52,543 bases of DNA, from positions 1-52,543 of IMG/VR virus record IMGVR_UViG_3300033145_003423; one strand, 5' to 3'. The notes below the pieces were generated by a model, which was not told the DNA's origin, made no database searches, and worked only from the letters and a program-made list of their open reading frames with translations. The position numbers were made by a program, and so were the translations under genes. The stretch comes from a virus (lineage: Duplodnaviria > Caudoviricetes). The first letter of the stretch is position 1, and each line of letters begins with the position of its first letter. Positions 1 to 52,543 of the stretch are shown here, piece by piece.

Positions 1-861
1 ATGAGTAAAGATGCTTTTTATTTCTCACACGATGCAAATGCAAGAAACGACCCCAAGATATTAGCCATGCGAAGTATTTGTGGCTCTGAAGGTTACGGCT
101 GGTACTGGATGCTAATTGAACTTATGCGAGAGCAAGAGAATTATTGCCTATCTATAGCTGGCAAATACGATTACAATGCGATTGCCATGCAATTGCAATG
201 CGAACCGGATGCTATCAAAACTTTTATTACAGATTGCATCAATGAATTTCATTTATACGAAACAGACGGGCAATTATTTTGGAGTGATTCTCTGTTAAGA
301 CGTATGGGGAAGATGAATAAACTTCGTGATAAACGAAAATTAGCGGCTCACAAAGGTGCGGAAGCACGGTGGTCTGATGCCAAACGCATGCCAAACGCAT
401 GCCAAACGGATGCGATTGATATGCCAAAACATGCCAAAGAAAAGAAAACTAAAGAAAAGAAAATAGAAACTAAATCAAACAAAATAACAGATGAACACAT
501 CTCTATCTTCAACCATTGGAACCAACAAGAAATAATAATACATAAAAACCTAACCGAAGAAATCAAAAAAGCAATAGAAGCTGCTCTCAAAAAACATTCA
601 CTTGAAGAGATTCTCCAATCAATCGCAAACTTCTCAACCGCTTACAAAAATGAAAAATACGAAATGTGTAGTTACAAATGGGGTTTGGTTACGTTCTTGA
701 AACAAAAGAACGCCCTGCCCCATTTTCTTGATGACGGAGAAAAGTGGCTGAGTTATTTGGATTGGCAGAAGAAGAAGCCCGCACAACAACCCAAAAAGCA
801 GAAGTGTGAGACAACCGGGCAGGAGTACGAGCTGTTCGATGCGAGGGGAGAAAGGGGTTGA
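1..861 (+). CDS. DUF4373/Lin1244-like phage replication initiator
   Basis: N-terminal YFSHDxNARNDPKI...GxEGYGWYWMLIE motif, internal 11-bp repeats and Lys-rich linker typical of phage initiators. Confidence 0.75.
   Translation: MSKDAFYFSHDANARNDPKILAMRSICGSEGYGWYWMLIELMREQENYCLSIAGKYDYNAIAMQLQCEPDAIKTFITDCINEFHLYETDGQLFWSDSLLRRMGKMNKLRDKRKLAAHKGAEARWSDAKRMPNACQTDAIDMPKHAKEKKTKEKKIETKSNKITDEHISIFNHWNQQEIIIHKNLTEEIKKAIEAALKKHSLEEILQSIANFSTAYKNEKYEMCSYKWGLVTFLKQKNALPHFLDDGEKWLSYLDWQKKKPAQQPKKQKCETTGQEYELFDARGERG
377..438 (+). repeat. Iteron-like 11-bp repeats (ATGCCAAACGC), putative replication origin
   Basis: ATGCCAAACGC at 377 and 388, ATGCCAAACGG at 399, degenerate copies at 410, 421, 431, followed by an A-rich tract. 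Confidence 0.6.
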
Positions 862-2138
862 TAGAGATAAGACAACAAGCAATGTTTAACGAACTAATAA
901 TAGATTCCTTCGCTGGTGGTGGCGGTGCAAGCACTGGCATTCATCTAGCCATAGGCCGGTCGGTTGACATCGCAATCAATCACGACCCGGCGGCAATAGC
1001 CATGCATAAAGTTAATCATCCAAATACAAAACATTTTTGCGAATCAGTTTGGGATGTAGACCCGCGAGAAGTTACGCAAGGGCAACCAGTGGGATTGATG
1101 TGGCTATCCCCGGACTGCTCTCATTTTTCAAAGGCAAAAGGTGGCAAGCCGGTAAAAAAGAATATCAGAGGGCTTGCATGGATAGCAGTAAAATGGGCAG
1201 CTACAGTCAGACCCAGATTAATCATATTGGAGAATGTAGAAGAATTTAAAACATGGGGGCCGCTTACAAAAGAGGGTTATCCGGACATAGACCAAAAAGG
1301 CCGCACATTCGATTCTTTTGTAAATGCACTTAAACGACATGGATATCAAGTAGATTACAGAGAACTTCGGGCTTGCGATTATGGAGCCCCTACGAGCCGC
1401 AAAAGGTTTTTTATGGTTGCTAGATGTGATGGCCAGCCTATTGCGTGGCCAGAAACCACCCACGGCGACCCTAAAAGCCTAGAAGTTATAAGCGGAAAGC
1501 TGAAACCGTGGAGGACAGCAGCAGAAATCATAGATTGGTCAATACCCTGTCCATCAATCTTTGAGAGGAAAAAACCTTTGGTCGAAAACACCATGAAGCG
1601 AATAGCGCGAGGAATACAAAAGTTTGTAATAGACACCCCGAATCCGTTTATTGTTCCGCAAACTAACCAGTCAAACAAAAGCGACAATTCCCAACTGGTT
1701 GCTGCATTCCTAACTCAATACCACAGTTACGAGGGGGACGGAGCCAGAGGACAAACGCTGGATAGACCGCTTTTAACACTAGATACATCTAACAGATATG
1801 CATTAGTTCAAGCCTTCTTAATCGCTTATTACGGGACATCCAGAGGCAGTAAATGTAATGAACCGCTACAAACAGTGGTGTCAAAAGACCGATTCGGCTT
1901 AATTACGATTCACAATCAAGACTACAGAATAGTGGATATTGGCATGAGAATGCTGGCACCGCGCGAGCTGTTTAACGCACAAGGATTTCCTGTCGATTAC
2001 ATAATTGATGTAGATTCTAAAGGCAAACGGTATCCAAAGACCGCGCAGGTGGCCAGATGTGGCAATGCAGTACCACCTCCCTTTGCTGAAGCATTAGTTA
2101 GGGCTAATCTGCCAGAACTTTGTAGTGTAGCGGCGTAA
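858..2138 (+). CDS. DNA (cytosine-5) methyltransferase
   Basis: Motifs FAGGGG (I), SPDC (IV), ENV (VI), RKR (VIII), GNAV (X). Confidence 0.93.
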   Translation: MIEIRQQAMFNELIIDSFAGGGGASTGIHLAIGRSVDIAINHDPAAIAMHKVNHPNTKHFCESVWDVDPREVTQGQPVGLMWLSPDCSHFSKAKGGKPVKKNIRGLAWIAVKWAATVRPRLIILENVEEFKTWGPLTKEGYPDIDQKGRTFDSFVNALKRHGYQVDYRELRACDYGAPTSRKRFFMVARCDGQPIAWPETTHGDPKSLEVISGKLKPWRTAAEIIDWSIPCPSIFERKKPLVENTMKRIARGIQKFVIDTPNPFIVPQTNQSNKSDNSQLVAAFLTQYHSYEGDGARGQTLDRPLLTLDTSNRYALVQAFLIAYYGTSRGSKCNEPLQTVVSKDRFGLITIHNQDYRIVDIGMRMLAPRELFNAQGFPVDYIIDVDSKGKRYPKTAQVARCGNAVPPPFAEALVRANLPELCSVAA

Positions 2139-2156
2139 TTTTAAGGAGGACAGCCA

Positions 2157-2669
2157 ATGAATATAATAAACCAAATACCCCCATACAACGACAGGAATGA
2201 CAACATCCAGGGCTTCCAGCTTTGGTTGAGAGACCTCGCTGAGTGTCACAGCGAAGGAATCTCCGAGAGGTATCAAAAAAGAGCGCAGGAAGCATGGGAG
2301 GCGGCACATAAGATTATTGCCAGAGGTAAGGAACACAAAAGTCCTGTAAAATTAGATTTTTGTGAAGATAAAGAATACACTCGCATCTGCCCTGAATGCG
2401 GCACGGAATTCACCACGAACCGATCTAATCAAAAATACTGCAAAAGCAAATGTACAGTAGAACACTGTACCAGAGTGTATCGAGAGAAAAACAAAAAGCC
2501 GCCGAAGCAACCTGTGAAGAAAATCTGTGCTAATCCTGCATGTGGAATGGAATTCGAGACTGCCGATGCAAGGCAGAAATATCATAGCACTGAGTGCCGG
2601 AAAGTCAACACAGCTAGAAAGATGCGGGAAAGAAAGCGGAAGAAAAAGGAGATGGTCACTTGTCAATAA
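2157..2669 (+). CDS. Hypothetical protein with two Cys-rich Zn-binding repeats
   Basis: CPECGxEF...KYCxxxC and CANPACGxEF...KYHSxEC; basic C-terminus; RBS AAGGAGG. Confidence 0.6.
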   Translation: MNIINQIPPYNDRNDNIQGFQLWLRDLAECHSEGISERYQKRAQEAWEAAHKIIARGKEHKSPVKLDFCEDKEYTRICPECGTEFTTNRSNQKYCKSKCTVEHCTRVYREKNKKPPKQPVKKICANPACGMEFETADARQKYHSTECRKVNTARKMRERKRKKKEMVTCQ

Positions 2670-3202
2670 CAATCGGGATAGACCCATCATACACAGGAAC
2701 AGGCATTATAGCACTTGATACCGACACCGGCAATCTGAAAGATCAACTGGTAATCAGTACAACAACCAAATATACCGAAATAGAACGAGTGAGACAGATA
2801 TGGAAAGAAATATCTGCCTTTTTAGTTGAACCGATTGACGCAGTAGTCATTGAAGGATTAGCTTTCGCTAAAAAAAATAAGGCTCACCAGATGGGATACC
2901 TGCACTACAGGTTGAGAGAATACCTTGAAGCCAGCAAGACCAATCCTTTAATCGTAATTCCACCCCCTAGTCAACTGAAGAAGTTCGTAACCGGTACAGG
3001 AAATGCGGGTAAAGAAATAATGCTCAAAGAGGTTTATAAACGATGGGGATTCGACGCCAATGACAATAATTTAGCGGATGCGTACGGATTAGCTTGCATA
3101 GGTAGGGGTTACGTAGGGGCAGAGCCAAAGCTGATTAAATGCCAACAGGAAGTGATTGCGGTGATGAAGGGCGAAAAGGTGAAGAAAACTAGGAAGAAGT
3201 AA
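2660..3202 (+). CDS. ruvC: RuvC-like Holliday junction resolvase
   Basis: IGIDPSYTGTG, VVIEG, KKFVTGTGNAGK, NxADA catalytic motifs. Confidence 0.85.
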   Translation: MSITIGIDPSYTGTGIIALDTDTGNLKDQLVISTTTKYTEIERVRQIWKEISAFLVEPIDAVVIEGLAFAKKNKAHQMGYLHYRLREYLEASKTNPLIVIPPPSQLKKFVTGTGNAGKEIMLKEVYKRWGFDANDNNLADAYGLACIGRGYVGAEPKLIKCQQEVIAVMKGEKVKKTRKK

Positions 3203-3212
3203 GGGGGCTAGT

Positions 3213-3590
3213 ATGAGTTTTTGGAAAAGCAGAGAACATAAAGCCCGAAAAGTCCACAAATGCCTTTATTGCGGAAGAACGATAGAGGTTGGCGAGATTT
3301 ACGACAGGGAAACAGGTGTGTTCGAGGGTGATTTTAACGACTATTGTTTGTGCCTTAGATGCCTATTTTTGGTGGATAAATATGAACGCAATGGAGACGA
3401 GTTGGGCAATTTTTACGACACGCTTCTTGAGCAATATTTAATGCCTTGCCCTTCTTGCGATTCAATTAACTTGCGAACTCATAACTTTTCAAAAGATAAA
3501 ATGTCGTGCGAATGCGAGTGCGGCAGTTGTGGGGAGAAATGGACTGCTGATTTAAGCATAGAAGGGATAAAGAAGAGATTGGAGGACTAA
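3213..3590 (+). CDS. Zn-binding phage hypothetical protein
   Basis: KARKxHKCxxCGxxIxxGExY motif plus further CxxC pairs. Confidence 0.6.
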   Translation: MSFWKSREHKARKVHKCLYCGRTIEVGEIYDRETGVFEGDFNDYCLCLRCLFLVDKYERNGDELGNFYDTLLEQYLMPCPSCDSINLRTHNFSKDKMSCECECGSCGEKWTADLSIEGIKKRLED

Positions 3591-3591
3591 T

Positions 3592-4035
3592 ATGAACATA
3601 AACGAAATGCCAGCAGGCTATGAAATGGATGCGATGATAGCGGAGATGGAAGGATATAAAGCTTACGAAGAAAAACGCGGAGAATGGAATTTAGCCGTAA
3701 TACAAAAACCAGGGGAACGCGAGCCCTGGAAAAGCGGGAGAATGGAATACTGGGAATCAGCAAGCAAACGGTACACTAAAATAACCTGTGTCGAAGCCAG
3801 TAGAATAGGTTTTTATGGAGTCGGTTTTCCACGCTACTCCACAAACATAGCAGATGCGTGGCCCCTGGTCGAAAAGCTCAGGATGTGGTTATTTCCTACT
3901 TGCGATGTAGATAAAACATACGAATGGACTGTCGTAATTGATGGTGAGTCCTGGGAAGATAGAATTTGCGCCGAAACAGCACCCCTTGCAATTTGTAGAT
4001 GCGCATTGAAGAGATGGGAGGCAGAGAAGATATGA
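3592..4035 (+). CDS. BC1872-like / phage ABA sandwich domain protein
   Basis: PRYSTNIADAWxLVEK and AETAPLAICRxAL motifs. Confidence 0.65.
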   Translation: MNINEMPAGYEMDAMIAEMEGYKAYEEKRGEWNLAVIQKPGEREPWKSGRMEYWESASKRYTKITCVEASRIGFYGVGFPRYSTNIADAWPLVEKLRMWLFPTCDVDKTYEWTVVIDGESWEDRICAETAPLAICRCALKRWEAEKI

Positions 4036-4451
4036 CAGCTGGTAAATTACCCGACAATATAATCCCAATTGATATTTTGAGAATAGAACGCAACCAGCAT
4101 AAAAAATGCACATGCATCAAACCTAAATACACAATTGATGTCTCTCTGAGAGAAGTGCATTGCAAGAGATGCGGGGCAAAAGTAGAGCCCTTTGATGCCT
4201 TAACGGAAATAGCTAGGGATATTGAAAGATGGAATAGCGAAATAGAGAGAATGTTAAAGCAAAGGCAGGAATTAGCAGACTGGAAGCCGTGGTTAATAGC
4301 TTTAAGAAGGGTAGAAAAGACTTACAGAGGCGGAAAAATGATTCCTTCCTGCCCTCATTGCGGCAGGGGCATACTGGCAGAAGAATTAGCTGATGATTGT
4401 TCGGTATATAAAGATAGGGAGTTGGAACGAAGGAAGTTCGAGAGAAGGTGA
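4032..4451 (+). CDS. Conserved phage Zn-finger hypothetical protein
   Basis: CxC, CKRCGAxVxPFDAL, CPHC; ATG at 4032 overlaps upstream stop. Confidence 0.6.
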   Translation: MTAGKLPDNIIPIDILRIERNQHKKCTCIKPKYTIDVSLREVHCKRCGAKVEPFDALTEIARDIERWNSEIERMLKQRQELADWKPWLIALRRVEKTYRGGKMIPSCPHCGRGILAEELADDCSVYKDRELERRKFERR

Positions 4452-4457
4452 CACCCG

Positions 4458-4694
4458 ATGCAACCTAAGGCGATTACATTCAACCGAGAAGGCCGAAATA
4501 TCATCGGTACCGTCTACAATTACATATTAGAACCCTCTGCTGGTGGAAGATACAAACACCAGCTTATTTATTTTGTGAAAGATTCGGATGGTAAGCGGTA
4601 CAGGGTGCCGAAGGTTGACGTAATAACAATGGGGAAACTCAAAACCAAAAAGAGCAAGAAATCTAAGAAGAAAAAGACAGCGCAAAGAAGGTGA
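4458..4694 (+). CDS. Hypothetical protein, basic tail
   Basis: ORF with RBS in tightly packed operon. Confidence 0.5.
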   Translation: MQPKAITFNREGRNIIGTVYNYILEPSAGGRYKHQLIYFVKDSDGKRYRVPKVDVITMGKLKTKKSKKSKKKKTAQRR

Positions 4695-4698
4695 TTAA

Positions 4699-4998
4699 AT
4701 GTCACTAGCCGATGAATGTAACACCCTCAGCGATAAAATCCTGGCCCTAGAACAAGAGAACGAAACCAATGAAATAATCATAGCCCAGCAAAGAGAAATC
4801 ATCGCAGAGCTAAAATCTAAGCCCAATGAGAGTACGTATTTGTTACAGATAGCGGACGAGATTAGGAAGATAAGACCCACGCTGATGACCTACTATGATA
4901 GGTTGCCTGATTATTTGCAGAATATATTGAGATTGCACGACCTATGGGGGAAAGAAAGGGGTGAAAGCGATGTTAGCGAAAATGAGACAGTTCTTTAA
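4699..4998 (+). CDS. Hypothetical coiled-coil protein
   Basis: ORF with RBS AAGGTG. Confidence 0.5.
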   Translation: MSLADECNTLSDKILALEQENETNEIIIAQQREIIAELKSKPNESTYLLQIADEIRKIRPTLMTYYDRLPDYLQNILRLHDLWGKERGESDVSENETVL

Positions 4999-5200
4999 GC
5001 TAGAAGTGCCCGAGCCTGAAATAGACCCAAAAGAACAACTGTTGTCGGAACTTCAGCAGGCGTGGCGTGAATGGGTAGTGGCACAGCAGAGGATTAATAA
5101 CGCCGAGCCGGAGTTTGTTGAGGCCGCTGTACTTGGGTTGCTTGCGGCTGAAAAGAGATATGGGGCATTGTTGCGGAGATATAAGGAATTGGAGGGCTGA
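4961..5200 (+). CDS. YaaL/DUF2508-like protein
   Basis: AxREWxxAxxxxNxAEPEFVEAAVxxLxAAEKRYxxLLR pattern. Confidence 0.65.
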   Translation: MKAMLAKMRQFFKLEVPEPEIDPKEQLLSELQQAWREWVVAQQRINNAEPEFVEAAVLGLLAAEKRYGALLRRYKELEG

Positions 5201-5202
5201 AA

Positions 5203-5373
5203 ATGTGGGGTAAAATCAGTGACGATACTATTTTCACTTGCTCAAATTGTGGTTTCAAGATTAATCCTTACGCGTACTATGACGTGATGGGGCTTAGTCC
5301 GGAGCAAATGTTTAGCAGAATGCCTGTGTGCCCAAAGTGCGGTCATTGGGCATGGATGAACGGAGGTTATTGA
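5203..5373 (+). CDS. 56-aa Zn-ribbon protein (not in ORF track)
   Basis: MWGKISDDTIFTCSNCG...CPKCGHWAWMNGGY; RBS GGAGG; fills the gap between neighbours. Confidence 0.6.
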   Translation: MWGKISDDTIFTCSNCGFKINPYAYYDVMGLSPEQMFSRMPVCPKCGHWAWMNGGY

Positions 5374-5374
5374 T

Positions 5375-5614
5375 TTGAAAATGATGGATTTAGACCTTGA
5401 TAAGCTGGAGGAACTTTGCGAGAAAGCCAAGACCATCCCTGAAGTTTTTGTATTAAGCATTGTCCTGTCTGAGCTAATCGAACGGGTGCGGAAGGCGGAG
5501 AAATTGGCGGAGGCATGTAAGGGATTACAGAAGGTCGTGGGAGCAGGTGCCTGGGCGCGTTATGATGCTTGGAAAAAGTTCACACAAGCCCTAGCAGAAT
5601 GGGAGGGACAGTAG
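5375..5614 (+). CDS. Hypothetical protein
   Basis: ORF in operon. Confidence 0.5.
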   Translation: MKMMDLDLDKLEELCEKAKTIPEVFVLSIVLSELIERVRKAEKLAEACKGLQKVVGAGAWARYDAWKKFTQALAEWEGQ

Positions 5615-6100
5615 ATGGACAAAAAAGAAATTTTAATTTCAAGTGATGATCAACCAAGAGTTATCCAGCTATTGCTAAAACTGCAAACCGAACTAAAAAT
5701 CGAGCGAGAAGCCCGGGAGCAGGCTGAGGCTGATTGTGTAAATATGTTCAGCACTCTTAAAAACATTAAAGAAATTATGGATGAATCTGAAGGAATAGCT
5801 GGTTGGCATTTAAACGGAGATATAAGTCCTTGGGAAGAGGGGTTATTTCAAGATGTTGCAAAGTCTTTATCTGGTGAGGGTAGCAAACTGGATAAAGCTG
5901 ACCAGTATATAGTGCGACTTGAAACGGAGTTGGAAAACTACAAGCGGGCGCTGGAGTTAGCGTGTCAATACGCGGTAGACCCCGAATCAGTGATGCATGA
6001 GTTCCTCGCCCAAGCCCGAGAGATGGGGCAGGATGGTTGGGAGGTAAAGCCAATGAGGCCGGGAACGGGTTTATATCCCCAGGACAGGGGGCAGGAGTAA
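5615..6100 (+). CDS. Hypothetical phage protein
   Basis: Contains ESxGIAGWHLNGDIxPW motif seen in phage proteins. Confidence 0.55.
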   Translation: MDKKEILISSDDQPRVIQLLLKLQTELKIEREAREQAEADCVNMFSTLKNIKEIMDESEGIAGWHLNGDISPWEEGLFQDVAKSLSGEGSKLDKADQYIVRLETELENYKRALELACQYAVDPESVMHEFLAQAREMGQDGWEVKPMRPGTGLYPQDRGQE

Positions 6101-6309
6101 TGGGAAAGACTGAGCGTGTTTTAAGGTTTTATTTATATCAAATATTTATATTATTTCCTCTAGTAAGGGGCGGACAAATTGCAATAACTGCCGAAACTAC
6201 CATAGGTTATATAAATGGTGTGCTTTTAATAATAGGTGGAACGCTTGTGACGATAGCGGTGTGTAGTGAAGCGGTGCGTTATAAAGCAATCCAAAGGGGG
6301 CAGGAGTGA
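6100..6309 (+). CDS. Small membrane protein
   Basis: Two hydrophobic segments; ATG at 6100 after GGAG. Confidence 0.5.
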   Translation: MGKTERVLRFYLYQIFILFPLVRGGQIAITAETTIGYINGVLLIIGGTLVTIAVCSEAVRYKAIQRGQE

Positions 6310-6354
6310 TGAACATAATGTTTATGTTGCGACAGAGAAAGAAGGTGCACGAAA

Positions 6355-6753
6355 ATGTTAAGTATTGAAGATACAGTTGGGTGTTATGAGAACTGCCCAC
6401 GTAAAGAACAATTTGTAGATATGGCACGGGAAAGTATTACTCTTGAAGAAGTTGAAAAACTATACAGGTTTTTACAGGGTGAAATTCCTAAAGGATTCGA
6501 TATTAAGGCAATGCCAAATCTATCGCCTGACCAAGCTTTCTCTGTAATATATTACCTTCAGGAAGGGCTAAGGATATTACCAGATAAATACGAGAAATGC
6601 TGTGTAGATGGATGTAACACTTTGTATGATTCGGACTCAGAGGGCTGTCTGGCAATGCTTTGTGAGAGTTGCTATGAAAATATGTGCCCTCATTGTGGAG
6701 ACGGCATTGAGTGTGTAGATTGCGAATTGTACAAAAAGGTACACGGTGATTAG
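6355..6753 (+). CDS. Cys-rich hypothetical protein
   Basis: Multiple CxxC at C-terminus. Confidence 0.55.
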   Translation: MLSIEDTVGCYENCPRKEQFVDMARESITLEEVEKLYRFLQGEIPKGFDIKAMPNLSPDQAFSVIYYLQEGLRILPDKYEKCCVDGCNTLYDSDSEGCLAMLCESCYENMCPHCGDGIECVDCELYKKVHGD

Positions 6754-6791
6754 TGTGTTGCAGTACAACGATTTAGCGAAGGAGTGAGAAG

Positions 6792-6950
6792 TTGAAGGAA
6801 TATAAAGAGGTACAAATTATAAAACATGCATTAATGAATTATATCAAAAGACCAGGGGCTACTGATAAGGAAATCAAGCAAGAAAAACAATTGTTACAGG
6901 ATTATACCGAAAGAGCAGAGAGATTTAAACAAAGGTATGGGATTAAATGA
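6792..6950 (+). CDS. 52-aa hypothetical protein (not in ORF track)
   Basis: TTG start after AAGGAG; open to TGA at 6948. Confidence 0.5.
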   Translation: MKEYKEVQIIKHALMNYIKRPGATDKEIKQEKQLLQDYTERAERFKQRYGIK

Positions 6951-6984
6951 TTATACAACGATTAAACGACAGAGGAGGTAGACA

Positions 6985-7425
6985 ATGCCAAAATACCTAA
7001 ACGCCGATAAACGAGAAGGCATATATTGGGCATGTGCAACAAAAGGCTTTTTCATGGATAAACAACAATACTATACAGGCAAACCACTGACTTGGCTCAA
7101 CTCCATTATGTTGAGCCTTGATTGTTTTATAGTCGCAAACTTGAAAAACATAAGCCCAGACGAGGACCGAGCGATAAGAAACACAATTAAGCGAGTAACG
7201 CCTTCAATTGTAGTAAGTAGGGTTGTCACGAGCGATAGAAAGCCGGTGCAAGTTGATGCTGAGATCGTTGACGATTTAGCGGAATTCTCCTTAGAGAATT
7301 GCAAGAACTGTAAAGAGAATCCGAATGAGTGTAAGCTCAGGAAAACGCTGTTGGAGTTGGGAATACCGCCTTATGTAGAAGAAGGCCCATGCCCTTATTG
7401 GCAGGGAGGGAGTGAGGAAGCATGA
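6985..7425 (+). CDS. DUF5651-like phage protein
   Basis: YLN start, C-terminal CxxC...CxL...L...GIP...CPY. Confidence 0.6.
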   Translation: MPKYLNADKREGIYWACATKGFFMDKQQYYTGKPLTWLNSIMLSLDCFIVANLKNISPDEDRAIRNTIKRVTPSIVVSRVVTSDRKPVQVDAEIVDDLAEFSLENCKNCKENPNECKLRKTLLELGIPPYVEEGPCPYWQGGSEEA

Positions 7426-7592
7426 AGATAATAGGGTGGATATGCTTTGCTTTGAGTGTTATAGCACTTGTTGATGCAATTACACGTGGTGATTATGGTC
7501 CCGGCGTGAGATTATTTGCTGTTTTCGCTCAGGGTTTGTTTGTTTTTTACATTGGTTGGACGCTATTAGGGTTAGGAGGGAAAATCATATGA
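7422..7592 (+). CDS. 56-aa two-helix membrane protein (not in ORF track)
   Basis: MKIIGWICFALSVIALVDA...LFVFYIGWTLLGLGG; ATGA overlap with upstream gene. Confidence 0.5.
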   Translation: MKIIGWICFALSVIALVDAITRGDYGPGVRLFAVFAQGLFVFYIGWTLLGLGGKII

Positions 7593-7625
7593 ATACCATA
7601 CGTTTAGTAGCAAGGAGGATGCATC

Positions 7626-7943
7626 ATGTGGCGAAAAATAATCGGCTTACCCAAAGTAAATATTAAACCCGAATGGACGATTGAGGGGCAGATTCTGAAA
7701 ATGGTTGAAGAAATTGGCGAGGTTAGTCAAGCGGTCGTTAAGAAGGGAGATTTAAGGGAAGCAGGTAAAGAAACTATTGACGTAGCACAGACCGCAGTAA
7801 CTTTACTAGCGATGCTTGAAAAACAAGGCGTGGACATTGACCAATGCCTAATGGAGCATATCACGAAACTGCATTACAAGGGGTATGTAACAGACAAACG
7901 CATTCCCGTGGTAACTGGTATAGAAAGGGTGGATGACCGATGA
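7626..7943 (+). CDS. MazG-like NTP pyrophosphohydrolase
   Basis: KxxEExGEV...ExxDV motif. Confidence 0.8.
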   Translation: MWRKIIGLPKVNIKPEWTIEGQILKMVEEIGEVSQAVVKKGDLREAGKETIDVAQTAVTLLAMLEKQGVDIDQCLMEHITKLHYKGYVTDKRIPVVTGIERVDDR

Positions 7944-8662
7944 AAGAGACTCCAATTATTTTTAACACCGAAATGGTGAGAGCGATACTAGACGGGCGCA
8001 AGACTATGACGAGACGGATTGTTAAGCCACAACCTAAATTATTCTATACTCTTGGTGAAACAAGTGACCCCATTAATCCTGAAAAAACTGCTTTTAAGGT
8101 TATGGATAAAGGTGGTAGAGACTATTTAATGTTACCACCCTATCAGCCCGGAGACAGGTTGTGGGTGAAAGAGACTTGGGCAGTAAAGATTACAGGTGAT
8201 TCCGAGGACCCCGGTTTTAGCTTTACATACAAATCCAGACCAGAAGATTATATATGGAATGTATATCCAACAGATGATGATAGGTTTGAATTGATTAACA
8301 AATACGCAGATAAAAACGGTTGGCAATCGTCGTTATTTATGCCCCGAGAAGCCGCAAGACTAACACTCGATGTAATCAGCGTGCGGACTGAGAGGTTGCA
8401 GGATATAACAGACGCTGATTGTTGGGCGGAAGGCATAGACGATGACGTTCCATTCGGCACAGCAGAAACAAAATTTGCCGACTTCTGGGACTCCAGCTAT
8501 GCCGCACCCAAACCCGTAGAGAAAAACGGTATCATAACACACTACGAGTCCTATCCGTGGGAGGATATACAAGAAACACGCATGCACCTTGGCTTGCCGT
8601 GGATAGTGTGCGGCAATCCTTATATTTGGCGGGTAGAATATGACCCGAGATTGGAGGTCTAA
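7940..8662 (+). CDS. Conserved phage protein (ASCH/PUA-like)
   Basis: PIIFNxEMVRAILDGRKTxTRR, GDRLWVKET, ERLQDIT, NPxIW. Confidence 0.7.
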   Translation: MKETPIIFNTEMVRAILDGRKTMTRRIVKPQPKLFYTLGETSDPINPEKTAFKVMDKGGRDYLMLPPYQPGDRLWVKETWAVKITGDSEDPGFSFTYKSRPEDYIWNVYPTDDDRFELINKYADKNGWQSSLFMPREAARLTLDVISVRTERLQDITDADCWAEGIDDDVPFGTAETKFADFWDSSYAAPKPVEKNGIITHYESYPWEDIQETRMHLGLPWIVCGNPYIWRVEYDPRLEV

Positions 8663-8663
8663 C

Positions 8664-8897
8664 ATGCCTAAAATAAAGCCCTACAACAAACTCCTGCTCG
8701 ACACGGAGTTAGGAGAAGATGCCATACTCACAATTGATTATCTGGACTGGGATGTGGCCAAAATGACATTCCGGGACATGCTGATAAACCACGAACACAT
8801 GATAAGGGCCGCCGACAAGGTGGTCCTTTCTTCGTCTGACATTGGCGAGTGGAAATACAACCATGACAGCAAGAAATGGGAGAGGCGGCGAATATGA
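8664..8897 (+). CDS. Hypothetical protein
   Basis: ATG at 8664 after GGAGG. Confidence 0.5.
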   Translation: MPKIKPYNKLLLDTELGEDAILTIDYLDWDVAKMTFRDMLINHEHMIRAADKVVLSSSDIGEWKYNHDSKKWERRRI

Positions 8898-9382
8898 AAA
8901 ATTGGTTTAGAGCAACAGAATGGTATCTGTTCAACTTCTCTCAGTTCCCGGCTATGGCGGCCGCACGCCGAGCAAGAGTCGAGGATATAAGGGAAGGCTA
9001 CATTCCTTCACTAATCCCCGTATATGAACTACGAGAAGGACAACGAGGGAATACGGTATCGTCCCCTGTGGAAAAAGCCGCAATAAAGATAGCAGACGAT
9101 GAAGAGATTAAGCTGCTTGAAAAAGAGATACGCTTTTACGACAGGTGGTATCCTGCAGTCAGGCAACTTGTAGACAAAAGAACGCCGTTTGTTAAGAAGT
9201 TTATTGCAATAGTGTACATAGAACAAACCCCGCCTGCTCTTGCATGGGAGAAGTTAGGATATGAAAAGTCACAGTTTTACAGGGAAAAACAAAAAATAGT
9301 GCGGCAGTTGGCGATAGAGTTGGGATTTCTGCATGATGTGCAGGGGCGGTTGGATTATGGAGAGAGTGAGAAGGAGGAATAA
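8894..9382 (+). CDS. RinA/ArpU-like late transcriptional activator
   Basis: SSPVEKAAIKI motif and C-terminal HTH (LGYEKSQFYR...LAxELG). Confidence 0.6.
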   Translation: MKNWFRATEWYLFNFSQFPAMAAARRARVEDIREGYIPSLIPVYELREGQRGNTVSSPVEKAAIKIADDEEIKLLEKEIRFYDRWYPAVRQLVDKRTPFVKKFIAIVYIEQTPPALAWEKLGYEKSQFYREKQKIVRQLAIELGFLHDVQGRLDYGESEKEE

Positions 9383-9384
9383 TT

Positions 9385-9780
9385 ATGCCATATTTAAACG
9401 ATTGTAAAATAATGGGACATGCCGGAAGAGAGGCCGAACTATCGTATTCGCAAAATGGTGTTGCAATTTGCAAGTTCTCCATCGCAGTAAGTAGGGGAAA
9501 AGATAAAGAGACCGATTGGTTTAACGTAACATGCTTCAATAAAACCGCTGAAATTGCCGCAGAGAATGTGCAGAAAGGCTCGCTTGTGTTGTGTTCAGGT
9601 TCTATGCAAAGCAACAAATATCAGGAGAAAACATACTGGAACTTCATTGCAAACCGGATTTACAATCTTGACCGCAAAGGCGAGGGGCAGAGTAAGAGCA
9701 AGGCTGATGATGAATGGGGCAAAATTGGGAAGGAAATTGATTTGAGTGATGGGGATGATTCGGAAGTAATTCCGTTTTAG
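9385..9780 (+). CDS. ssb: Single-stranded DNA-binding protein
   Basis: OB-fold motifs (FSIAV, TDWFNVTCF, KGSLV) and acidic tail ending IPF. Confidence 0.92.
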   Translation: MPYLNDCKIMGHAGREAELSYSQNGVAICKFSIAVSRGKDKETDWFNVTCFNKTAEIAAENVQKGSLVLCSGSMQSNKYQEKTYWNFIANRIYNLDRKGEGQSKSKADDEWGKIGKEIDLSDGDDSEVIPF

Positions 9781-9837
9781 TTACACCTGTGATAACAACA
9801 CACCGGGGAGTTTTGTACTCCCCTGAAAGGAGAAGCT

Positions 9838-10005
9838 GTGAAAAAAGATATAAATACAATTATTGATGAAATGCGAAAGGTCGCGGAGATAACTATAAGA
9901 GCAGCAGGCAATGGAGACCAGATTAATCTTGCGAATCTCACTAATATTATTGACTCATGGAGATTTAGCTTAGAGAAACTAACGCCGCATATAACGATTG
10001 AATAG
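9838..10005 (+). CDS. 55-aa hypothetical protein (not in ORF track)
   Basis: GTG after AAGGAG, open to TAG at 10003. Confidence 0.45.
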   Translation: MKKDINTIIDEMRKVAEITIRAAGNGDQINLANLTNIIDSWRFSLEKLTPHITIE

Positions 10006-10025
10006 ATGAAGGGAGAAGGAAACAA

Positions 10026-10289
10026 ATGAAAGATAGAAGTGTTGGCGAGATAGTAGACCAAGTGCTAAACGCTATACCAGATGAACATAAGCATTATTTT
10101 GATAAAGTGTTGGATGATTTACTTTATACTGCGCCTGAAGTTATAAATAACTGGTTTAACGAAAGGTTTTTAAGAACATTTAACAATGCTGTGCCTAATC
10201 CACCGATAGATGAATGGCATTTTAATGCAGTAGCCGCCCTAACTAGAAAAACCGTAGAACAGGTGCGTGAAGAATTTACAGTCTCTTAA
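10026..10289 (+). CDS. Hypothetical protein
   Basis: ORF with RBS; last + strand gene of the block. Confidence 0.5.
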   Translation: MKDRSVGEIVDQVLNAIPDEHKHYFDKVLDDLLYTAPEVINNWFNERFLRTFNNAVPNPPIDEWHFNAVAALTRKTVEQVREEFTVS

Positions 10290-10292
10290 CAC

Positions 10293-10335
10293 AAAAAACT
10301 CCCCGGTAGGCACAAGCTAACCGGGGAGTAATTTT
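10293..10335. terminator. Terminator at convergence of middle and late operons
   Basis: Stem ACTCCCCGGT/ACCGGGGAGT with A-tract left and T-rich right. Confidence 0.75.
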
Positions 10336-10336
10336 G

Positions 10337-10699
10337 TTATTTCCTTATAGCTTCAGCCCACTCTTCACCAAATGCATCTTTAAATGTCCTTAATGCTCCC
10401 TCAATCAGCCCTTTCACTTCATCAGGTGTTATCCTCAGTCCGTACTCCTTTGCCCTGTCAGCCAGCCATTCTGCCGCCTTGCCGTACTTATCCTGGCCAT
10501 GTAAGTCCTTGTAAGCCTGCTCAACAAACTTCACAGCAAGCATAGCTAATTCCTGCTTTGCGTTCAGCGCTATATCAGCCTGTTTCATCTTCTCCACGCC
10601 TATCCTTTGCCGTATAAGTTCCACAGCCAAAACAGCAAGACCAGCTCCCAGCAGTGCGAAAAATTCAAAGGCAAACTCTTTGATAATCTGTTCAAGCAT
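10337..10699 (-). CDS. Holin, LL-H-like
   Basis: N-terminal TM, AVxFVEQAY...GxDKYxxA...LIEGA. Confidence 0.8.
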   Translation of the reverse strand: MLEQIIKEFAFEFFALLGAGLAVLAVELIRQRIGVEKMKQADIALNAKQELAMLAVKFVEQAYKDLHGQDKYGKAAEWLADRAKEYGLRITPDEVKGLIEGALRTFKDAFGEEWAEAIRK

Positions 10700-10702
10700 C
10701 TA

Positions 10703-11329
10703 TTATCTCCTTTCATCAAGTCGTCTTAACATGGTGAAAAACAACCAATACGGAGGTTCGCCTTCCCCTAACCTGGGCTTCCAATATTCGGGGTTTTTTA
10801 TGATTCCCTCTTTAACCAAGTAGTCAATAGATTCCTCTCCCAGTTTTTTCATCCAAATTTCCAAATTATTTCCCTCCAATCTTTTGTACAGCTCCACCCA
10901 TGGGAAATTCTTCCCGGGGCAAGCAGTAGCCATCACATCTTTGTGACCAATCACCGGGATACCCGGATACCTGTTCCGGATATCTTTGATGAGCCAAATC
11001 ACAGAACTCAACTGCGCTTCAGTGGGCTTTCCCTCCATGAAGTTACCTATCAGGCAGATACCCAGGCCATCAGTGTTAGCCTCATGCTGTGCATCTTGCC
11101 AGGCATGAGCGCCCCTAGCCCATTCCGGCCTACCCTTATAGATGGTGCCATCCGGATAAATTACATAGTGATATCCCAGCCCACTCCATCCCTTGCCTTG
11201 ATGCCAACGGTGCATGTCCTGGATGGTAGTAGTTATAGAGCTGGCAGAATGATGTAGCACAATCCGTTCTGTCTTATACCGTTTCCTAAAAATCCCTTTA
11301 AATTGGATATTGGTCTTTATTGTTTTCAT
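10703..11329 (-). CDS. Endolysin, N-acetylmuramoyl-L-alanine amidase (Amidase_2/PGRP-like)
   Basis: IVLHHSA, GWSGLGYHY, GAH, GHKD...TACPG Zn ligands; start chosen at MKTIK. Confidence 0.92.
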   Translation of the reverse strand: MKTIKTNIQFKGIFRKRYKTERIVLHHSASSITTTIQDMHRWHQGKGWSGLGYHYVIYPDGTIYKGRPEWARGAHAWQDAQHEANTDGLGICLIGNFMEGKPTEAQLSSVIWLIKDIRNRYPGIPVIGHKDVMATACPGKNFPWVELYKRLEGNNLEIWMKKLGEESIDYLVKEGIIKNPEYWKPRLGEGEPPYWLFFTMLRRLDERR

Positions 11330-11816
11330 TACTTGTCTCCCCTCCTTCCTCAACTATCTGCTCCAGTTTTCTCTTACTAAACTTCTTCAACCACCGGAAC
11401 TCTTCAACCCCGGCTTCCAGGAAGTTCTCACAGGTACTTTCCAACTCCACAAAGAAAAATATTCCATATATAACGCTGGAAGCTACATAGGTGTATTCAT
11501 ACGGAAACTTCTCCATCTGGCAGGCAAACACGCACATAATGAAATAGGCAGGTATCTTAATCTTCGCTCCCTGAAACATCTTGTCCGATTGTATGTGTCC
11601 CTCTTTAATGGCCTTTACGAGCCCGCCATGTTGAGCAGATTCGGATACAAGCCTTGACAACAAGTCACAAGCTACCGCAATCCACAGAGCATAGAATGCA
11701 GGACCCGGGCCTATCAAGTAAGTAATCGCACCCACAAAAAAGCCCCCCAGCCACGCTAGAGGGTTAGTGAGGGCGTTCATGCCTATCTTCCCGAAGGAAG
11801 CTAAAAATTCGGTCAT
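11298..11816 (-). CDS. Holin (toxin-secretion/phage lysis type)
   Basis: Several TM segments, S.KMFxG..K and ExxSxxENxxxAG motifs; adjacent to endolysin. Confidence 0.75.
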   Translation of the reverse strand: MTEFLASFGKIGMNALTNPLAWLGGFFVGAITYLIGPGPAFYALWIAVACDLLSRLVSESAQHGGLVKAIKEGHIQSDKMFQGAKIKIPAYFIMCVFACQMEKFPYEYTYVASSVIYGIFFFVELESTCENFLEAGVEEFRWLKKFSKRKLEQIVEEGGETSNENNKDQYPI

Positions 11817-12017
11817 TGTCAAACCTCCCGTCTCCAATAAAAAAGAGCCTCCCGGCTCACTTCTTCACGTGAATCTTGCTCATATCAATAGGCACCACTC
11901 CTTGAAATTGCGCATAAAAAAAAAGCGGGGTTTTGCGCCCGCTTGATTACTTTTTTAGTTCTGTTCACTTCATTTAATATAATAAGAGTAGACTAACTAG
12001 TTTAAGGAAGTTGTATA

Positions 12018-12095
12018 ATGAAAATTAAACAAATAATTAAACCTGCATTAGTGTTTGTTGTCCTTTATTGGTTGTGGCAATTGGTTACGCTGTAA
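12018..12095 (+). CDS. 25-aa hydrophobic peptide (not in ORF track)
   Basis: MKIKQIIKPALVFVVLYWLWQLVTL; AAGGA RBS; opposite to late operon. Confidence 0.4.
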   Translation: MKIKQIIKPALVFVVLYWLWQLVTL

Positions 12096-12359
12096 TTATT
12101 TATCCTTGTACCAATATTTAGGCGCTTCAGCAATGCAATAAGCCAAGATTGTCAAAAAACCAACTCCTAAAACGTAAGCGCAAATATAAAGCACACTCCA
12201 ATCTCGTCCCGTGTACCAGCTCCATACAGCCACTATAGAAAACAGCGCAATGAACATTCTTCCATAAAGTGTCTCCTTAGCAGTAAGCCAACGCTCTATC
12301 ACTATGCTCATTTTATCTACAAACCGAAACCAGCGACTCCTTTCTTTTTCAACATCCAC
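12096..12359 (-). CDS. Small two-TM membrane protein (moron-like)
   Basis: Two hydrophobic helices; AT-rich upstream region. Confidence 0.55.
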   Translation of the reverse strand: MDVEKERSRWFRFVDKMSIVIERWLTAKETLYGRMFIALFSIVAVWSWYTGRDWSVLYICAYVLGVGFLTILAYCIAEAPKYWYKDK

Positions 12360-12419
12360 AAACTCACCTTCTTTCTATTTACAATATACTCGAAAGCTTA
12401 CAAAAGATGAAATTTACTA

Positions 12420-15400
12420 TTATTGGCTTCTAAGCACATCCATATCTCGCGGATGCACTTTACCACTTTTAGCATTATATCGTATGCCTCTGTTTTCCAA
12501 AACATAATCCTTGCCCATGCGCCCAGCATCGGTTAATACACTCATCATGCGTTTAATCTTTTCTTCATCAGATAGGTGTGGCGATATTCTCCCAAATCCC
12601 TTCATGGTTTCCTCACCCATAACCCTCTGCATCTCAACATACTCATCTGCCGTTAAAACGACCTTTTGCCCTGATACGGTGAAATACTTCCTAACTGAAC
12701 GCGGAACATGCTTAGTCTCGCCGGTGTTATTGAAAACTTCAATAACCATTTGAGCTTCAGGAGTAGGGTTATACCGACTCTGGAAAGACGGCATAAGGTA
12801 GACATTTAACGGATTCTTATTGCTTGACCAAATATCCTCATTTTGATACGTAGTCCGTGGTTTACCCAAAGTATCATACTGTTGTGGCAGGCTATAGCTT
12901 ACGCCAGGTATTCTGCCTACTGCACGATTTACCATCTGTTTACCCCAATTCGGGTCATAACTAGAACGTGCTGCTTCATCAGTTGACTGCTTGGTTTGGT
13001 TGAGAATTGTCGGTACAAAGGAAGATAGAACACCTTTTAGCACATTGATTATGCCTGTGCCTAATCCTCCACCGCCCATGAGAGTTTCCACTCCTTGCAT
13101 TAAGGGTTGTTCAGCAAATGCATTAACCCCTTCACCAAAGGCCATCGCCATTGTACCGAGCAAACCCATAGCATCTGTAGCGTTATTGTCAATTTCTGCT
13201 CCTAGCATTATCGGTAACGCAAATGGCTGGAACCAGTCGTAAGTAACGAGCATGTCATTCTTCTGCACCTTCGCTTTTTCGGGGTCAAATCCACTTAGCA
13301 CAAAGCGTTTTAAGCCGGAAGCATTAATCTTATATGCTCCAAGCCCCGCCTGTTTGTTTAGCTTCTCAATATCCCAATCTGAAGAAGGTTTACCGCTTAG
13401 AATTCCCAGCTTATGAAGAACTGCACCTGTGCCTGCCAATGAAGTAGAACCAACCAATGCCCTAGAAAATGATTCTACAAAAGCCTTCTGATTAAACTTT
13501 ACACCCATTAAAGGCTTGCTTGCTTCAAAGATTGTTCTTGCAAATCCTGCAGGAGAATAAGCAAATCCCCTATTTATTAAGTTTGCCGGAGTCTTGGGGT
13601 ATTTGATTATGAAATCACCGGCACCAAATTCCTTGTCCATGTTCAATAGTCGCTTCAGGCCCGAGAACAGGTTGCTCAAAGCGTTGTCGTCCTGGAATGT
13701 GCGATAAAGCCCTGTATATGTAGCAATTTCCTCTGCCGCTTCCGCGTCTAACTCTCTGCCATTCATTTCAGCAAGCTTAATTTCTTGCCTCATAGCATCC
13801 TCATAAGCCGCCTCAAAGAAGGCCCTATCCGTTGCTCTTAGCTCAACGCCCAAAGCCTTCTCAGCTTTAGCCAAACCCCTCTCAATAACGCTATCAGCAT
13901 CCGATTTAAAAGTTGGTTGTCTGCTTAGCTCAAACTTGTTCATAGCGGCAGGGCCAGTATCTATGCCGCGTATAGCATCTTCATAACCCTCTCTTAGTCC
14001 CTGTTTAAATCCGCTTGTTTGTGCGTTAAAGGAGGGTATCAGTTTAGATCGTTGCCCTGTGAATTTCGATACCATTTTATCAACGCCAACCCCGACAACA
14101 TCACTTGCGACCTCACCAGCGGCAAAGCCAGTATTGCCGATGATATTTCTCATAGCTGTTTTAGGGTTCAGCAATTGCCCCATAGTGTGAACAGTGGATA
14201 CCTTCTTTAAGAATGAAGATGGTACTTGTCCATCAATATAATTCAACAGTTGTTTGGTCGCTACTAGCTTTTCCCGGCCTTCAGGCATGGTTTCTATTCG
14301 CTTCATTTCCTTCGCTACCTTTTCAGCTACATCGGGAGCAAGTTTCAAATCGCCTTTTCTTCCAGCCTTTTTCAGTGCATCATTAGCCCTGTCAATTGTC
14401 TTTTGAGTATATTTCAGCATACCTTCAGGGGTCATTTTACCCCAAAGGCTTAGAGACTGGATGGCCTGCCCCTGAGTAGTGGATTTCTGAGATATACCCT
14501 CTAAAATGTCTATAGCCTCGTCATATTTGCCTTCTGTATTGGCCTTTTGAACTAATCTCAAAGCCACCGTATTTGAAAGAGCGTTTCCCGGTTCTTCTCT
14601 GACCAATCGTCTTGCGGCTTCAATATCCTCTGCAATCAACTTTTCAGCTTGTGCAATAGTTTCTTTGTTGGTGATAGCATCATAAGCCCCACGCTTTCCG
14701 GGAGCCATTTCGTTAATTAATCCCTTTTGCATTTCAGGAGATACCCAATCAGACCCAGCAGAAGTCACCCCGAGGCTTCTAACCTTCTGCCCATTGCCCA
14801 GCGTCTCCATTTTTTCAGGAACTTCAATCCTTTTCGCCCCTCTGCCCAATTCCTGTCCCTTGAAAGGCTTTCCGAGATTTTCAGGAGCAATTGCATTACC
14901 GGGTTTAATTCCGCTTGTCTGTGGGGATTCTAGAGAAGTGTTTCTTGTCACACCCTTGCCGAGAGGTTGCGCCTCGTTGGTTTTAGGCAATATTGCATAA
15001 TGATTAGTCCCGTTTTCTGCATATCGCATAGCATCATAACCATTTTTTTGCATCCATTCTACAAATTCATGAGCAGAAGCATCATTCTCCCTATAACTGC
15101 GAAGGAGTTTCCAAGGTTCAAGGATGTCCGATTCATCCGTTGTTTTATTAACTACAAACTGACGTTCAATGTCATTAAATCGTTTCCACTTGGGAGCATT
15201 TATATTTTCACCTTTGGTGTATTTAGGAATTGGCGAACCTTCAGCCTTCAATAAATCATTTATCACATCGTTCCATTTAGGCGTTTCACCTAACTCGCTT
15301 AAATCCAATACCTTTGTTGGAGAAATAGAATATTCTTTTACATTCCCTTCACCTGTCGGCTTTCTTCCCACTAATGTTTCAAAGGTTTTCTCCGCTTCTT

Positions 15401-17042
15401 GTCTATTTTTCCCTGTGGCTTCCATTATCCCGATAACGTCTTGTTCGTCTTGGCTGGCATATAATTTGGCCACATCGGATGATTCGGTATAATATTCAAC
15501 ATCTAGTGGCTTATACTTTGCTTTTGGCTTCTCACCTTTAGTTTTGCTTAGCACTTCGTCAAATGTTTGCATTCTTGTTAAATTAGCGTCCTTGGCGTTT
15601 TCTCCCGAAGCGTAACCACGATAAACCTTGATTTCAGGTGTTTTTGACCTTGTCACACCTTTGCCGAGATGAAAATTATCCTGTAATCCTATTTGATATT
15701 CTGGTTGTAAAAGTTTTTCTTGCTCTGCTCTTAATTCAGCAATGGCTTGATCTTTTTCAACATAAGAATATTCTTTATTGGCATTTATCTCTTGTATTAC
15801 CTTTTCAAGATTCTCCCATTCTGTTTTTATAGGTCTATTTAATTGCAATTCTTTTTCCAAACGTAAAAACTCAGTATTAGCAGGAATAGGAGTACCATCA
15901 AAATGTTCTGTGCCATTTTGCAAATTCTTTATAGCAAGCTTTTTATACTGTTCGACAGTTGGTTTTCTTCCTGCCGGATATTTTTCGCTGGCATTACTTT
16001 TATATAAATCTTGATACCATTTAGGATTAAGACTCTTTCTACCCCAAGCGGTAACAACACTGCCTTCAGAATCCCTACCTAAGCCACTTTGCATTACACC
16101 CTGTCCACTTTCGCTTTTAAGCCGCTCAATCTCTCCTGCCACTAATTGCCAATAACGATTATTTTTTGGTAAAGTAGTGTTTTTTTGCTCAATGCCAATA
16201 GGCTTCTCTGCGATAGGTGCTTCAGTTAAGCCGCTTTCAAAAGGACGAAAAGGCTTTGCTTCTCTTAACTCAACATTAGTTTCAGGTTTTTTAAGCTTGT
16301 CAACAGCCCTACTTGCACCCTTACCCAATGCCTTACTGCCAGCCTTTAACCCTGTGCCGCCTAAACGCATAACCCCCTCACCACCAGCCCAATAAGCCGC
16401 CCATTCAGGGAAAGGTATCCTCTCGCCTTCGGGTTTAGGGGCTTCCATCATCATCCATGTATTCACCATGTCAGGTGTGGTTTTTGTCGCTCCACCCGCA
16501 ACCTTACCAATTGTTTTGCCACCTAACGCCTTTTCTATGGCAGTACCGGCCTTTTCTATTTTGGGCGCAAGTCCTGCCGCCCTAGTTATCCCGCCAGATA
16601 TAGCCAATGAAGGGATAAACTCCGCTATTTCCCCGGCAACATTTTCTGCCGTAGTACCCTTTAAGCCTATAGCATCGCGTATCGGCTTAGTGGTTTCATT
16701 AAACAATTTCTCATGTCCCTTAGATCGTTTAAACGGCTCATACTCCGGGCCACCCAAAAGGCTCACAATAGCATCATGCGGTTGCAATACAAGGTCAGTA
16801 GCCAATGCGCCTATTTGAGTAGCACCCCGACCTAAACCCAATCCTGCCGCCCCTGCTAATCGCCTTGCCGGACCTACTTCCGGTTCACCCGTAATCTGCA
16901 TGTCCATGTTATGATAATTTGCCATATCGGGCGTAAGTTTCTTGTAAGTTGGTGCAGTTTTTTTAGATGAAGTTGTGAAGTCAAAGCCTGTTTTTTTAAG
17001 TTCCTCCCGATTTGCTTTACCACCTGTGAAATCAAATGACAT
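12420..17042 (-). CDS. Large internal virion/ejection (polyvalent) protein with ADP-ribosyltransferase-like module
   Basis: 1540 aa, last of three ejection-type genes; internal VYRG...YYT...AxxYA...GYDAxxY module; helical conserved-looking C-terminal region. Confidence 0.7.
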   Translation of the reverse strand: MSFDFTGGKANREELKKTGFDFTTSSKKTAPTYKKLTPDMANYHNMDMQITGEPEVGPARRLAGAAGLGLGRGATQIGALATDLVLQPHDAIVSLLGGPEYEPFKRSKGHEKLFNETTKPIRDAIGLKGTTAENVAGEIAEFIPSLAISGGITRAAGLAPKIEKAGTAIEKALGGKTIGKVAGGATKTTPDMVNTWMMMEAPKPEGERIPFPEWAAYWAGGEGVMRLGGTGLKAGSKALGKGASRAVDKLKKPETNVELREAKPFRPFESGLTEAPIAEKPIGIEQKNTTLPKNNRYWQLVAGEIERLKSESGQGVMQSGLGRDSEGSVVTAWGRKSLNPKWYQDLYKSNASEKYPAGRKPTVEQYKKLAIKNLQNGTEHFDGTPIPANTEFLRLEKELQLNRPIKTEWENLEKVIQEINANKEYSYVEKDQAIAELRAEQEKLLQPEYQIGLQDNFHLGKGVTRSKTPEIKVYRGYASGENAKDANLTRMQTFDEVLSKTKGEKPKAKYKPLDVEYYTESSDVAKLYASQDEQDVIGIMEATGKNRQEAEKTFETLVGRKPTGEGNVKEYSISPTKVLDLSELGETPKWNDVINDLLKAEGSPIPKYTKGENINAPKWKRFNDIERQFVVNKTTDESDILEPWKLLRSYRENDASAHEFVEWMQKNGYDAMRYAENGTNHYAILPKTNEAQPLGKGVTRNTSLESPQTSGIKPGNAIAPENLGKPFKGQELGRGAKRIEVPEKMETLGNGQKVRSLGVTSAGSDWVSPEMQKGLINEMAPGKRGAYDAITNKETIAQAEKLIAEDIEAARRLVREEPGNALSNTVALRLVQKANTEGKYDEAIDILEGISQKSTTQGQAIQSLSLWGKMTPEGMLKYTQKTIDRANDALKKAGRKGDLKLAPDVAEKVAKEMKRIETMPEGREKLVATKQLLNYIDGQVPSSFLKKVSTVHTMGQLLNPKTAMRNIIGNTGFAAGEVASDVVGVGVDKMVSKFTGQRSKLIPSFNAQTSGFKQGLREGYEDAIRGIDTGPAAMNKFELSRQPTFKSDADSVIERGLAKAEKALGVELRATDRAFFEAAYEDAMRQEIKLAEMNGRELDAEAAEEIATYTGLYRTFQDDNALSNLFSGLKRLLNMDKEFGAGDFIIKYPKTPANLINRGFAYSPAGFARTIFEASKPLMGVKFNQKAFVESFSRALVGSTSLAGTGAVLHKLGILSGKPSSDWDIEKLNKQAGLGAYKINASGLKRFVLSGFDPEKAKVQKNDMLVTYDWFQPFALPIMLGAEIDNNATDAMGLLGTMAMAFGEGVNAFAEQPLMQGVETLMGGGGLGTGIINVLKGVLSSFVPTILNQTKQSTDEAARSSYDPNWGKQMVNRAVGRIPGVSYSLPQQYDTLGKPRTTYQNEDIWSSNKNPLNVYLMPSFQSRYNPTPEAQMVIEVFNNTGETKHVPRSVRKYFTVSGQKVVLTADEYVEMQRVMGEETMKGFGRISPHLSDEEKIKRMMSVLTDAGRMGKDYVLENRGIRYNAKSGKVHPRDMDVLRSQ

Positions 17043-17053
17043 CTTATCACCGC

Positions 17054-17776
17054 CTACCTATATTGTCCCCCCGGAAGAATTGCATCAATGAATCTTTGTC
17101 CGCCCGACCTAGCTTGCAGTCTTTTCTTCTCTATTTCCTCAGGAGTCATTTGTTCTTCTTCTCTTTGTTCTGCAGGATAAATGGAGTCAAGATAAAAAAT
17201 AACATCGTCTATATTAACCCCTTCAGAAGTCAATGCTCCTGCGCTATTATAAATATTGTTATAAATTTCGTCATAACTCAGACCTAAGTTAACTGCTTTG
17301 CCAACCGCATCTAGCGCTTGTCCTTTGGATTGGTTTACTCTTTCGGTTACAGTAGATGGTACATTAGGGGCAGATTCCCCACTATATGAGTTACCATTAG
17401 ATGGACCCCCACTCGAAGGAATCAAACTTCTTACCACTTTATCAGCATACATTTGATTCTCGTAAGTGGGCTGTCCAGCTATAGGGCCCAAAGTATTCTG
17501 CAAACCCACCATGTTCAAATAATCCATGTTAGGCACTTTACCGCTTAAATTCGTATAAGCGTTTACTTTATTGAGAGCATTGTTTATATCCATCTGCTCT
17601 TTTTGCATGGTTCGCATTGGCTGATTAGCCTGTCCGCCCGCCATTTCTTTCATGCCCTGAAGATAACTGCCTGCCATAGACTTAGCGCTTTCAAGCATAC
17701 TTCGTGCCTGTTGTTGCGATTGAGTTTGATAATTCTGTGCGATCTTATTTGCTGAAGTAGGCAATAATGAACTCAT
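17054..17776 (-). CDS. Putative ejection/internal virion protein
   Basis: Q/N/M-rich, position upstream of large ejection protein. Confidence 0.55.
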   Translation of the reverse strand: MSSLLPTSANKIAQNYQTQSQQQARSMLESAKSMAGSYLQGMKEMAGGQANQPMRTMQKEQMDINNALNKVNAYTNLSGKVPNMDYLNMVGLQNTLGPIAGQPTYENQMYADKVVRSLIPSSGGPSNGNSYSGESAPNVPSTVTERVNQSKGQALDAVGKAVNLGLSYDEIYNNIYNSAGALTSEGVNIDDVIFYLDSIYPAEQREEEQMTPEEIEKKRLQARSGGQRFIDAILPGGQYR

Positions 17777-17788
17777 ATCTTCACCCCC

Positions 17789-19015
17789 TTAAAGGTAATT
17801 ATAGATTCTATCAGGTAAACCGCTTAACGAAGAATAATCGTATGATTGCTGTTGTGGTTGTGGTTGTGCTGCACCAATAGTACCGAAGTTAGCCAACGTG
17901 TCGTTAGCATAACCCTGTGCAAGCAGTGCATTCCTGTATGCATCATCAGAAATAAACCTAGCTTCATCAATCTGTCCATTCAATGCTGCTAACCCAAGAT
18001 TTAAAACCTGCTGCTCCCAACGCTGCTGTGCTGCCAATGATTGGCTTTGCTGATTCTGATAAGCGTTATTAGCCAAACCACCTAATGTATTTGCAAACTC
18101 AGCATCACGCAAAGCGTTTGAAGTGGCATACTTATTATAAATCTTAGCCGCTTCGATTTCGTTCATATCCGAGTTATAGACACCTCTCGAAGCAAGATTT
18201 TCCTTTAATGCATTAATATCATTTGCCTTGTTGGTGTTAGCAATATCAGTCTGATAATCCTGTAGTGGTGCCATTTGGTCTCTAAATTGCTGTAAGATAT
18301 CGTCATAATTAGGTGTCTCAATATCTGGTTTCTGCATATATGGTTCTGCCCACGCCATAAATTCGTTCCAAACATCTTCCACTTGTTGGGGATTATAAGC
18401 CATCTGTTGTTGTCCTTGTGGTTGCATGGGCTGTTGTATAGGTGGTGCCGCAGGAAGCTGTAAACCATTATACCACTCTGAAAAAGCTGAACTTTCAGAA
18501 TCATCAACAGACTTTCTTGTTGAACTGGGCAAAGTGCCATAATCAGGCAAAGCCCCTGAAAACTCATCATACGCAAGTGGTCTGTCAGTAGCAGCAGGTG
18601 CAAGCCCTATACTTGATAAATTTGAATTCGCCTGTTGCTGATAACTTTCAGGCAGATTAGTAAACCAATTTGGGTCATAGCTTGTTATTTGACTTGGACT
18701 AAAACCAGTAGTGTTACCAACGTTGTTATTGTCTCTACTTGCGGGTGCATTCCATCTTCCAGTAGTAGGGTTGTAAGTTTCTCCTGTCCCCGCTTTCGCG
18801 TCCACGACATACTGGTGAGCAGCATCCTTACCGGCTTGGCCTAAAGTTGACCATTTTTCTTGGGCATCCTTGACACTAGAGAAAGTATATGTCTTTGATT
18901 TCGATTTTGATTTTGACGAAGAACTAGTACTAGAGCTACTATTAGTTTTCTTTTTCGGTGGTGTCCCAAAATGATCTATACCTTTGTTGTCTTTATACCA
19001 TGTTGCTCTTGCCAA
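17789..19015 (-). CDS. Putative ejection/internal virion protein
   Basis: Low complexity S/Q/A-rich, LASRGxYNS motif, position. Confidence 0.55.
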   Translation of the reverse strand: MARATWYKDNKGIDHFGTPPKKKTNSSSSTSSSSKSKSKSKTYTFSSVKDAQEKWSTLGQAGKDAAHQYVVDAKAGTGETYNPTTGRWNAPASRDNNNVGNTTGFSPSQITSYDPNWFTNLPESYQQQANSNLSSIGLAPAATDRPLAYDEFSGALPDYGTLPSSTRKSVDDSESSAFSEWYNGLQLPAAPPIQQPMQPQGQQQMAYNPQQVEDVWNEFMAWAEPYMQKPDIETPNYDDILQQFRDQMAPLQDYQTDIANTNKANDINALKENLASRGVYNSDMNEIEAAKIYNKYATSNALRDAEFANTLGGLANNAYQNQQSQSLAAQQRWEQQVLNLGLAALNGQIDEARFISDDAYRNALLAQGYANDTLANFGTIGAAQPQPQQQSYDYSSLSGLPDRIYNYL

Positions 19016-19036
19016 TTAAATCAACTCCTTTCTTTC

Positions 19037-19201
19037 TTACTTAGCCGCCACTGGTTCTAGTTCAGTTAGTCTACTTTTAACTTCCACCATGTCTGCCCGT
19101 GATTCGCCTAATCCTGTTTCAAGGGTCTTTATCCTCTTTTTCAAATCATATATTTCCTTATCCCGTGGGTCTTTGGGTGTAATCTCAACTTTAAGAGACA
19201 T
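19037..19201 (-). CDS. 54-aa coiled-coil protein, possible fibre chaperone (not in ORF track)
   Basis: MSLKVEITPKDPRDKEIYDLKKRIKTLE...; overlaps upstream gene stop. Confidence 0.55.
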   Translation of the reverse strand: MSLKVEITPKDPRDKEIYDLKKRIKTLETGLGESRADMVEVKSRLTELEPVAAK

Positions 19202-19613
19202 TCTCTTCCACCTCCACGCTGACGTTAAAAGGATAGTACCCTTCGCCGTTAATGCTTATATCTATTATCTGCGGTATTTCGCATGTCAATTCTATCTGTA
19301 ATACGCCATTTTCAGGTTGTAGATTATAACGAGTACCTTCTATTTCAACGTCCAAAAATGAATCTTCGGTTGTTAATAGACCATCCTCGTGGTCACAACA
19401 ATTAAAGTTCAATGTAATAGTTCCCACATAATAGGGCGACTGAGTATCTAAGACAATTTGTTTATCAATCAAATAAGGATAATACGGTATTTTAATGTCA
19501 GATGGGATATCATCGCCTTCAAATGGGCTTATAACTTGAATATCATCACTTAACAATACTTTTGCATCTCTACTTGTTTTATCGTGTGGGTTGTGGAAAA
19601 ATAATCTTTGCAA
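19191..19613 (-). CDS. Tail-associated hypothetical protein
   Basis: Directly downstream of fibre gene. Confidence 0.5.
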   Translation of the reverse strand: MQRLFFHNPHDKTSRDAKVLLSDDIQVISPFEGDDIPSDIKIPYYPYLIDKQIVLDTQSPYYVGTITLNFNCCDHEDGLLTTEDSFLDVEIEGTRYNLQPENGVLQIELTCEIPQIIDISINGEGYYPFNVSVEVEENVS

Positions 19614-19625
19614 AACATCACCACC

Positions 19626-22600
19626 TTATAAGGCTATGGTTGTTATCGTGCCAGCAGAGCCAGCAGTGCCGTTTGTGCCGACACTACCATTATGATATGC
19701 CGTACCTCCCAATCCTCCATTACCAGGAGTACCAGCATTTACAGTAACACTACCGCTATTGGTATAAGAACCGCCATAGGCCAGAATAGCAGTTCCGCCG
19801 CCACCTGAACCTTGGCCACCACCTCCACCGCCACCACCTCCATCGTTCCAGCTATTATTCCCACCATCACCACCATCACCACTGTCCGATCCATTACAAT
19901 TAACAACTCCAGCGGCACCAATTATAATATCGTTCTTGACACATGCAAGAAACATACAACCACCAGCACTATCAACACTGTCGCCATTTTCACCGGGATC
20001 TCCATATGCTTCAGGAGCAGGCCCTCCAATACCACCATTAATACCTGCTCCGCCACCACCTCCGCCTCCTTGACTTCCATTTTTGAAATTACCAGAACCG
20101 CCGCCGCCGCCACTAAAATTTCCTCCAATTCCACCTTCAGCCAAAGATGTGCCTGTGCCACCATCGCCAATAGCAATATCTAAATCAGCAGATCCAGCAT
20201 CACCACCATTCCAACCACCAATACCAGTAGCATCATCATCAGGGACACCACCGCCGCCCCCAGCACCGGGAGCACCCCAACCGCCGCCAAACCAATTCCC
20301 CTCGGTGCCAGTTGTTCCATTTCCGCCAACTCCTGCCAGAGGACTACTATCGCCACCGCCATCGCCACCGTCACCGCCGTCACCGCCAGAGCCACCAGGA
20401 GGAACTTCAAATACAACCGCACCCAGTGGTACCTGAAGTGTGCGCTGAATAGTTTCATCCTTAGACACTTTAGCCGATTTTCCTTGAAGATTTACAGTCC
20501 CATTAATAACCACATTACCACGAACATAAACAATCACTCCACGGCACCGCTTATCCACTGTGAGGGTGTGTCCTTCGTTCAAAGTGAAGGAAGTAAACTG
20601 CTTAACAATGGTACTTGAATCCTCCGTAGCTACTGTCCATGTAACATTGCCCGTGGAATTAAATGCTCCGTCTGAGCCAGTACCGTAGCCATCTAAGGCG
20701 TCAGAGATGCCACCAGCAGTTTTAGTTGCAACACCGGCAGATTCATTAATATCTCCTGTAAAATCAGGGCTTCCTTCCGTCACATCTTGCCAATCTGGAG
20801 TGGAAGTAGGACTTTGAATTGCTCCTATTTCAAGTCCATTTTCAGTCCTTCTTGCAGCAGCTATCCCAAAAGAATAGTATTTCTCAGGAGCTACACCCTC
20901 AAAGGTATAATACGAAGCCCCCGTAGTATTAACATTAAAAGATACACAATTATCATTTAATGTTGAAGCACCAAGCCCCGAATTTACACCTTTTTTCCAA
21001 AACAGTAAAATCTGATCTGCTTGCTTTGCCCCCTGTGTGTAACTATCCCAGGACAATTTAATATCCAAAGAACCATTAGAAGTCATTTCTTTATCAATAC
21101 CCACAGGAGAAGGATTACTGCTAGGAGCACCTGCTGTGCGGTATGTTGCTGTACCTGTGTAAGCAATCGCGCCATTTGCAGCATTGGTTTCAAGCACAGA
21201 AGCATACGTCCCGGCTATCACCACATCGGCATTAACCGTTCCTGCATTCACGGTCCCCAAGTTTGCAGATATAGCAGATAAGTCCGATATATCCATCTTG
21301 TCGGCAGTAATTTGATTAGCCGCGATGTGGTCTGCAACAATAACCCCAGCTGCGATAGCCGCGGCTCCAACTGCATTAGCCGCTATCTTGTCCGTACTAA
21401 TAGCATTAGCGATTATTTTATCTGCTGTAACCGCGTTTGCCGCTATCTTGTCCGCTGTAACTGAATTTGAAGCCAACGCATTTGCTATTATACTTCCGGA
21501 TACAATTAATCCTCCGTCAACAACCGTTGCAGTAGGCACTACTAAAGAAGTGCCGGACTTGTTATAAAAAGCTAGCACATCGTCTGCCGCTAAGCTGGGT
21601 AAAACATCAGTTTCTTGCAGAACATAAGGATCGTCATAGTCCCAGTAGGCAAATGTATTAGCTGTATCACCATCAGCGATGTTGTAGGAGATGCCTTTAT
21701 ACTGAATGTCTAAGTCTGCCCAAGCAATACTCCCGGCCGAAGGGGAGTCATTTGTTACACTAAAGCCGCTTGTCTTGTCCCTGAGTGTTTTGTCTGTGAA
21801 ATCTATTAGAGCTGTAGTTGAGGATAAACGTTCTAGTTTGTCTGCTGAAGCGTCTGCGGTTATTTGGGTAGAGGACAGAGCTATGTTGTCAAACCTTGTA
21901 TCTCTAAAACAACTATTAGCCCATCTGTCTGTATCTGGATGATATCCAATGGCAAGAGTTCCCCACACGGATGGTTTATAAATTGAAGATAGAGCCTTTT
22001 CACTTTCTTTCACTCCATTTATCCATAGACTCATCAATTCAGCGTCAAAGTCCCATCGTATTGCCCAATGATATGTTGCACCCGTAACCACTTCAGTAGC
22101 GGATACACAGTATGTCCAGCTTCCACCCGCCGGGTCGTTTGAGTTGTTGGATATGGCAAAACTCAAAGTGTTACTCTTACTATTCCGCATAAGTTGGAGT
22201 TCATCTTTGTTGGTCGCTGTTGAATTATGTCCAACTATTCTATTCCATGAACCCTCAAAAAAATTTTCAGATGGAGTAAAATGACCACTAATAGTTCCCT
22301 GATTGAAGCTCATTATCGAGCTAGGGTTTGGGATTATTACTTTTTCAGCCGCCCGTGTCTCATCAATAAAGGTGGTGGGGGAGGGGGATTCTTCTACACA
22401 TACTCCATCTATATACACTATTTCTCCTATCGAACAAGAACCTGGACCTCTAAGGCGCGTCTCAAAATGGTCTATATCAGCATTAGTTGTAAAAGTTACA
22501 GATATTCTTTCCCATTCTCCCAAACCTGTGCTCCACGCACTGTAGGATTGAGCATATCCAGAAGGAGTTAAATATTCCACAGTTTCTAATTTTACCGAAA

Positions 22601-22940
22601 TGGCCGATTTTACATAAGCATTGAAGGTATAAACTGTAGACGGAGATAAAGTTAAAGATTCGCCAAGATGACAGTAAAAGTTATCCGCAGGGTCTGTTGT
22701 CGTTAGTTTTGCAGAATAAAAGCCAAATTTAGAATAAGCGTCATCACGCGCCAAACTACAACGGTAAGAAGCTGACCATCCATCTAAATTAGTTTCTACT
22801 GAAGGATTGGAACATAAATTCGTTGTCCCTTCTTCAACCATAATCCCATCATCTTCAAACCGGGGGACCTTCGCACGGACTACTTCTCCGGCTTCGTTAT
22901 ATGCAATTGATGCTCTTGTAAATTCCGCTGTTACAGACAT
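19626..22940 (-). CDS. Tail fibre / receptor-binding protein
   Basis: FTRAS..PRF..VEEGTTNL head, CBM-like and LamG-like domains, AVTADKIAAN decapeptide repeats, Gly-rich C-terminus. Confidence 0.85.
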   Translation of the reverse strand: MSVTAEFTRASIAYNEAGEVVRAKVPRFEDDGIMVEEGTTNLCSNPSVETNLDGWSASYRCSLARDDAYSKFGFYSAKLTTTDPADNFYCHLGESLTLSPSTVYTFNAYVKSAISVKLETVEYLTPSGYAQSYSAWSTGLGEWERISVTFTTNADIDHFETRLRGPGSCSIGEIVYIDGVCVEESPSPTTFIDETRAAEKVIIPNPSSIMSFNQGTISGHFTPSENFFEGSWNRIVGHNSTATNKDELQLMRNSKSNTLSFAISNNSNDPAGGSWTYCVSATEVVTGATYHWAIRWDFDAELMSLWINGVKESEKALSSIYKPSVWGTLAIGYHPDTDRWANSCFRDTRFDNIALSSTQITADASADKLERLSSTTALIDFTDKTLRDKTSGFSVTNDSPSAGSIAWADLDIQYKGISYNIADGDTANTFAYWDYDDPYVLQETDVLPSLAADDVLAFYNKSGTSLVVPTATVVDGGLIVSGSIIANALASNSVTADKIAANAVTADKIIANAISTDKIAANAVGAAAIAAGVIVADHIAANQITADKMDISDLSAISANLGTVNAGTVNADVVIAGTYASVLETNAANGAIAYTGTATYRTAGAPSSNPSPVGIDKEMTSNGSLDIKLSWDSYTQGAKQADQILLFWKKGVNSGLGASTLNDNCVSFNVNTTGASYYTFEGVAPEKYYSFGIAAARRTENGLEIGAIQSPTSTPDWQDVTEGSPDFTGDINESAGVATKTAGGISDALDGYGTGSDGAFNSTGNVTWTVATEDSSTIVKQFTSFTLNEGHTLTVDKRCRGVIVYVRGNVVINGTVNLQGKSAKVSKDETIQRTLQVPLGAVVFEVPPGGSGGDGGDGGDGGGDSSPLAGVGGNGTTGTEGNWFGGGWGAPGAGGGGGVPDDDATGIGGWNGGDAGSADLDIAIGDGGTGTSLAEGGIGGNFSGGGGGSGNFKNGSQGGGGGGGAGINGGIGGPAPEAYGDPGENGDSVDSAGGCMFLACVKNDIIIGAAGVVNCNGSDSGDGGDGGNNSWNDGGGGGGGGGQGSGGGGTAILAYGGSYTNSGSVTVNAGTPGNGGLGGTAYHNGSVGTNGTAGSAGTITTIAL

Positions 22941-22952
22941 AATATATCACCC

Positions 22953-23699
22953 CTAATACATAAAATGACTTGCAAGGTTTAGCTTACTTTCAGCTACCGC
23001 ACCGGCTCCTATTTTACCGCCGGTTACTGAATTATTTCCTAACTTACCCTCCGTTACAGCAAGTGCACCGATTTTGTCTGCTGTTACTGCACCGGCCGCT
23101 AGCTTACCTTCTATTACAGATAAAGCCGCAAGCTTATCACTAATTATAGCCCCGTTAGCTAACTCTGCAGAATTCACTGAACCATCAATTAATGCACCAC
23201 CGGGCAATAATTTGCCGGGAGTAAGCATCAAACGAGTTGTGCCACCATCGTTAATAGCAATTAGCACATCATCTGTTTCAATAATCGGCTTAGTAGGTGA
23301 AGTTGCAAACTCTGTTTTTGTCTCGGAAAAGTCCCACCATATATACGTATCTGCTGTACTTGCGTCCACAATGGAATAATCAACACCCTTATAAACAATG
23401 TGACATCCTACCCAAGCTACACTTCCAGCAGTAGGACTATCGTCCGAAAATGCAAAACCTTCTAGCATATGCATGGCACTATTTAAGTCCTCTGCTAAGA
23501 AGTTTGCAGGCTTACCCAGCGCCCTTCTTTGATGCTCTTTCAGAATGGCTATTCTATGATCAATGTCATGTAAAATGGACTTCCAGTTCCCCGGAGTTAC
23601 TTTGGGCTTTTTATACGACAGTATATTTCGGGTATTTTTGCTTACTTCTATTTGCATGTCTTTTATGATCTCGTCTAATCTGGCTATAATGGCTTTCAT
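22953..23699 (-). CDS. Tail fibre-related protein
   Basis: Shares SPxAGSxAW...YKG domain and decapeptide repeats with 19626-22940. Confidence 0.7.
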   Translation of the reverse strand: MKAIIARLDEIIKDMQIEVSKNTRNILSYKKPKVTPGNWKSILHDIDHRIAILKEHQRRALGKPANFLAEDLNSAMHMLEGFAFSDDSPTAGSVAWVGCHIVYKGVDYSIVDASTADTYIWWDFSETKTEFATSPTKPIIETDDVLIAINDGGTTRLMLTPGKLLPGGALIDGSVNSAELANGAIISDKLAALSVIEGKLAAGAVTADKIGALAVTEGKLGNNSVTGGKIGAGAVAESKLNLASHFMY

Positions 23700-23713
23700 G
23701 TCCAGTCTCCTTT

Positions 23714-24208
23714 CTAATACATAAGATGAGTGTTCCAGTTAGTCTTGGATTCTGAAACTGCAGCAACATCTATCTTGTTGTTTGTAATTGCATTGTTGGC
23801 CACTTTGGGCGCTGTAACAGCTTCATTAGCTAAATTAGCAGTTTCTACAGCCAGTTCCGCTAATTTCTCTGAATCAACCGCGGCATCAGCTATCTTGGAA
23901 GTAATAACAGCAGCCTCCGCTAGCTTTTCCGCTGTTACGGACAAAGCTTCCAACCGTTCTGTAGTAATTTGGGCATTGGCGTCTATCAATGCTTGGGTGG
24001 CATCTATTCCTGCTTGGTTCCAGCTATCGGCGGAAGCAACCGAATCATCTTCAATGCCACCAGCCTGAATATTGGTACTGTTCAATTTGCTCTGTAATGT
24101 CAATGAAAGCAATTCCATGTTGCTGTTTATAGCGTCTAAAACCGCTATTGGCACAGTTTTTGTTTTATCTTCAATTTGAGGTAATTCAGTAAAAAAACTG
24201 TCTGCCAT
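23714..24208 (-). CDS. Tail fibre-related protein
   Basis: Decapeptide repeats (xVTxEKLAxx). Confidence 0.7.
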   Translation of the reverse strand: MADSFFTELPQIEDKTKTVPIAVLDAINSNMELLSLTLQSKLNSTNIQAGGIEDDSVASADSWNQAGIDATQALIDANAQITTERLEALSVTAEKLAEAAVITSKIADAAVDSEKLAELAVETANLANEAVTAPKVANNAITNNKIDVAAVSESKTNWNTHLMY

Positions 24209-24212
24209 GCCA

Positions 24213-25571
24213 TCACTTCACTTTCGTTTTAGACTTGCCGCCAAAAGTCAGATTCATTATTTCTGCTTGTACCGTGGTTTGGAGTTTGACCGTCAAATTG
24301 TAAAATTTATTTGTAGACACCTTGATTACTTTAGTAGCCCCCGGAGATGCAGAAGGAATAGTTATCGAATAAGCAGAAGAATATAGTCCATCATCCTCTT
24401 TAAGATAAAGACTCAATGTGCCACCACCTGTGACATTGCCGAGTTCTACTGCTATGTTTTTGACTTTTTTCTTTATGCCCGGCTTGCCTAAATCCAATGC
24501 GTCAGAAATCCAACGATAAGTTATTGCTGCTGAATCATCCTTTGAACCAACATCAAGCAAGTAAATCTTTTTATCGCTTGCCGAGCAGTATAACTCATCA
24601 CCATCCAAACAAAAGTCATAAATAGAAAAAGCATAAACATGTTTAGTCCACCTACCGGTCAGTGTGTCATACTCAAAGACAAGGTTATTAGTAATTGAGC
24701 CCGTACCTGCAATTGCCAATAAATAAGAACTTTTGTAAGCTACCGCCACTGCATTATCTAAGTAATCAATATTTACCAAGTCAGTAAATTCGCCTAAATC
24801 AAAAGCCACTGGATGGACTTTCCCTCCGCCATAGAAATAAACTCCATCCTGCGATAAGAAGTAAATGCTCTCGTTGATATTGACTACACTTCTGCCTGAT
24901 ACAGTACCTACCGGACCTATTGGAACCTTAGTAAAATTACTAGCGCTTGAGCCTAAATATTTATAAGCTGAGAACTCGTTTATGATAACCAATTGATTCA
25001 AAAGCGGTATAATCTGCTTTATGCCATCACCTGTATTTTCTGAAATTTGAACATAATGATCTGAAATAGTACCAGCATTGCCAACGTCTGAATACCGTAA
25101 ATAAGTAGGCTCTGTAGTGTCATTAGTCCATACCCGAGCCTGCCAACTAGCAATCACATCAAATGTAATAGGAGGTCCGCTAATAGCCGCTAATGTTGTA
25201 CCATCGTAAGACAGCATATCTGTGCCATTGCTCATATAAGATTTGTTCAAAAAGGTATCATTGCAAAATACCGCATTGCCACAATCAGTCTTTATTGCCG
25301 GTGTGACCCATGCAGTAAAAGCCAAATTGCCCACCCATAAGTTAGTCCCTTCAGCCCCAAGAAAATACTTTACTCCTGTTTTAGTCGTGAAAAGAAAAAG
25401 CGATTCGATAACTGCTGATGTAGCCGCTATCTGAACCGCTGAGCCATTTCTAGGCTTCAAGGAATCTTCTCTGACTGTGAAGTTTTGCATATCCTCCGCC
25501 TGTGTCCTCTGCCTGTTTGCTAGAGCAGAATAACCTGTAAATCCCGGCAATTGGTAAACAAGTGTTCTCAC
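24213..25571 (-). CDS. Tail nozzle / DNA stabilisation protein (P22 gp10 or T7 tube B-like)
   Basis: Beta-propeller-like sequence (GTVSGRSV, IYFLSQDGVY, YDxxTGRW); GTG start after AGGAGG. Confidence 0.7.
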   Translation of the reverse strand: MRTLVYQLPGFTGYSALANRQRTQAEDMQNFTVREDSLKPRNGSAVQIAATSAVIESLFLFTTKTGVKYFLGAEGTNLWVGNLAFTAWVTPAIKTDCGNAVFCNDTFLNKSYMSNGTDMLSYDGTTLAAISGPPITFDVIASWQARVWTNDTTEPTYLRYSDVGNAGTISDHYVQISENTGDGIKQIIPLLNQLVIINEFSAYKYLGSSASNFTKVPIGPVGTVSGRSVVNINESIYFLSQDGVYFYGGGKVHPVAFDLGEFTDLVNIDYLDNAVAVAYKSSYLLAIAGTGSITNNLVFEYDTLTGRWTKHVYAFSIYDFCLDGDELYCSASDKKIYLLDVGSKDDSAAITYRWISDALDLGKPGIKKKVKNIAVELGNVTGGGTLSLYLKEDDGLYSSAYSITIPSASPGATKVIKVSTNKFYNLTVKLQTTVQAEIMNLTFGGKSKTKVK

Positions 25572-25596
25572 TTTCTCACCTCCTGTTATCTCTTCT

Positions 25597-26361
25597 TTAC
25601 CATATGCCTGTGCCTCGACCGTAACCCGGTTCTCTTTGCACATAGTTAGGTTTTTCAAGCCGTATCAACCTATTAATTGCAATTTGTTTGTGATAGTAAA
25701 ATTCTTTCATTAGCCGTAATCCATCAACACTTTCCTCATCATCATAAAGCTTGTAGCGTGCGGCCAAGTAGTAAGCCATGCACCTATGCAATAATGTATG
25801 AGCATTTGGCGTGTCACTTGCCAATGTCATATCTGATGGTAGTGCTCTGTAATAAGCTGTCCACTCACCTGTTGTACCCATTCGTATCTGCCCAAGTCTA
25901 ATGTCAAATGCACCAGAATAATAATCCTGTCCATTACTAACTATGTATTGAGTATCTTCTGCGGGAGCATCCGTAAATGCGGCACAGGTAACTTCTAAGC
26001 CAGCACCGTCATAATCGGTAATAGCCTTGACTTCACTTCCTATGGCTATCACCATGCCGTTATAAGCATCATCAACTGTACTACCATTAGTTTTAAGGAT
26101 TATTGAAGTTGTGGTGCAATCAGCATCGCAAACACCATAAACCTTATAAGCAAAGATTTTAAGGATACTTAAAAAGTCACTAGGCAAGTCGGTATAACCG
26201 TATTCGTAAGTTTGCGTTATATTGAAACTCTTGTTGTACCACGCATTCTCACCGAACTCATCACATTGGCATTGATTAGCCCAAAGTATTGCATTGGCAT
26301 CAGTCATTTCATCTTCTTCCAGAAACGATTCAGCAAGAGCTTTGATTTCGTCAAGCGTCAT
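25597..26361 (-). CDS. Head-tail adaptor (P22 gp4 or tube A-like)
   Basis: MTLxEI start, LPSDF, Y.ALP..., YLAARYK helices. Confidence 0.7.
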   Translation of the reverse strand: MTLDEIKALAESFLEEDEMTDANAILWANQCQCDEFGENAWYNKSFNITQTYEYGYTDLPSDFLSILKIFAYKVYGVCDADCTTTSIILKTNGSTVDDAYNGMVIAIGSEVKAITDYDGAGLEVTCAAFTDAPAEDTQYIVSNGQDYYSGAFDIRLGQIRMGTTGEWTAYYRALPSDMTLASDTPNAHTLLHRCMAYYLAARYKLYDDEESVDGLRLMKEFYYHKQIAINRLIRLEKPNYVQREPGYGRGTGIW

Positions 26362-26377
26362 AGGGAATCACCTCCCT

Positions 26378-26968
26378 CTATTTCCAAACTATAATTTTAG
26401 AAGTCGCACCCGAACCATCACTAATCAAAGTTAGCAAATCTTCTATTGTGAGATTAAGCAGAGTGGAAGAATCAACCAATATCCCGTTTTCGACAGTAGC
26501 GGCAATAGCAGGATAAATATAGAGATTGCCCGATGCCCTTTGGACGCTTATCATACTGCCCTGCAGGTTAAAGCCCACCAAGCCGGTTGATGCTTTTGCT
26601 GCAGCTATAGTGGTTATCGTTAAACCCGCACTCGCTTCACGGAAGGTAATTGTTCCCGTGGCCGGGGTAACATTCTTCCCGTTAATATCGCCCAAAAACG
26701 CGCCAAGCATATTCCCCCAATCAGCTTTAATCGTTGCCACAGCAGTAGTACCTGTTAGAGTCGCTGCTTCATATATCAATGCTCCCGTGGTGTTATCCGT
26801 ACCAAAGATAATACATTTCTGCGTGTCTCCCACATCGTTGGACAAGACTTCAATCTTATCTCCTGCCGGCTGATTGGTGAACCCACTCCATGCCAAGGTT
26901 TCAAACAAGGGAATAACATAGTCTATCTTTTTGAACTGTTCAATTGTATGGTTATACAAGGCCATCAC
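26378..26968 (-). CDS. Putative virion structural protein
   Basis: T/G/A-rich beta protein in head-tail region. Confidence 0.55.
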   Translation of the reverse strand: MMALYNHTIEQFKKIDYVIPLFETLAWSGFTNQPAGDKIEVLSNDVGDTQKCIIFGTDNTTGALIYEAATLTGTTAVATIKADWGNMLGAFLGDINGKNVTPATGTITFREASAGLTITTIAAAKASTGLVGFNLQGSMISVQRASGNLYIYPAIAATVENGILVDSSTLLNLTIEDLLTLISDGSGATSKIIVWK

Positions 26969-27245
26969 CGCCTTTCTTGAGCAGTATATCTCTCATAACA
27001 TCAGTTTTCATCTTCGTCCAACCTTCGGGCTTATCATCATCAGTCCAAGTCTTTATTTCTGCCATCATTTCAGCCCGGCTCATAGCATTGATTTTATCCT
27101 CATGGGCCTTTATTTGAGACTCACACTTGTCTTTCTCTTCTTCCTTTGCTGTGCCACTAATCTTTCTTAACTCCTGCCATACGAGATATAAGAGCTTGTT
27201 GGTGTCACCCATTCTTTCAGGCATACATGAAAAGTTTATTTTCAA
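26952..27245 (-). CDS. Hypothetical head-region protein
   Basis: ORF in operon; short helical C-terminal module. Confidence 0.5.
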   Translation of the reverse strand: MKINFSCMPERMGDTNKLLYLVWQELRKISGTAKEEEKDKCESQIKAHEDKINAMSRAEMMAEIKTWTDDDKPEGWTKMKTDVMRDILLKKGGDGLV

Positions 27246-27292
27246 TCTTCATCACCTTCTTAATAATGTAGAGAGGGGATTAATCCCCTCTC

Positions 27293-27778
27293 TTATGCCG
27301 TTGCTGATAAAGCTACTGCACCGATGTTTAAGACAATCTGCCATTCGGTTGCGGACTTGTAAGCCAATACCAATGCTTCGCCTACCGCATTAAACGTCAT
27401 TATGTCATTTGTACCATCAACGGTTACACCATCCGCACAGGTAACTACTACATCGCCCGATGAAATGGTATCAATTCTTATGGTTGCTTCATCGCCTGCT
27501 GTTGGTGCGGCTAATGTCATGTCTGCTATGCCCGTACCGCCTGCAATTGATGAAACACCATTAGTTGAGCAAGCTTTCTTACCTGTTGAACCGTCTAATG
27601 CCGTTATGGTGTTTTTAGTCACTAATTTGTTTAGTTGTGTGGCGGTTGCAGTTACTTCAACTTTCTTCTGATATAAAGTACCATCTTGTGCAATGGCAGT
27701 AGACTCGGAACCTGCCTTGCCTACAGCATATCCGTTTGATTTAGAAGAAAAACCCTCGTTGTGAGTGTATCCAGCCAT
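27293..27778 (-). CDS. Putative head decoration/fibre protein
   Basis: VTATAxQLNxL motif, downstream of capsid gene. Confidence 0.55.
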   Translation of the reverse strand: MAGYTHNEGFSSKSNGYAVGKAGSESTAIAQDGTLYQKKVEVTATATQLNKLVTKNTITALDGSTGKKACSTNGVSSIAGGTGIADMTLAAPTAGDEATIRIDTISSGDVVVTCADGVTVDGTNDIMTFNAVGEALVLAYKSATEWQIVLNIGAVALSATA

Positions 27779-27892
27779 TATTGTTCACCTCCATAAAATA
27801 TAGGCAGGGCAGGGTGTTAACCCCGCCCCAAACATCAGAAAATAAAATAACACCCTGTAGGTGTCGGTGTTGGTTGTTCAATCGAGGTAGGT

Positions 27893-28864
27893 TTAATCTG
27901 GAATACTGAAAACGTAAGGCTGATATTTGTACATCCCCGCAGAGTAACGCATGATAGAACCGATTTTCCAGGTTAATGTCTCATTCACTTTCCAGCTACG
28001 TAAATCATAATCATCTCCAGAAGGCAAACGGTTAATGAATTTAGCGGACTGTTTAGCTGCCTTAGAATCCATTACGCACCAAGGAATGTTTGTTTTGCCA
28101 GATTGCTTCTGATACTGTTTCCAGACCACAACCTGCATCGAGCCTTCAAATATATTTGGGTTGTTATCTGCAGTATCACTTTTACCGTTTGCTCCAACAA
28201 TCTCTAACGCTTTCTTTCTTAGCGTTATCGGCACAACGAGAGTGTCAGGTTGCAAATTGGCCGCGTTACCCTCGTCATCCTTCATTGCAAACATGGTTTG
28301 GCAAGCTTCTTCCAAGTTCTCTTCATTGAGCTCTAATGTCAAAAGGTTGCTCTGTGTACCTGAAGCATTTGCCATTGTGTGAGAAGCCGATGCCAAAGGA
28401 AGACTGTCACCCGTAAGCGTCCAGTTAAGACTTACGCCATTAACAGAAAAGCTGGTTTGGTCGGCATAGGTAAATATGCCTGCAGTAGAGTTTTCTTTAG
28501 TTCTTGCAGCTCCAAGGGCAAAATCTCCGTGGTCATTTTTAAGGTTTATTAGTTTTGCATCATCAAGCAAAAATTCATCGTAGGCTCTACCTGCTTGCCA
28601 AATTATGGGAACCCATGTCTTGGTATAGCCTTCTTTCTGCTCGGCAAAAGTAAATTCACCATTCCATTCGGTAAAGTCAACAGCCCCAACTAAACTAGAA
28701 ACGGACTCTGCAACATTACTGGATTGCTCCCTTTGGAATAAATGCGGAATCATGCTGTCTTTTATTGCATCCTCATATACCTGTGTCCAATATTCCAATA
28801 TAGGATATTGAAATTTTCCAACAAGTTTATCAAAATTACTTGAGTCTTGTACCATTACACCCAT
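27893..28864 (-). CDS. Major capsid protein (HK97 fold, Mu gpT-like)
   Basis: GDxxPLASASH, PDTLVVP.xL, D.NP motifs; position after scaffold. Confidence 0.85.
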   Translation of the reverse strand: MGVMVQDSSNFDKLVGKFQYPILEYWTQVYEDAIKDSMIPHLFQREQSSNVAESVSSLVGAVDFTEWNGEFTFAEQKEGYTKTWVPIIWQAGRAYDEFLLDDAKLINLKNDHGDFALGAARTKENSTAGIFTYADQTSFSVNGVSLNWTLTGDSLPLASASHTMANASGTQSNLLTLELNEENLEEACQTMFAMKDDEGNAANLQPDTLVVPITLRKKALEIVGANGKSDTADNNPNIFEGSMQVVVWKQYQKQSGKTNIPWCVMDSKAAKQSAKFINRLPSGDDYDLRSWKVNETLTWKIGSIMRYSAGMYKYQPYVFSIPD

Positions 28865-28881
28865 CTATTTCACCATCCTTT

Positions 28882-29310
28882 CTAACTAGCAACAAGTGCA
28901 TTCTTTATGGCAACGCACTGTACTTTCGTGTTTGTTGTGTCTACATTGAGCAATACCAGATGTCCGCTTGTAACATCGGATGAATCAATGCTCGCGCCGG
29001 TTGCATCTCCTAATGTTGCCGACTCGCAACCTGCTATAAATGTTGCAGCTGCTGTCCCGGTATATGGTCCTTCTATGATGTCACCAGGCTTCACCAGTTC
29101 CATATAGCCCAGCTGATCTGTCCCGCCAGTAGTGGCTTTGTAACAAATTGCGTGGATACGACCTGTGCCAACAGCCTCAGTCCATCTGCCGCTCGAAAGG
29201 GTATAGGCAGTGCCAACAACGCTAGTCTCAGCATCAGTCATGTAAATATTGTCAATATACTTACTGCGGTAATTTCCGGTAAAAATATTACCGATAAGTT
29301 TTAATGCCAT
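28882..29310 (-). CDS. Capsid cement/decoration protein
   Basis: ~140-aa beta protein between scaffold and capsid genes. Confidence 0.6.
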   Translation of the reverse strand: MALKLIGNIFTGNYRSKYIDNIYMTDAETSVVGTAYTLSSGRWTEAVGTGRIHAICYKATTGGTDQLGYMELVKPGDIIEGPYTGTAAATFIAGCESATLGDATGASIDSSDVTSGHLVLLNVDTTNTKVQCVAIKNALVAS

Positions 29311-29343
29311 TTTTCTAACCTCCCATAAATAAATTAAGAAGGC

Positions 29344-30348
29344 TTATTTCGCCTTCTTATGGTACTTAGCCGCTCTTTTCTTTAATTGTGCATCTGTATC
29401 ATTCGGGAAAGTTCCTTTCCATGTTTCCCATTCCTCTGCACTCAAAATTACCTCTATTCCAAAGTCGCCGCTTCCGCTTTTTTCGCTTCGCAAGTGAGCC
29501 TTGGAATCAATGTTTCTTAACGCTTTACTTGTGCCTGTTTTTTTAGCAAATTCCAGTATTTCATCTTCGTGTGTCGCTAGCCATGCAGCTTTTAGTGGCA
29601 CTCCGCGTCTCATCATATCTTGGGTTGCTTCATCAAGTTCCGGTATTGTAGCAGGTACAAGGTCGCCATATTTCTTAGACAATTCAACGTGTTCTTTTTG
29701 CATCTGTTGCATTGCCATTTGTCTAGCGAACTGGTTCTGCTTCTCTGTTTCCCTTTGTTCTCCAGCTTCCAGCCTTTGTTTAAGCTCGTTCAGTTCTTGT
29801 TCTCGCTTCACTTCATCAGCTTTCAACCTTGCAAATTCAGGGTCGTAACCTTTGGCAACATATTCGTCATAGATTTGCTGGGGTTTCTGTTCCAATTGTT
29901 TCTTTTGCTGTTCAACTCTGGCTTTTTCTTCACGATCTATTGCCGCCCAATATTGAGCTTCAGTTTGTATTCCATGAGATTGACCAAAGCGTTCAGCAAA
30001 TTTCGCATCTCTTTGAGTCTGAATTTCTTGCCTTGCACTCTCAGCTTTCTTTTCAGCCGCTTCTGCTTTGCGTCTCATTTCTGCAAAAGCTCTATCAGCT
30101 TCGGGTGATTGCTTAACAGATTCAGGAGTTCCATCTTCTTTACTCTGATTAACGGTTTCAGAATCGTTGTCAACTATCGCATCAGCGGTATTGCTTTCAT
30201 CGCCAACTTGAATGTTGTCTGTGCTTACGTCTGCATCAGAAGTTCCCCCTGTGTCTCCGGTATCAATTTCACCTTCCGCGAACAACTGTAAGTCCATTGG
30301 AGGAGTCGCGACCTTCTCCAAACCTTCGTTTACAGGCATTTTTTTCAT
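29344..30348 (-). CDS. Capsid scaffolding protein
   Basis: MDLQLFAE motif, acidic N-terminus, coiled coil. Confidence 0.8.
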   Translation of the reverse strand: MKKMPVNEGLEKVATPPMDLQLFAEGEIDTGDTGGTSDADVSTDNIQVGDESNTADAIVDNDSETVNQSKEDGTPESVKQSPEADRAFAEMRRKAEAAEKKAESARQEIQTQRDAKFAERFGQSHGIQTEAQYWAAIDREEKARVEQQKKQLEQKPQQIYDEYVAKGYDPEFARLKADEVKREQELNELKQRLEAGEQRETEKQNQFARQMAMQQMQKEHVELSKKYGDLVPATIPELDEATQDMMRRGVPLKAAWLATHEDEILEFAKKTGTSKALRNIDSKAHLRSEKSGSGDFGIEVILSAEEWETWKGTFPNDTDAQLKKRAAKYHKKAK

Positions 30349-30383
30349 GTTTCAATCCTCCATTTTAATAATCTTATTTGGTG

Positions 30384-30527
30384 CTATTTACCACTGTTTA
30401 AGCCTTTTCTGGCCCGTAAGTCTCCACCCTTAATAACTTTGGTGGTATCTTCATCTCTGCCGCCCTTGGCCGCTCCGTAAATAAATGAGCCTTTGTTCGG
30501 CATTGGTTTGCTTAGGTTCTTTTCCAT
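30384..30527 (-). CDS. 47-aa basic protein upstream of scaffold
   Basis: MEKNLSKPMPNKG...KGGDLR; RBS GGAGG. Confidence 0.5.
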   Translation of the reverse strand: MEKNLSKPMPNKGSFIYGAAKGGRDEDTTKVIKGGDLRARKGLNSGK

Positions 30528-30668
30528 GCGTCCACACCTCCCCTCAAATAGTGTCCGTGAGCGATTGCCGGCAAGTATCTCCGCCCAATAGGTAGTCAAG
30601 CCTTGCACTCGTTATGAGCGATATGTTAAACCCCAATCCGGGGCAATAAATAGGCAAAGTAATTCAGA

Positions 30669-30727
30669 AAAACAAAAAAGCGGTCCCATCCACAATTAAG
30701 TGGACAGGACCGCTAGGGTCGCTAGTG
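30669..30727 (-). terminator. Intrinsic terminator with upstream tandem CTAGCG boxes
   Basis: AGCGGTCCTGTCCAC/GTGGATGGGACCGCT stem followed by T-tract. Confidence 0.65.
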
Positions 30728-30730
30728 TTG

Positions 30731-31084
30731 TTATCTCATTTTGTTGCAATATACAATGTTTCTTGTCGGGATAAGAAACGATTCGCTTTCTTCCCAAGCA
30801 CCTTTATAGTAAAACAAAACATCGTGAAAACGCATTAATCCGTTTGAATCGCTCTCAGGTATTTGAGACCCATAAGCAGTTATTTCAAGCCCTTGAACAG
30901 ATGCTATTATCTCATAAACAGGATATTTAATCGGGCTTTTATGTCCATTGGAATCATTGTTTTCTTCATCCATATAAATTACTGTTCTGATGTTCTCTAT
31001 GTTAGATTCAAGCCCATAATGGTCAAGCCTACTCTTTAAAATATTCGTTTCGTCATGCCTCCTTTTGGTGAGCTTAAAATACAA
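30731..31084 (-). CDS. Hypothetical protein (start uncertain, possibly 30973)
   Basis: ORF track; weak RBS. Confidence 0.4.
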   Translation of the reverse strand: MYFKLTKRRHDETNILKSRLDHYGLESNIENIRTVIYMDEENNDSNGHKSPIKYPVYEIIASVQGLEITAYGSQIPESDSNGLMRFHDVLFYYKGAWEESESFLIPTRNIVYCNKMR

Positions 31085-31265
31085 TGAAATTTTTCTTTTT
31101 ACACCTCGGGCAAATCTTAATCACAACAAACTTTTCCTTGATTTCGGGCTTGGTCACAAAAATAGACGGCTCCCTGCCGTCCCTTACGTGCTGTTCAGTT
31201 GAATCTCGATTGCTCTCGAATAGCGTCCTACCACAATGTTTGCATTGATACCTAAATATTTGCAG
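31074..31265 (-). CDS. Com-like zinc-ribbon protein with apparent CTG start (not in ORF track)
   Basis: LQIFRYQCKHCGRTLFE...KICPRCKKKN; AAGGAG 9 nt upstream of CTG. Confidence 0.6.
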   Translation of the reverse strand: MQIFRYQCKHCGRTLFESNRDSTEQHVRDGREPSIFVTKPEIKEKFVVIKICPRCKKKNFIVF

Positions 31266-31294
31266 TTATGTCATCTCCTTTTTTTTGCGTGACA

Positions 31295-33322
31295 TTATTG
31301 TCCACTCACCATCGCCAACATCTTCTCCTGCATCTCAGGCGGTAAGCCTGCAAATTTCTCCTGAAGTTCAGGCGGCATTTTGTCAACCAATGAAGCCTCA
31401 CCTTCGCCACCACTTCCTTGCAATTGCTGTTGTTGCTGTTGTTTCTGCATCTCCATCTGTTCATCTCTCATAGCTTCCAACTTTTCCACCTCTTTTTCAA
31501 GGTCTGCAAGTATTCTTTCCAAATAAGGCATTCCAATCTTTTGCAGCAGTTTAAGATATGCTATGTTGCCCCGTGTCGGTTCAAATGCCTTCTGACTTGC
31601 CAATTGAACAATATTAGCCATTACCTCGCTCTTATTCTGCATAAAACCTGCCTGAGCCGATACGTTGATGTCAAGGTTGGGATAAACCATGTTACCATTA
31701 TCATCCCTTAATAACGCCAATCTTGAAAACACACCGTATTCAGATTGGTTATTATCTCCGCTTATCCTAAATGGCCTGTCATCATCGCAAAATGCCATAG
31801 CAAAATCTGCCACCATACGATACAGCTTTCTGAACGCTATTGATTTATATGCGCTGGCCAGATTCGTTTTATAGGTAGCCTGCTGCACGTATACCTGTGC
31901 TTGCTTCGCTGACTTAACTCCTGGGTCATGTATACCCATTACTGAGTTTGTAGCACCTGTTATCATTTGCATCATCGACCATAGGAATTCTATCCACTGT
32001 ATTCCATCAATGTTTGTGCCTATGTCTACCTCTTTTACATTACCCCTAACGAGGATTACTGATGAACCGGGGTCTGATATTTCTTTTACATCTTCTCCGT
32101 TTTCACAAAGTATTTTCTTTCTGCCTCGTAAAAACGATTCTTCCTGAATGTAAACCGCCTTTAATGCTGATTCATACAAGTCTTTAATATCATCAATCAT
32201 CGACGTGCCCCAACATGATAGGTCTTTGGGCAAGTACACCTGATAAACTATATCCCACCCTTTGGGTATGTAGTAATCTACTTTAATGCCTATTAAGATG
32301 CCTGCATCATCGTATATTTCATTTTTAGGTTCTCTGTTGACTTCCTCTATCGGCCTGAATCTAGGCTCACCTTTTTCATCCATTCCAGATCTTATCATAG
32401 TACCAACTTCAAGTATTTCAGTATCCACTGGCTCGTGGTTTTCATCTCTGTGCCAATAAAACTTAGGGATTTCTTCAAGAATTAAATCATTAGACCACCA
32501 CAGCTTACATATGTCTCCATCTTCATCCCTGTATGTAGTTTCGACAATGGACCATCGCGATAAGCCTGAATCGCTGCTGTTAGTGTTTTCAGTGCTTGAA
32601 TTACTAACCATACCGGTACTATCACTGATTTCATCGTATTCTTTGTATAACACCGCTTTCTCTTCCAAGTCGTCTCTCGTTATATGTGGCCATCTACGAA
32701 GTATGTATTTCTCGGTTTTGTTTAAAATGTGATGGTAATGTTCTAAATCTTTGTCCCAATCCAATGCCCCTGCATTAGGTATGATATGTAGGGGGTGTGG
32801 GTCACTTATTTCAATATTGCCCACATAAGAGCCGTATTGTATCGCATTGTTCCAATGCCCCTTGTAGAAACTCCCGCCAAATTTCTTAGCCCTGCGCTCG
32901 TTCCTGAGATTAATCTCTTCAAGGTCTGATGCGTTGCACACTGACTCGACATATTTACTCGTTAATTTGACTACCTGCTCATCATCTAATGCTACTGCAG
33001 ATAGGTCAGGTTTGGGTACGGATAGGTCGATGAGTGCTTCAATGGTAGTGCGAATAAAGTTTATAACAGTTCGGACTTCTCGGCTTTGATTGTAACCTGT
33101 ATCCTTTAAATTGCCGAATTCTTTTTTACCTTGATAGTATTGCTCATTAGAGTTTATGCTTTCATCTATGGGCTTTTTAGCACTTCGATCATTCGCAAAT
33201 TGTTTTTTCCATTTCTCGATCATTTCCTGTTGTTGTCTTTCTTCTTCTTCGGCCTGTTTTCGCTCTGCCATTTTCTTTCTCACCGCCTTTATTGGTTGCA
33301 TTATTTTATCTGTCAGGGACAA
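31295..33322 (-). CDS. Portal protein (P22-like)
   Basis: 675 aa; INFIR.xIE..I, QMITGA...MG...SA motifs; position after TerL. Confidence 0.85.
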   Translation of the reverse strand: MSLTDKIMQPIKAVRKKMAERKQAEEEERQQQEMIEKWKKQFANDRSAKKPIDESINSNEQYYQGKKEFGNLKDTGYNQSREVRTVINFIRTTIEALIDLSVPKPDLSAVALDDEQVVKLTSKYVESVCNASDLEEINLRNERRAKKFGGSFYKGHWNNAIQYGSYVGNIEISDPHPLHIIPNAGALDWDKDLEHYHHILNKTEKYILRRWPHITRDDLEEKAVLYKEYDEISDSTGMVSNSSTENTNSSDSGLSRWSIVETTYRDEDGDICKLWWSNDLILEEIPKFYWHRDENHEPVDTEILEVGTMIRSGMDEKGEPRFRPIEEVNREPKNEIYDDAGILIGIKVDYYIPKGWDIVYQVYLPKDLSCWGTSMIDDIKDLYESALKAVYIQEESFLRGRKKILCENGEDVKEISDPGSSVILVRGNVKEVDIGTNIDGIQWIEFLWSMMQMITGATNSVMGIHDPGVKSAKQAQVYVQQATYKTNLASAYKSIAFRKLYRMVADFAMAFCDDDRPFRISGDNNQSEYGVFSRLALLRDDNGNMVYPNLDINVSAQAGFMQNKSEVMANIVQLASQKAFEPTRGNIAYLKLLQKIGMPYLERILADLEKEVEKLEAMRDEQMEMQKQQQQQQLQGSGGEGEASLVDKMPPELQEKFAGLPPEMQEKMLAMVSGQ

Positions 33323-33399
33323 TTCGCATCACCACCCTTAAAAATTAGCGTTAAAAATCCCGTCAACTACTCGATAATCTCGAATAGTTGCGGGTTGAT

Positions 33400-33675
33400 T
33401 TACAAGATATCTAAGCTTTTGCGCAATGCGTCGTTTATTGATGTTGCGGTATTTCTCAACTCAAGCATTTTTTCCAATATACCTGCCTCTTCAGGAGGAA
33501 CAAATTCGCTTTCTCCACAACAAGGCGTGGGTCCTTCAAAAACAACACTCAAGACATTTGTTTTCATTTTCACATCTTCGAGTATCCCTGCAGTAGCTTT
33601 TATTATTTCTCGTAAAGTCTCTTGTTTTCCCTGTATCCCTGCTTTACATGTTTCGTAATTTGTTACACTATTCAT
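33400..33675 (-). CDS. Hypothetical protein
   Basis: ATG at 33675 after AGGAGG. Confidence 0.45.
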   Translation of the reverse strand: MNSVTNYETCKAGIQGKQETLREIIKATAGILEDVKMKTNVLSVVFEGPTPCCGESEFVPPEEAGILEKMLELRNTATSINDALRKSLDIL

Positions 33676-33944
33676 TAATATTCCTCCTTGTTTTTCATGT
33701 TCTTCGTTATGAGTGAATCGCCGCAAACAATAAGTGCCACAAAGTCAGCAAACATGACCGCTTCGTCAATAGTCATTTCAACAAGCGGTTTCTCTCCTTT
33801 CGATTTGAACATCTGAAAAGTCTTTTTGGCTCTCAGATATATTGCGCTCGGACCTTCACCCATTTCCGCGTATTGAGCGTTTTTGATGTTTTCCTCAATC
33901 AATGTTCCTATTCCGGCGCAACAATGTTCGCCTGCAAATTCCAT
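33675..33944 (-). CDS. Hypothetical protein
   Basis: RBS AGGAGG. Confidence 0.5.
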   Translation of the reverse strand: MEFAGEHCCAGIGTLIEENIKNAQYAEMGEGPSAIYLRAKKTFQMFKSKGEKPLVEMTIDEAVMFADFVALIVCGDSLITKNMKNKEEY

Positions 33945-33972
33945 CGGTTTCCCTCCTTTACCACCTAAGTGG

Positions 33973-34233
33973 TTAATCTTCGTCTATATACCTTTCTGGG
34001 TTTTCTCTTATCATTTGGTCTATGATGTCACACTGAATGTGCCCGCATAATTCCTGCCTAAGTCCAAAATCACATTTGTGGTATCCAGTAACCACATATC
34101 CATCTTTGCTCCTACCGGCAATTAGAACGGATTCTACCTTTTCATCTTCTAGCACTTTGATTGAGTCATTAAGAAAATCAGTGGCGCTATCAAACTTAGG
34201 CCTGTTGTCCGGAAAATGTATTATCTTGGCCAT
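33973..34233 (-). CDS. Hypothetical protein, paralog of 37397-37633
   Basis: VESVLIAGRSKDGYVVTG. Confidence 0.55.
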   Translation of the reverse strand: MAKIIHFPDNRPKFDSATDFLNDSIKVLEDEKVESVLIAGRSKDGYVVTGYHKCDFGLRQELCGHIQCDIIDQMIRENPERYIDED

Positions 34234-34245
34234 AACTCCCTCCTT

Positions 34246-34521
34246 CTACCATCCAAACATGCTATTCTTCCTTCCCTGCATCTTCTTGTAAACTTCTTCA
34301 AACTGTACGTTGGTTCTAATCCTCTCCTTGTCAACTTCGCTTGTGCCTTTTGGGAATACTAGCTTTGAGTCGATTGATGACTCTGGGTGCCGGGACATGC
34401 AGAAATAACGGCAATTATGTACAATCAAACCACCGCAAATACTGAAGTTATGATAGCCGCCTACCGTTAAATCGTAAGTATCTGCTTTTCCTGCATATCT
34501 AACAGTTTTAACTTTAGCCAT
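34246..34521 (-). CDS. terL: Split intein C-half (36 aa) plus terminase large subunit C-extein
   Basis: Block F TYDLTV..YHNF, block G LIVHN, then +1 Cys in CRYFCMSR. Confidence 0.9.
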   Translation of the reverse strand: MAKVKTVRYAGKADTYDLTVGGYHNFSICGGLIVHNCRYFCMSRHPESSIDSKLVFPKGTSEVDKERIRTNVQFEEVYKKMQGRKNSMFGW

Positions 34522-35155
34522 AAGCCATTACCTTTCTCGGCCTCTGCTTTTTGCCCTTTCGGTTTAAAGCACTAGATATTGCCCCACATTCCTTAGAACA
34601 CGTTTTTGTCTTTCCGTATTTATTGGTTACAAATTCCTCCCCGCAAACAGCACATGTTCTTGTTTCATTATCAACTCCACTTTTGCGCCTAGCTTTTGAC
34701 TTACAATTACTAGAGCAAAACTTAGAACCCCAAGACGCAAACACACTTATTTCGTATTCTTTTCCACAACATCCGCATGTTTTAGTTACCATTTTATCCA
34801 TATACAGACCAAGGGAACCTGGCCAATTCTTTTTAGCAAACTCCCTTGCTTCTTCGCTTTTATGCCATTCTGCAGCTAGTTTCCTTCCCTCCACCCCTAC
34901 TTCGAGCAAGAGCTTTATTCTTTCGGGATTTTTGCCGTGTTTGCTTAAATGCTCACTACCGGGTAACGATTCGTAATTGCTTAACTCGTTGTTATCTTTG
35001 TTTTCGTCTTTATGGTGAATATGATGGCCTTCGGGAATGGGACCCATTTCTTTTTCCCACTTATACCTGTGTAATCTGTGTCCATCGCGACTACTGTAAT
35101 ATCCACTAGCACACCTGTAAAACTTTGTATCATCATAAACAATAATCTGTGACAC
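34514..35155 (-). CDS. Free-standing HNH homing endonuclease
   Basis: LHR..WE...GPIPEG..IHHKDENKDNN...N; C-terminal CxxCG...CSxxC repeats. Confidence 0.9.
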   Translation of the reverse strand: MSQIIVYDDTKFYRCASGYYSSRDGHRLHRYKWEKEMGPIPEGHHIHHKDENKDNNELSNYESLPGSEHLSKHGKNPERIKLLLEVGVEGRKLAAEWHKSEEAREFAKKNWPGSLGLYMDKMVTKTCGCCGKEYEISVFASWGSKFCSSNCKSKARRKSGVDNETRTCAVCGEEFVTNKYGKTKTCSKECGAISSALNRKGKKQRPRKVMAYG

Positions 35156-36630
35156 TAAGCTCCCCCCTTTAAACCAATATCAACAATGTCATCCTCAGAA
35201 GTAAGGCGTTGAATTTCCTTCCACCCATTTTGAGTTAGCACTTTGTGGTCTGCCGTTCCTTTGAATTTTCTTCCATCTTCCAATTCAACCTCATATATAT
35301 CTGTATCTGGGCGGGCAAGATGAATATTAAAAAACTCCCCAATAACAGGAGAGTTTTTTTGTTGGTCGTAGCAATGCAAATAACCTCGCTGTCCAACTAA
35401 ATCTTTAATTGAAATACCGCCTTCGGTTGTATCTACAATCGTATCACCGGTTAAACAGCTTTCATTTATGTGCGACACAATGTGCGGCTTATCTGCTGCA
35501 TCCTCTGGATTGTGTTCGTCATGCTGTAACATTGGCAAGTATTTAATAAAGTTTTTGCAAGTGCTGAATATCTGCATCCTTGCGGTTTTACTTACATTGC
35601 CTTCTTCATCTTTTATCTCGAAGGGTTCTAAGTACTCCCTCATTACTCGCCAACCTTGAATACGCTTGTGATTAGCTTTGACAAGCCCTTTAAGCCCTGC
35701 CCGACTCATTATCTCAATGCCAGAGGCGCCCGTTTCTTGGCGTCTGCTCCAAAGGTCGGGGGAAGCGGTTGTATAAGAAATATATTCATCATCAGGCGTC
35801 ATATCAACTATCTTCTCTGCCGCTTTGGTGAGGTTTAGATTGGGTTCGTGTAACTCCCTATAAGCGAATACCTGCCCATTGTTAGCCACCGCCCACCATA
35901 TGCAAGCTGTCATATCTAGGCCGTAATCAAGCGATCTGATTCGCTTCCAGTAGGGGGGTATTTCAAAGGGAGCGACTACGTGTATTTCCGGCTTGAATTC
36001 TCTGAAGAACATTCCCGCAAATGTATTCCAATTACCGTTTAAGTAAGCCTCTCGTAAATCTTCGGGCAAACTTTTTAGTTCGTTTAAGTATTCTGGATTG
36101 CGTTTCATAACCACCGTATTGTCGTAAATTTTGGCAGGAATAAAAACATAATCATCTGGGTTTTCACCTTCTCTGAACTCTCTGTCTATAAAAATTCTCT
36201 TAAACCACTCATGTCCCACTCCCCCCGGATTGGCTGTATAATATCTTCTCGGCCTAAAGGGAACTTTAATAGTCTCAGAAGTACGACAGCATAGTCTAAT
36301 CTGGTTCCACTGAAACTCCGTAAAGTTGGTAGCTTCCTCAAAGCAAACACAGTCATAACTTTGTCCCTGATATTGAATTGTATCTGCATCAGTATCGCAG
36401 TATCCTAATTTAAGCCTTGCGTTTCTCGGAAACATGAAAGATTTCATATCAGCATTGTATTTCGCAACACCACTTAATTCTGCCAATAATGGAATTAAAT
36501 GGTTTTCTTTTAATTCAGGTAATGTACGTCTTAGTAACAATATTTGAATGCCGGGGTACTTGAGGCACAGCATCACACATTTACGCCTTACAGCCCATGA
36601 TTTTCCACCGTCAATATCTGGCACCACCAT
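35155..36630 (-). CDS. terL: Terminase large subunit main fragment ending in a 100-aa split intein N-half (35457-35158)
   Basis: GGKSW, Walker B FEEA, TANPGG.GH, nuclease DYG; then CLTGDT (block A) and GTADH (block B). Confidence 0.9.
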   Translation of the reverse strand: MVVPDIDGGKSWAVRRKCVMLCLKYPGIQILLLRRTLPELKENHLIPLLAELSGVAKYNADMKSFMFPRNARLKLGYCDTDADTIQYQGQSYDCVCFEEATNFTEFQWNQIRLCCRTSETIKVPFRPRRYYTANPGGVGHEWFKRIFIDREFREGENPDDYVFIPAKIYDNTVVMKRNPEYLNELKSLPEDLREAYLNGNWNTFAGMFFREFKPEIHVVAPFEIPPYWKRIRSLDYGLDMTACIWWAVANNGQVFAYRELHEPNLNLTKAAEKIVDMTPDDEYISYTTASPDLWSRRQETGASGIEIMSRAGLKGLVKANHKRIQGWRVMREYLEPFEIKDEEGNVSKTARMQIFSTCKNFIKYLPMLQHDEHNPEDAADKPHIVSHINESCLTGDTIVDTTEGGISIKDLVGQRGYLHCYDQQKNSPVIGEFFNIHLARPDTDIYEVELEDGRKFKGTADHKVLTQNGWKEIQRLTSEDDIVDIGLKGGA

Positions 36631-36733
36631 AAGCTATATGCGCTTCCCTTGCTAAGAAAAATTCTTTTTGTTTTTCATTGGGAGTACCTTTTAAGACTAA
36701 TTGTTTGGACTTTTTTTTACTTGCGGTTGCCAT
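36611..36733 (-). CDS. terL: Terminase large subunit N-terminal 40 aa, out of frame with the rest
   Basis: MATASKKKSKQLVLKGTPNEKQKEFFLAREAHIAYGGARY*; P..KQ..F motif and YGGAR half of Walker A; RBS AAGGGGGTG. Confidence 0.8.
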   Translation of the reverse strand: MATASKKKSKQLVLKGTPNEKQKEFFLAREAHIAYGGARY

Positions 36734-36786
36734 GAATCATATCACCCCCTTTTCGGACATAAAAAAGAGCCTTTATTCAAGACTCT

Positions 36787-37386
36787 TTATATAGAAAAAT
36801 AATATTGATACAATGCGCTTAATCTTGGCAGGCAAGTATAGTAAAGCCGTGGCTTAAAATCTTTTATAGTCGAACAATTACAAGTTTTTATATGCTCAAC
36901 CTGAAATATCGCAAACAACTCAATATCATCTATGCCAATTACATCAAAACGTTGTCCAGCAAACTTGAAAACATCGTTATCCGCATCACCAATAAAACCA
37001 AGCTGTAAAATAGAACCATTGGGAAAAATAAGCCTGTCGGAACTAGATGTGTGTGTGCAAATATCACCCAATTCCTCGATTAAACGCGATCTATTTTCCA
37101 TGTGTCCTATTACGCCTTTCTTGATCAACAGTAATATATTTAGTCCCGGATATTTCAACGCCATAAGGATTAGCTTTCTTCTTAAAGCCCATGATTTGCC
37201 TGTACCCGCATCACCGCTAAAACAAACAGGGCTCCCTTTCGCAAGGAAAAATTGCTCTTGATCGTGCGTAGGCTTACCCTTTAAGACCAACTCTTTCTTT
37301 GTTTTCTTTTTCCTCTCAATACATGCATGAAGATATTCGGCTTGACTTGCTGTAAATGGAGCCATCTCATCAAACCACATAATCAT
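36787..37386 (-). CDS. Truncated terminase ATPase-domain paralog
   Basis: LVLKGKP..Q..FFLA, GDAGTGKSWALRRK, KYPGLNILLL, FPNGS.L.LG, F.PR.YYT collinear with TerL N-half. Confidence 0.8.
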   Translation of the reverse strand: MIMWFDEMAPFTASQAEYLHACIERKKKTKKELVLKGKPTHDQEQFFLAKGSPVCFSGDAGTGKSWALRRKLILMALKYPGLNILLLIKKGVIGHMENRSRLIEELGDICTHTSSSDRLIFPNGSILQLGFIGDADNDVFKFAGQRFDVIGIDDIELFAIFQVEHIKTCNCSTIKDFKPRLYYTCLPRLSALYQYYFSI

Positions 37387-37396
37387 AAAACCCCTC

Positions 37397-37633
37397 CTAT
37401 TCCTCTAGCGCGTCCTGTAGCGCATCTCGTTTTATAACATCGCTCGCTCCACATACTTGAAGAGTATCTAAACCGCTTCCGCCCGGCAACACGCGACCAT
37501 CTTTTGTCACTATTGCGTAAATCACTCCTTCAACATTGCCCGAAACAACCCACTTGTTGATTGTGTCGACAACAACTTCAAGAGTTATATCGCCATTATT
37601 CCGATCACGCAAAGCCTTTATATTTCTTATCAA
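37397..37633 (-). CDS. Hypothetical protein, paralog of 33973-34233
   Basis: VEGVIYAIVTKDGRVLPG; TTG start after AGGAGG. Confidence 0.5.
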   Translation of the reverse strand: MIRNIKALRDRNNGDITLEVVVDTINKWVVSGNVEGVIYAIVTKDGRVLPGGSGLDTLQVCGASDVIKRDALQDALEE

Positions 37634-37790
37634 TGCAAAGCACCTCCTCATTCCTCCCTCGTGAAACATCAGCAGGTAAAGCGCGGGGAAAGAAGGAGGG
37701 AAGATCCCCACGCTTTTTGAATAACCCACTGAAACTTGATTACCACGAAAAAACCACTCCCTGAGGAATGGCCTTTTCTATAGCTTAATA

Positions 37791-37864
37791 TGGTTAGAGA
37801 GGCAGGACTCGAACCTGCATTGACGGAATCAAAATCCGTTGTCCTGCCTTTGAACGACTCTCCA
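37791..37864 (-). tRNA. tRNA-Gln(TTG)
   Basis: Cloverleaf: acceptor TGGAGAG/CTCTCTA, anticodon arm ACGGA-TTTTGAT-TCCGT, GCAGG-TTCGAGT-CCTGC, encoded CCA. Confidence 0.93.
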
Positions 37865-37870
37865 TTATTG

Positions 37871-38018
37871 TGTGAGTGGGCAGGGGACTTCCACCCCTGC
37901 ATGGTGATTCTCGCGGTATCTCGTTTAATGCCCGATATTGCTGGTGCTTCAGCACTCTATCACCGAGAGCCATTAGCTACACCGCTACTATGCGTCTATC
38001 TTCCGGCCACCACTCACA
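37871..38018 (-). ncRNA. tRNA-like RNA with long extended arm
   Basis: Terminal stem TGTGAGTGG/CCACTCACA, Leu-like D region, T-like arm GCAGGGG-TGGAAGT-CCCCTGC, long internal hairpin. Confidence 0.6.
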
Positions 38019-38445
38019 AATATTTAAAGCCCCGAATGGCTTGATCGCATAAAGTCTCTTTTGTCAGCTTTTGTATAACCTCGTCTATATCTGTTCCTAA
38101 TTCATAATCATCATGTAAGTAGCCGGTTACAAATCTGGTGTCCATATCCCTTAAATCATTTAATTTAGTTCTATTTCTAATTGTATACGGTACGATGCTA
38201 TCTGGTTCTACTACGCATTCTTCCCAGCGCTGACAGCCGTAATTGCTTGTGTTAACTTGATATTTAATGTAATAAGTCCATTGATTTTCTTGTGAATACC
38301 AAGGCTTATCAACAAAAATATAGCCAACATGGTATTTATCGTCTAGTACACTTTTTGCTATCCATTGATAATCGTCATGCTTGTCAAAATCTTCAGCACT
38401 TCTTATTACTATTGCTTCTGAGCATCTTCTATTTTTAAAAGACAT
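38014..38445 (-). CDS. Hypothetical protein, weakly YopX-like
   Basis: AKSxxDxxYxVGY...VEPDSIxxYT. Confidence 0.45.
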   Translation of the reverse strand: MSFKNRRCSEAIVIRSAEDFDKHDDYQWIAKSVLDDKYHVGYIFVDKPWYSQENQWTYYIKYQVNTSNYGCQRWEECVVEPDSIVPYTIRNRTKLNDLRDMDTRFVTGYLHDDYELGTDIDEVIQKLTKETLCDQAIRGFKYL

Positions 38446-38807
38446 TTTATTCCTCCTGTTCAAAAAGTCCCGAAGGGCTTAGTCACATAAAGTCTTTGTC
38501 TCCACAATCAGGTGTAGGTTTCATCAGGCATCACTACCTCTAAAACGGCAAATCAACAAACCACCATCTCTTGTAAAACCAATCGCCGCAACCTCGCACC
38601 ATCAACCTCTTATCCCGGAACATCGGGGTTATCATTACCGTTATCTTGTTATTCCTGCGCTTTACCCGGCTTGCAGTGATGTCTAAGCACCTGCCCGGCC
38701 AGTATGGTATGCTCACAGGTATTCACCTTCTATCATGTCTACCGCATCGCTAATACCGTCTAATACCTGTATTGCCTCTGTATTAGTGAGGCCGATTATT
38801 ATTATGT

Positions 38808-39038
38808 TCACATGCAAGCCTCCAATTCTCTCCTTAATTCCAACCCATCCGCCGATAGTTCGCTTTCCGGGCACTCTACATACACCGCATATAAGTTATC
38901 TATATCATCTTGGACATCTGCCCAAGTATCGCAGTATTCCATGTCCAACAGGGTGTAGGCCCCGGAATATAGCAGCTTGCCTAGATTGCACCGCACTCGA
39001 TGTGAACTGAAGATTGTAAAAAATGCATCCGCTAACAT
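38808..39038 (-). CDS. Hypothetical protein
   Basis: Coupled to upstream gene by overlap. Confidence 0.45.
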   Translation of the reverse strand: MLADAFFTIFSSHRVRCNLGKLLYSGAYTLLDMEYCDTWADVQDDIDNLYAVYVECPESELSADGLELRRELEACM

Positions 39039-39262
39039 TACTGGCGCTCATCCTGTTCTCTGCTCCACTGAATCAATCCCCATATCGCCAAAAGAAAGTA
39101 CACTAGAAACAGGAACGATTGAGCATATAGCCCGGCATTGTAGTCTATTACCATCCATGTGAAATTTGAAAAAATCCACAAAATGAAACACCATGTTTTC
39201 TTATAGATGTTAGCTATCACGCCTATTATCGAGATTAGGGTTATTACCCATGTATAGTCCAT
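39038..39262 (-). CDS. PnuC-like three-helix membrane protein
   Basis: W..W...N..W......GLY....L..VY..LAxWG..QW pattern. Confidence 0.65.
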   Translation of the reverse strand: MDYTWVITLISIIGVIANIYKKTWCFILWIFSNFTWMVIDYNAGLYAQSFLFLVYFLLAIWGLIQWSREQDERQ

Positions 39263-39266
39263 TAGT

Positions 39267-39784
39267 TCACCTCAAACAATCTGCCCTGTATTTAGACGGC
39301 CTGTACTCGCTCACTAGTTTATGCACAACTTTTTCCCAAAATCTTTCCATATCACTGCAACACAAAGCATATTCATTGAAAACGCAAGTTCTTTCCTGCT
39401 GTTCGCGAACATCGTTTACTATTTTTAGCTCAAGATATCTGATTTAATATCAATCATTAAACCCTTTAAACGTATCCATGCTTCATTTTTTAACACAATG
39501 TCTCCCCATGCATCTGGATAAACGAACTTTTCTTTCTTGCTTTTTTCACAATATTTATTCGCTAACGCACCTAACGGCTTACCAATGTCTTCCCGAGGTA
39601 ATTTTAAGCTAGAACTGAAGTAATCTTTATGTCGAACCCACACATCATCACCAATAACAAAAACACCACACTTACATTTTTTAAGAATATAATCTATCGA
39701 AAATGTTTGCTTAATACCTTTTAATTCTTTTGGTTTCTTTAATTTTGGTTGACCATAAAAACGAGGATAATGGATAAACTCCAT
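39267..39784 (-). pseudogene. Hypothetical protein, probably frameshifted near 39430
   Basis: 119-aa ORF stops at 39425; another frame continues ~55 aa (KIVNDVREQQ...MERFWEKV) to a TGA near 39267. Confidence 0.4.
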
Positions 39785-39821
39785 CCAATCCCTCCTATAC
39801 GGAAGGGGCAGGGCTTAACCC

Positions 39822-39960
39822 TGTAATTCTTCCAGAAAATAGTGACCACTCCCCCACTTACTCTTGAAGTCGGGGCTTCTCGGTTCATCGAGTTCGTAAC
39901 CTGCACTCTCACCGAAGGCACGATCCATGCCTGTATTATTTTTATGACTACTAAGCAGCT
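39822..39960 (-). ncRNA. Putative TnpB omega/reRNA (boundaries approximate); guide from flank TATTTTCTGGAAGAATTACA
   Basis: Position between tnpB 3' end and right end; structured right end. Confidence 0.55.
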
Positions 39961-41045
39961 ATTTGTGCTAATCCTCTGTTTAATATATTGATAGCTGCGT
40001 TTACGTCCCTGTCAATTTCCAAGCCACAATACGGACATTTATGAGTTCTAACTGACAAAGCTTTTTTAACTATTTCACCGCAACCGCTACATATCTGGCT
40101 GGTGTACTTAGGGTCTACTGCAATAACTCTCTTGCCTGGCGCTTGTTTAGCCTTTGCTTCTAAGATATTGAAGAAGATTCCCCAGCCTGCATCAGATATG
40201 GATTTAGCTAAGCAGTGATTTTTAACCATATTGTTTATTTTTAAATCTTCACGAACAATAGTGTCATAGTTAGTTAATAAGTGACTAGCTACCTTATAAG
40301 CATTGTCTTTACGTTTATTGGAGATATGCTCATGAGTTTTGGCAAGTATAGTAACTGCCTTTTTACGTCTGTTAGAACCTTTTCTCTTGCGGCTGACTGA
40401 TTGACTTTGTTTCTTTAATTTAGATTCAGCTTTACGGTAGTTCTTGGGGTTAGGAATTAATTCGCCATCAGATGTAATTACGAATTCCTTAATACCCATA
40501 TCTATACCAGTATCCTGGTATGTTAGAGGAATCACCTTTTGTTCTACCTCACAGGAAAAACAGACATAATACCTTCCGTTCTTTCTGACAATGGTACAGG
40601 TTTTAATATTACCCTCTACTGCTCGGTGCAATTTTACTTTCACATTACCGATTTTGGATAGCTGTAGGTGCTTGCCCGAAAGTGCAAAACCACTCTGAGG
40701 GTAAGTAAAACTGTTGTACCTTTTATAGCTCTGAAACCTTGGAAAACCAGCTTTTTCACCTTGCTTAAGCCTACGAAAGAAATTTTGATATGCTCTGTCT
40801 AATCGTTTTAATACGTCTTGTAGGACTTGTGACTGTACGGTTTTATATTCCGGCAATACATTCTTGATTTTTGGTAATTCGTTTTGTTGGTTATAATAAC
40901 TAATGTTAATTCCACAATGCTTATATAGGTAGATACGGTGTTCTAAAGCACAATTGTATAGACGCTGGCATAGTGTAACTGTCTGATCTATAACTTCTCT
41001 CTGCTTTTTAGTTGGATATATTCGGTACTTATAGGTTTTTATCAT
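39951..41045 (-). CDS. tnpB: TnpB RNA-guided endonuclease
   Basis: YKYRIYPT, GFPRF, RuvC GIDMG / EDL / DRDVNAA, CxxC..CxxC zinc finger; ATG at 41045 after AGGAGG. Confidence 0.95.
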   Translation of the reverse strand: MIKTYKYRIYPTKKQREVIDQTVTLCQRLYNCALEHRIYLYKHCGINISYYNQQNELPKIKNVLPEYKTVQSQVLQDVLKRLDRAYQNFFRRLKQGEKAGFPRFQSYKRYNSFTYPQSGFALSGKHLQLSKIGNVKVKLHRAVEGNIKTCTIVRKNGRYYVCFSCEVEQKVIPLTYQDTGIDMGIKEFVITSDGELIPNPKNYRKAESKLKKQSQSVSRKRKGSNRRKKAVTILAKTHEHISNKRKDNAYKVASHLLTNYDTIVREDLKINNMVKNHCLAKSISDAGWGIFFNILEAKAKQAPGKRVIAVDPKYTSQICSGCGEIVKKALSVRTHKCPYCGLEIDRDVNAAINILNRGLAQIAA

Positions 41046-41064
41046 CTTTTCACCTCCTATGTAT

Positions 41065-41115
41065 ATCATATAATAGTTACATAACCTTGTCAACATTATT
41101 TATATATAGTATTAT
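41065..41115. promoter_or_regulatory. Divergent sigmaA promoters with overlapping -35 boxes
   Basis: Minus TTGACA-17-TATGAT; plus TTGTCA-17-TATTAT. Confidence 0.6.
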
Positions 41116-41135
41116 AATTATTGGAGGTGTTTAAT

Positions 41136-41279
41136 ATGACGATTTCAGATAAGAATACAAGAATATTGGTTATTATCCCAAAGGAACTAAAAAAGCAATT
41201 AGAACAAAAAGCTAAAGAAAACAATCGTTCAGTTAGTAACTATGTTGTAACTCTCATACAAAAAGATGTTAGCAAATAA
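41136..41279 (+). CDS. Ribbon-helix-helix (Arc/CopG-like) protein (not in ORF track)
   Basis: MTISDKNTRILVIIPKELKKQLEQKAKENNRSVSNYV...; RBS GGAGGTG. Confidence 0.8.
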   Translation: MTISDKNTRILVIIPKELKKQLEQKAKENNRSVSNYVVTLIQKDVSK

Positions 41280-41737
41280 GAACTTCGGCATTTATCCCCC
41301 ACCTACATTAACAATTAGAGGTGGGGGTATTCTGCCTTAGTCAATATAAACCCATTACCAAGCGGTAGGGTAACACCGCAATTCGGCTCGCGAAAACCTA
41401 GATAATGGGCATAAAAAAAGACGCTATTAAAACGCCCTTTGTTATCTTAATTAGTTATCAAAACCTGATGCCATATGGCTACAATACCTGATGCGAAACC
41501 ACTACAGGTTAAAAACCATCTCAAACGTCGAACACTCTAAGGCTAGACTCGATTTTAAGAAGAAATTTATCTCTTTATCTATGCGTTCTATTTCTCTTTA
41601 TATTTGCTCTTTTTCTTGGGAATATAACCGCAAACATCAAACACTTTATGCTCGTTTATATCTTTCATTTTGCGCCCGTTAAAGGCTATATGAGAATTGA
41701 GCATATACGAATTGCCTCTGCCTGAGCCATTCTTTAC

Positions 41738-42382
41738 CTAATGCAATAACATGCTTGTCTTTTTGCCGTTTACATTCAACACCCTCAACTTCTTTAATTG
41801 TTCTCTAGCTTTTCCAACCTTCGTATCTCTTTCGCTATAAAACATGGTTTTAAAGATTCCGTATTGTGTTATATCCCCACCATTCCAGTATATTTCGGGG
41901 TTAATGCAGTATTTCTTACACCCTCCGCTTTCACCGCGAAAGATTAAGTTTTTATCCATCAGTGATTTAAGTATTCGCTTTGTTTGTCGTTCTTCACGAT
42001 TTATTATCCTAGCTATATCCTCTGTCTCTAATGGCTTCGATTGTAACCCCTTGTGCTTGCTAACTAAAAAATTAGAGTTGATTTCACAGTAAGGAAATAA
42101 AAGCGTTATACAATAAACTTCATTAGGATTTAAGGCTTTTCTCATACCTATCTCCTCCCAAACCTCGCCATAAAACTTAGTAAACTTCTTGCGTTCTTTC
42201 TGCTTCTTGGGTTTTACTTTCTTGTCTTCATCTTGAAAACTCGCATCGTTAAACGCTTTGCTCTGAATATATGTATACCCTGGTTCTGGAGGTGCCATCA
42301 GTACATATCCTTTAAGGGCCGCCTGGGCTGCCAGTTCGCGTAAATTATCCGTTACAATCACCACCATTTCGGGCGCGGACAA
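41738..42382 (-). CDS. RepL-like winged-helix protein
   Basis: FTKF..., HTH, LxDKNLI...YxINPxxxWNG wing. Confidence 0.55.
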   Translation of the reverse strand: MSAPEMVVIVTDNLRELAAQAALKGYVLMAPPEPGYTYIQSKAFNDASFQDEDKKVKPKKQKERKKFTKFYGEVWEEIGMRKALNPNEVYCITLLFPYCEINSNFLVSKHKGLQSKPLETEDIARIINREERQTKRILKSLMDKNLIFRGESGGCKKYCINPEIYWNGGDITQYGIFKTMFYSERDTKVGKAREQLKKLRVLNVNGKKTSMLLH

Positions 42383-42607
42383 AAATGTCCTGAATTCGGC
42401 CTTTTGAGTGACAAAAATGTCATGCCCCTAATTACCACTACATAGCCATTAGGTGCGAAATTAACTGCGTTTTGTTCTTACTTCTTATATGTACAAGATA
42501 TAAAACAACTTATAGTACCCATATTTTTTCAGAAAAATATTTTAAAATCCTGTTTGCAGGTAATACCCCCTCATAAAACATAAACCTCCAGGAATCATAC
42601 CGGGGGT

Positions 42608-42739
42608 CTATACTTTATATATTTCTTCTTCAATCGCATCAAGGACTTTGTTAATACGATCTTTAATGTCTGGACGCTCCGCTATCTTTTTTAATTCGTG
42701 AAGATAAGCCATTAAAAATTGAACTCTAAGTTCATTCAT
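42608..42739 (-). CDS. 43-aa hypothetical protein (not in ORF track)
   Basis: AAGGAGG RBS; MNELRVQFLMAYLHEL...; hairpin after stop. Confidence 0.5.
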   Translation of the reverse strand: MNELRVQFLMAYLHELKKIAERPDIKDRINKVLDAIEEEIYKV

Positions 42740-42859
42740 ACTGCGTTCCTCCTTTTATTGGCATATTATGGAAAAGAAACTTAGTTTGTTGTGTGTTTAA
42801 AAAAATATATTTGGGGTCGCGTGTAAGCACTAACGTCAAATAAACGACCCCGGGGGGGT

Positions 42860-43171
42860 CTATGTTTCATCGAACAACTCGATTAACGCCTCAACCCATT
42901 CAATATATTCTTGGTGTGTCATTTGTTCTCGGTAGGGTTCACCTTTGTTGTTAGCACTTATTCCACCAAGTCCAATATACTTTACGTCGGTATATCCCTC
43001 TTTTATGTAATCCCATAAATCGTCATAATCGCTGGTCAACACCACGTCATGCCCGCTATGAAAACAATCTGCCCATTTGTTGTGAACGAAGTCCATTAAA
43101 TCTTTACCCCAACGCTCATGGTCTTGGTACACACGACAAGTTTTGCAGTAACTTATGTAATCAATTCCCAC
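42860..43171 (-). CDS. Hypothetical protein
   Basis: GTG at 43171 after AAGGAGG. Confidence 0.5.
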   Translation of the reverse strand: MGIDYISYCKTCRVYQDHERWGKDLMDFVHNKWADCFHSGHDVVLTSDYDDLWDYIKEGYTDVKYIGLGGISANNKGEPYREQMTHQEYIEWVEALIELFDET

Positions 43172-43519
43172 TTTTTTTCCTCCTTGATTATTGTGATGGG
43201 ATATTTTTTTTGGGGATGAGCGCACATATACTATATATACATATATACGAGGGGGGGAGGTGCTGCACCGGGGGTCTGTTTGGTATCGTGCACTCTGCCG
43301 CATGCCCCTCCTGGCTCACACCCTGCCCCTTTTTGACTATGCGGGCAGGGAACACTGTAATGTAGCAGGCAAAACACCACTGACTACTGTAATATGAGTA
43401 GAATACAAGGTAAACATAAAATAGTACCGATAAGCATGAAAATGGGTATTATTTCTGCTGGTTTTGGACTGATAACAGACTAAATATACAATACTATTGC
43501 ATAATCCGGCTGTCGTGGA

Positions 43520-43972
43520 CTATTTTGCCCAGTCATCCAGGTCAGGATTTGCGAATGTAACTGTAATATCACCGGAAACGTTTGTGTCTATCTCCTGTTT
43601 GTCCCGCCAGTCATAGTTATTTTTGAGGCTAAACATGATGCCTTGCGCTGATTTGGCAGTAAACAATGACTCCGCCGCAAAACTCTCTATTTTAGCCTTC
43701 GCGCGCGATATTGCGTCATGATACTCAATGCCATAATTGTCCTGATAAGTCATTAAAGTTTGTCTGTTTGTCCCCATAAACACCGCTAATCCCGACACTG
43801 TAAGCGGTTTAATGTTTTGCTGATACTTGTCTCCATTGTCGTCTATCTTTGTAATATAGCAGCTATCAAAGTAATCCTGTATAACTGCCTCTAAAACCTC
43901 CGGTGTCTCAAATTTACGTGGTTTACCGCCATGGTTGCCGATCGCATTTTTATTATTTCTAGGTGCCGCCAT
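43520..43972 (-). CDS. terS: Terminase small subunit
   Basis: PRKFETPExL...YF, PLTVSGLA.FMG..RQTL..Y, FSLKNNY.WRDK. Confidence 0.88.
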   Translation of the reverse strand: MAAPRNNKNAIGNHGGKPRKFETPEVLEAVIQDYFDSCYITKIDDNGDKYQQNIKPLTVSGLAVFMGTNRQTLMTYQDNYGIEYHDAISRAKAKIESFAAESLFTAKSAQGIMFSLKNNYDWRDKQEIDTNVSGDITVTFANPDLDDWAK

Positions 43973-44245
43973 TGTGATCACCCCCAATCATTTTTATCAT
44001 CTATTATATATGTAAGCTAATTTTATCTTTTTTGGTGAACAAGGTTTATCCCTCGCTCACCAATTTTTACCGTCGTTTTGGTCTATAACTTTTAAAAAAG
44101 AATAATTTTGTAAACCAGGTTTCCCTTTCCTTTTCTCCCTAGTACCCTCATATCTATTCTCTTCCTATACACTCAATTCTCTTCTAATCATATCTATTCT
44201 TCTCTCTTCGCATACCATATGCAATGCATTTGCATACCATTTGCA

Positions 44246-44623
44246 TTACCTGTCTTTCCATCGAGTATTTGCAGCTTCTCTTCTTTTTTCCACTATCTCA
44301 TCATAAGCCTTCATTTTTCCCAAAAGAATCGGGCTCCAAAAAGTTTCCCCGTCTGACTCAAAGAGTTCAAATTCTTCTATGCAATCGCCTATAAACTCCT
44401 GCATTTTGTCTGTATCGGCGTCTAATTCCTTCGCTATGCCCTTCATTGCATACTTTCCTACTAATTTAAGTCGGTAGTTTTCAGATTCTCTCATCATCTC
44501 TAACAGCATCCAATACCATCCATAACCTTCTGCACCATAAATTGTACGCATAGTAAGCGTTTTTTGTTCTCTACGTGCGTTTCCTTCGTGTTTAAACCAA
44601 TATACTTCCTGTTTTCTTGCCAC
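44246..44623 (-). CDS. DUF4373 N-terminal-domain-only paralog of 1-861
   Basis: GAEGYGWYWMLLEMMRE, GKY, FIxDCIxEFxLxExDG..FWS shared with ORF 1. Confidence 0.75.
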   Translation of the reverse strand: MARKQEVYWFKHEGNARREQKTLTMRTIYGAEGYGWYWMLLEMMRESENYRLKLVGKYAMKGIAKELDADTDKMQEFIGDCIEEFELFESDGETFWSPILLGKMKAYDEIVEKRREAANTRWKDR

Positions 44624-44625
44624 AA

Positions 44626-45375
44626 TTACACAACCCCTTTTGCATTTTTGTAAAGGGGTCTCGGTTTAGTAAATTTTATGCCAGGTAGTTTAATTGTTGG
44701 TAAATCATCGTTCACCCCGCTGCTATTAGCTGGCGGTTTTAATGTTGCTATATAATATAATTCATATATGTCTGTATCGGATTTATTGCTTAGCAAGCTA
44801 TATGCAAAGTATCGCGCTTTCCTTTCGCCAGAAGACGTTGCAATTCTTCTACCTAAATCATAACTTTTACCTATATAAAGCAATTCTTTTTTACTATCGT
44901 AAAGCTTGTACAATCCAGATTTCGAAAATAATCCCATTAATATTTCTAATGTTTTTTCGCTTAATTCGAGCGTTGCCTTGCTCACTTTATCTTTATATGA
45001 TGCATCTTGCCGAATAGAATTTACGCCCATAAAAGGTTTGCCATATTTCGAAAATTCCGAACACAACAAAGCTGCTTGTTTATCTAGTTCTAACATAGAT
45101 ATGTAGTTTTTAATAATGTTATCAACGTCCATTAACAACGCTTTCGTTTCTTCGCCGTTAACACACTTAGAAAGCCTAAACGAAAACACATTAACAGGCT
45201 GTCTGAGACAATATTCATGAATAGAACCTACATTTTCTTCATTAAAGCAATAAAGTTTATTTGTTTCTTCAAGAAGCAACTTCTTTAATTCTTCATTAAC
45301 GTCAACACCGTTATTAAGGGTTATTTTCCTGCAATAATAAAAGTAATGCATATGATTCTGGTAACGTTTATTCAT
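44626..45375 (-). CDS. GIY-YIG nuclease family protein
   Basis: SGLYKLY...LLYIGKS..L..R, E..YI..LKP..N. Confidence 0.75.
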   Translation of the reverse strand: MNKRYQNHMHYFYYCRKITLNNGVDVNEELKKLLLEETNKLYCFNEENVGSIHEYCLRQPVNVFSFRLSKCVNGEETKALLMDVDNIIKNYISMLELDKQAALLCSEFSKYGKPFMGVNSIRQDASYKDKVSKATLELSEKTLEILMGLFSKSGLYKLYDSKKELLYIGKSYDLGRRIATSSGERKARYFAYSLLSNKSDTDIYELYYIATLKPPANSSGVNDDLPTIKLPGIKFTKPRPLYKNAKGVV

Positions 45376-45384
45376 TTTTCACCT

Positions 45385-45473
45385 GTCCTTTCAGTGCGTC
45401 CTAAATAAGGTTAAACCCTAGTTGAGGGGCGGTAGGACATCCGCTTTTCGCTAGCTAAGCTATCAACCAGGGC
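45385..45473 (-). ncRNA. Structured leader RNA (three-way junction plus possible pseudoknot)
   Basis: P1 GCCCTGGTTGA/TCAACTAGGGT, GCGG-ATGTCCTA-CCGC loop complementary to downstream TAGGACG; related copy at 41350-41410. Confidence 0.45.
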
Positions 45474-45505
45474 ATATAAAAAGCACCGGCTCTCGCCGAT
45501 GCTAT

Positions 45506-45688
45506 CTACCTATGATAAATCCTTATTTTCGTATCCCGGAAAATCCTATCCTCAAGCTTGAGCGTTCCGGGCTTCTCTTTTGCTTCCGTTGCCGGTGCTG
45601 GCTCTTCTTTTCTGTTTGCCACCTCCACCAGCTCCCGGATTTGATCTAGGTAGTTTATGATTTTCTTTTTTGCCATAATTCCCTCCAC
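45506..45688 (-). CDS. Hypothetical protein, first gene of late block
   Basis: RBS GGAGG before ATG at 45676. Confidence 0.45.
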   Translation of the reverse strand: MEGIMAKKKIINYLDQIRELVEVANRKEEPAPATEAKEKPGTLKLEDRIFRDTKIRIYHR

Positions 45689-45765
45689 GCAAAAAAGCCC
45701 CGCTGCCGGGGACTCCTTGCTACCGCAATATTGTATATTACCATTTTACGCCTTTTTTCCGCCCG

Positions 45766-45796
45766 TTTGGTCCCCTGTTTGTCCCCTTTTTGTCCC
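45766..45796 (-). promoter_or_regulatory. Three GGGAC(A/C)AA repeats, putative late-activator binding site
   Basis: ~11-12 bp periodic repeats upstream of a TAAAAT -10-like box at the head of the late operon. Confidence 0.5.
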
Positions 45797-45843
45797 ATCC
45801 AGAAAAAAGCATGGTTGCGTCTCTACTATATATAGCTTGCGTT

Positions 45844-45872
45844 TTGACACACGTACCGTATCGTAATATACT
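45844..45872 (+). promoter_or_regulatory. sigmaA promoter
   Basis: TTGACA-17-TATACT. Confidence 0.75.
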
Positions 45873-45898
45873 ATATAAGAAGAGAGGAGATGATCGCA

Positions 45899-46063
45899 AT
45901 GGCAAAGGCAAAATTGATATTTGATGTTCACCCGGGCGAAAAAGAGTGGCTAGAAAATGTAGTACTGGCAGCGGAGCCAGGGCAAACCAAAATTGGCCTC
46001 TTTCGGCAGCTGCTAGATAGATATGCTGCCGAAAAGGGACTCCCATCGCGGCCAAAAAAATAA
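45899..46063 (+). CDS. 54-aa protein, possibly RHH-type regulator (not in ORF track)
   Basis: MAKAKLIFDVHPGEKEWLE...LFRQLLDRYA; own promoter, RBS and terminator. Confidence 0.55.
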   Translation: MAKAKLIFDVHPGEKEWLENVVLAAEPGQTKIGLFRQLLDRYAAEKGLPSRPKK

Positions 46064-46154
46064 TTCCAAAATAATTTAATGAATTTTCACCAAAAAGCCT
46101 GCAATGCCCAATATTGTGGGCTTTTCTTGTACTCAAAAATAATTCATTTTCCCC

Positions 46155-46183
46155 TTGCAATGCACCACGCCACGTGCTATACT
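46155..46183 (+). promoter_or_regulatory. Strong sigmaA early promoter
   Basis: TTGCAA-17-TATACT with extended -10 TG and AT-rich UP region. Confidence 0.75.
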
Positions 46184-46299
46184 TATATCAGATCAAGGGA
46201 GCAGGCAAAGCACCGCGACAGGGCCTTTGAGCAGACGGCGGCAGTAACCTAAACTCCCAGCAACCCGGACGAGACGCAACCGACCGGCAAGCCCGGCAG

Positions 46300-46313
46300 G
46301 CTCTTTGAAAACT
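46300..46313 (+). promoter_or_regulatory. rrn-type boxA antitermination element
   Basis: GCTCTTTGAAAACT inside a ~320-nt untranslated leader. Confidence 0.6.
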
Positions 46314-46508
46314 AAATCCCCGTAAACCGCAAGTACACGGTATACCTGGTCAACAGCCTGACGGAGAAACAGTTCATAGGAGTACCCGTCAAACCCCAAC
46401 ACATAGCCGGTCAGGACACAAAGGAGAAAGCGGGAATCAAACCGGGCGCAAGAATCCCGAAGCAAGCCACAAGGTTTGTTTGAGGATTTTTGAAAAGGAG
46501 GCGGAAAC

Positions 46509-46673
46509 ATGCATTATATAGCATTGTTTGACGGAATGGAATGGCACGTAGGCACAGTACCAGCGATGCTGGCAGACTCAGAAGACGCTAGCAAGGTAGT
46601 GAGCAGCAAAGCAGAATGTGAAGCAATATGCGCACAGCGCAACGCAGACGGAATAGAGCCAGAAGGCTGGTAG
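46509..46673 (+). CDS. 54-aa early protein (not in ORF track)
   Basis: AAGGAGG RBS; MHYIALFDGMEWHVG... Confidence 0.55.
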   Translation: MHYIALFDGMEWHVGTVPAMLADSEDASKVVSSKAECEAICAQRNADGIEPEGW

Positions 46674-46716
46674 CTAACAGATAACAAACAAGCCGGGGCC
46701 GGCAGAAAGGGGTAAT

Positions 46717-46878
46717 ATGAAACATTTGATAATGTACAGCAGCACAAAGAATCGTTGGCAGTATTGCCGGCGAGTTGGAAAAAACGAGCTAGCTAATCTG
46801 ACCGCCCGCAACATGCAAATCCTGGAGGGCAGCAAAGCCGAGGTAATTGCACAGCTGGACAGTATAGCAAGGCCATAG
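46717..46878 (+). CDS. 53-aa early protein (not in ORF track)
   Basis: AAGGGG RBS; MKHLIMYSSTKNRWQY... Confidence 0.55.
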   Translation: MKHLIMYSSTKNRWQYCRRVGKNELANLTARNMQILEGSKAEVIAQLDSIARP

Positions 46879-46920
46879 CCAGCCCGCCGGAGCTTATCCG
46901 GCAGAGAGGGGAATGAAAAT

Positions 46921-47343
46921 ATGAGTAACTTTTTAAAAACAAAATATAGCAAAGCCCTAGAAATCATTGAGGAAACCGGAAAACTTAAAACGGAAACAAT
47001 AGACGATGGCGATATCGGATTTTTATGGACGGAAATCCAGAATGCAGGCTATGAAGTAGAACTCAGCTCCAGTACTGACTACCTGCTCTGCACCCCAAAG
47101 AAATTTACAGGGCCGTGGGAGCGGGAGGGATACTCAGTAGAAATGCGGGATTTTGATTACGACCTGAAGCAATTTGCAGTAATCGTACTGGGCAAAAAAG
47201 AACAGCTTATTATTCCCGGCAGCATCGAGAGCATGAACAGCATCATTGAGGACCTCAATAACGGCGAGGACGTCGACGGCTGGGAGGATGGCATGGGCAA
47301 CACCATTTATACCGACCCGGAATTTTTGGAGGATGCAGAATAA
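46921..47343 (+). CDS. Acidic early hypothetical protein
   Basis: GWEDGxGN motif; RBS. Confidence 0.6.
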   Translation: MSNFLKTKYSKALEIIEETGKLKTETIDDGDIGFLWTEIQNAGYEVELSSSTDYLLCTPKKFTGPWEREGYSVEMRDFDYDLKQFAVIVLGKKEQLIIPGSIESMNSIIEDLNNGEDVDGWEDGMGNTIYTDPEFLEDAE

Positions 47344-47416
47344 AACCACTTTTTAGCATACCTGGGGCTCCGGCCCCAAAGGAAGCCAACAACCGGCAGG
47401 AAAGGAGAGATATATA

Positions 47417-47608
47417 ATGGAGTATTGGAACAGTCTACTGTGCCAGCTCATCACAGGCCAACAGGACGACTTGAAGGCAATCATGTTAGAACAAATGTCC
47501 GACTACACAGCAGGAGAGATCGTTTTTGAAGAACTGACCATCGGAGAAATCGTTGGATGGTTGGTTGACAATCAAGCCGAAATTAAATCGGCTGGATTGA
47601 TTAAGTGA
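47417..47608 (+). CDS. Early hypothetical protein
   Basis: RBS AAGGAG. Confidence 0.55.
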   Translation: MEYWNSLLCQLITGQQDDLKAIMLEQMSDYTAGEIVFEELTIGEIVGWLVDNQAEIKSAGLIK

Positions 47609-47711
47609 GCTATAGCCGTCCTGCGGACAGCCAAAAGGAAAACAACGGCGAATGAAGAAGATAGGGAATAGGACCGCCGGCACAGCCGACAGAAGGAATG
47701 GAGGGAAAATC

Positions 47712-47924
47712 ATGAATTACACAGTAGAAATTACTTTTGAGGGAATGACAACGGATGAAATAACGGGCTTGACAAAGGCACAAGCAATCAAAACCGCAAA
47801 AATTAAAGCAGCGGAATCAGGCGAAGAATATCAGGTATTTGTTAGCTTTTTCCGCCCATCGGATGGGCAGCGCGGATATTTAAACCGCGATGGCAATCAT
47901 GAGATTACGGGCACTGCATGGTAG
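47712..47924 (+). CDS. Early hypothetical protein
   Basis: ATG at 47712 after GGAGG. Confidence 0.55.
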   Translation: MNYTVEITFEGMTTDEITGLTKAQAIKTAKIKAAESGEEYQVFVSFFRPSDGQRGYLNRDGNHEITGTAW

Positions 47925-47977
47925 CCGCACGTAGCCGCACTGACGAACTGTAAGACAGCGCACGGGATAAGCGCAAA

Positions 47978-48127
47978 TTACTTATCCCGTTCTATTTTCT
48001 CTTTTAAAGCTACAATAACATAATTGCTAAAACTTCTTATTTCCTTACTAGCAGCTATCTTACATTTATTGTGTAAATCTTTAGGAATGGTTATAAAAAC
48101 ACGAGTATTGTCCTCTGAAATAGCCAT
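47978..48127 (-). CDS. Ribbon-helix-helix protein, paralog of 41136-41279 (not in ORF track)
   Basis: MAISEDNTRVFITIPKDL...RSFSNYV; RBS GGAGGTG. Confidence 0.8.
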   Translation of the reverse strand: MAISEDNTRVFITIPKDLHNKCKIAASKEIRSFSNYVIVALKEKIERDK

Positions 48128-48173
48128 ATAAAATCACCTCCATTAAGTAAGTGTAACATGAAAGAAATGTATA

Positions 48174-48202
48174 TTGCAATGGTGTTACGCTAGTGATATA
48201 AT
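48174..48202 (+). promoter_or_regulatory. sigmaA promoter for HNH-HTH gene; palindromic -35 shared with divergent RHH promoter
   Basis: TTGCAA-17-TATAAT. Confidence 0.7.
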
Positions 48203-48223
48203 CATAAGCAGAGGTGATGCGAA

Positions 48224-48676
48224 ATGAATGCAAATCAAAAATGGCGCAAACAAAACCCCGAAAAGGTTAAAGCGCATTGGCAAGTAGAGGAAATGAAAAG
48301 GCGAGGTGAATTAACACCGCAACCGTGTGAAAAATGTGGCAGCACAGTAAGAATCCATGCTCATCATGACGATTATTCTAAACCAGCAGAAGTTAGGTGG
48401 TTATGCTCTAAATGCCATCGTCGGTTGCATGCATTACAGCAAGGGCAATATATAAACTCGAACATACCAGAAAAGCAAAAAGAATACTATCGTAGATATT
48501 ACAAGAAAGTTGTCGTCCGAAAATACCAGATTCCATTGGCACCTAAAAAAGAATTATTAGGCAATGCGGCACAAGAACTAAGGGAGCAAGGATTGTCTTA
48601 TAAAGAAATAGGTGAAAAAATAGGTGTTAGCAAGGGAACTGTTTATAAATGGTTAAATGACGTTAATTATAGTTAG
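48224..48676 (+). CDS. HNH-like Zn nuclease with C-terminal HTH
   Basis: CEKCG...AHHDDYSKP.EVRWLCxxCH...H; GLSYKEIGEKIGVSKGTVYKWL. Confidence 0.75.
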   Translation: MNANQKWRKQNPEKVKAHWQVEEMKRRGELTPQPCEKCGSTVRIHAHHDDYSKPAEVRWLCSKCHRRLHALQQGQYINSNIPEKQKEYYRRYYKKVVVRKYQIPLAPKKELLGNAAQELREQGLSYKEIGEKIGVSKGTVYKWLNDVNYS

Positions 48677-48754
48677 ACAGCGAAACCGGGGAAACCCGGT
48701 CGGCGGATGTAAACAACACCGGCTAGAGCCGGAGAAAAAAAGGAGGATAAATCA

Positions 48755-48979
48755 ATGAAAACTACTAGACAGGACATATTGGAAGAAACTCTGAAGAACT
48801 GCCACTCAGCGATGACACGCGGCGAAACTCAGGAATACACGGCCTCAGATGCAGATGGCGGCGCATTCTACACCATCACGCCTCAGCAGATGGCGAACTG
48901 GGACTACATCCGCGAAGAATGGGACCGGATGGATTTTCATCTCCTCGCAGGGGAAATCATGGAGAATTGCGGTTTTTAG
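48755..48979 (+). CDS. Early hypothetical protein
   Basis: RBS AGGAGG. Confidence 0.55.
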   Translation: MKTTRQDILEETLKNCHSAMTRGETQEYTASDADGGAFYTITPQQMANWDYIREEWDRMDFHLLAGEIMENCGF

Positions 48980-49045
48980 TTTTTAGTTTACCTGCCCCTT
49001 CGGGGGCGTAGGAAGCCGTAAAATCGGCAGAAAGGGGATAGAAAA

Positions 49046-49321
49046 ATGAAATTTGAGATATACGGACAGAGGTTTAGCGACGACGTTTTGGTGGCGGGGG
49101 AAAAAGAAGTCCCGAACCCTCAGTACGATGGGAAATGTATCCCGGTCATCAGTATCAGGAAGAATACCGGAGAGGTCATGGAAACCCGCCTGGAACCAGT
49201 CGATAGCGACTACTGGGCCAATGCTGATGTAGTTACTCACCCAGTTTATTCTTTCATCGTCCAGGAATTGGGCGGGGAAGAGAACATCACAGCGATGTTA
49301 GAGGTAATCATAGCCGACTAG
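49046..49321 (+). CDS. Early hypothetical protein
   Basis: Flanked by exact 21-bp direct repeats at 48994 and 49323. Confidence 0.55.
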   Translation: MKFEIYGQRFSDDVLVAGEKEVPNPQYDGKCIPVISIRKNTGEVMETRLEPVDSDYWANADVVTHPVYSFIVQELGGEENITAMLEVIIAD

Positions 49322-49377
49322 CGCCCCTTCGGGGGCGTAGGAATGGGTGGCGGCCTACACCGGAAGGAGTGGAGAAC

Positions 49378-49683
49378 ATGAAACTAAACATACTTTATAA
49401 AGGGTATGGAAACATACAGGCCCAAGCTGTTGGAACACCTGAAGAATTGGGAATGATTTTAGCCCGGGATATACAATCCCAGGCTAAAGGTCGAGTCCGG
49501 GAAGGCACGGTGGGATGGTATGCAAAAGAATACGCCCGCATCCTTCGTGAGGATGCAGAAAATCCCGCAAGCAATTGGATCACACTCGAAGGAGACGGAA
49601 TGCCCTTTGAAGTCGGAACCAATGCTGGGCAGTCAGTCAGCTATGAAGTTCCATTTATTATCTGCGATGTTATCGAAGAATAG
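49378..49683 (+). CDS. Early hypothetical protein
   Basis: RBS GGAG. Confidence 0.55.
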   Translation: MKLNILYKGYGNIQAQAVGTPEELGMILARDIQSQAKGRVREGTVGWYAKEYARILREDAENPASNWITLEGDGMPFEVGTNAGQSVSYEVPFIICDVIEE

Positions 49684-49765
49684 TTTCCTGCTCCAGCCCA
49701 TCACGGTGGGCTGTATGGAGGGAATTGTAGACGACAGCCCGGGAGGGCAGGAGGAGGAAATAAAT

Positions 49766-49990
49766 TTGGATAAATTGATTGCAGAAATTGAACGCGTAGT
49801 AGTGACCCATCCAAATCTGCAGGATGGAGAAATCTACACAGAGGACAAATCGAATGGAATGCATGTATTGGCCAAGACCAAGGGCGGCAAATTTGAGTTC
49901 TTGCCGATTGGCATCCTAGCGCCGGAAGGATGGTACCCAGATGCACGGACGTATGCAACGTCAGCGGGCATCGATACCCGAAACTGGTAG
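49766..49990 (+). CDS. Early hypothetical protein
   Basis: TTG after AGGAGG. Confidence 0.5.
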   Translation: MDKLIAEIERVVVTHPNLQDGEIYTEDKSNGMHVLAKTKGGKFEFLPIGILAPEGWYPDARTYATSAGIDTRNW

Positions 49991-50050
49991 TCGCCACCTC
50001 TCAGGGCATTGTGTAGTGCCCTGGTGGGTGTGGATTACAGGAAGGGAGGA

Positions 50051-50263
50051 ATGAAGATGGCAACATGTAAAAACCAGTGTTGCAATTACTGGAACACTCC
50101 AGATTGTGCGCTGAAAAATGGGGAAGCGAAAGAGCTGGAAAAGAAATGCTGCCCAGCTCAGCAGGTCATATGCGATGGCATGCCCAGAATAGAATGGGCA
50201 TACTGTCCCGAATGCGACGAGTACCAGGCCGAGGGCGGTACATGCGAGGACTGCCCATTGTAG
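50051..50263 (+). CDS. Cys-rich early hypothetical protein
   Basis: RBS GGAGG; many Cys. Confidence 0.5.
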   Translation: MKMATCKNQCCNYWNTPDCALKNGEAKELEKKCCPAQQVICDGMPRIEWAYCPECDEYQAEGGTCEDCPL

Positions 50264-50370
50264 ACAGCCAAGAGGCCGGGCCTCGACCGCCCGACCTCTC
50301 AGGAAATCCGGGGTAATTTGTATCTCAGTGAGTACATTTTACCTGAAAAAATGAAAGGGGTGTAAATTAA

Positions 50371-51624
50371 ATGCAGGTAACAACAGAGAGAGAATACATC
50401 TTAAACCTGGAAACCGGCAAAATCGAATTACATTTTGAAAAACAAGAATACCAGGCATTGCCGGAAGCCACTAAAAAGGAAATCAAAAGCGCTTTTATAT
50501 TTAGCGGTAAGCGGTCAGCCTGGGTAAGCAGGGCAAAAGAGCCTAATTTGTGGAGAGCGCACCGAATAGCAGCAAAATTAGGTTTTACTCAGGAACAGCG
50601 CACCGGCGAACGCCTCAGTTATGCAAAGCAGGTAGAACGCAAGGCAGAAAGAGCAGAAGCCCGCGCGGAAAGATACGAAGGGTACGCAGACAACGCCGAC
50701 AAACGGCGGGAGCACTTGCAGGCAGATTTTAACAAGCATCGCGGAGATATTGCTTTTGTGACTCAACCAAACATTAACAGCAACGGCGGGAGGGCCTTTA
50801 CCAACTATAGAAATAAGGTTATGAATCGGTATAGCAAAGGCTTTGAAGAATATCGCAAATCAGAATATTTCAAGGAGCGTGCGACAATTGCTCAGAACAC
50901 CGCAAACATGAAAAAATACCAGGACCGGGTATACCTGGACAATAGAATTCGGGAATGCGAAAAGAACCTTAAACAACTTACCGGGAACCTTGTTAGATAT
51001 GAAGAAATCCTGCACAGCCTGGAAAACGCTACAGATGATAGACCGAGCATTTACACCAATAACACCATCGAAGGCGTGCAAAAGTCTATAGAATACGTCC
51101 TGGAGCGCATGGAAACCGAAATAGATAAACAGGCATATATGGAAAACTGCCTTGATGAAATCGGCGGCATACAGTACAGCAAGGCAAACATTAAGCCGGG
51201 TTACATTGTGCAAATCAGAGGGAGCAGAGATTACCAGGTAATAAAAGCAAATCCTAAAACGGTTGACGCGCTACATATAGGCACAGGCATGACGTTGAAT
51301 TATAACTACTCAGAAATCCAGGATATTGTCAAAGCTGAAGAAGTGAAACCAAAAAACGAAACCGAGCAACACCCATACAAAGAAGGCGAGATTTTAGTAC
51401 ATTACAATTGCGGCGGCAATCGTGTAATTAGAGCCTATCAAGTTATCAAGCGCACAGCAAAAACTATACAGGTGCAGGAAGTAGAAATAGTTGATAATAT
51501 TCCTCAGCAGGGACAGTTTAAATCCGGGAGCAAGCCGCAACGTAAAAAACCAAGTATCAATAATTGGTCTGGAAATTGGGCAGTTTACGACGATGACTGG
51601 CAGCTATATAAATATACTGCATAG
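50371..51624 (+). CDS. DUF3560-like protein
   Basis: ERAEARAERY..YA..A...QP.I....R.....R...KSEYF.ERA pattern. Confidence 0.7.
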   Translation: MQVTTEREYILNLETGKIELHFEKQEYQALPEATKKEIKSAFIFSGKRSAWVSRAKEPNLWRAHRIAAKLGFTQEQRTGERLSYAKQVERKAERAEARAERYEGYADNADKRREHLQADFNKHRGDIAFVTQPNINSNGGRAFTNYRNKVMNRYSKGFEEYRKSEYFKERATIAQNTANMKKYQDRVYLDNRIRECEKNLKQLTGNLVRYEEILHSLENATDDRPSIYTNNTIEGVQKSIEYVLERMETEIDKQAYMENCLDEIGGIQYSKANIKPGYIVQIRGSRDYQVIKANPKTVDALHIGTGMTLNYNYSEIQDIVKAEEVKPKNETEQHPYKEGEILVHYNCGGNRVIRAYQVIKRTAKTIQVQEVEIVDNIPQQGQFKSGSKPQRKKPSINNWSGNWAVYDDDWQLYKYTA

Positions 51625-51668
51625 ACAACGAGCGCCGGGGTTAATTCCCCGGCAGGAAGGAGTACAAC

Positions 51669-51866
51669 ATGAAAAAAAGCCTATACTCCATCTTCAGTAA
51701 TGCCCGAGAGATACAAAAAATCGTCGGTGAGCCCTACATTTACATGCTCACCAAATCGCCGGAAATAGAGCACACAGAGCTTACCCGGGATGACGAATTT
51801 AGAGTGCTAGACCTCGGGTGTAAAGTAGTCGACGAGGTAAAGATGTTGTTGGAAAGGGGGAATTGA
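51669..51866 (+). CDS. Hypothetical protein
   Basis: RBS AAGGAG; overlaps recombinase start. Confidence 0.5.
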   Translation: MKKSLYSIFSNAREIQKIVGEPYIYMLTKSPEIEHTELTRDDEFRVLDLGCKVVDEVKMLLERGN

Positions 51867-52543
51867 TTGTGCAAATAGACCTCAGTACACTAACCCCGGC
51901 GGAACTTCTGGAGCTGTCAAAAAAGGCGCAGGAGCTGGCCGGGGAGAAGCCGAAGAAGAAGCGAAGGAAACACGCCCTGCCTAAAGCTCTTAGCGGAGCT
52001 GATATGGAAAAAATGCTCTCAGTGCCCAACCTTAGCACCAAATCGGGCTTAAAAAACCGGGTGATGCTGGAGGTCATGCGCGGGGCAGGTTTGCGCGTGT
52101 CCGAAGTCTGCAATCTCACCCCAGCGGACGTGGATATGGAAGGCGGCGATATATTCGTGCAAAATGGCAAATTTTCACGAGACAGACACATCCCGATAGG
52201 GCCCGACCTGATTGAGTGGCTTCAGCGATGGAATGCCATTCGTCCAGAATCAGAATGGTTTTTCTGCACATTTCAGGGTGGACAATTAAACCAGAGGCAG
52301 ATTCGAAGCATGTGTTATCGCATCTCAAAAAAGGCTAATGTGTCCGTGCAGGACGGACATAAGAAAAAGCCTGTTAGTCCCCATTGTTTGCGACACACAT
52401 ACGCCACAAACCTGCTGGAATCGGGAGCAGTAAACCTGCCCGAATTGATGCTACTCATGGGGCACGAGGATTTAGGGACTACACAAATTTACTTGCACGT
52501 AAGCAACCCGGCGTTGGCAGCGAAGATTAAGGCGTTGGGATAG
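51863..52543 (+). CDS. Tyrosine recombinase (catalytic domain only)
   Basis: GLRVSE, GK, HCLRH, GH, TQIY: full R-K-H-R-H-Y set in 226 aa. Confidence 0.9.
   Translation: MIVQIDLSTLTPAELLELSKKAQELAGEKPKKKRRKHALPKALSGADMEKMLSVPNLSTKSGLKNRVMLEVMRGAGLRVSEVCNLTPADVDMEGGDIFVQNGKFSRDRHIPIGPDLIEWLQRWNAIRPESEWFFCTFQGGQLNQRQIRSMCYRISKKANVSVQDGHKKKPVSPHCLRHTYATNLLESGAVNLPELMLLMGHEDLGTTQIYLHVSNPALAAKIKALG

What the first reader, a model, noticed from the sequence alone, without database searches (positions are those of the whole stretch)
36596..36733. TerL is also broken inside Walker A by a stop plus frameshift (AGA TAT TGA C GGT GGA AAA)
Seen: a well-formed 40-aa TerL N-terminus (RBS, P..KQ..F motif, YGGAR) stops at TGA, and GGKSW continues in the +1 frame. 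Relative to the usual GGARxGGKS there are 4 extra nt. Removing TGAC gives GGARYGGKS, removing TATT gives GGARDGGKS, and a +1 slip gives GGARYDGGKS. Established: UGA-C is the weak stop context used for prfB +1 frameshifting. Inference: either programmed recoding that limits TerL (making a three-piece gene needing recoding and trans-splicing), an inactivating mutation of a decaying prophage, or a sequence error. The UAU-to-AUU re-pairing is poor, which argues against simple slippage.
Basis: partly seen in the sequence, partly recalled or inferred. Interest (0 to 1): 0.72.

Follow-up and report, generated by a model that had tools for sequence, protein, structure and literature searches.

The report
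Stop-led four-base gap in terminase
The only DNA-packaging motor gene of this integrated Clostridia-type phage is broken in its ATP-binding loop by four extra bases that begin with a stop codon, and because many related phages carry similar tiny stop-led inserts at the same spot while the gene stays under selection, ribosomes most likely hop over them, a rare way of reading a gene.

Summary
On the minus strand a 40-codon terL start (36733..36614) ends TAT TGA, and the Walker A motif resumes one base later (GGT GGA AAA, 36609..36601). An uninterrupted relative (L003) shows that exactly four bases (36613..36610) are extra.

It is not an isolated lesion. Among 237 related terL sequences I found 22 such inserts of 3-17 nt in 19 gene lineages: 17 in Walker A, 4 in Walker B and 1 at a third conserved motif. 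Every insert starts with a stop codon directly after a conserved codon. The last three skipped bases form a codon synonymous with the last decoded one in 11 of 22 (1.2 expected). Seven of the other 11, including the window's, match it at codon positions 2-3.

Three contigs sharing one insert have diverged downstream with dN/dS 0.03, which argues against decay. Inserts also associate with an HNH endonuclease gene just upstream of terL.

Best reading (about 0.6): a programmed short translational bypass (stop-hop), probably a homing-endonuclease immunity insert. The closest precedents are phiHau3 terL and T4 gene 60. Rivals are a +1 frameshift, an inactive gene, or an error.

Reads could not be checked. 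This scan has noted similar terL coding gaps on other DNA.

The parts
36742..36749 (-). Shine-Dalgarno-like GGGGGTGA, 8 nt upstream of the terL ATG
   Evidence: Read directly from the sequence.
36614..36733 (-). terL ORF1: 40 sense codons from ATG to TAT (Tyr40). Holds the conserved P..KQ..FF stretch and the first half of Walker A (YGGARY).
   Evidence: It aligns to residues 2-43 of the intact L003 TerL at 69% identity. pN is 0.17-0.20 against pS 0.78-0.89 versus L003 and L004.
36614..36616 (-). Proposed take-off codon TAT (Tyr), the last codon decoded before the gap
   Evidence: The same Tyr codon precedes the inserts of L004 and L098.
36610..36613 (-). Four-base coding gap TGAC: an in-frame UGA stop followed by C. 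Its last three bases, GAC, are the proposed landing codon.
   Evidence: these bases are extra relative to L003, L005 and L006. TGAC opens 8 of 13 TGA-led inserts in relatives. GAC matches the Tyr codon at positions 2-3.
35158..36609 (-). terL ORF2 from the resume codon GGT: rest of Walker A (GGKSW), Walker B (CVCFEE, uninterrupted here), nuclease domain, then the N-half of a Hint/intein domain (CLTGDT...)
   Evidence: Terminase_6N, phrog_979, Intein_splicing at residues 406-483. One search shows Walker B intact. pN is 0.18 against pS 0.91 versus L003.
34514..35155 (-). Free-standing HNH_3 endonuclease ORF between the two intein halves; its start overlaps the ORF2 stop by one base
   Evidence: PF13392, E 3e-11; phrog_15471. 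L162 has the same layout.
34246..34521 (-). Intein C-half (...GGLIVHN) plus the TerL C-extein (CRYFCMSRHPE...)
   Evidence: Intein_splicing positions 122-155. The C-extein aligns to L003 residues 437-490.

Best explanation
The four bases TGAC (36613..36610, minus strand) are a non-coding micro-gap inside the Walker A codons of a functional terL. They are skipped during translation by a short stop-hop.

Proposed steps (all inferred):
1. The ribosome decodes 40 codons.
2. With peptidyl-tRNA-Tyr on UAU in the P site and the poorly terminating UGA-C in the A site, termination is slow.
3. The anticodon unpairs, the mRNA slides 4 nt, and the tRNA re-pairs on GAC. This gives pairing at codon positions 2 and 3 and a mismatch at position 1.
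4. Decoding resumes at GGU GGA AAA. The P-loop then has the same spacing as in uninterrupted relatives.
5. The product still ends in an intein N-half and must be trans-spliced to the separately encoded C-piece.

As to origin, such micro-gaps most likely arise and spread as immunity inserts. They would spoil the target of a homing HNH endonuclease encoded just upstream of terL, as the 50-nt gap of T4 gene 60 does for MobA. In this window that endonuclease is no longer adjacent.

What is shown: the anatomy, the comparative pattern, purifying selection in a lineage that shares an insert, and the HNH association. What is inferred: every translational step, its efficiency, and the immunity function.
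For: 1. Same site, other lengths. In the window's clade the same Tyr codon is followed by TGAAT in L004 and TAA in L098. L003, L005 and L006 have none.
2. Family pattern. 237 sequences were compared and all 52 flagged cases triaged. This gave 22 stop-led inserts of 3-17 nt: 17 in Walker A, 4 in Walker B, 1 at RRTxPE|L. Only one ordinary indel turned up (L151).
3. Invariant spacing. The P-loop spacing is canonical in 173 of 198 loci where Walker A was located. Of the other 25, 22 are interrupted and 3 were mis-anchored. An added residue would therefore be unprecedented.
4. Re-pairing signature. The landing codon is synonymous with the take-off codon in 11 of 22 events against 1.2 expected (P 4e-9). 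Examples are GGT TGA CTT TAG GGT in L034 and CGA TAG CGT in L052. Of the other 11, 7 match at positions 2-3 (P 1e-4), including the window.
5. Lengths. Insert length mod 3 is 0 in 6 events, 1 in 5 and 2 in 11. Five of 8 TGAC-led inserts cannot be repaired by a +1 shift.
6. Selection. L178, L180 and L184 share the identical GCA-TA-GCG break, and their 423 downstream codons differ with pS 0.20-0.56 and dN/dS 0.033-0.037. The window's two ORFs show pN 0.17-0.20 against saturated pS.
7. Persistence. The tree needs at least 9 state changes over 153 tips, and 5 of 6 lineages in the window's clade are interrupted.
8. HNH link. An HNH gene ends 91-202 nt before the Walker A Lys codon in 8 clusters, and all 8 are interrupted. 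For any interruption the counts are 8 of 14 versus 1 of 99 (P 5e-8). Pfam confirms HNH in 7 of 9 ORFs tested. L178 versus L184 is 96-100% identical for about 700 nt (HNH plus the terL 5' end) up to the insert and 73-86% just after it.
9. No other terL lies in the record, and the long structural ORFs look intact.
10. Precedent. phiHau3 terL has 10-nt gaps at KGWG|KD and before Walker B, with a junction peptide detected in E. coli (PMC10732093, passages read). The T4 gene 60 insert protects against MobA (bioRxiv 10.1101/2022.08.31.505936, section 12 read).
Against: - There is no experimental or read-level evidence for this contig.
- The window's landing codon is not cognate: GAC has a first-position mismatch for tRNA-Tyr.
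- No significant local RNA structure was found. The window's z-score is -1.54, and all 22 events fall between -1.5 and +0.8.
- No HNH gene sits directly upstream of terL in the window. There is instead a truncated second terL fragment and a terminator-like hairpin. The region has therefore been rearranged and the provirus could be defective. CheckV completeness is 69%.
- No near-identical relative shares this exact insert, so selection after this particular insertion is not shown.
- Two of the 22 events (L005 and L006, take-off UUC) have poor landing matches. Two more (L098 at Walker A, L010 at the third site) match only at codon positions 1-2.
- A sharp identity boundary at the insert was seen in 1 of 7 pairs profiled.
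- The events are phylogenetically clustered, so the statistics overstate independence.
- HNH genes next to terminase genes can also be packaging components rather than homing enzymes (recalled knowledge).
- All data come from metagenome assemblies.
Confidence: 0.6

Rival explanations
1. Programmed +1 ribosomal frameshift at UAU UGA C. The U of the stop is occluded, Asp-tRNA reads GAC in the A site, and TerL is made with one extra Asp in its P-loop (Y-D-GGKS).
For: The frame change is +1. An SD-like GGTGGTG lies 6 nt upstream of TAT. The resulting motif would still fit [AG]xxxxGK[ST]. Three of 8 TGAC-led inserts have length 1 mod 3.
Against: The P-loop spacing is canonical in all 173 uninterrupted loci. 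Sister inserts at the same codon are 5 nt (L004) and 3 nt (L098), which a +1 shift cannot repair. Seventeen of 22 events have lengths other than 1 mod 3. UAU-to-AUU re-pairing is poor.
Confidence: 0.12
2. The insert inactivates terL. The provirus is defective (or this terL is dead), and the four bases are a scar, for example an endonuclease-resistance or repair scar, that is not read through at a useful level.
For: - The gene has an in-frame stop plus a frameshift in a catalytic motif.
- Rearrangement is visible next door: a truncated terL fragment at 36787..37386, an IS605-type TnpB at 39951..41096, and CheckV completeness of 69%.
- No relative shares this exact insert.
- The landing codon is non-cognate.
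Against: Both ORFs are otherwise open over about 430 extein codons, with pN far below pS. The other structural ORFs are long and open. Ordinary frameshifts are rare in the family (1, L151) against 22 stop-led inserts confined to three motifs. A shared insert persists under dN/dS 0.03. Five of 6 lineages in the clade are interrupted.
Confidence: 0.18
3. Sequencing or assembly error: the four bases are not in the real genome.
For: There is a single metagenome-derived contig. No run could be listed and no second contig holds the 34-mer. The 40-aa product is seen on one contig only.
Against: A 4-nt non-homopolymer insertion is not a typical error. Independent contigs show inserts at the same codon. 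The L006 insert is identical in L006, L007 and L015, which are separate contig records.
Confidence: 0.03
4. The gap is removed or neutralised at another level. Possibilities are RNA processing or editing of the mRNA, or separate function of the two polypeptides, with ORF2 starting at the internal ATG 36630.
For: No direct evidence. An ATG opens the listed ORF2 at 36630.
Against: Inserts as short as 3-5 nt have no known splicing route. No SD precedes ATG 36630. ORF2 alone would lack the conserved N-terminal motif and the first half of the P-loop, which are under purifying selection. The take-off/landing codon matches point to tRNA re-pairing.
Confidence: 0.05

Closest known systems
Candidate translational bypassing in the large terminase of Streptomyces phage phiHau3 and two prophages (proposal of 2013; Antonov et al. 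2023, PMC10732093; outline and passages read)
   Same: - The same gene (terL) is involved.
- Short frame-disrupting blocks sit at the Walker A Gly|Lys junction (KGWG|KD) and just before Walker B.
- The flanks are adjacent in relatives that lack the insert.
- Conserved junctions argue against added residues.
- The gap starts with a slow-to-decode A-site codon.
   Different: - There the leading codon is the rare sense codon UUA, tied to Streptomyces tRNA biology. Here it is a stop (TGA in the window; TGA 13, TAG 7 and TAA 2 across the family).
- There the blocks are 10 nt. Here they are 3-17 nt, and 4 nt in the window.
- There 3 of 100 ter genes are affected. Here it is 19 lineages of Bacillota phages and prophages.
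- A link to an upstream HNH gene is seen here.
- Whether the two TerL families are the same was not tested.
Phage T4 gene 60 50-nt bypass with the MobA homing-endonuclease cassette (PMC5009743 passages; bioRxiv 10.1101/2022.08.31.505936 abstract and section 12; bioRxiv 10.1101/2024.12.09.627546 passages)
   Same: A stop codon lies directly 3' of the take-off codon. Take-off and landing codons are matched, often Gly. The insert sits in a highly conserved coding stretch and is associated with a free-standing homing endonuclease, whose cleavage the insert blocks. Some copies have lost the endonuclease but kept the gap.
   Different: The T4 gap is 50 nt with a take-off stem-loop, a nascent-peptide signal and an internal SD, and it lies in a topoisomerase gene. 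Here the gaps are 3-17 nt without a significant predicted structure, and they lie in terL. The window's landing codon is only near-cognate. Endonuclease protection was not tested here.
[quoted passage not shown]
   Same: L052 (CGA TAG CGT), L027 (GGT TAA GGT) and L203 have exactly this form. The window's gap is a 4-nt variant.
   Different: Those were engineered, low-level events. The review states that no natural in-frame stop-hop occurrences were known. These are natural and lie in an essential gene.
prfB (RF2) programmed +1 frameshift, CUU UGA C (recalled knowledge)
   Same: A UGA-C stop in the A site and an SD-like sequence upstream.
   Different: There is no slippery codon that re-pairs in +1 (UAU to AUU). 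The product would have an extra residue in an invariant loop. Sister inserts are not +1.

Membership tests
Terminase large subunit (Terminase_6N / phrog_979 type) | Profile match over the ATPase domain above the curated cut-off | tested here: met
   PF03237 E 9e-8, 32.5 bits (cut-off 22). phrog_979 E 5e-37.
Terminase large subunit (Terminase_6N / phrog_979 type) | Contiguous Walker A GxxxxGK[ST] in one reading frame | tested here: not met
   The motif is split by TGAC between Tyr40 and GGKS. It is contiguous in 173 of 198 related loci.
Translational bypassing (hop) element | Slow-to-decode or stop codon immediately 3' of the last decoded codon | tested here: met
   TAT TGA in the window. The same holds in 22 of 22 family events.
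Translational bypassing (hop) element | Landing codon cognate to the take-off peptidyl-tRNA | tested here: inconclusive
   In the window, UAU to GAC pairs at positions 2-3 only. In the family the landing codon is synonymous in 11 of 22 events and matches at positions 2-3 in 7 more.
Translational bypassing (hop) element | Skipping the gap restores the conserved protein exactly | tested here: met
   The spacing equals that of L003 (GGARYGGKSW) in alignment A2. This holds for all 22 events.
Translational bypassing (hop) element | Single fused polypeptide lacking gap-encoded residues (junction peptide) | not testable with these tools
   Needs mass spectrometry or a reporter assay.
T4 gene 60-type cassette | Take-off stem-loop or other stimulatory RNA structure | tested here: not met
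   The window's MFE z-score is -1.54 and no event falls below -1.6. Local hairpins occur only in L060, L005 and L006.
T4 gene 60-type cassette | Adjacent free-standing homing endonuclease gene | tested here: not met
   None lies directly upstream in the window. One is present in 8 related interrupted clusters.
phiHau3-type terL coding gap | Gap led by the rare UUA codon | tested here: not met
   The leading codon is the stop TGA.
phiHau3-type terL coding gap | Short non-coding block inside the terL Walker A, absent from relatives | tested here: met
   The comparison is with PMC10732093 passages.
prfB-type +1 frameshift site | P-site codon able to re-pair in the +1 frame (such as CUU U) | tested here: not met
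   UAU U gives AUU, which is read by a different tRNA (the codon rule is recalled).
Fractured gene (split intein with free-standing endonuclease; PMC2677866) | Host gene in two ORFs ending and starting with Hint N- and C-halves, with an endonuclease ORF between them | tested here: met
   Intein_splicing matches at residues 406-483 of ORF2 and 3-36 of the 91-aa ORF, both below Pfam's cut-off (23.8 and 24.8 bits against 35.8). The HNH_3 ORF lies between them. The layout recurs in L162. Splicing activity was not tested.

The most novel reading that the evidence does not exclude
Stop-led micro-gaps of 3-17 nt are a widespread natural class of translational bypass elements in terL genes of Bacillota phages. 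Under this reading:
- They arise as immunity inserts against homing HNH endonucleases that target the Walker A and Walker B DNA.
- They are read by intrinsic ribosomal stop-hopping, which needs only pairing at codon positions 2-3 on landing.
- They are favoured at these sites because the G-rich P-loop codons resemble Shine-Dalgarno sequences.

The window's TGAC would then be one functional member that has lost its endonuclease. Its TerL would be assembled by a hop plus intein trans-splicing.
Probability: 0.45. Interest if true: 0.85.

Novelty: new variant of a known kind. Interest (0 to 1): 0.72.

Why it matters
Natural translational bypassing is documented for very few genes: T4 gene 60 and its homologues, the phiHau3 terL candidates, and yeast mitochondrial byps. 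The 2016 review I read states that no natural in-frame stop-hops were known.

A family of 22 short stop-led gaps offers graded lengths, all three stop codons and both cognate and near-cognate landing codons. That is a ready-made natural series for testing what a ribosome needs in order to hop.

It also matters for annotation. Such terL genes are called as two ORFs or as pseudogenes, and the proviruses are scored as defective.

If the HNH link holds, it extends the T4 MobA logic to terminase genes: a coding gap serves as endonuclease immunity in a sequence too conserved to vary.

Tried and rejected
- Sequencing runs: none was listed for window 35100..37400. Read support and RNA evidence are therefore untested.
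- Exact 34-mer of the junction in viral contigs: 0 matches.
- blastn of the terL region against 50,697 phage records: no match.
- Search of the 5.8-billion-protein collection with the 40-aa ORF1, candidates restricted to 22-70 aa: only the query itself was found. L004's similar fragment is evidently not in that collection.
- Cultured phages: tblastn with L003 TerL found 245 records, all below 60% identity. Several Arthrobacter phage matches begin exactly at the Walker A Lys, which looked like a break, but phage Martha reads YGGAAGGGKSK in one frame. No cultured example was found among the rows inspected.
- Alternative genetic code: rejected. Most inserts shift the frame, all three stops occur, and TGA ends several long ORFs in the window.
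- 'Skip only the U of UGA', or quadruplet decoding: this explains the window, L005 and the third-site insert of L010. It fails for L004 at Walker A, L060, L012, L045 and the in-frame inserts.
- RNA structure: no significant fold around the 22 sites.
- Identity boundary at the insert: seen in L178 versus L184 only. It was not seen in the other 6 pairs profiled.
- Eight in-frame stops flagged by tblastn lie upstream of the terL start and were dropped: L049, L105, L112, L117, L144, L152, L172 and L234. L066, L067 and L126 were mis-anchored and dropped.
- Loci whose N-terminal region was not matched (for example L044, L050, L051, L056 and L079-L088) were not analysed for Walker A.
- Supplementary files of PMC10732093, which list the ter genes and junctions, were not seen.
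Full report
**Observation.** The gene lies on the minus strand. A good ribosome-binding site (GGGGGTGA, 36749..36742) precedes ATG 36733. Forty codons follow, ending ...IAYGGARY with TAT at 36616..36614 and then TGA at 36613..36611. One base later, GGT GGA AAA TCA TGG (36609..36595) continues the Walker A motif in the +1 frame. That frame stays open for 491 codons as listed (35155..36630). It matches Terminase_6N and terminase-large-subunit PHROGs and ends in the N-half of a Hint domain. An HNH_3 ORF (34514..35155) and a 91-codon ORF holding the intein C-half plus the TerL C-extein (34246..34521) follow. The record is an IMG/VR provirus of 52,543 b, estimated 69% complete. It holds no other terL apart from a 199-codon fragment just upstream.

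**Size of the insert.** The closest uninterrupted relative, L003 (71% aa identity), reads GGARYGGKSW in one frame. A DNA alignment of the six members of this clade puts 4 extra bases in the window, 5 in L004 and 3 in L098. All three sit at the same column, directly after the Tyr codon. L003, L005 and L006 have none.

**Family survey.** I collected relatives from four scans:
- viral contigs, first scan: 6 loci;
- viral contigs, second scan: the best 80 of 356;
- metagenome contigs: the best 80 of 178;
- species-representative genomes: 71 loci, nearly all Bacillota/Clostridia MAGs.

This gave 237 sequences including the window. tblastn with 162 intact TerL references flagged 52 sequences with more than one alignment piece or an internal stop. 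I inspected them all. After dropping duplicates, inteins and stops upstream of the start, 22 short interruptions remain in 19 gene lineages. One ordinary 1-nt indel (L151) also remains.

- Seventeen interruptions lie within the Walker A codons: the window, L004, L098, L069, L016, the L178 group, L182, L203, L052, L010, L012/L089, L027, L034, L045, L060, L104 and L219.
- Four lie at Walker B (CVCF|EE): L004, L098, L005 and L006/L007/L015.
- One lies at RRTMPE|LRENH (L010).

Walker A could be located in 198 of the 237 sequences. It is canonical and in one frame, with invariant spacing, in 173 of them. Of the other 25, 22 are interrupted and 3 were mis-anchored.

**What the inserts share.** All 22 begin with a stop codon placed directly after the last conserved codon (TGA 13, TAG 7, TAA 2). 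Eight of the 13 TGA cases read TGAC. Lengths run from 3 to 17 nt, and length mod 3 is 0 in 6 events, 1 in 5 and 2 in 11. No single frameshift rule fits them. Six are in frame, and L034 carries two stops. Skipping the whole insert restores the canonical motif in every case.

The three bases just before the resume codon form a codon synonymous with the last decoded codon in 11 of 22 events, against 1.2 expected (P 4e-9). Examples are GGT-TAA-GGT, CGA-TAG-CGT, GCA-TA-GCG and GAA-T-GAA. Of the other 11, seven match at codon positions 2 and 3 (P 1e-4), among them the window (TAT, then GAC). This is the signature of a peptidyl-tRNA that leaves one codon and re-pairs on another, that is, translational bypassing. 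The events are not fully independent, so these P values are generous.

**Are the genes alive?**
- Seventeen of 22 interruptions fall in 8 codons of a gene of about 480 codons (P 1e-26). Random decay would not produce this.
- L178, L180 and L184 share the identical GCA-TA-GCG break. Their 423 downstream codons differ at pS 0.20-0.56 with dN/dS 0.033-0.037. Selection on the downstream frame therefore continued after the insert was in place.
- The L006 insert is identical in L006, L007 and L015, which are separate contig records.
- For the window, both ORFs show pN 0.17-0.20 against saturated pS versus L003 and L004. This shows past constraint but cannot date the insert.
- On a tree of 153 representatives, interruption needs at least 9 changes. 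In the window's clade five of six lineages carry at least one insert.

**Link to an endonuclease.** Among clusters with at least 1300 nt upstream, an HNH-motif ORF lies upstream of terL in 7 of 13 Walker-A-interrupted clusters and 4 of 102 uninterrupted ones (P 1e-5; 3e-4 if the L178 group counts once). Three of those four are interrupted elsewhere: L005 and L006 at Walker B, and L008 by an intein. The fourth (L026) has its HNH 1.4 kb away. Pfam confirms HNH above cut-off in 7 of the 9 ORFs tested.

L178 and L184 are 96-100% identical over about 700 nt, which holds the HNH gene and the first 32 terL codons, right up to the insert. They are 73-86% identical immediately after it. That is a mosaic boundary at the gap, as expected if the endonuclease gene and the gap move together. 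The six other pairs profiled show no such step. L003, the only uninterrupted member of the window's clade, has no HNH motif upstream. The window has none either. Upstream lie a truncated terL fragment (36787..37386) and a terminator-like hairpin (36788..36764), so an endonuclease, if there was one, has been lost.

**Mechanism proposed for the window.** With Tyr-tRNA on UAU and UGA-C in the A site, termination is slow. The tRNA unpairs, the mRNA moves 4 nt, the anticodon re-pairs on GAC at positions 2-3, and GGU is read next. A +1 frameshift with Asp inserted would give the same frame. It is disfavoured by the invariant loop spacing and by the 3- and 5-nt sister inserts. I found no significant RNA structure (z -1.54). 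The G-rich, Shine-Dalgarno-like P-loop codons may help, but that is inference. The product must then be trans-spliced, and the same split-intein/HNH_3 layout in diverged L162/L163 argues that this arrangement works.

**Literature.**
- The nearest precedent is phiHau3 terL, with two 10-nt UUA-led gaps at KGWG|KD and before Walker B and a junction peptide shown in E. coli (PMC10732093, outline and passages).
- The T4 gene 60 gap belongs to a MobA homing cassette and blocks MobA cleavage (bioRxiv 10.1101/2022.08.31.505936, abstract and section 12; PMC5009743 passages; 10.1101/2024.12.09.627546 passages).
- PMC5009743 describes synthetic stop-hops and says no natural in-frame ones were known.
- Split inteins with free-standing endonucleases are the 'fractured genes' of PMC2677866 (passages).
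- My searches for 'translational bypassing' + 'terminase' (4 papers), 'coding gap' + bypassing + phage + metagenom (2 papers), and terminase + 'Walker A' + 'in-frame stop codon' + frameshift (0 papers) found no description of stop-led micro-gaps in terL. Supplements were not seen.

**Earlier notes of this scan.** A word search returned 16 unchecked AI findings of terminase or other coding gaps in at least 14 other genomes. They include a GGC-UA-GGU 5-nt stop-hop and 16-nt stop-led gaps. They agree with this reading but are not independent evidence.

**Verdict.** It is most likely a programmed short stop-hop (0.6). The rivals are a +1 frameshift (0.12), an inactive gene (0.18), an error (0.03) and other routes (0.05). 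I class it as a new variant of a known kind.

Noticed in passing
window 36787..37386 (-): A second, truncated terL: a 199-codon ORF 39% identical to TerL residues 5-135. Its Walker A (GDAGTGKSW) and Walker B are intact, and it breaks off at the YYT..P C-motif. It lies directly upstream of the real terL start. It looks like a remnant of a replaced terL.
   Followed up: partly
window 36764..36788 (-): A terminator-like hairpin (10 pairs, then a T-run) overlaps the stop of the terL fragment, 30 nt before the terL start codon.
   Followed up: no
window 34246..35480 (-); L162 3400..4666: A split intein with a free-standing HNH_3 ORF in three overlapping frames at INES|C. The same layout is conserved in L162/L163, whose TerL is otherwise diverged. 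This is a 'fractured gene' of the Dassa 2009 type.
   Followed up: partly
L008, L031, L162, L163 (e.g. L162 1064..3757): A further in-frame insertion of about 330 codons (CFTP...HN), probably a contiguous intein, lies between Walker A and Walker B. L069 has an in-frame insertion of about 1 kb at reference residues 166/167. L058 carries two large insertions.
   Followed up: no
L178 1783..2483 vs L184: A block of about 700 nt (HNH gene plus the first 32 terL codons) is 96-100% identical between contigs that are 73-86% identical just downstream and 45-67% identical upstream. It looks like a mobile or recently exchanged cassette ending at the Walker A gap.
   Followed up: partly
window 39951..41096 (-): An IS605/TnpB-type ORF (OrfB_IS605 and Cas12f1-like TNB domains) lies inside the provirus, about 3 kb upstream of terL.
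   Followed up: no
window 37791..37864 (-): tRNA-Gln (anticodon TTG) lies between the early region and the packaging genes. It is an ordinary anticodon, not a suppressor.
   Followed up: no
window 24213..25658 and 25597..26361 (-); 10703..11353 and 11298..11837 (-): Two pairs of same-strand ORFs overlap by 55-65 nt: a virion protein with an amidase-like part, and holin/amidase. They were not checked for recoding.
   Followed up: no
L151 2853..2875: A single-base indel lies in the NPGG motif of a terL that is 97-100% identical to L062. It is the only ordinary frameshift seen in 237 sequences and is probably an error or a recent mutation.
   Followed up: no
window 858..2138 (+), 51863..52543 (+): A C-5 cytosine DNA methylase, and a phage integrase at the window's end. 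The element is a temperate phage. No resistance gene was seen among the 30 ORFs scanned.
   Followed up: no
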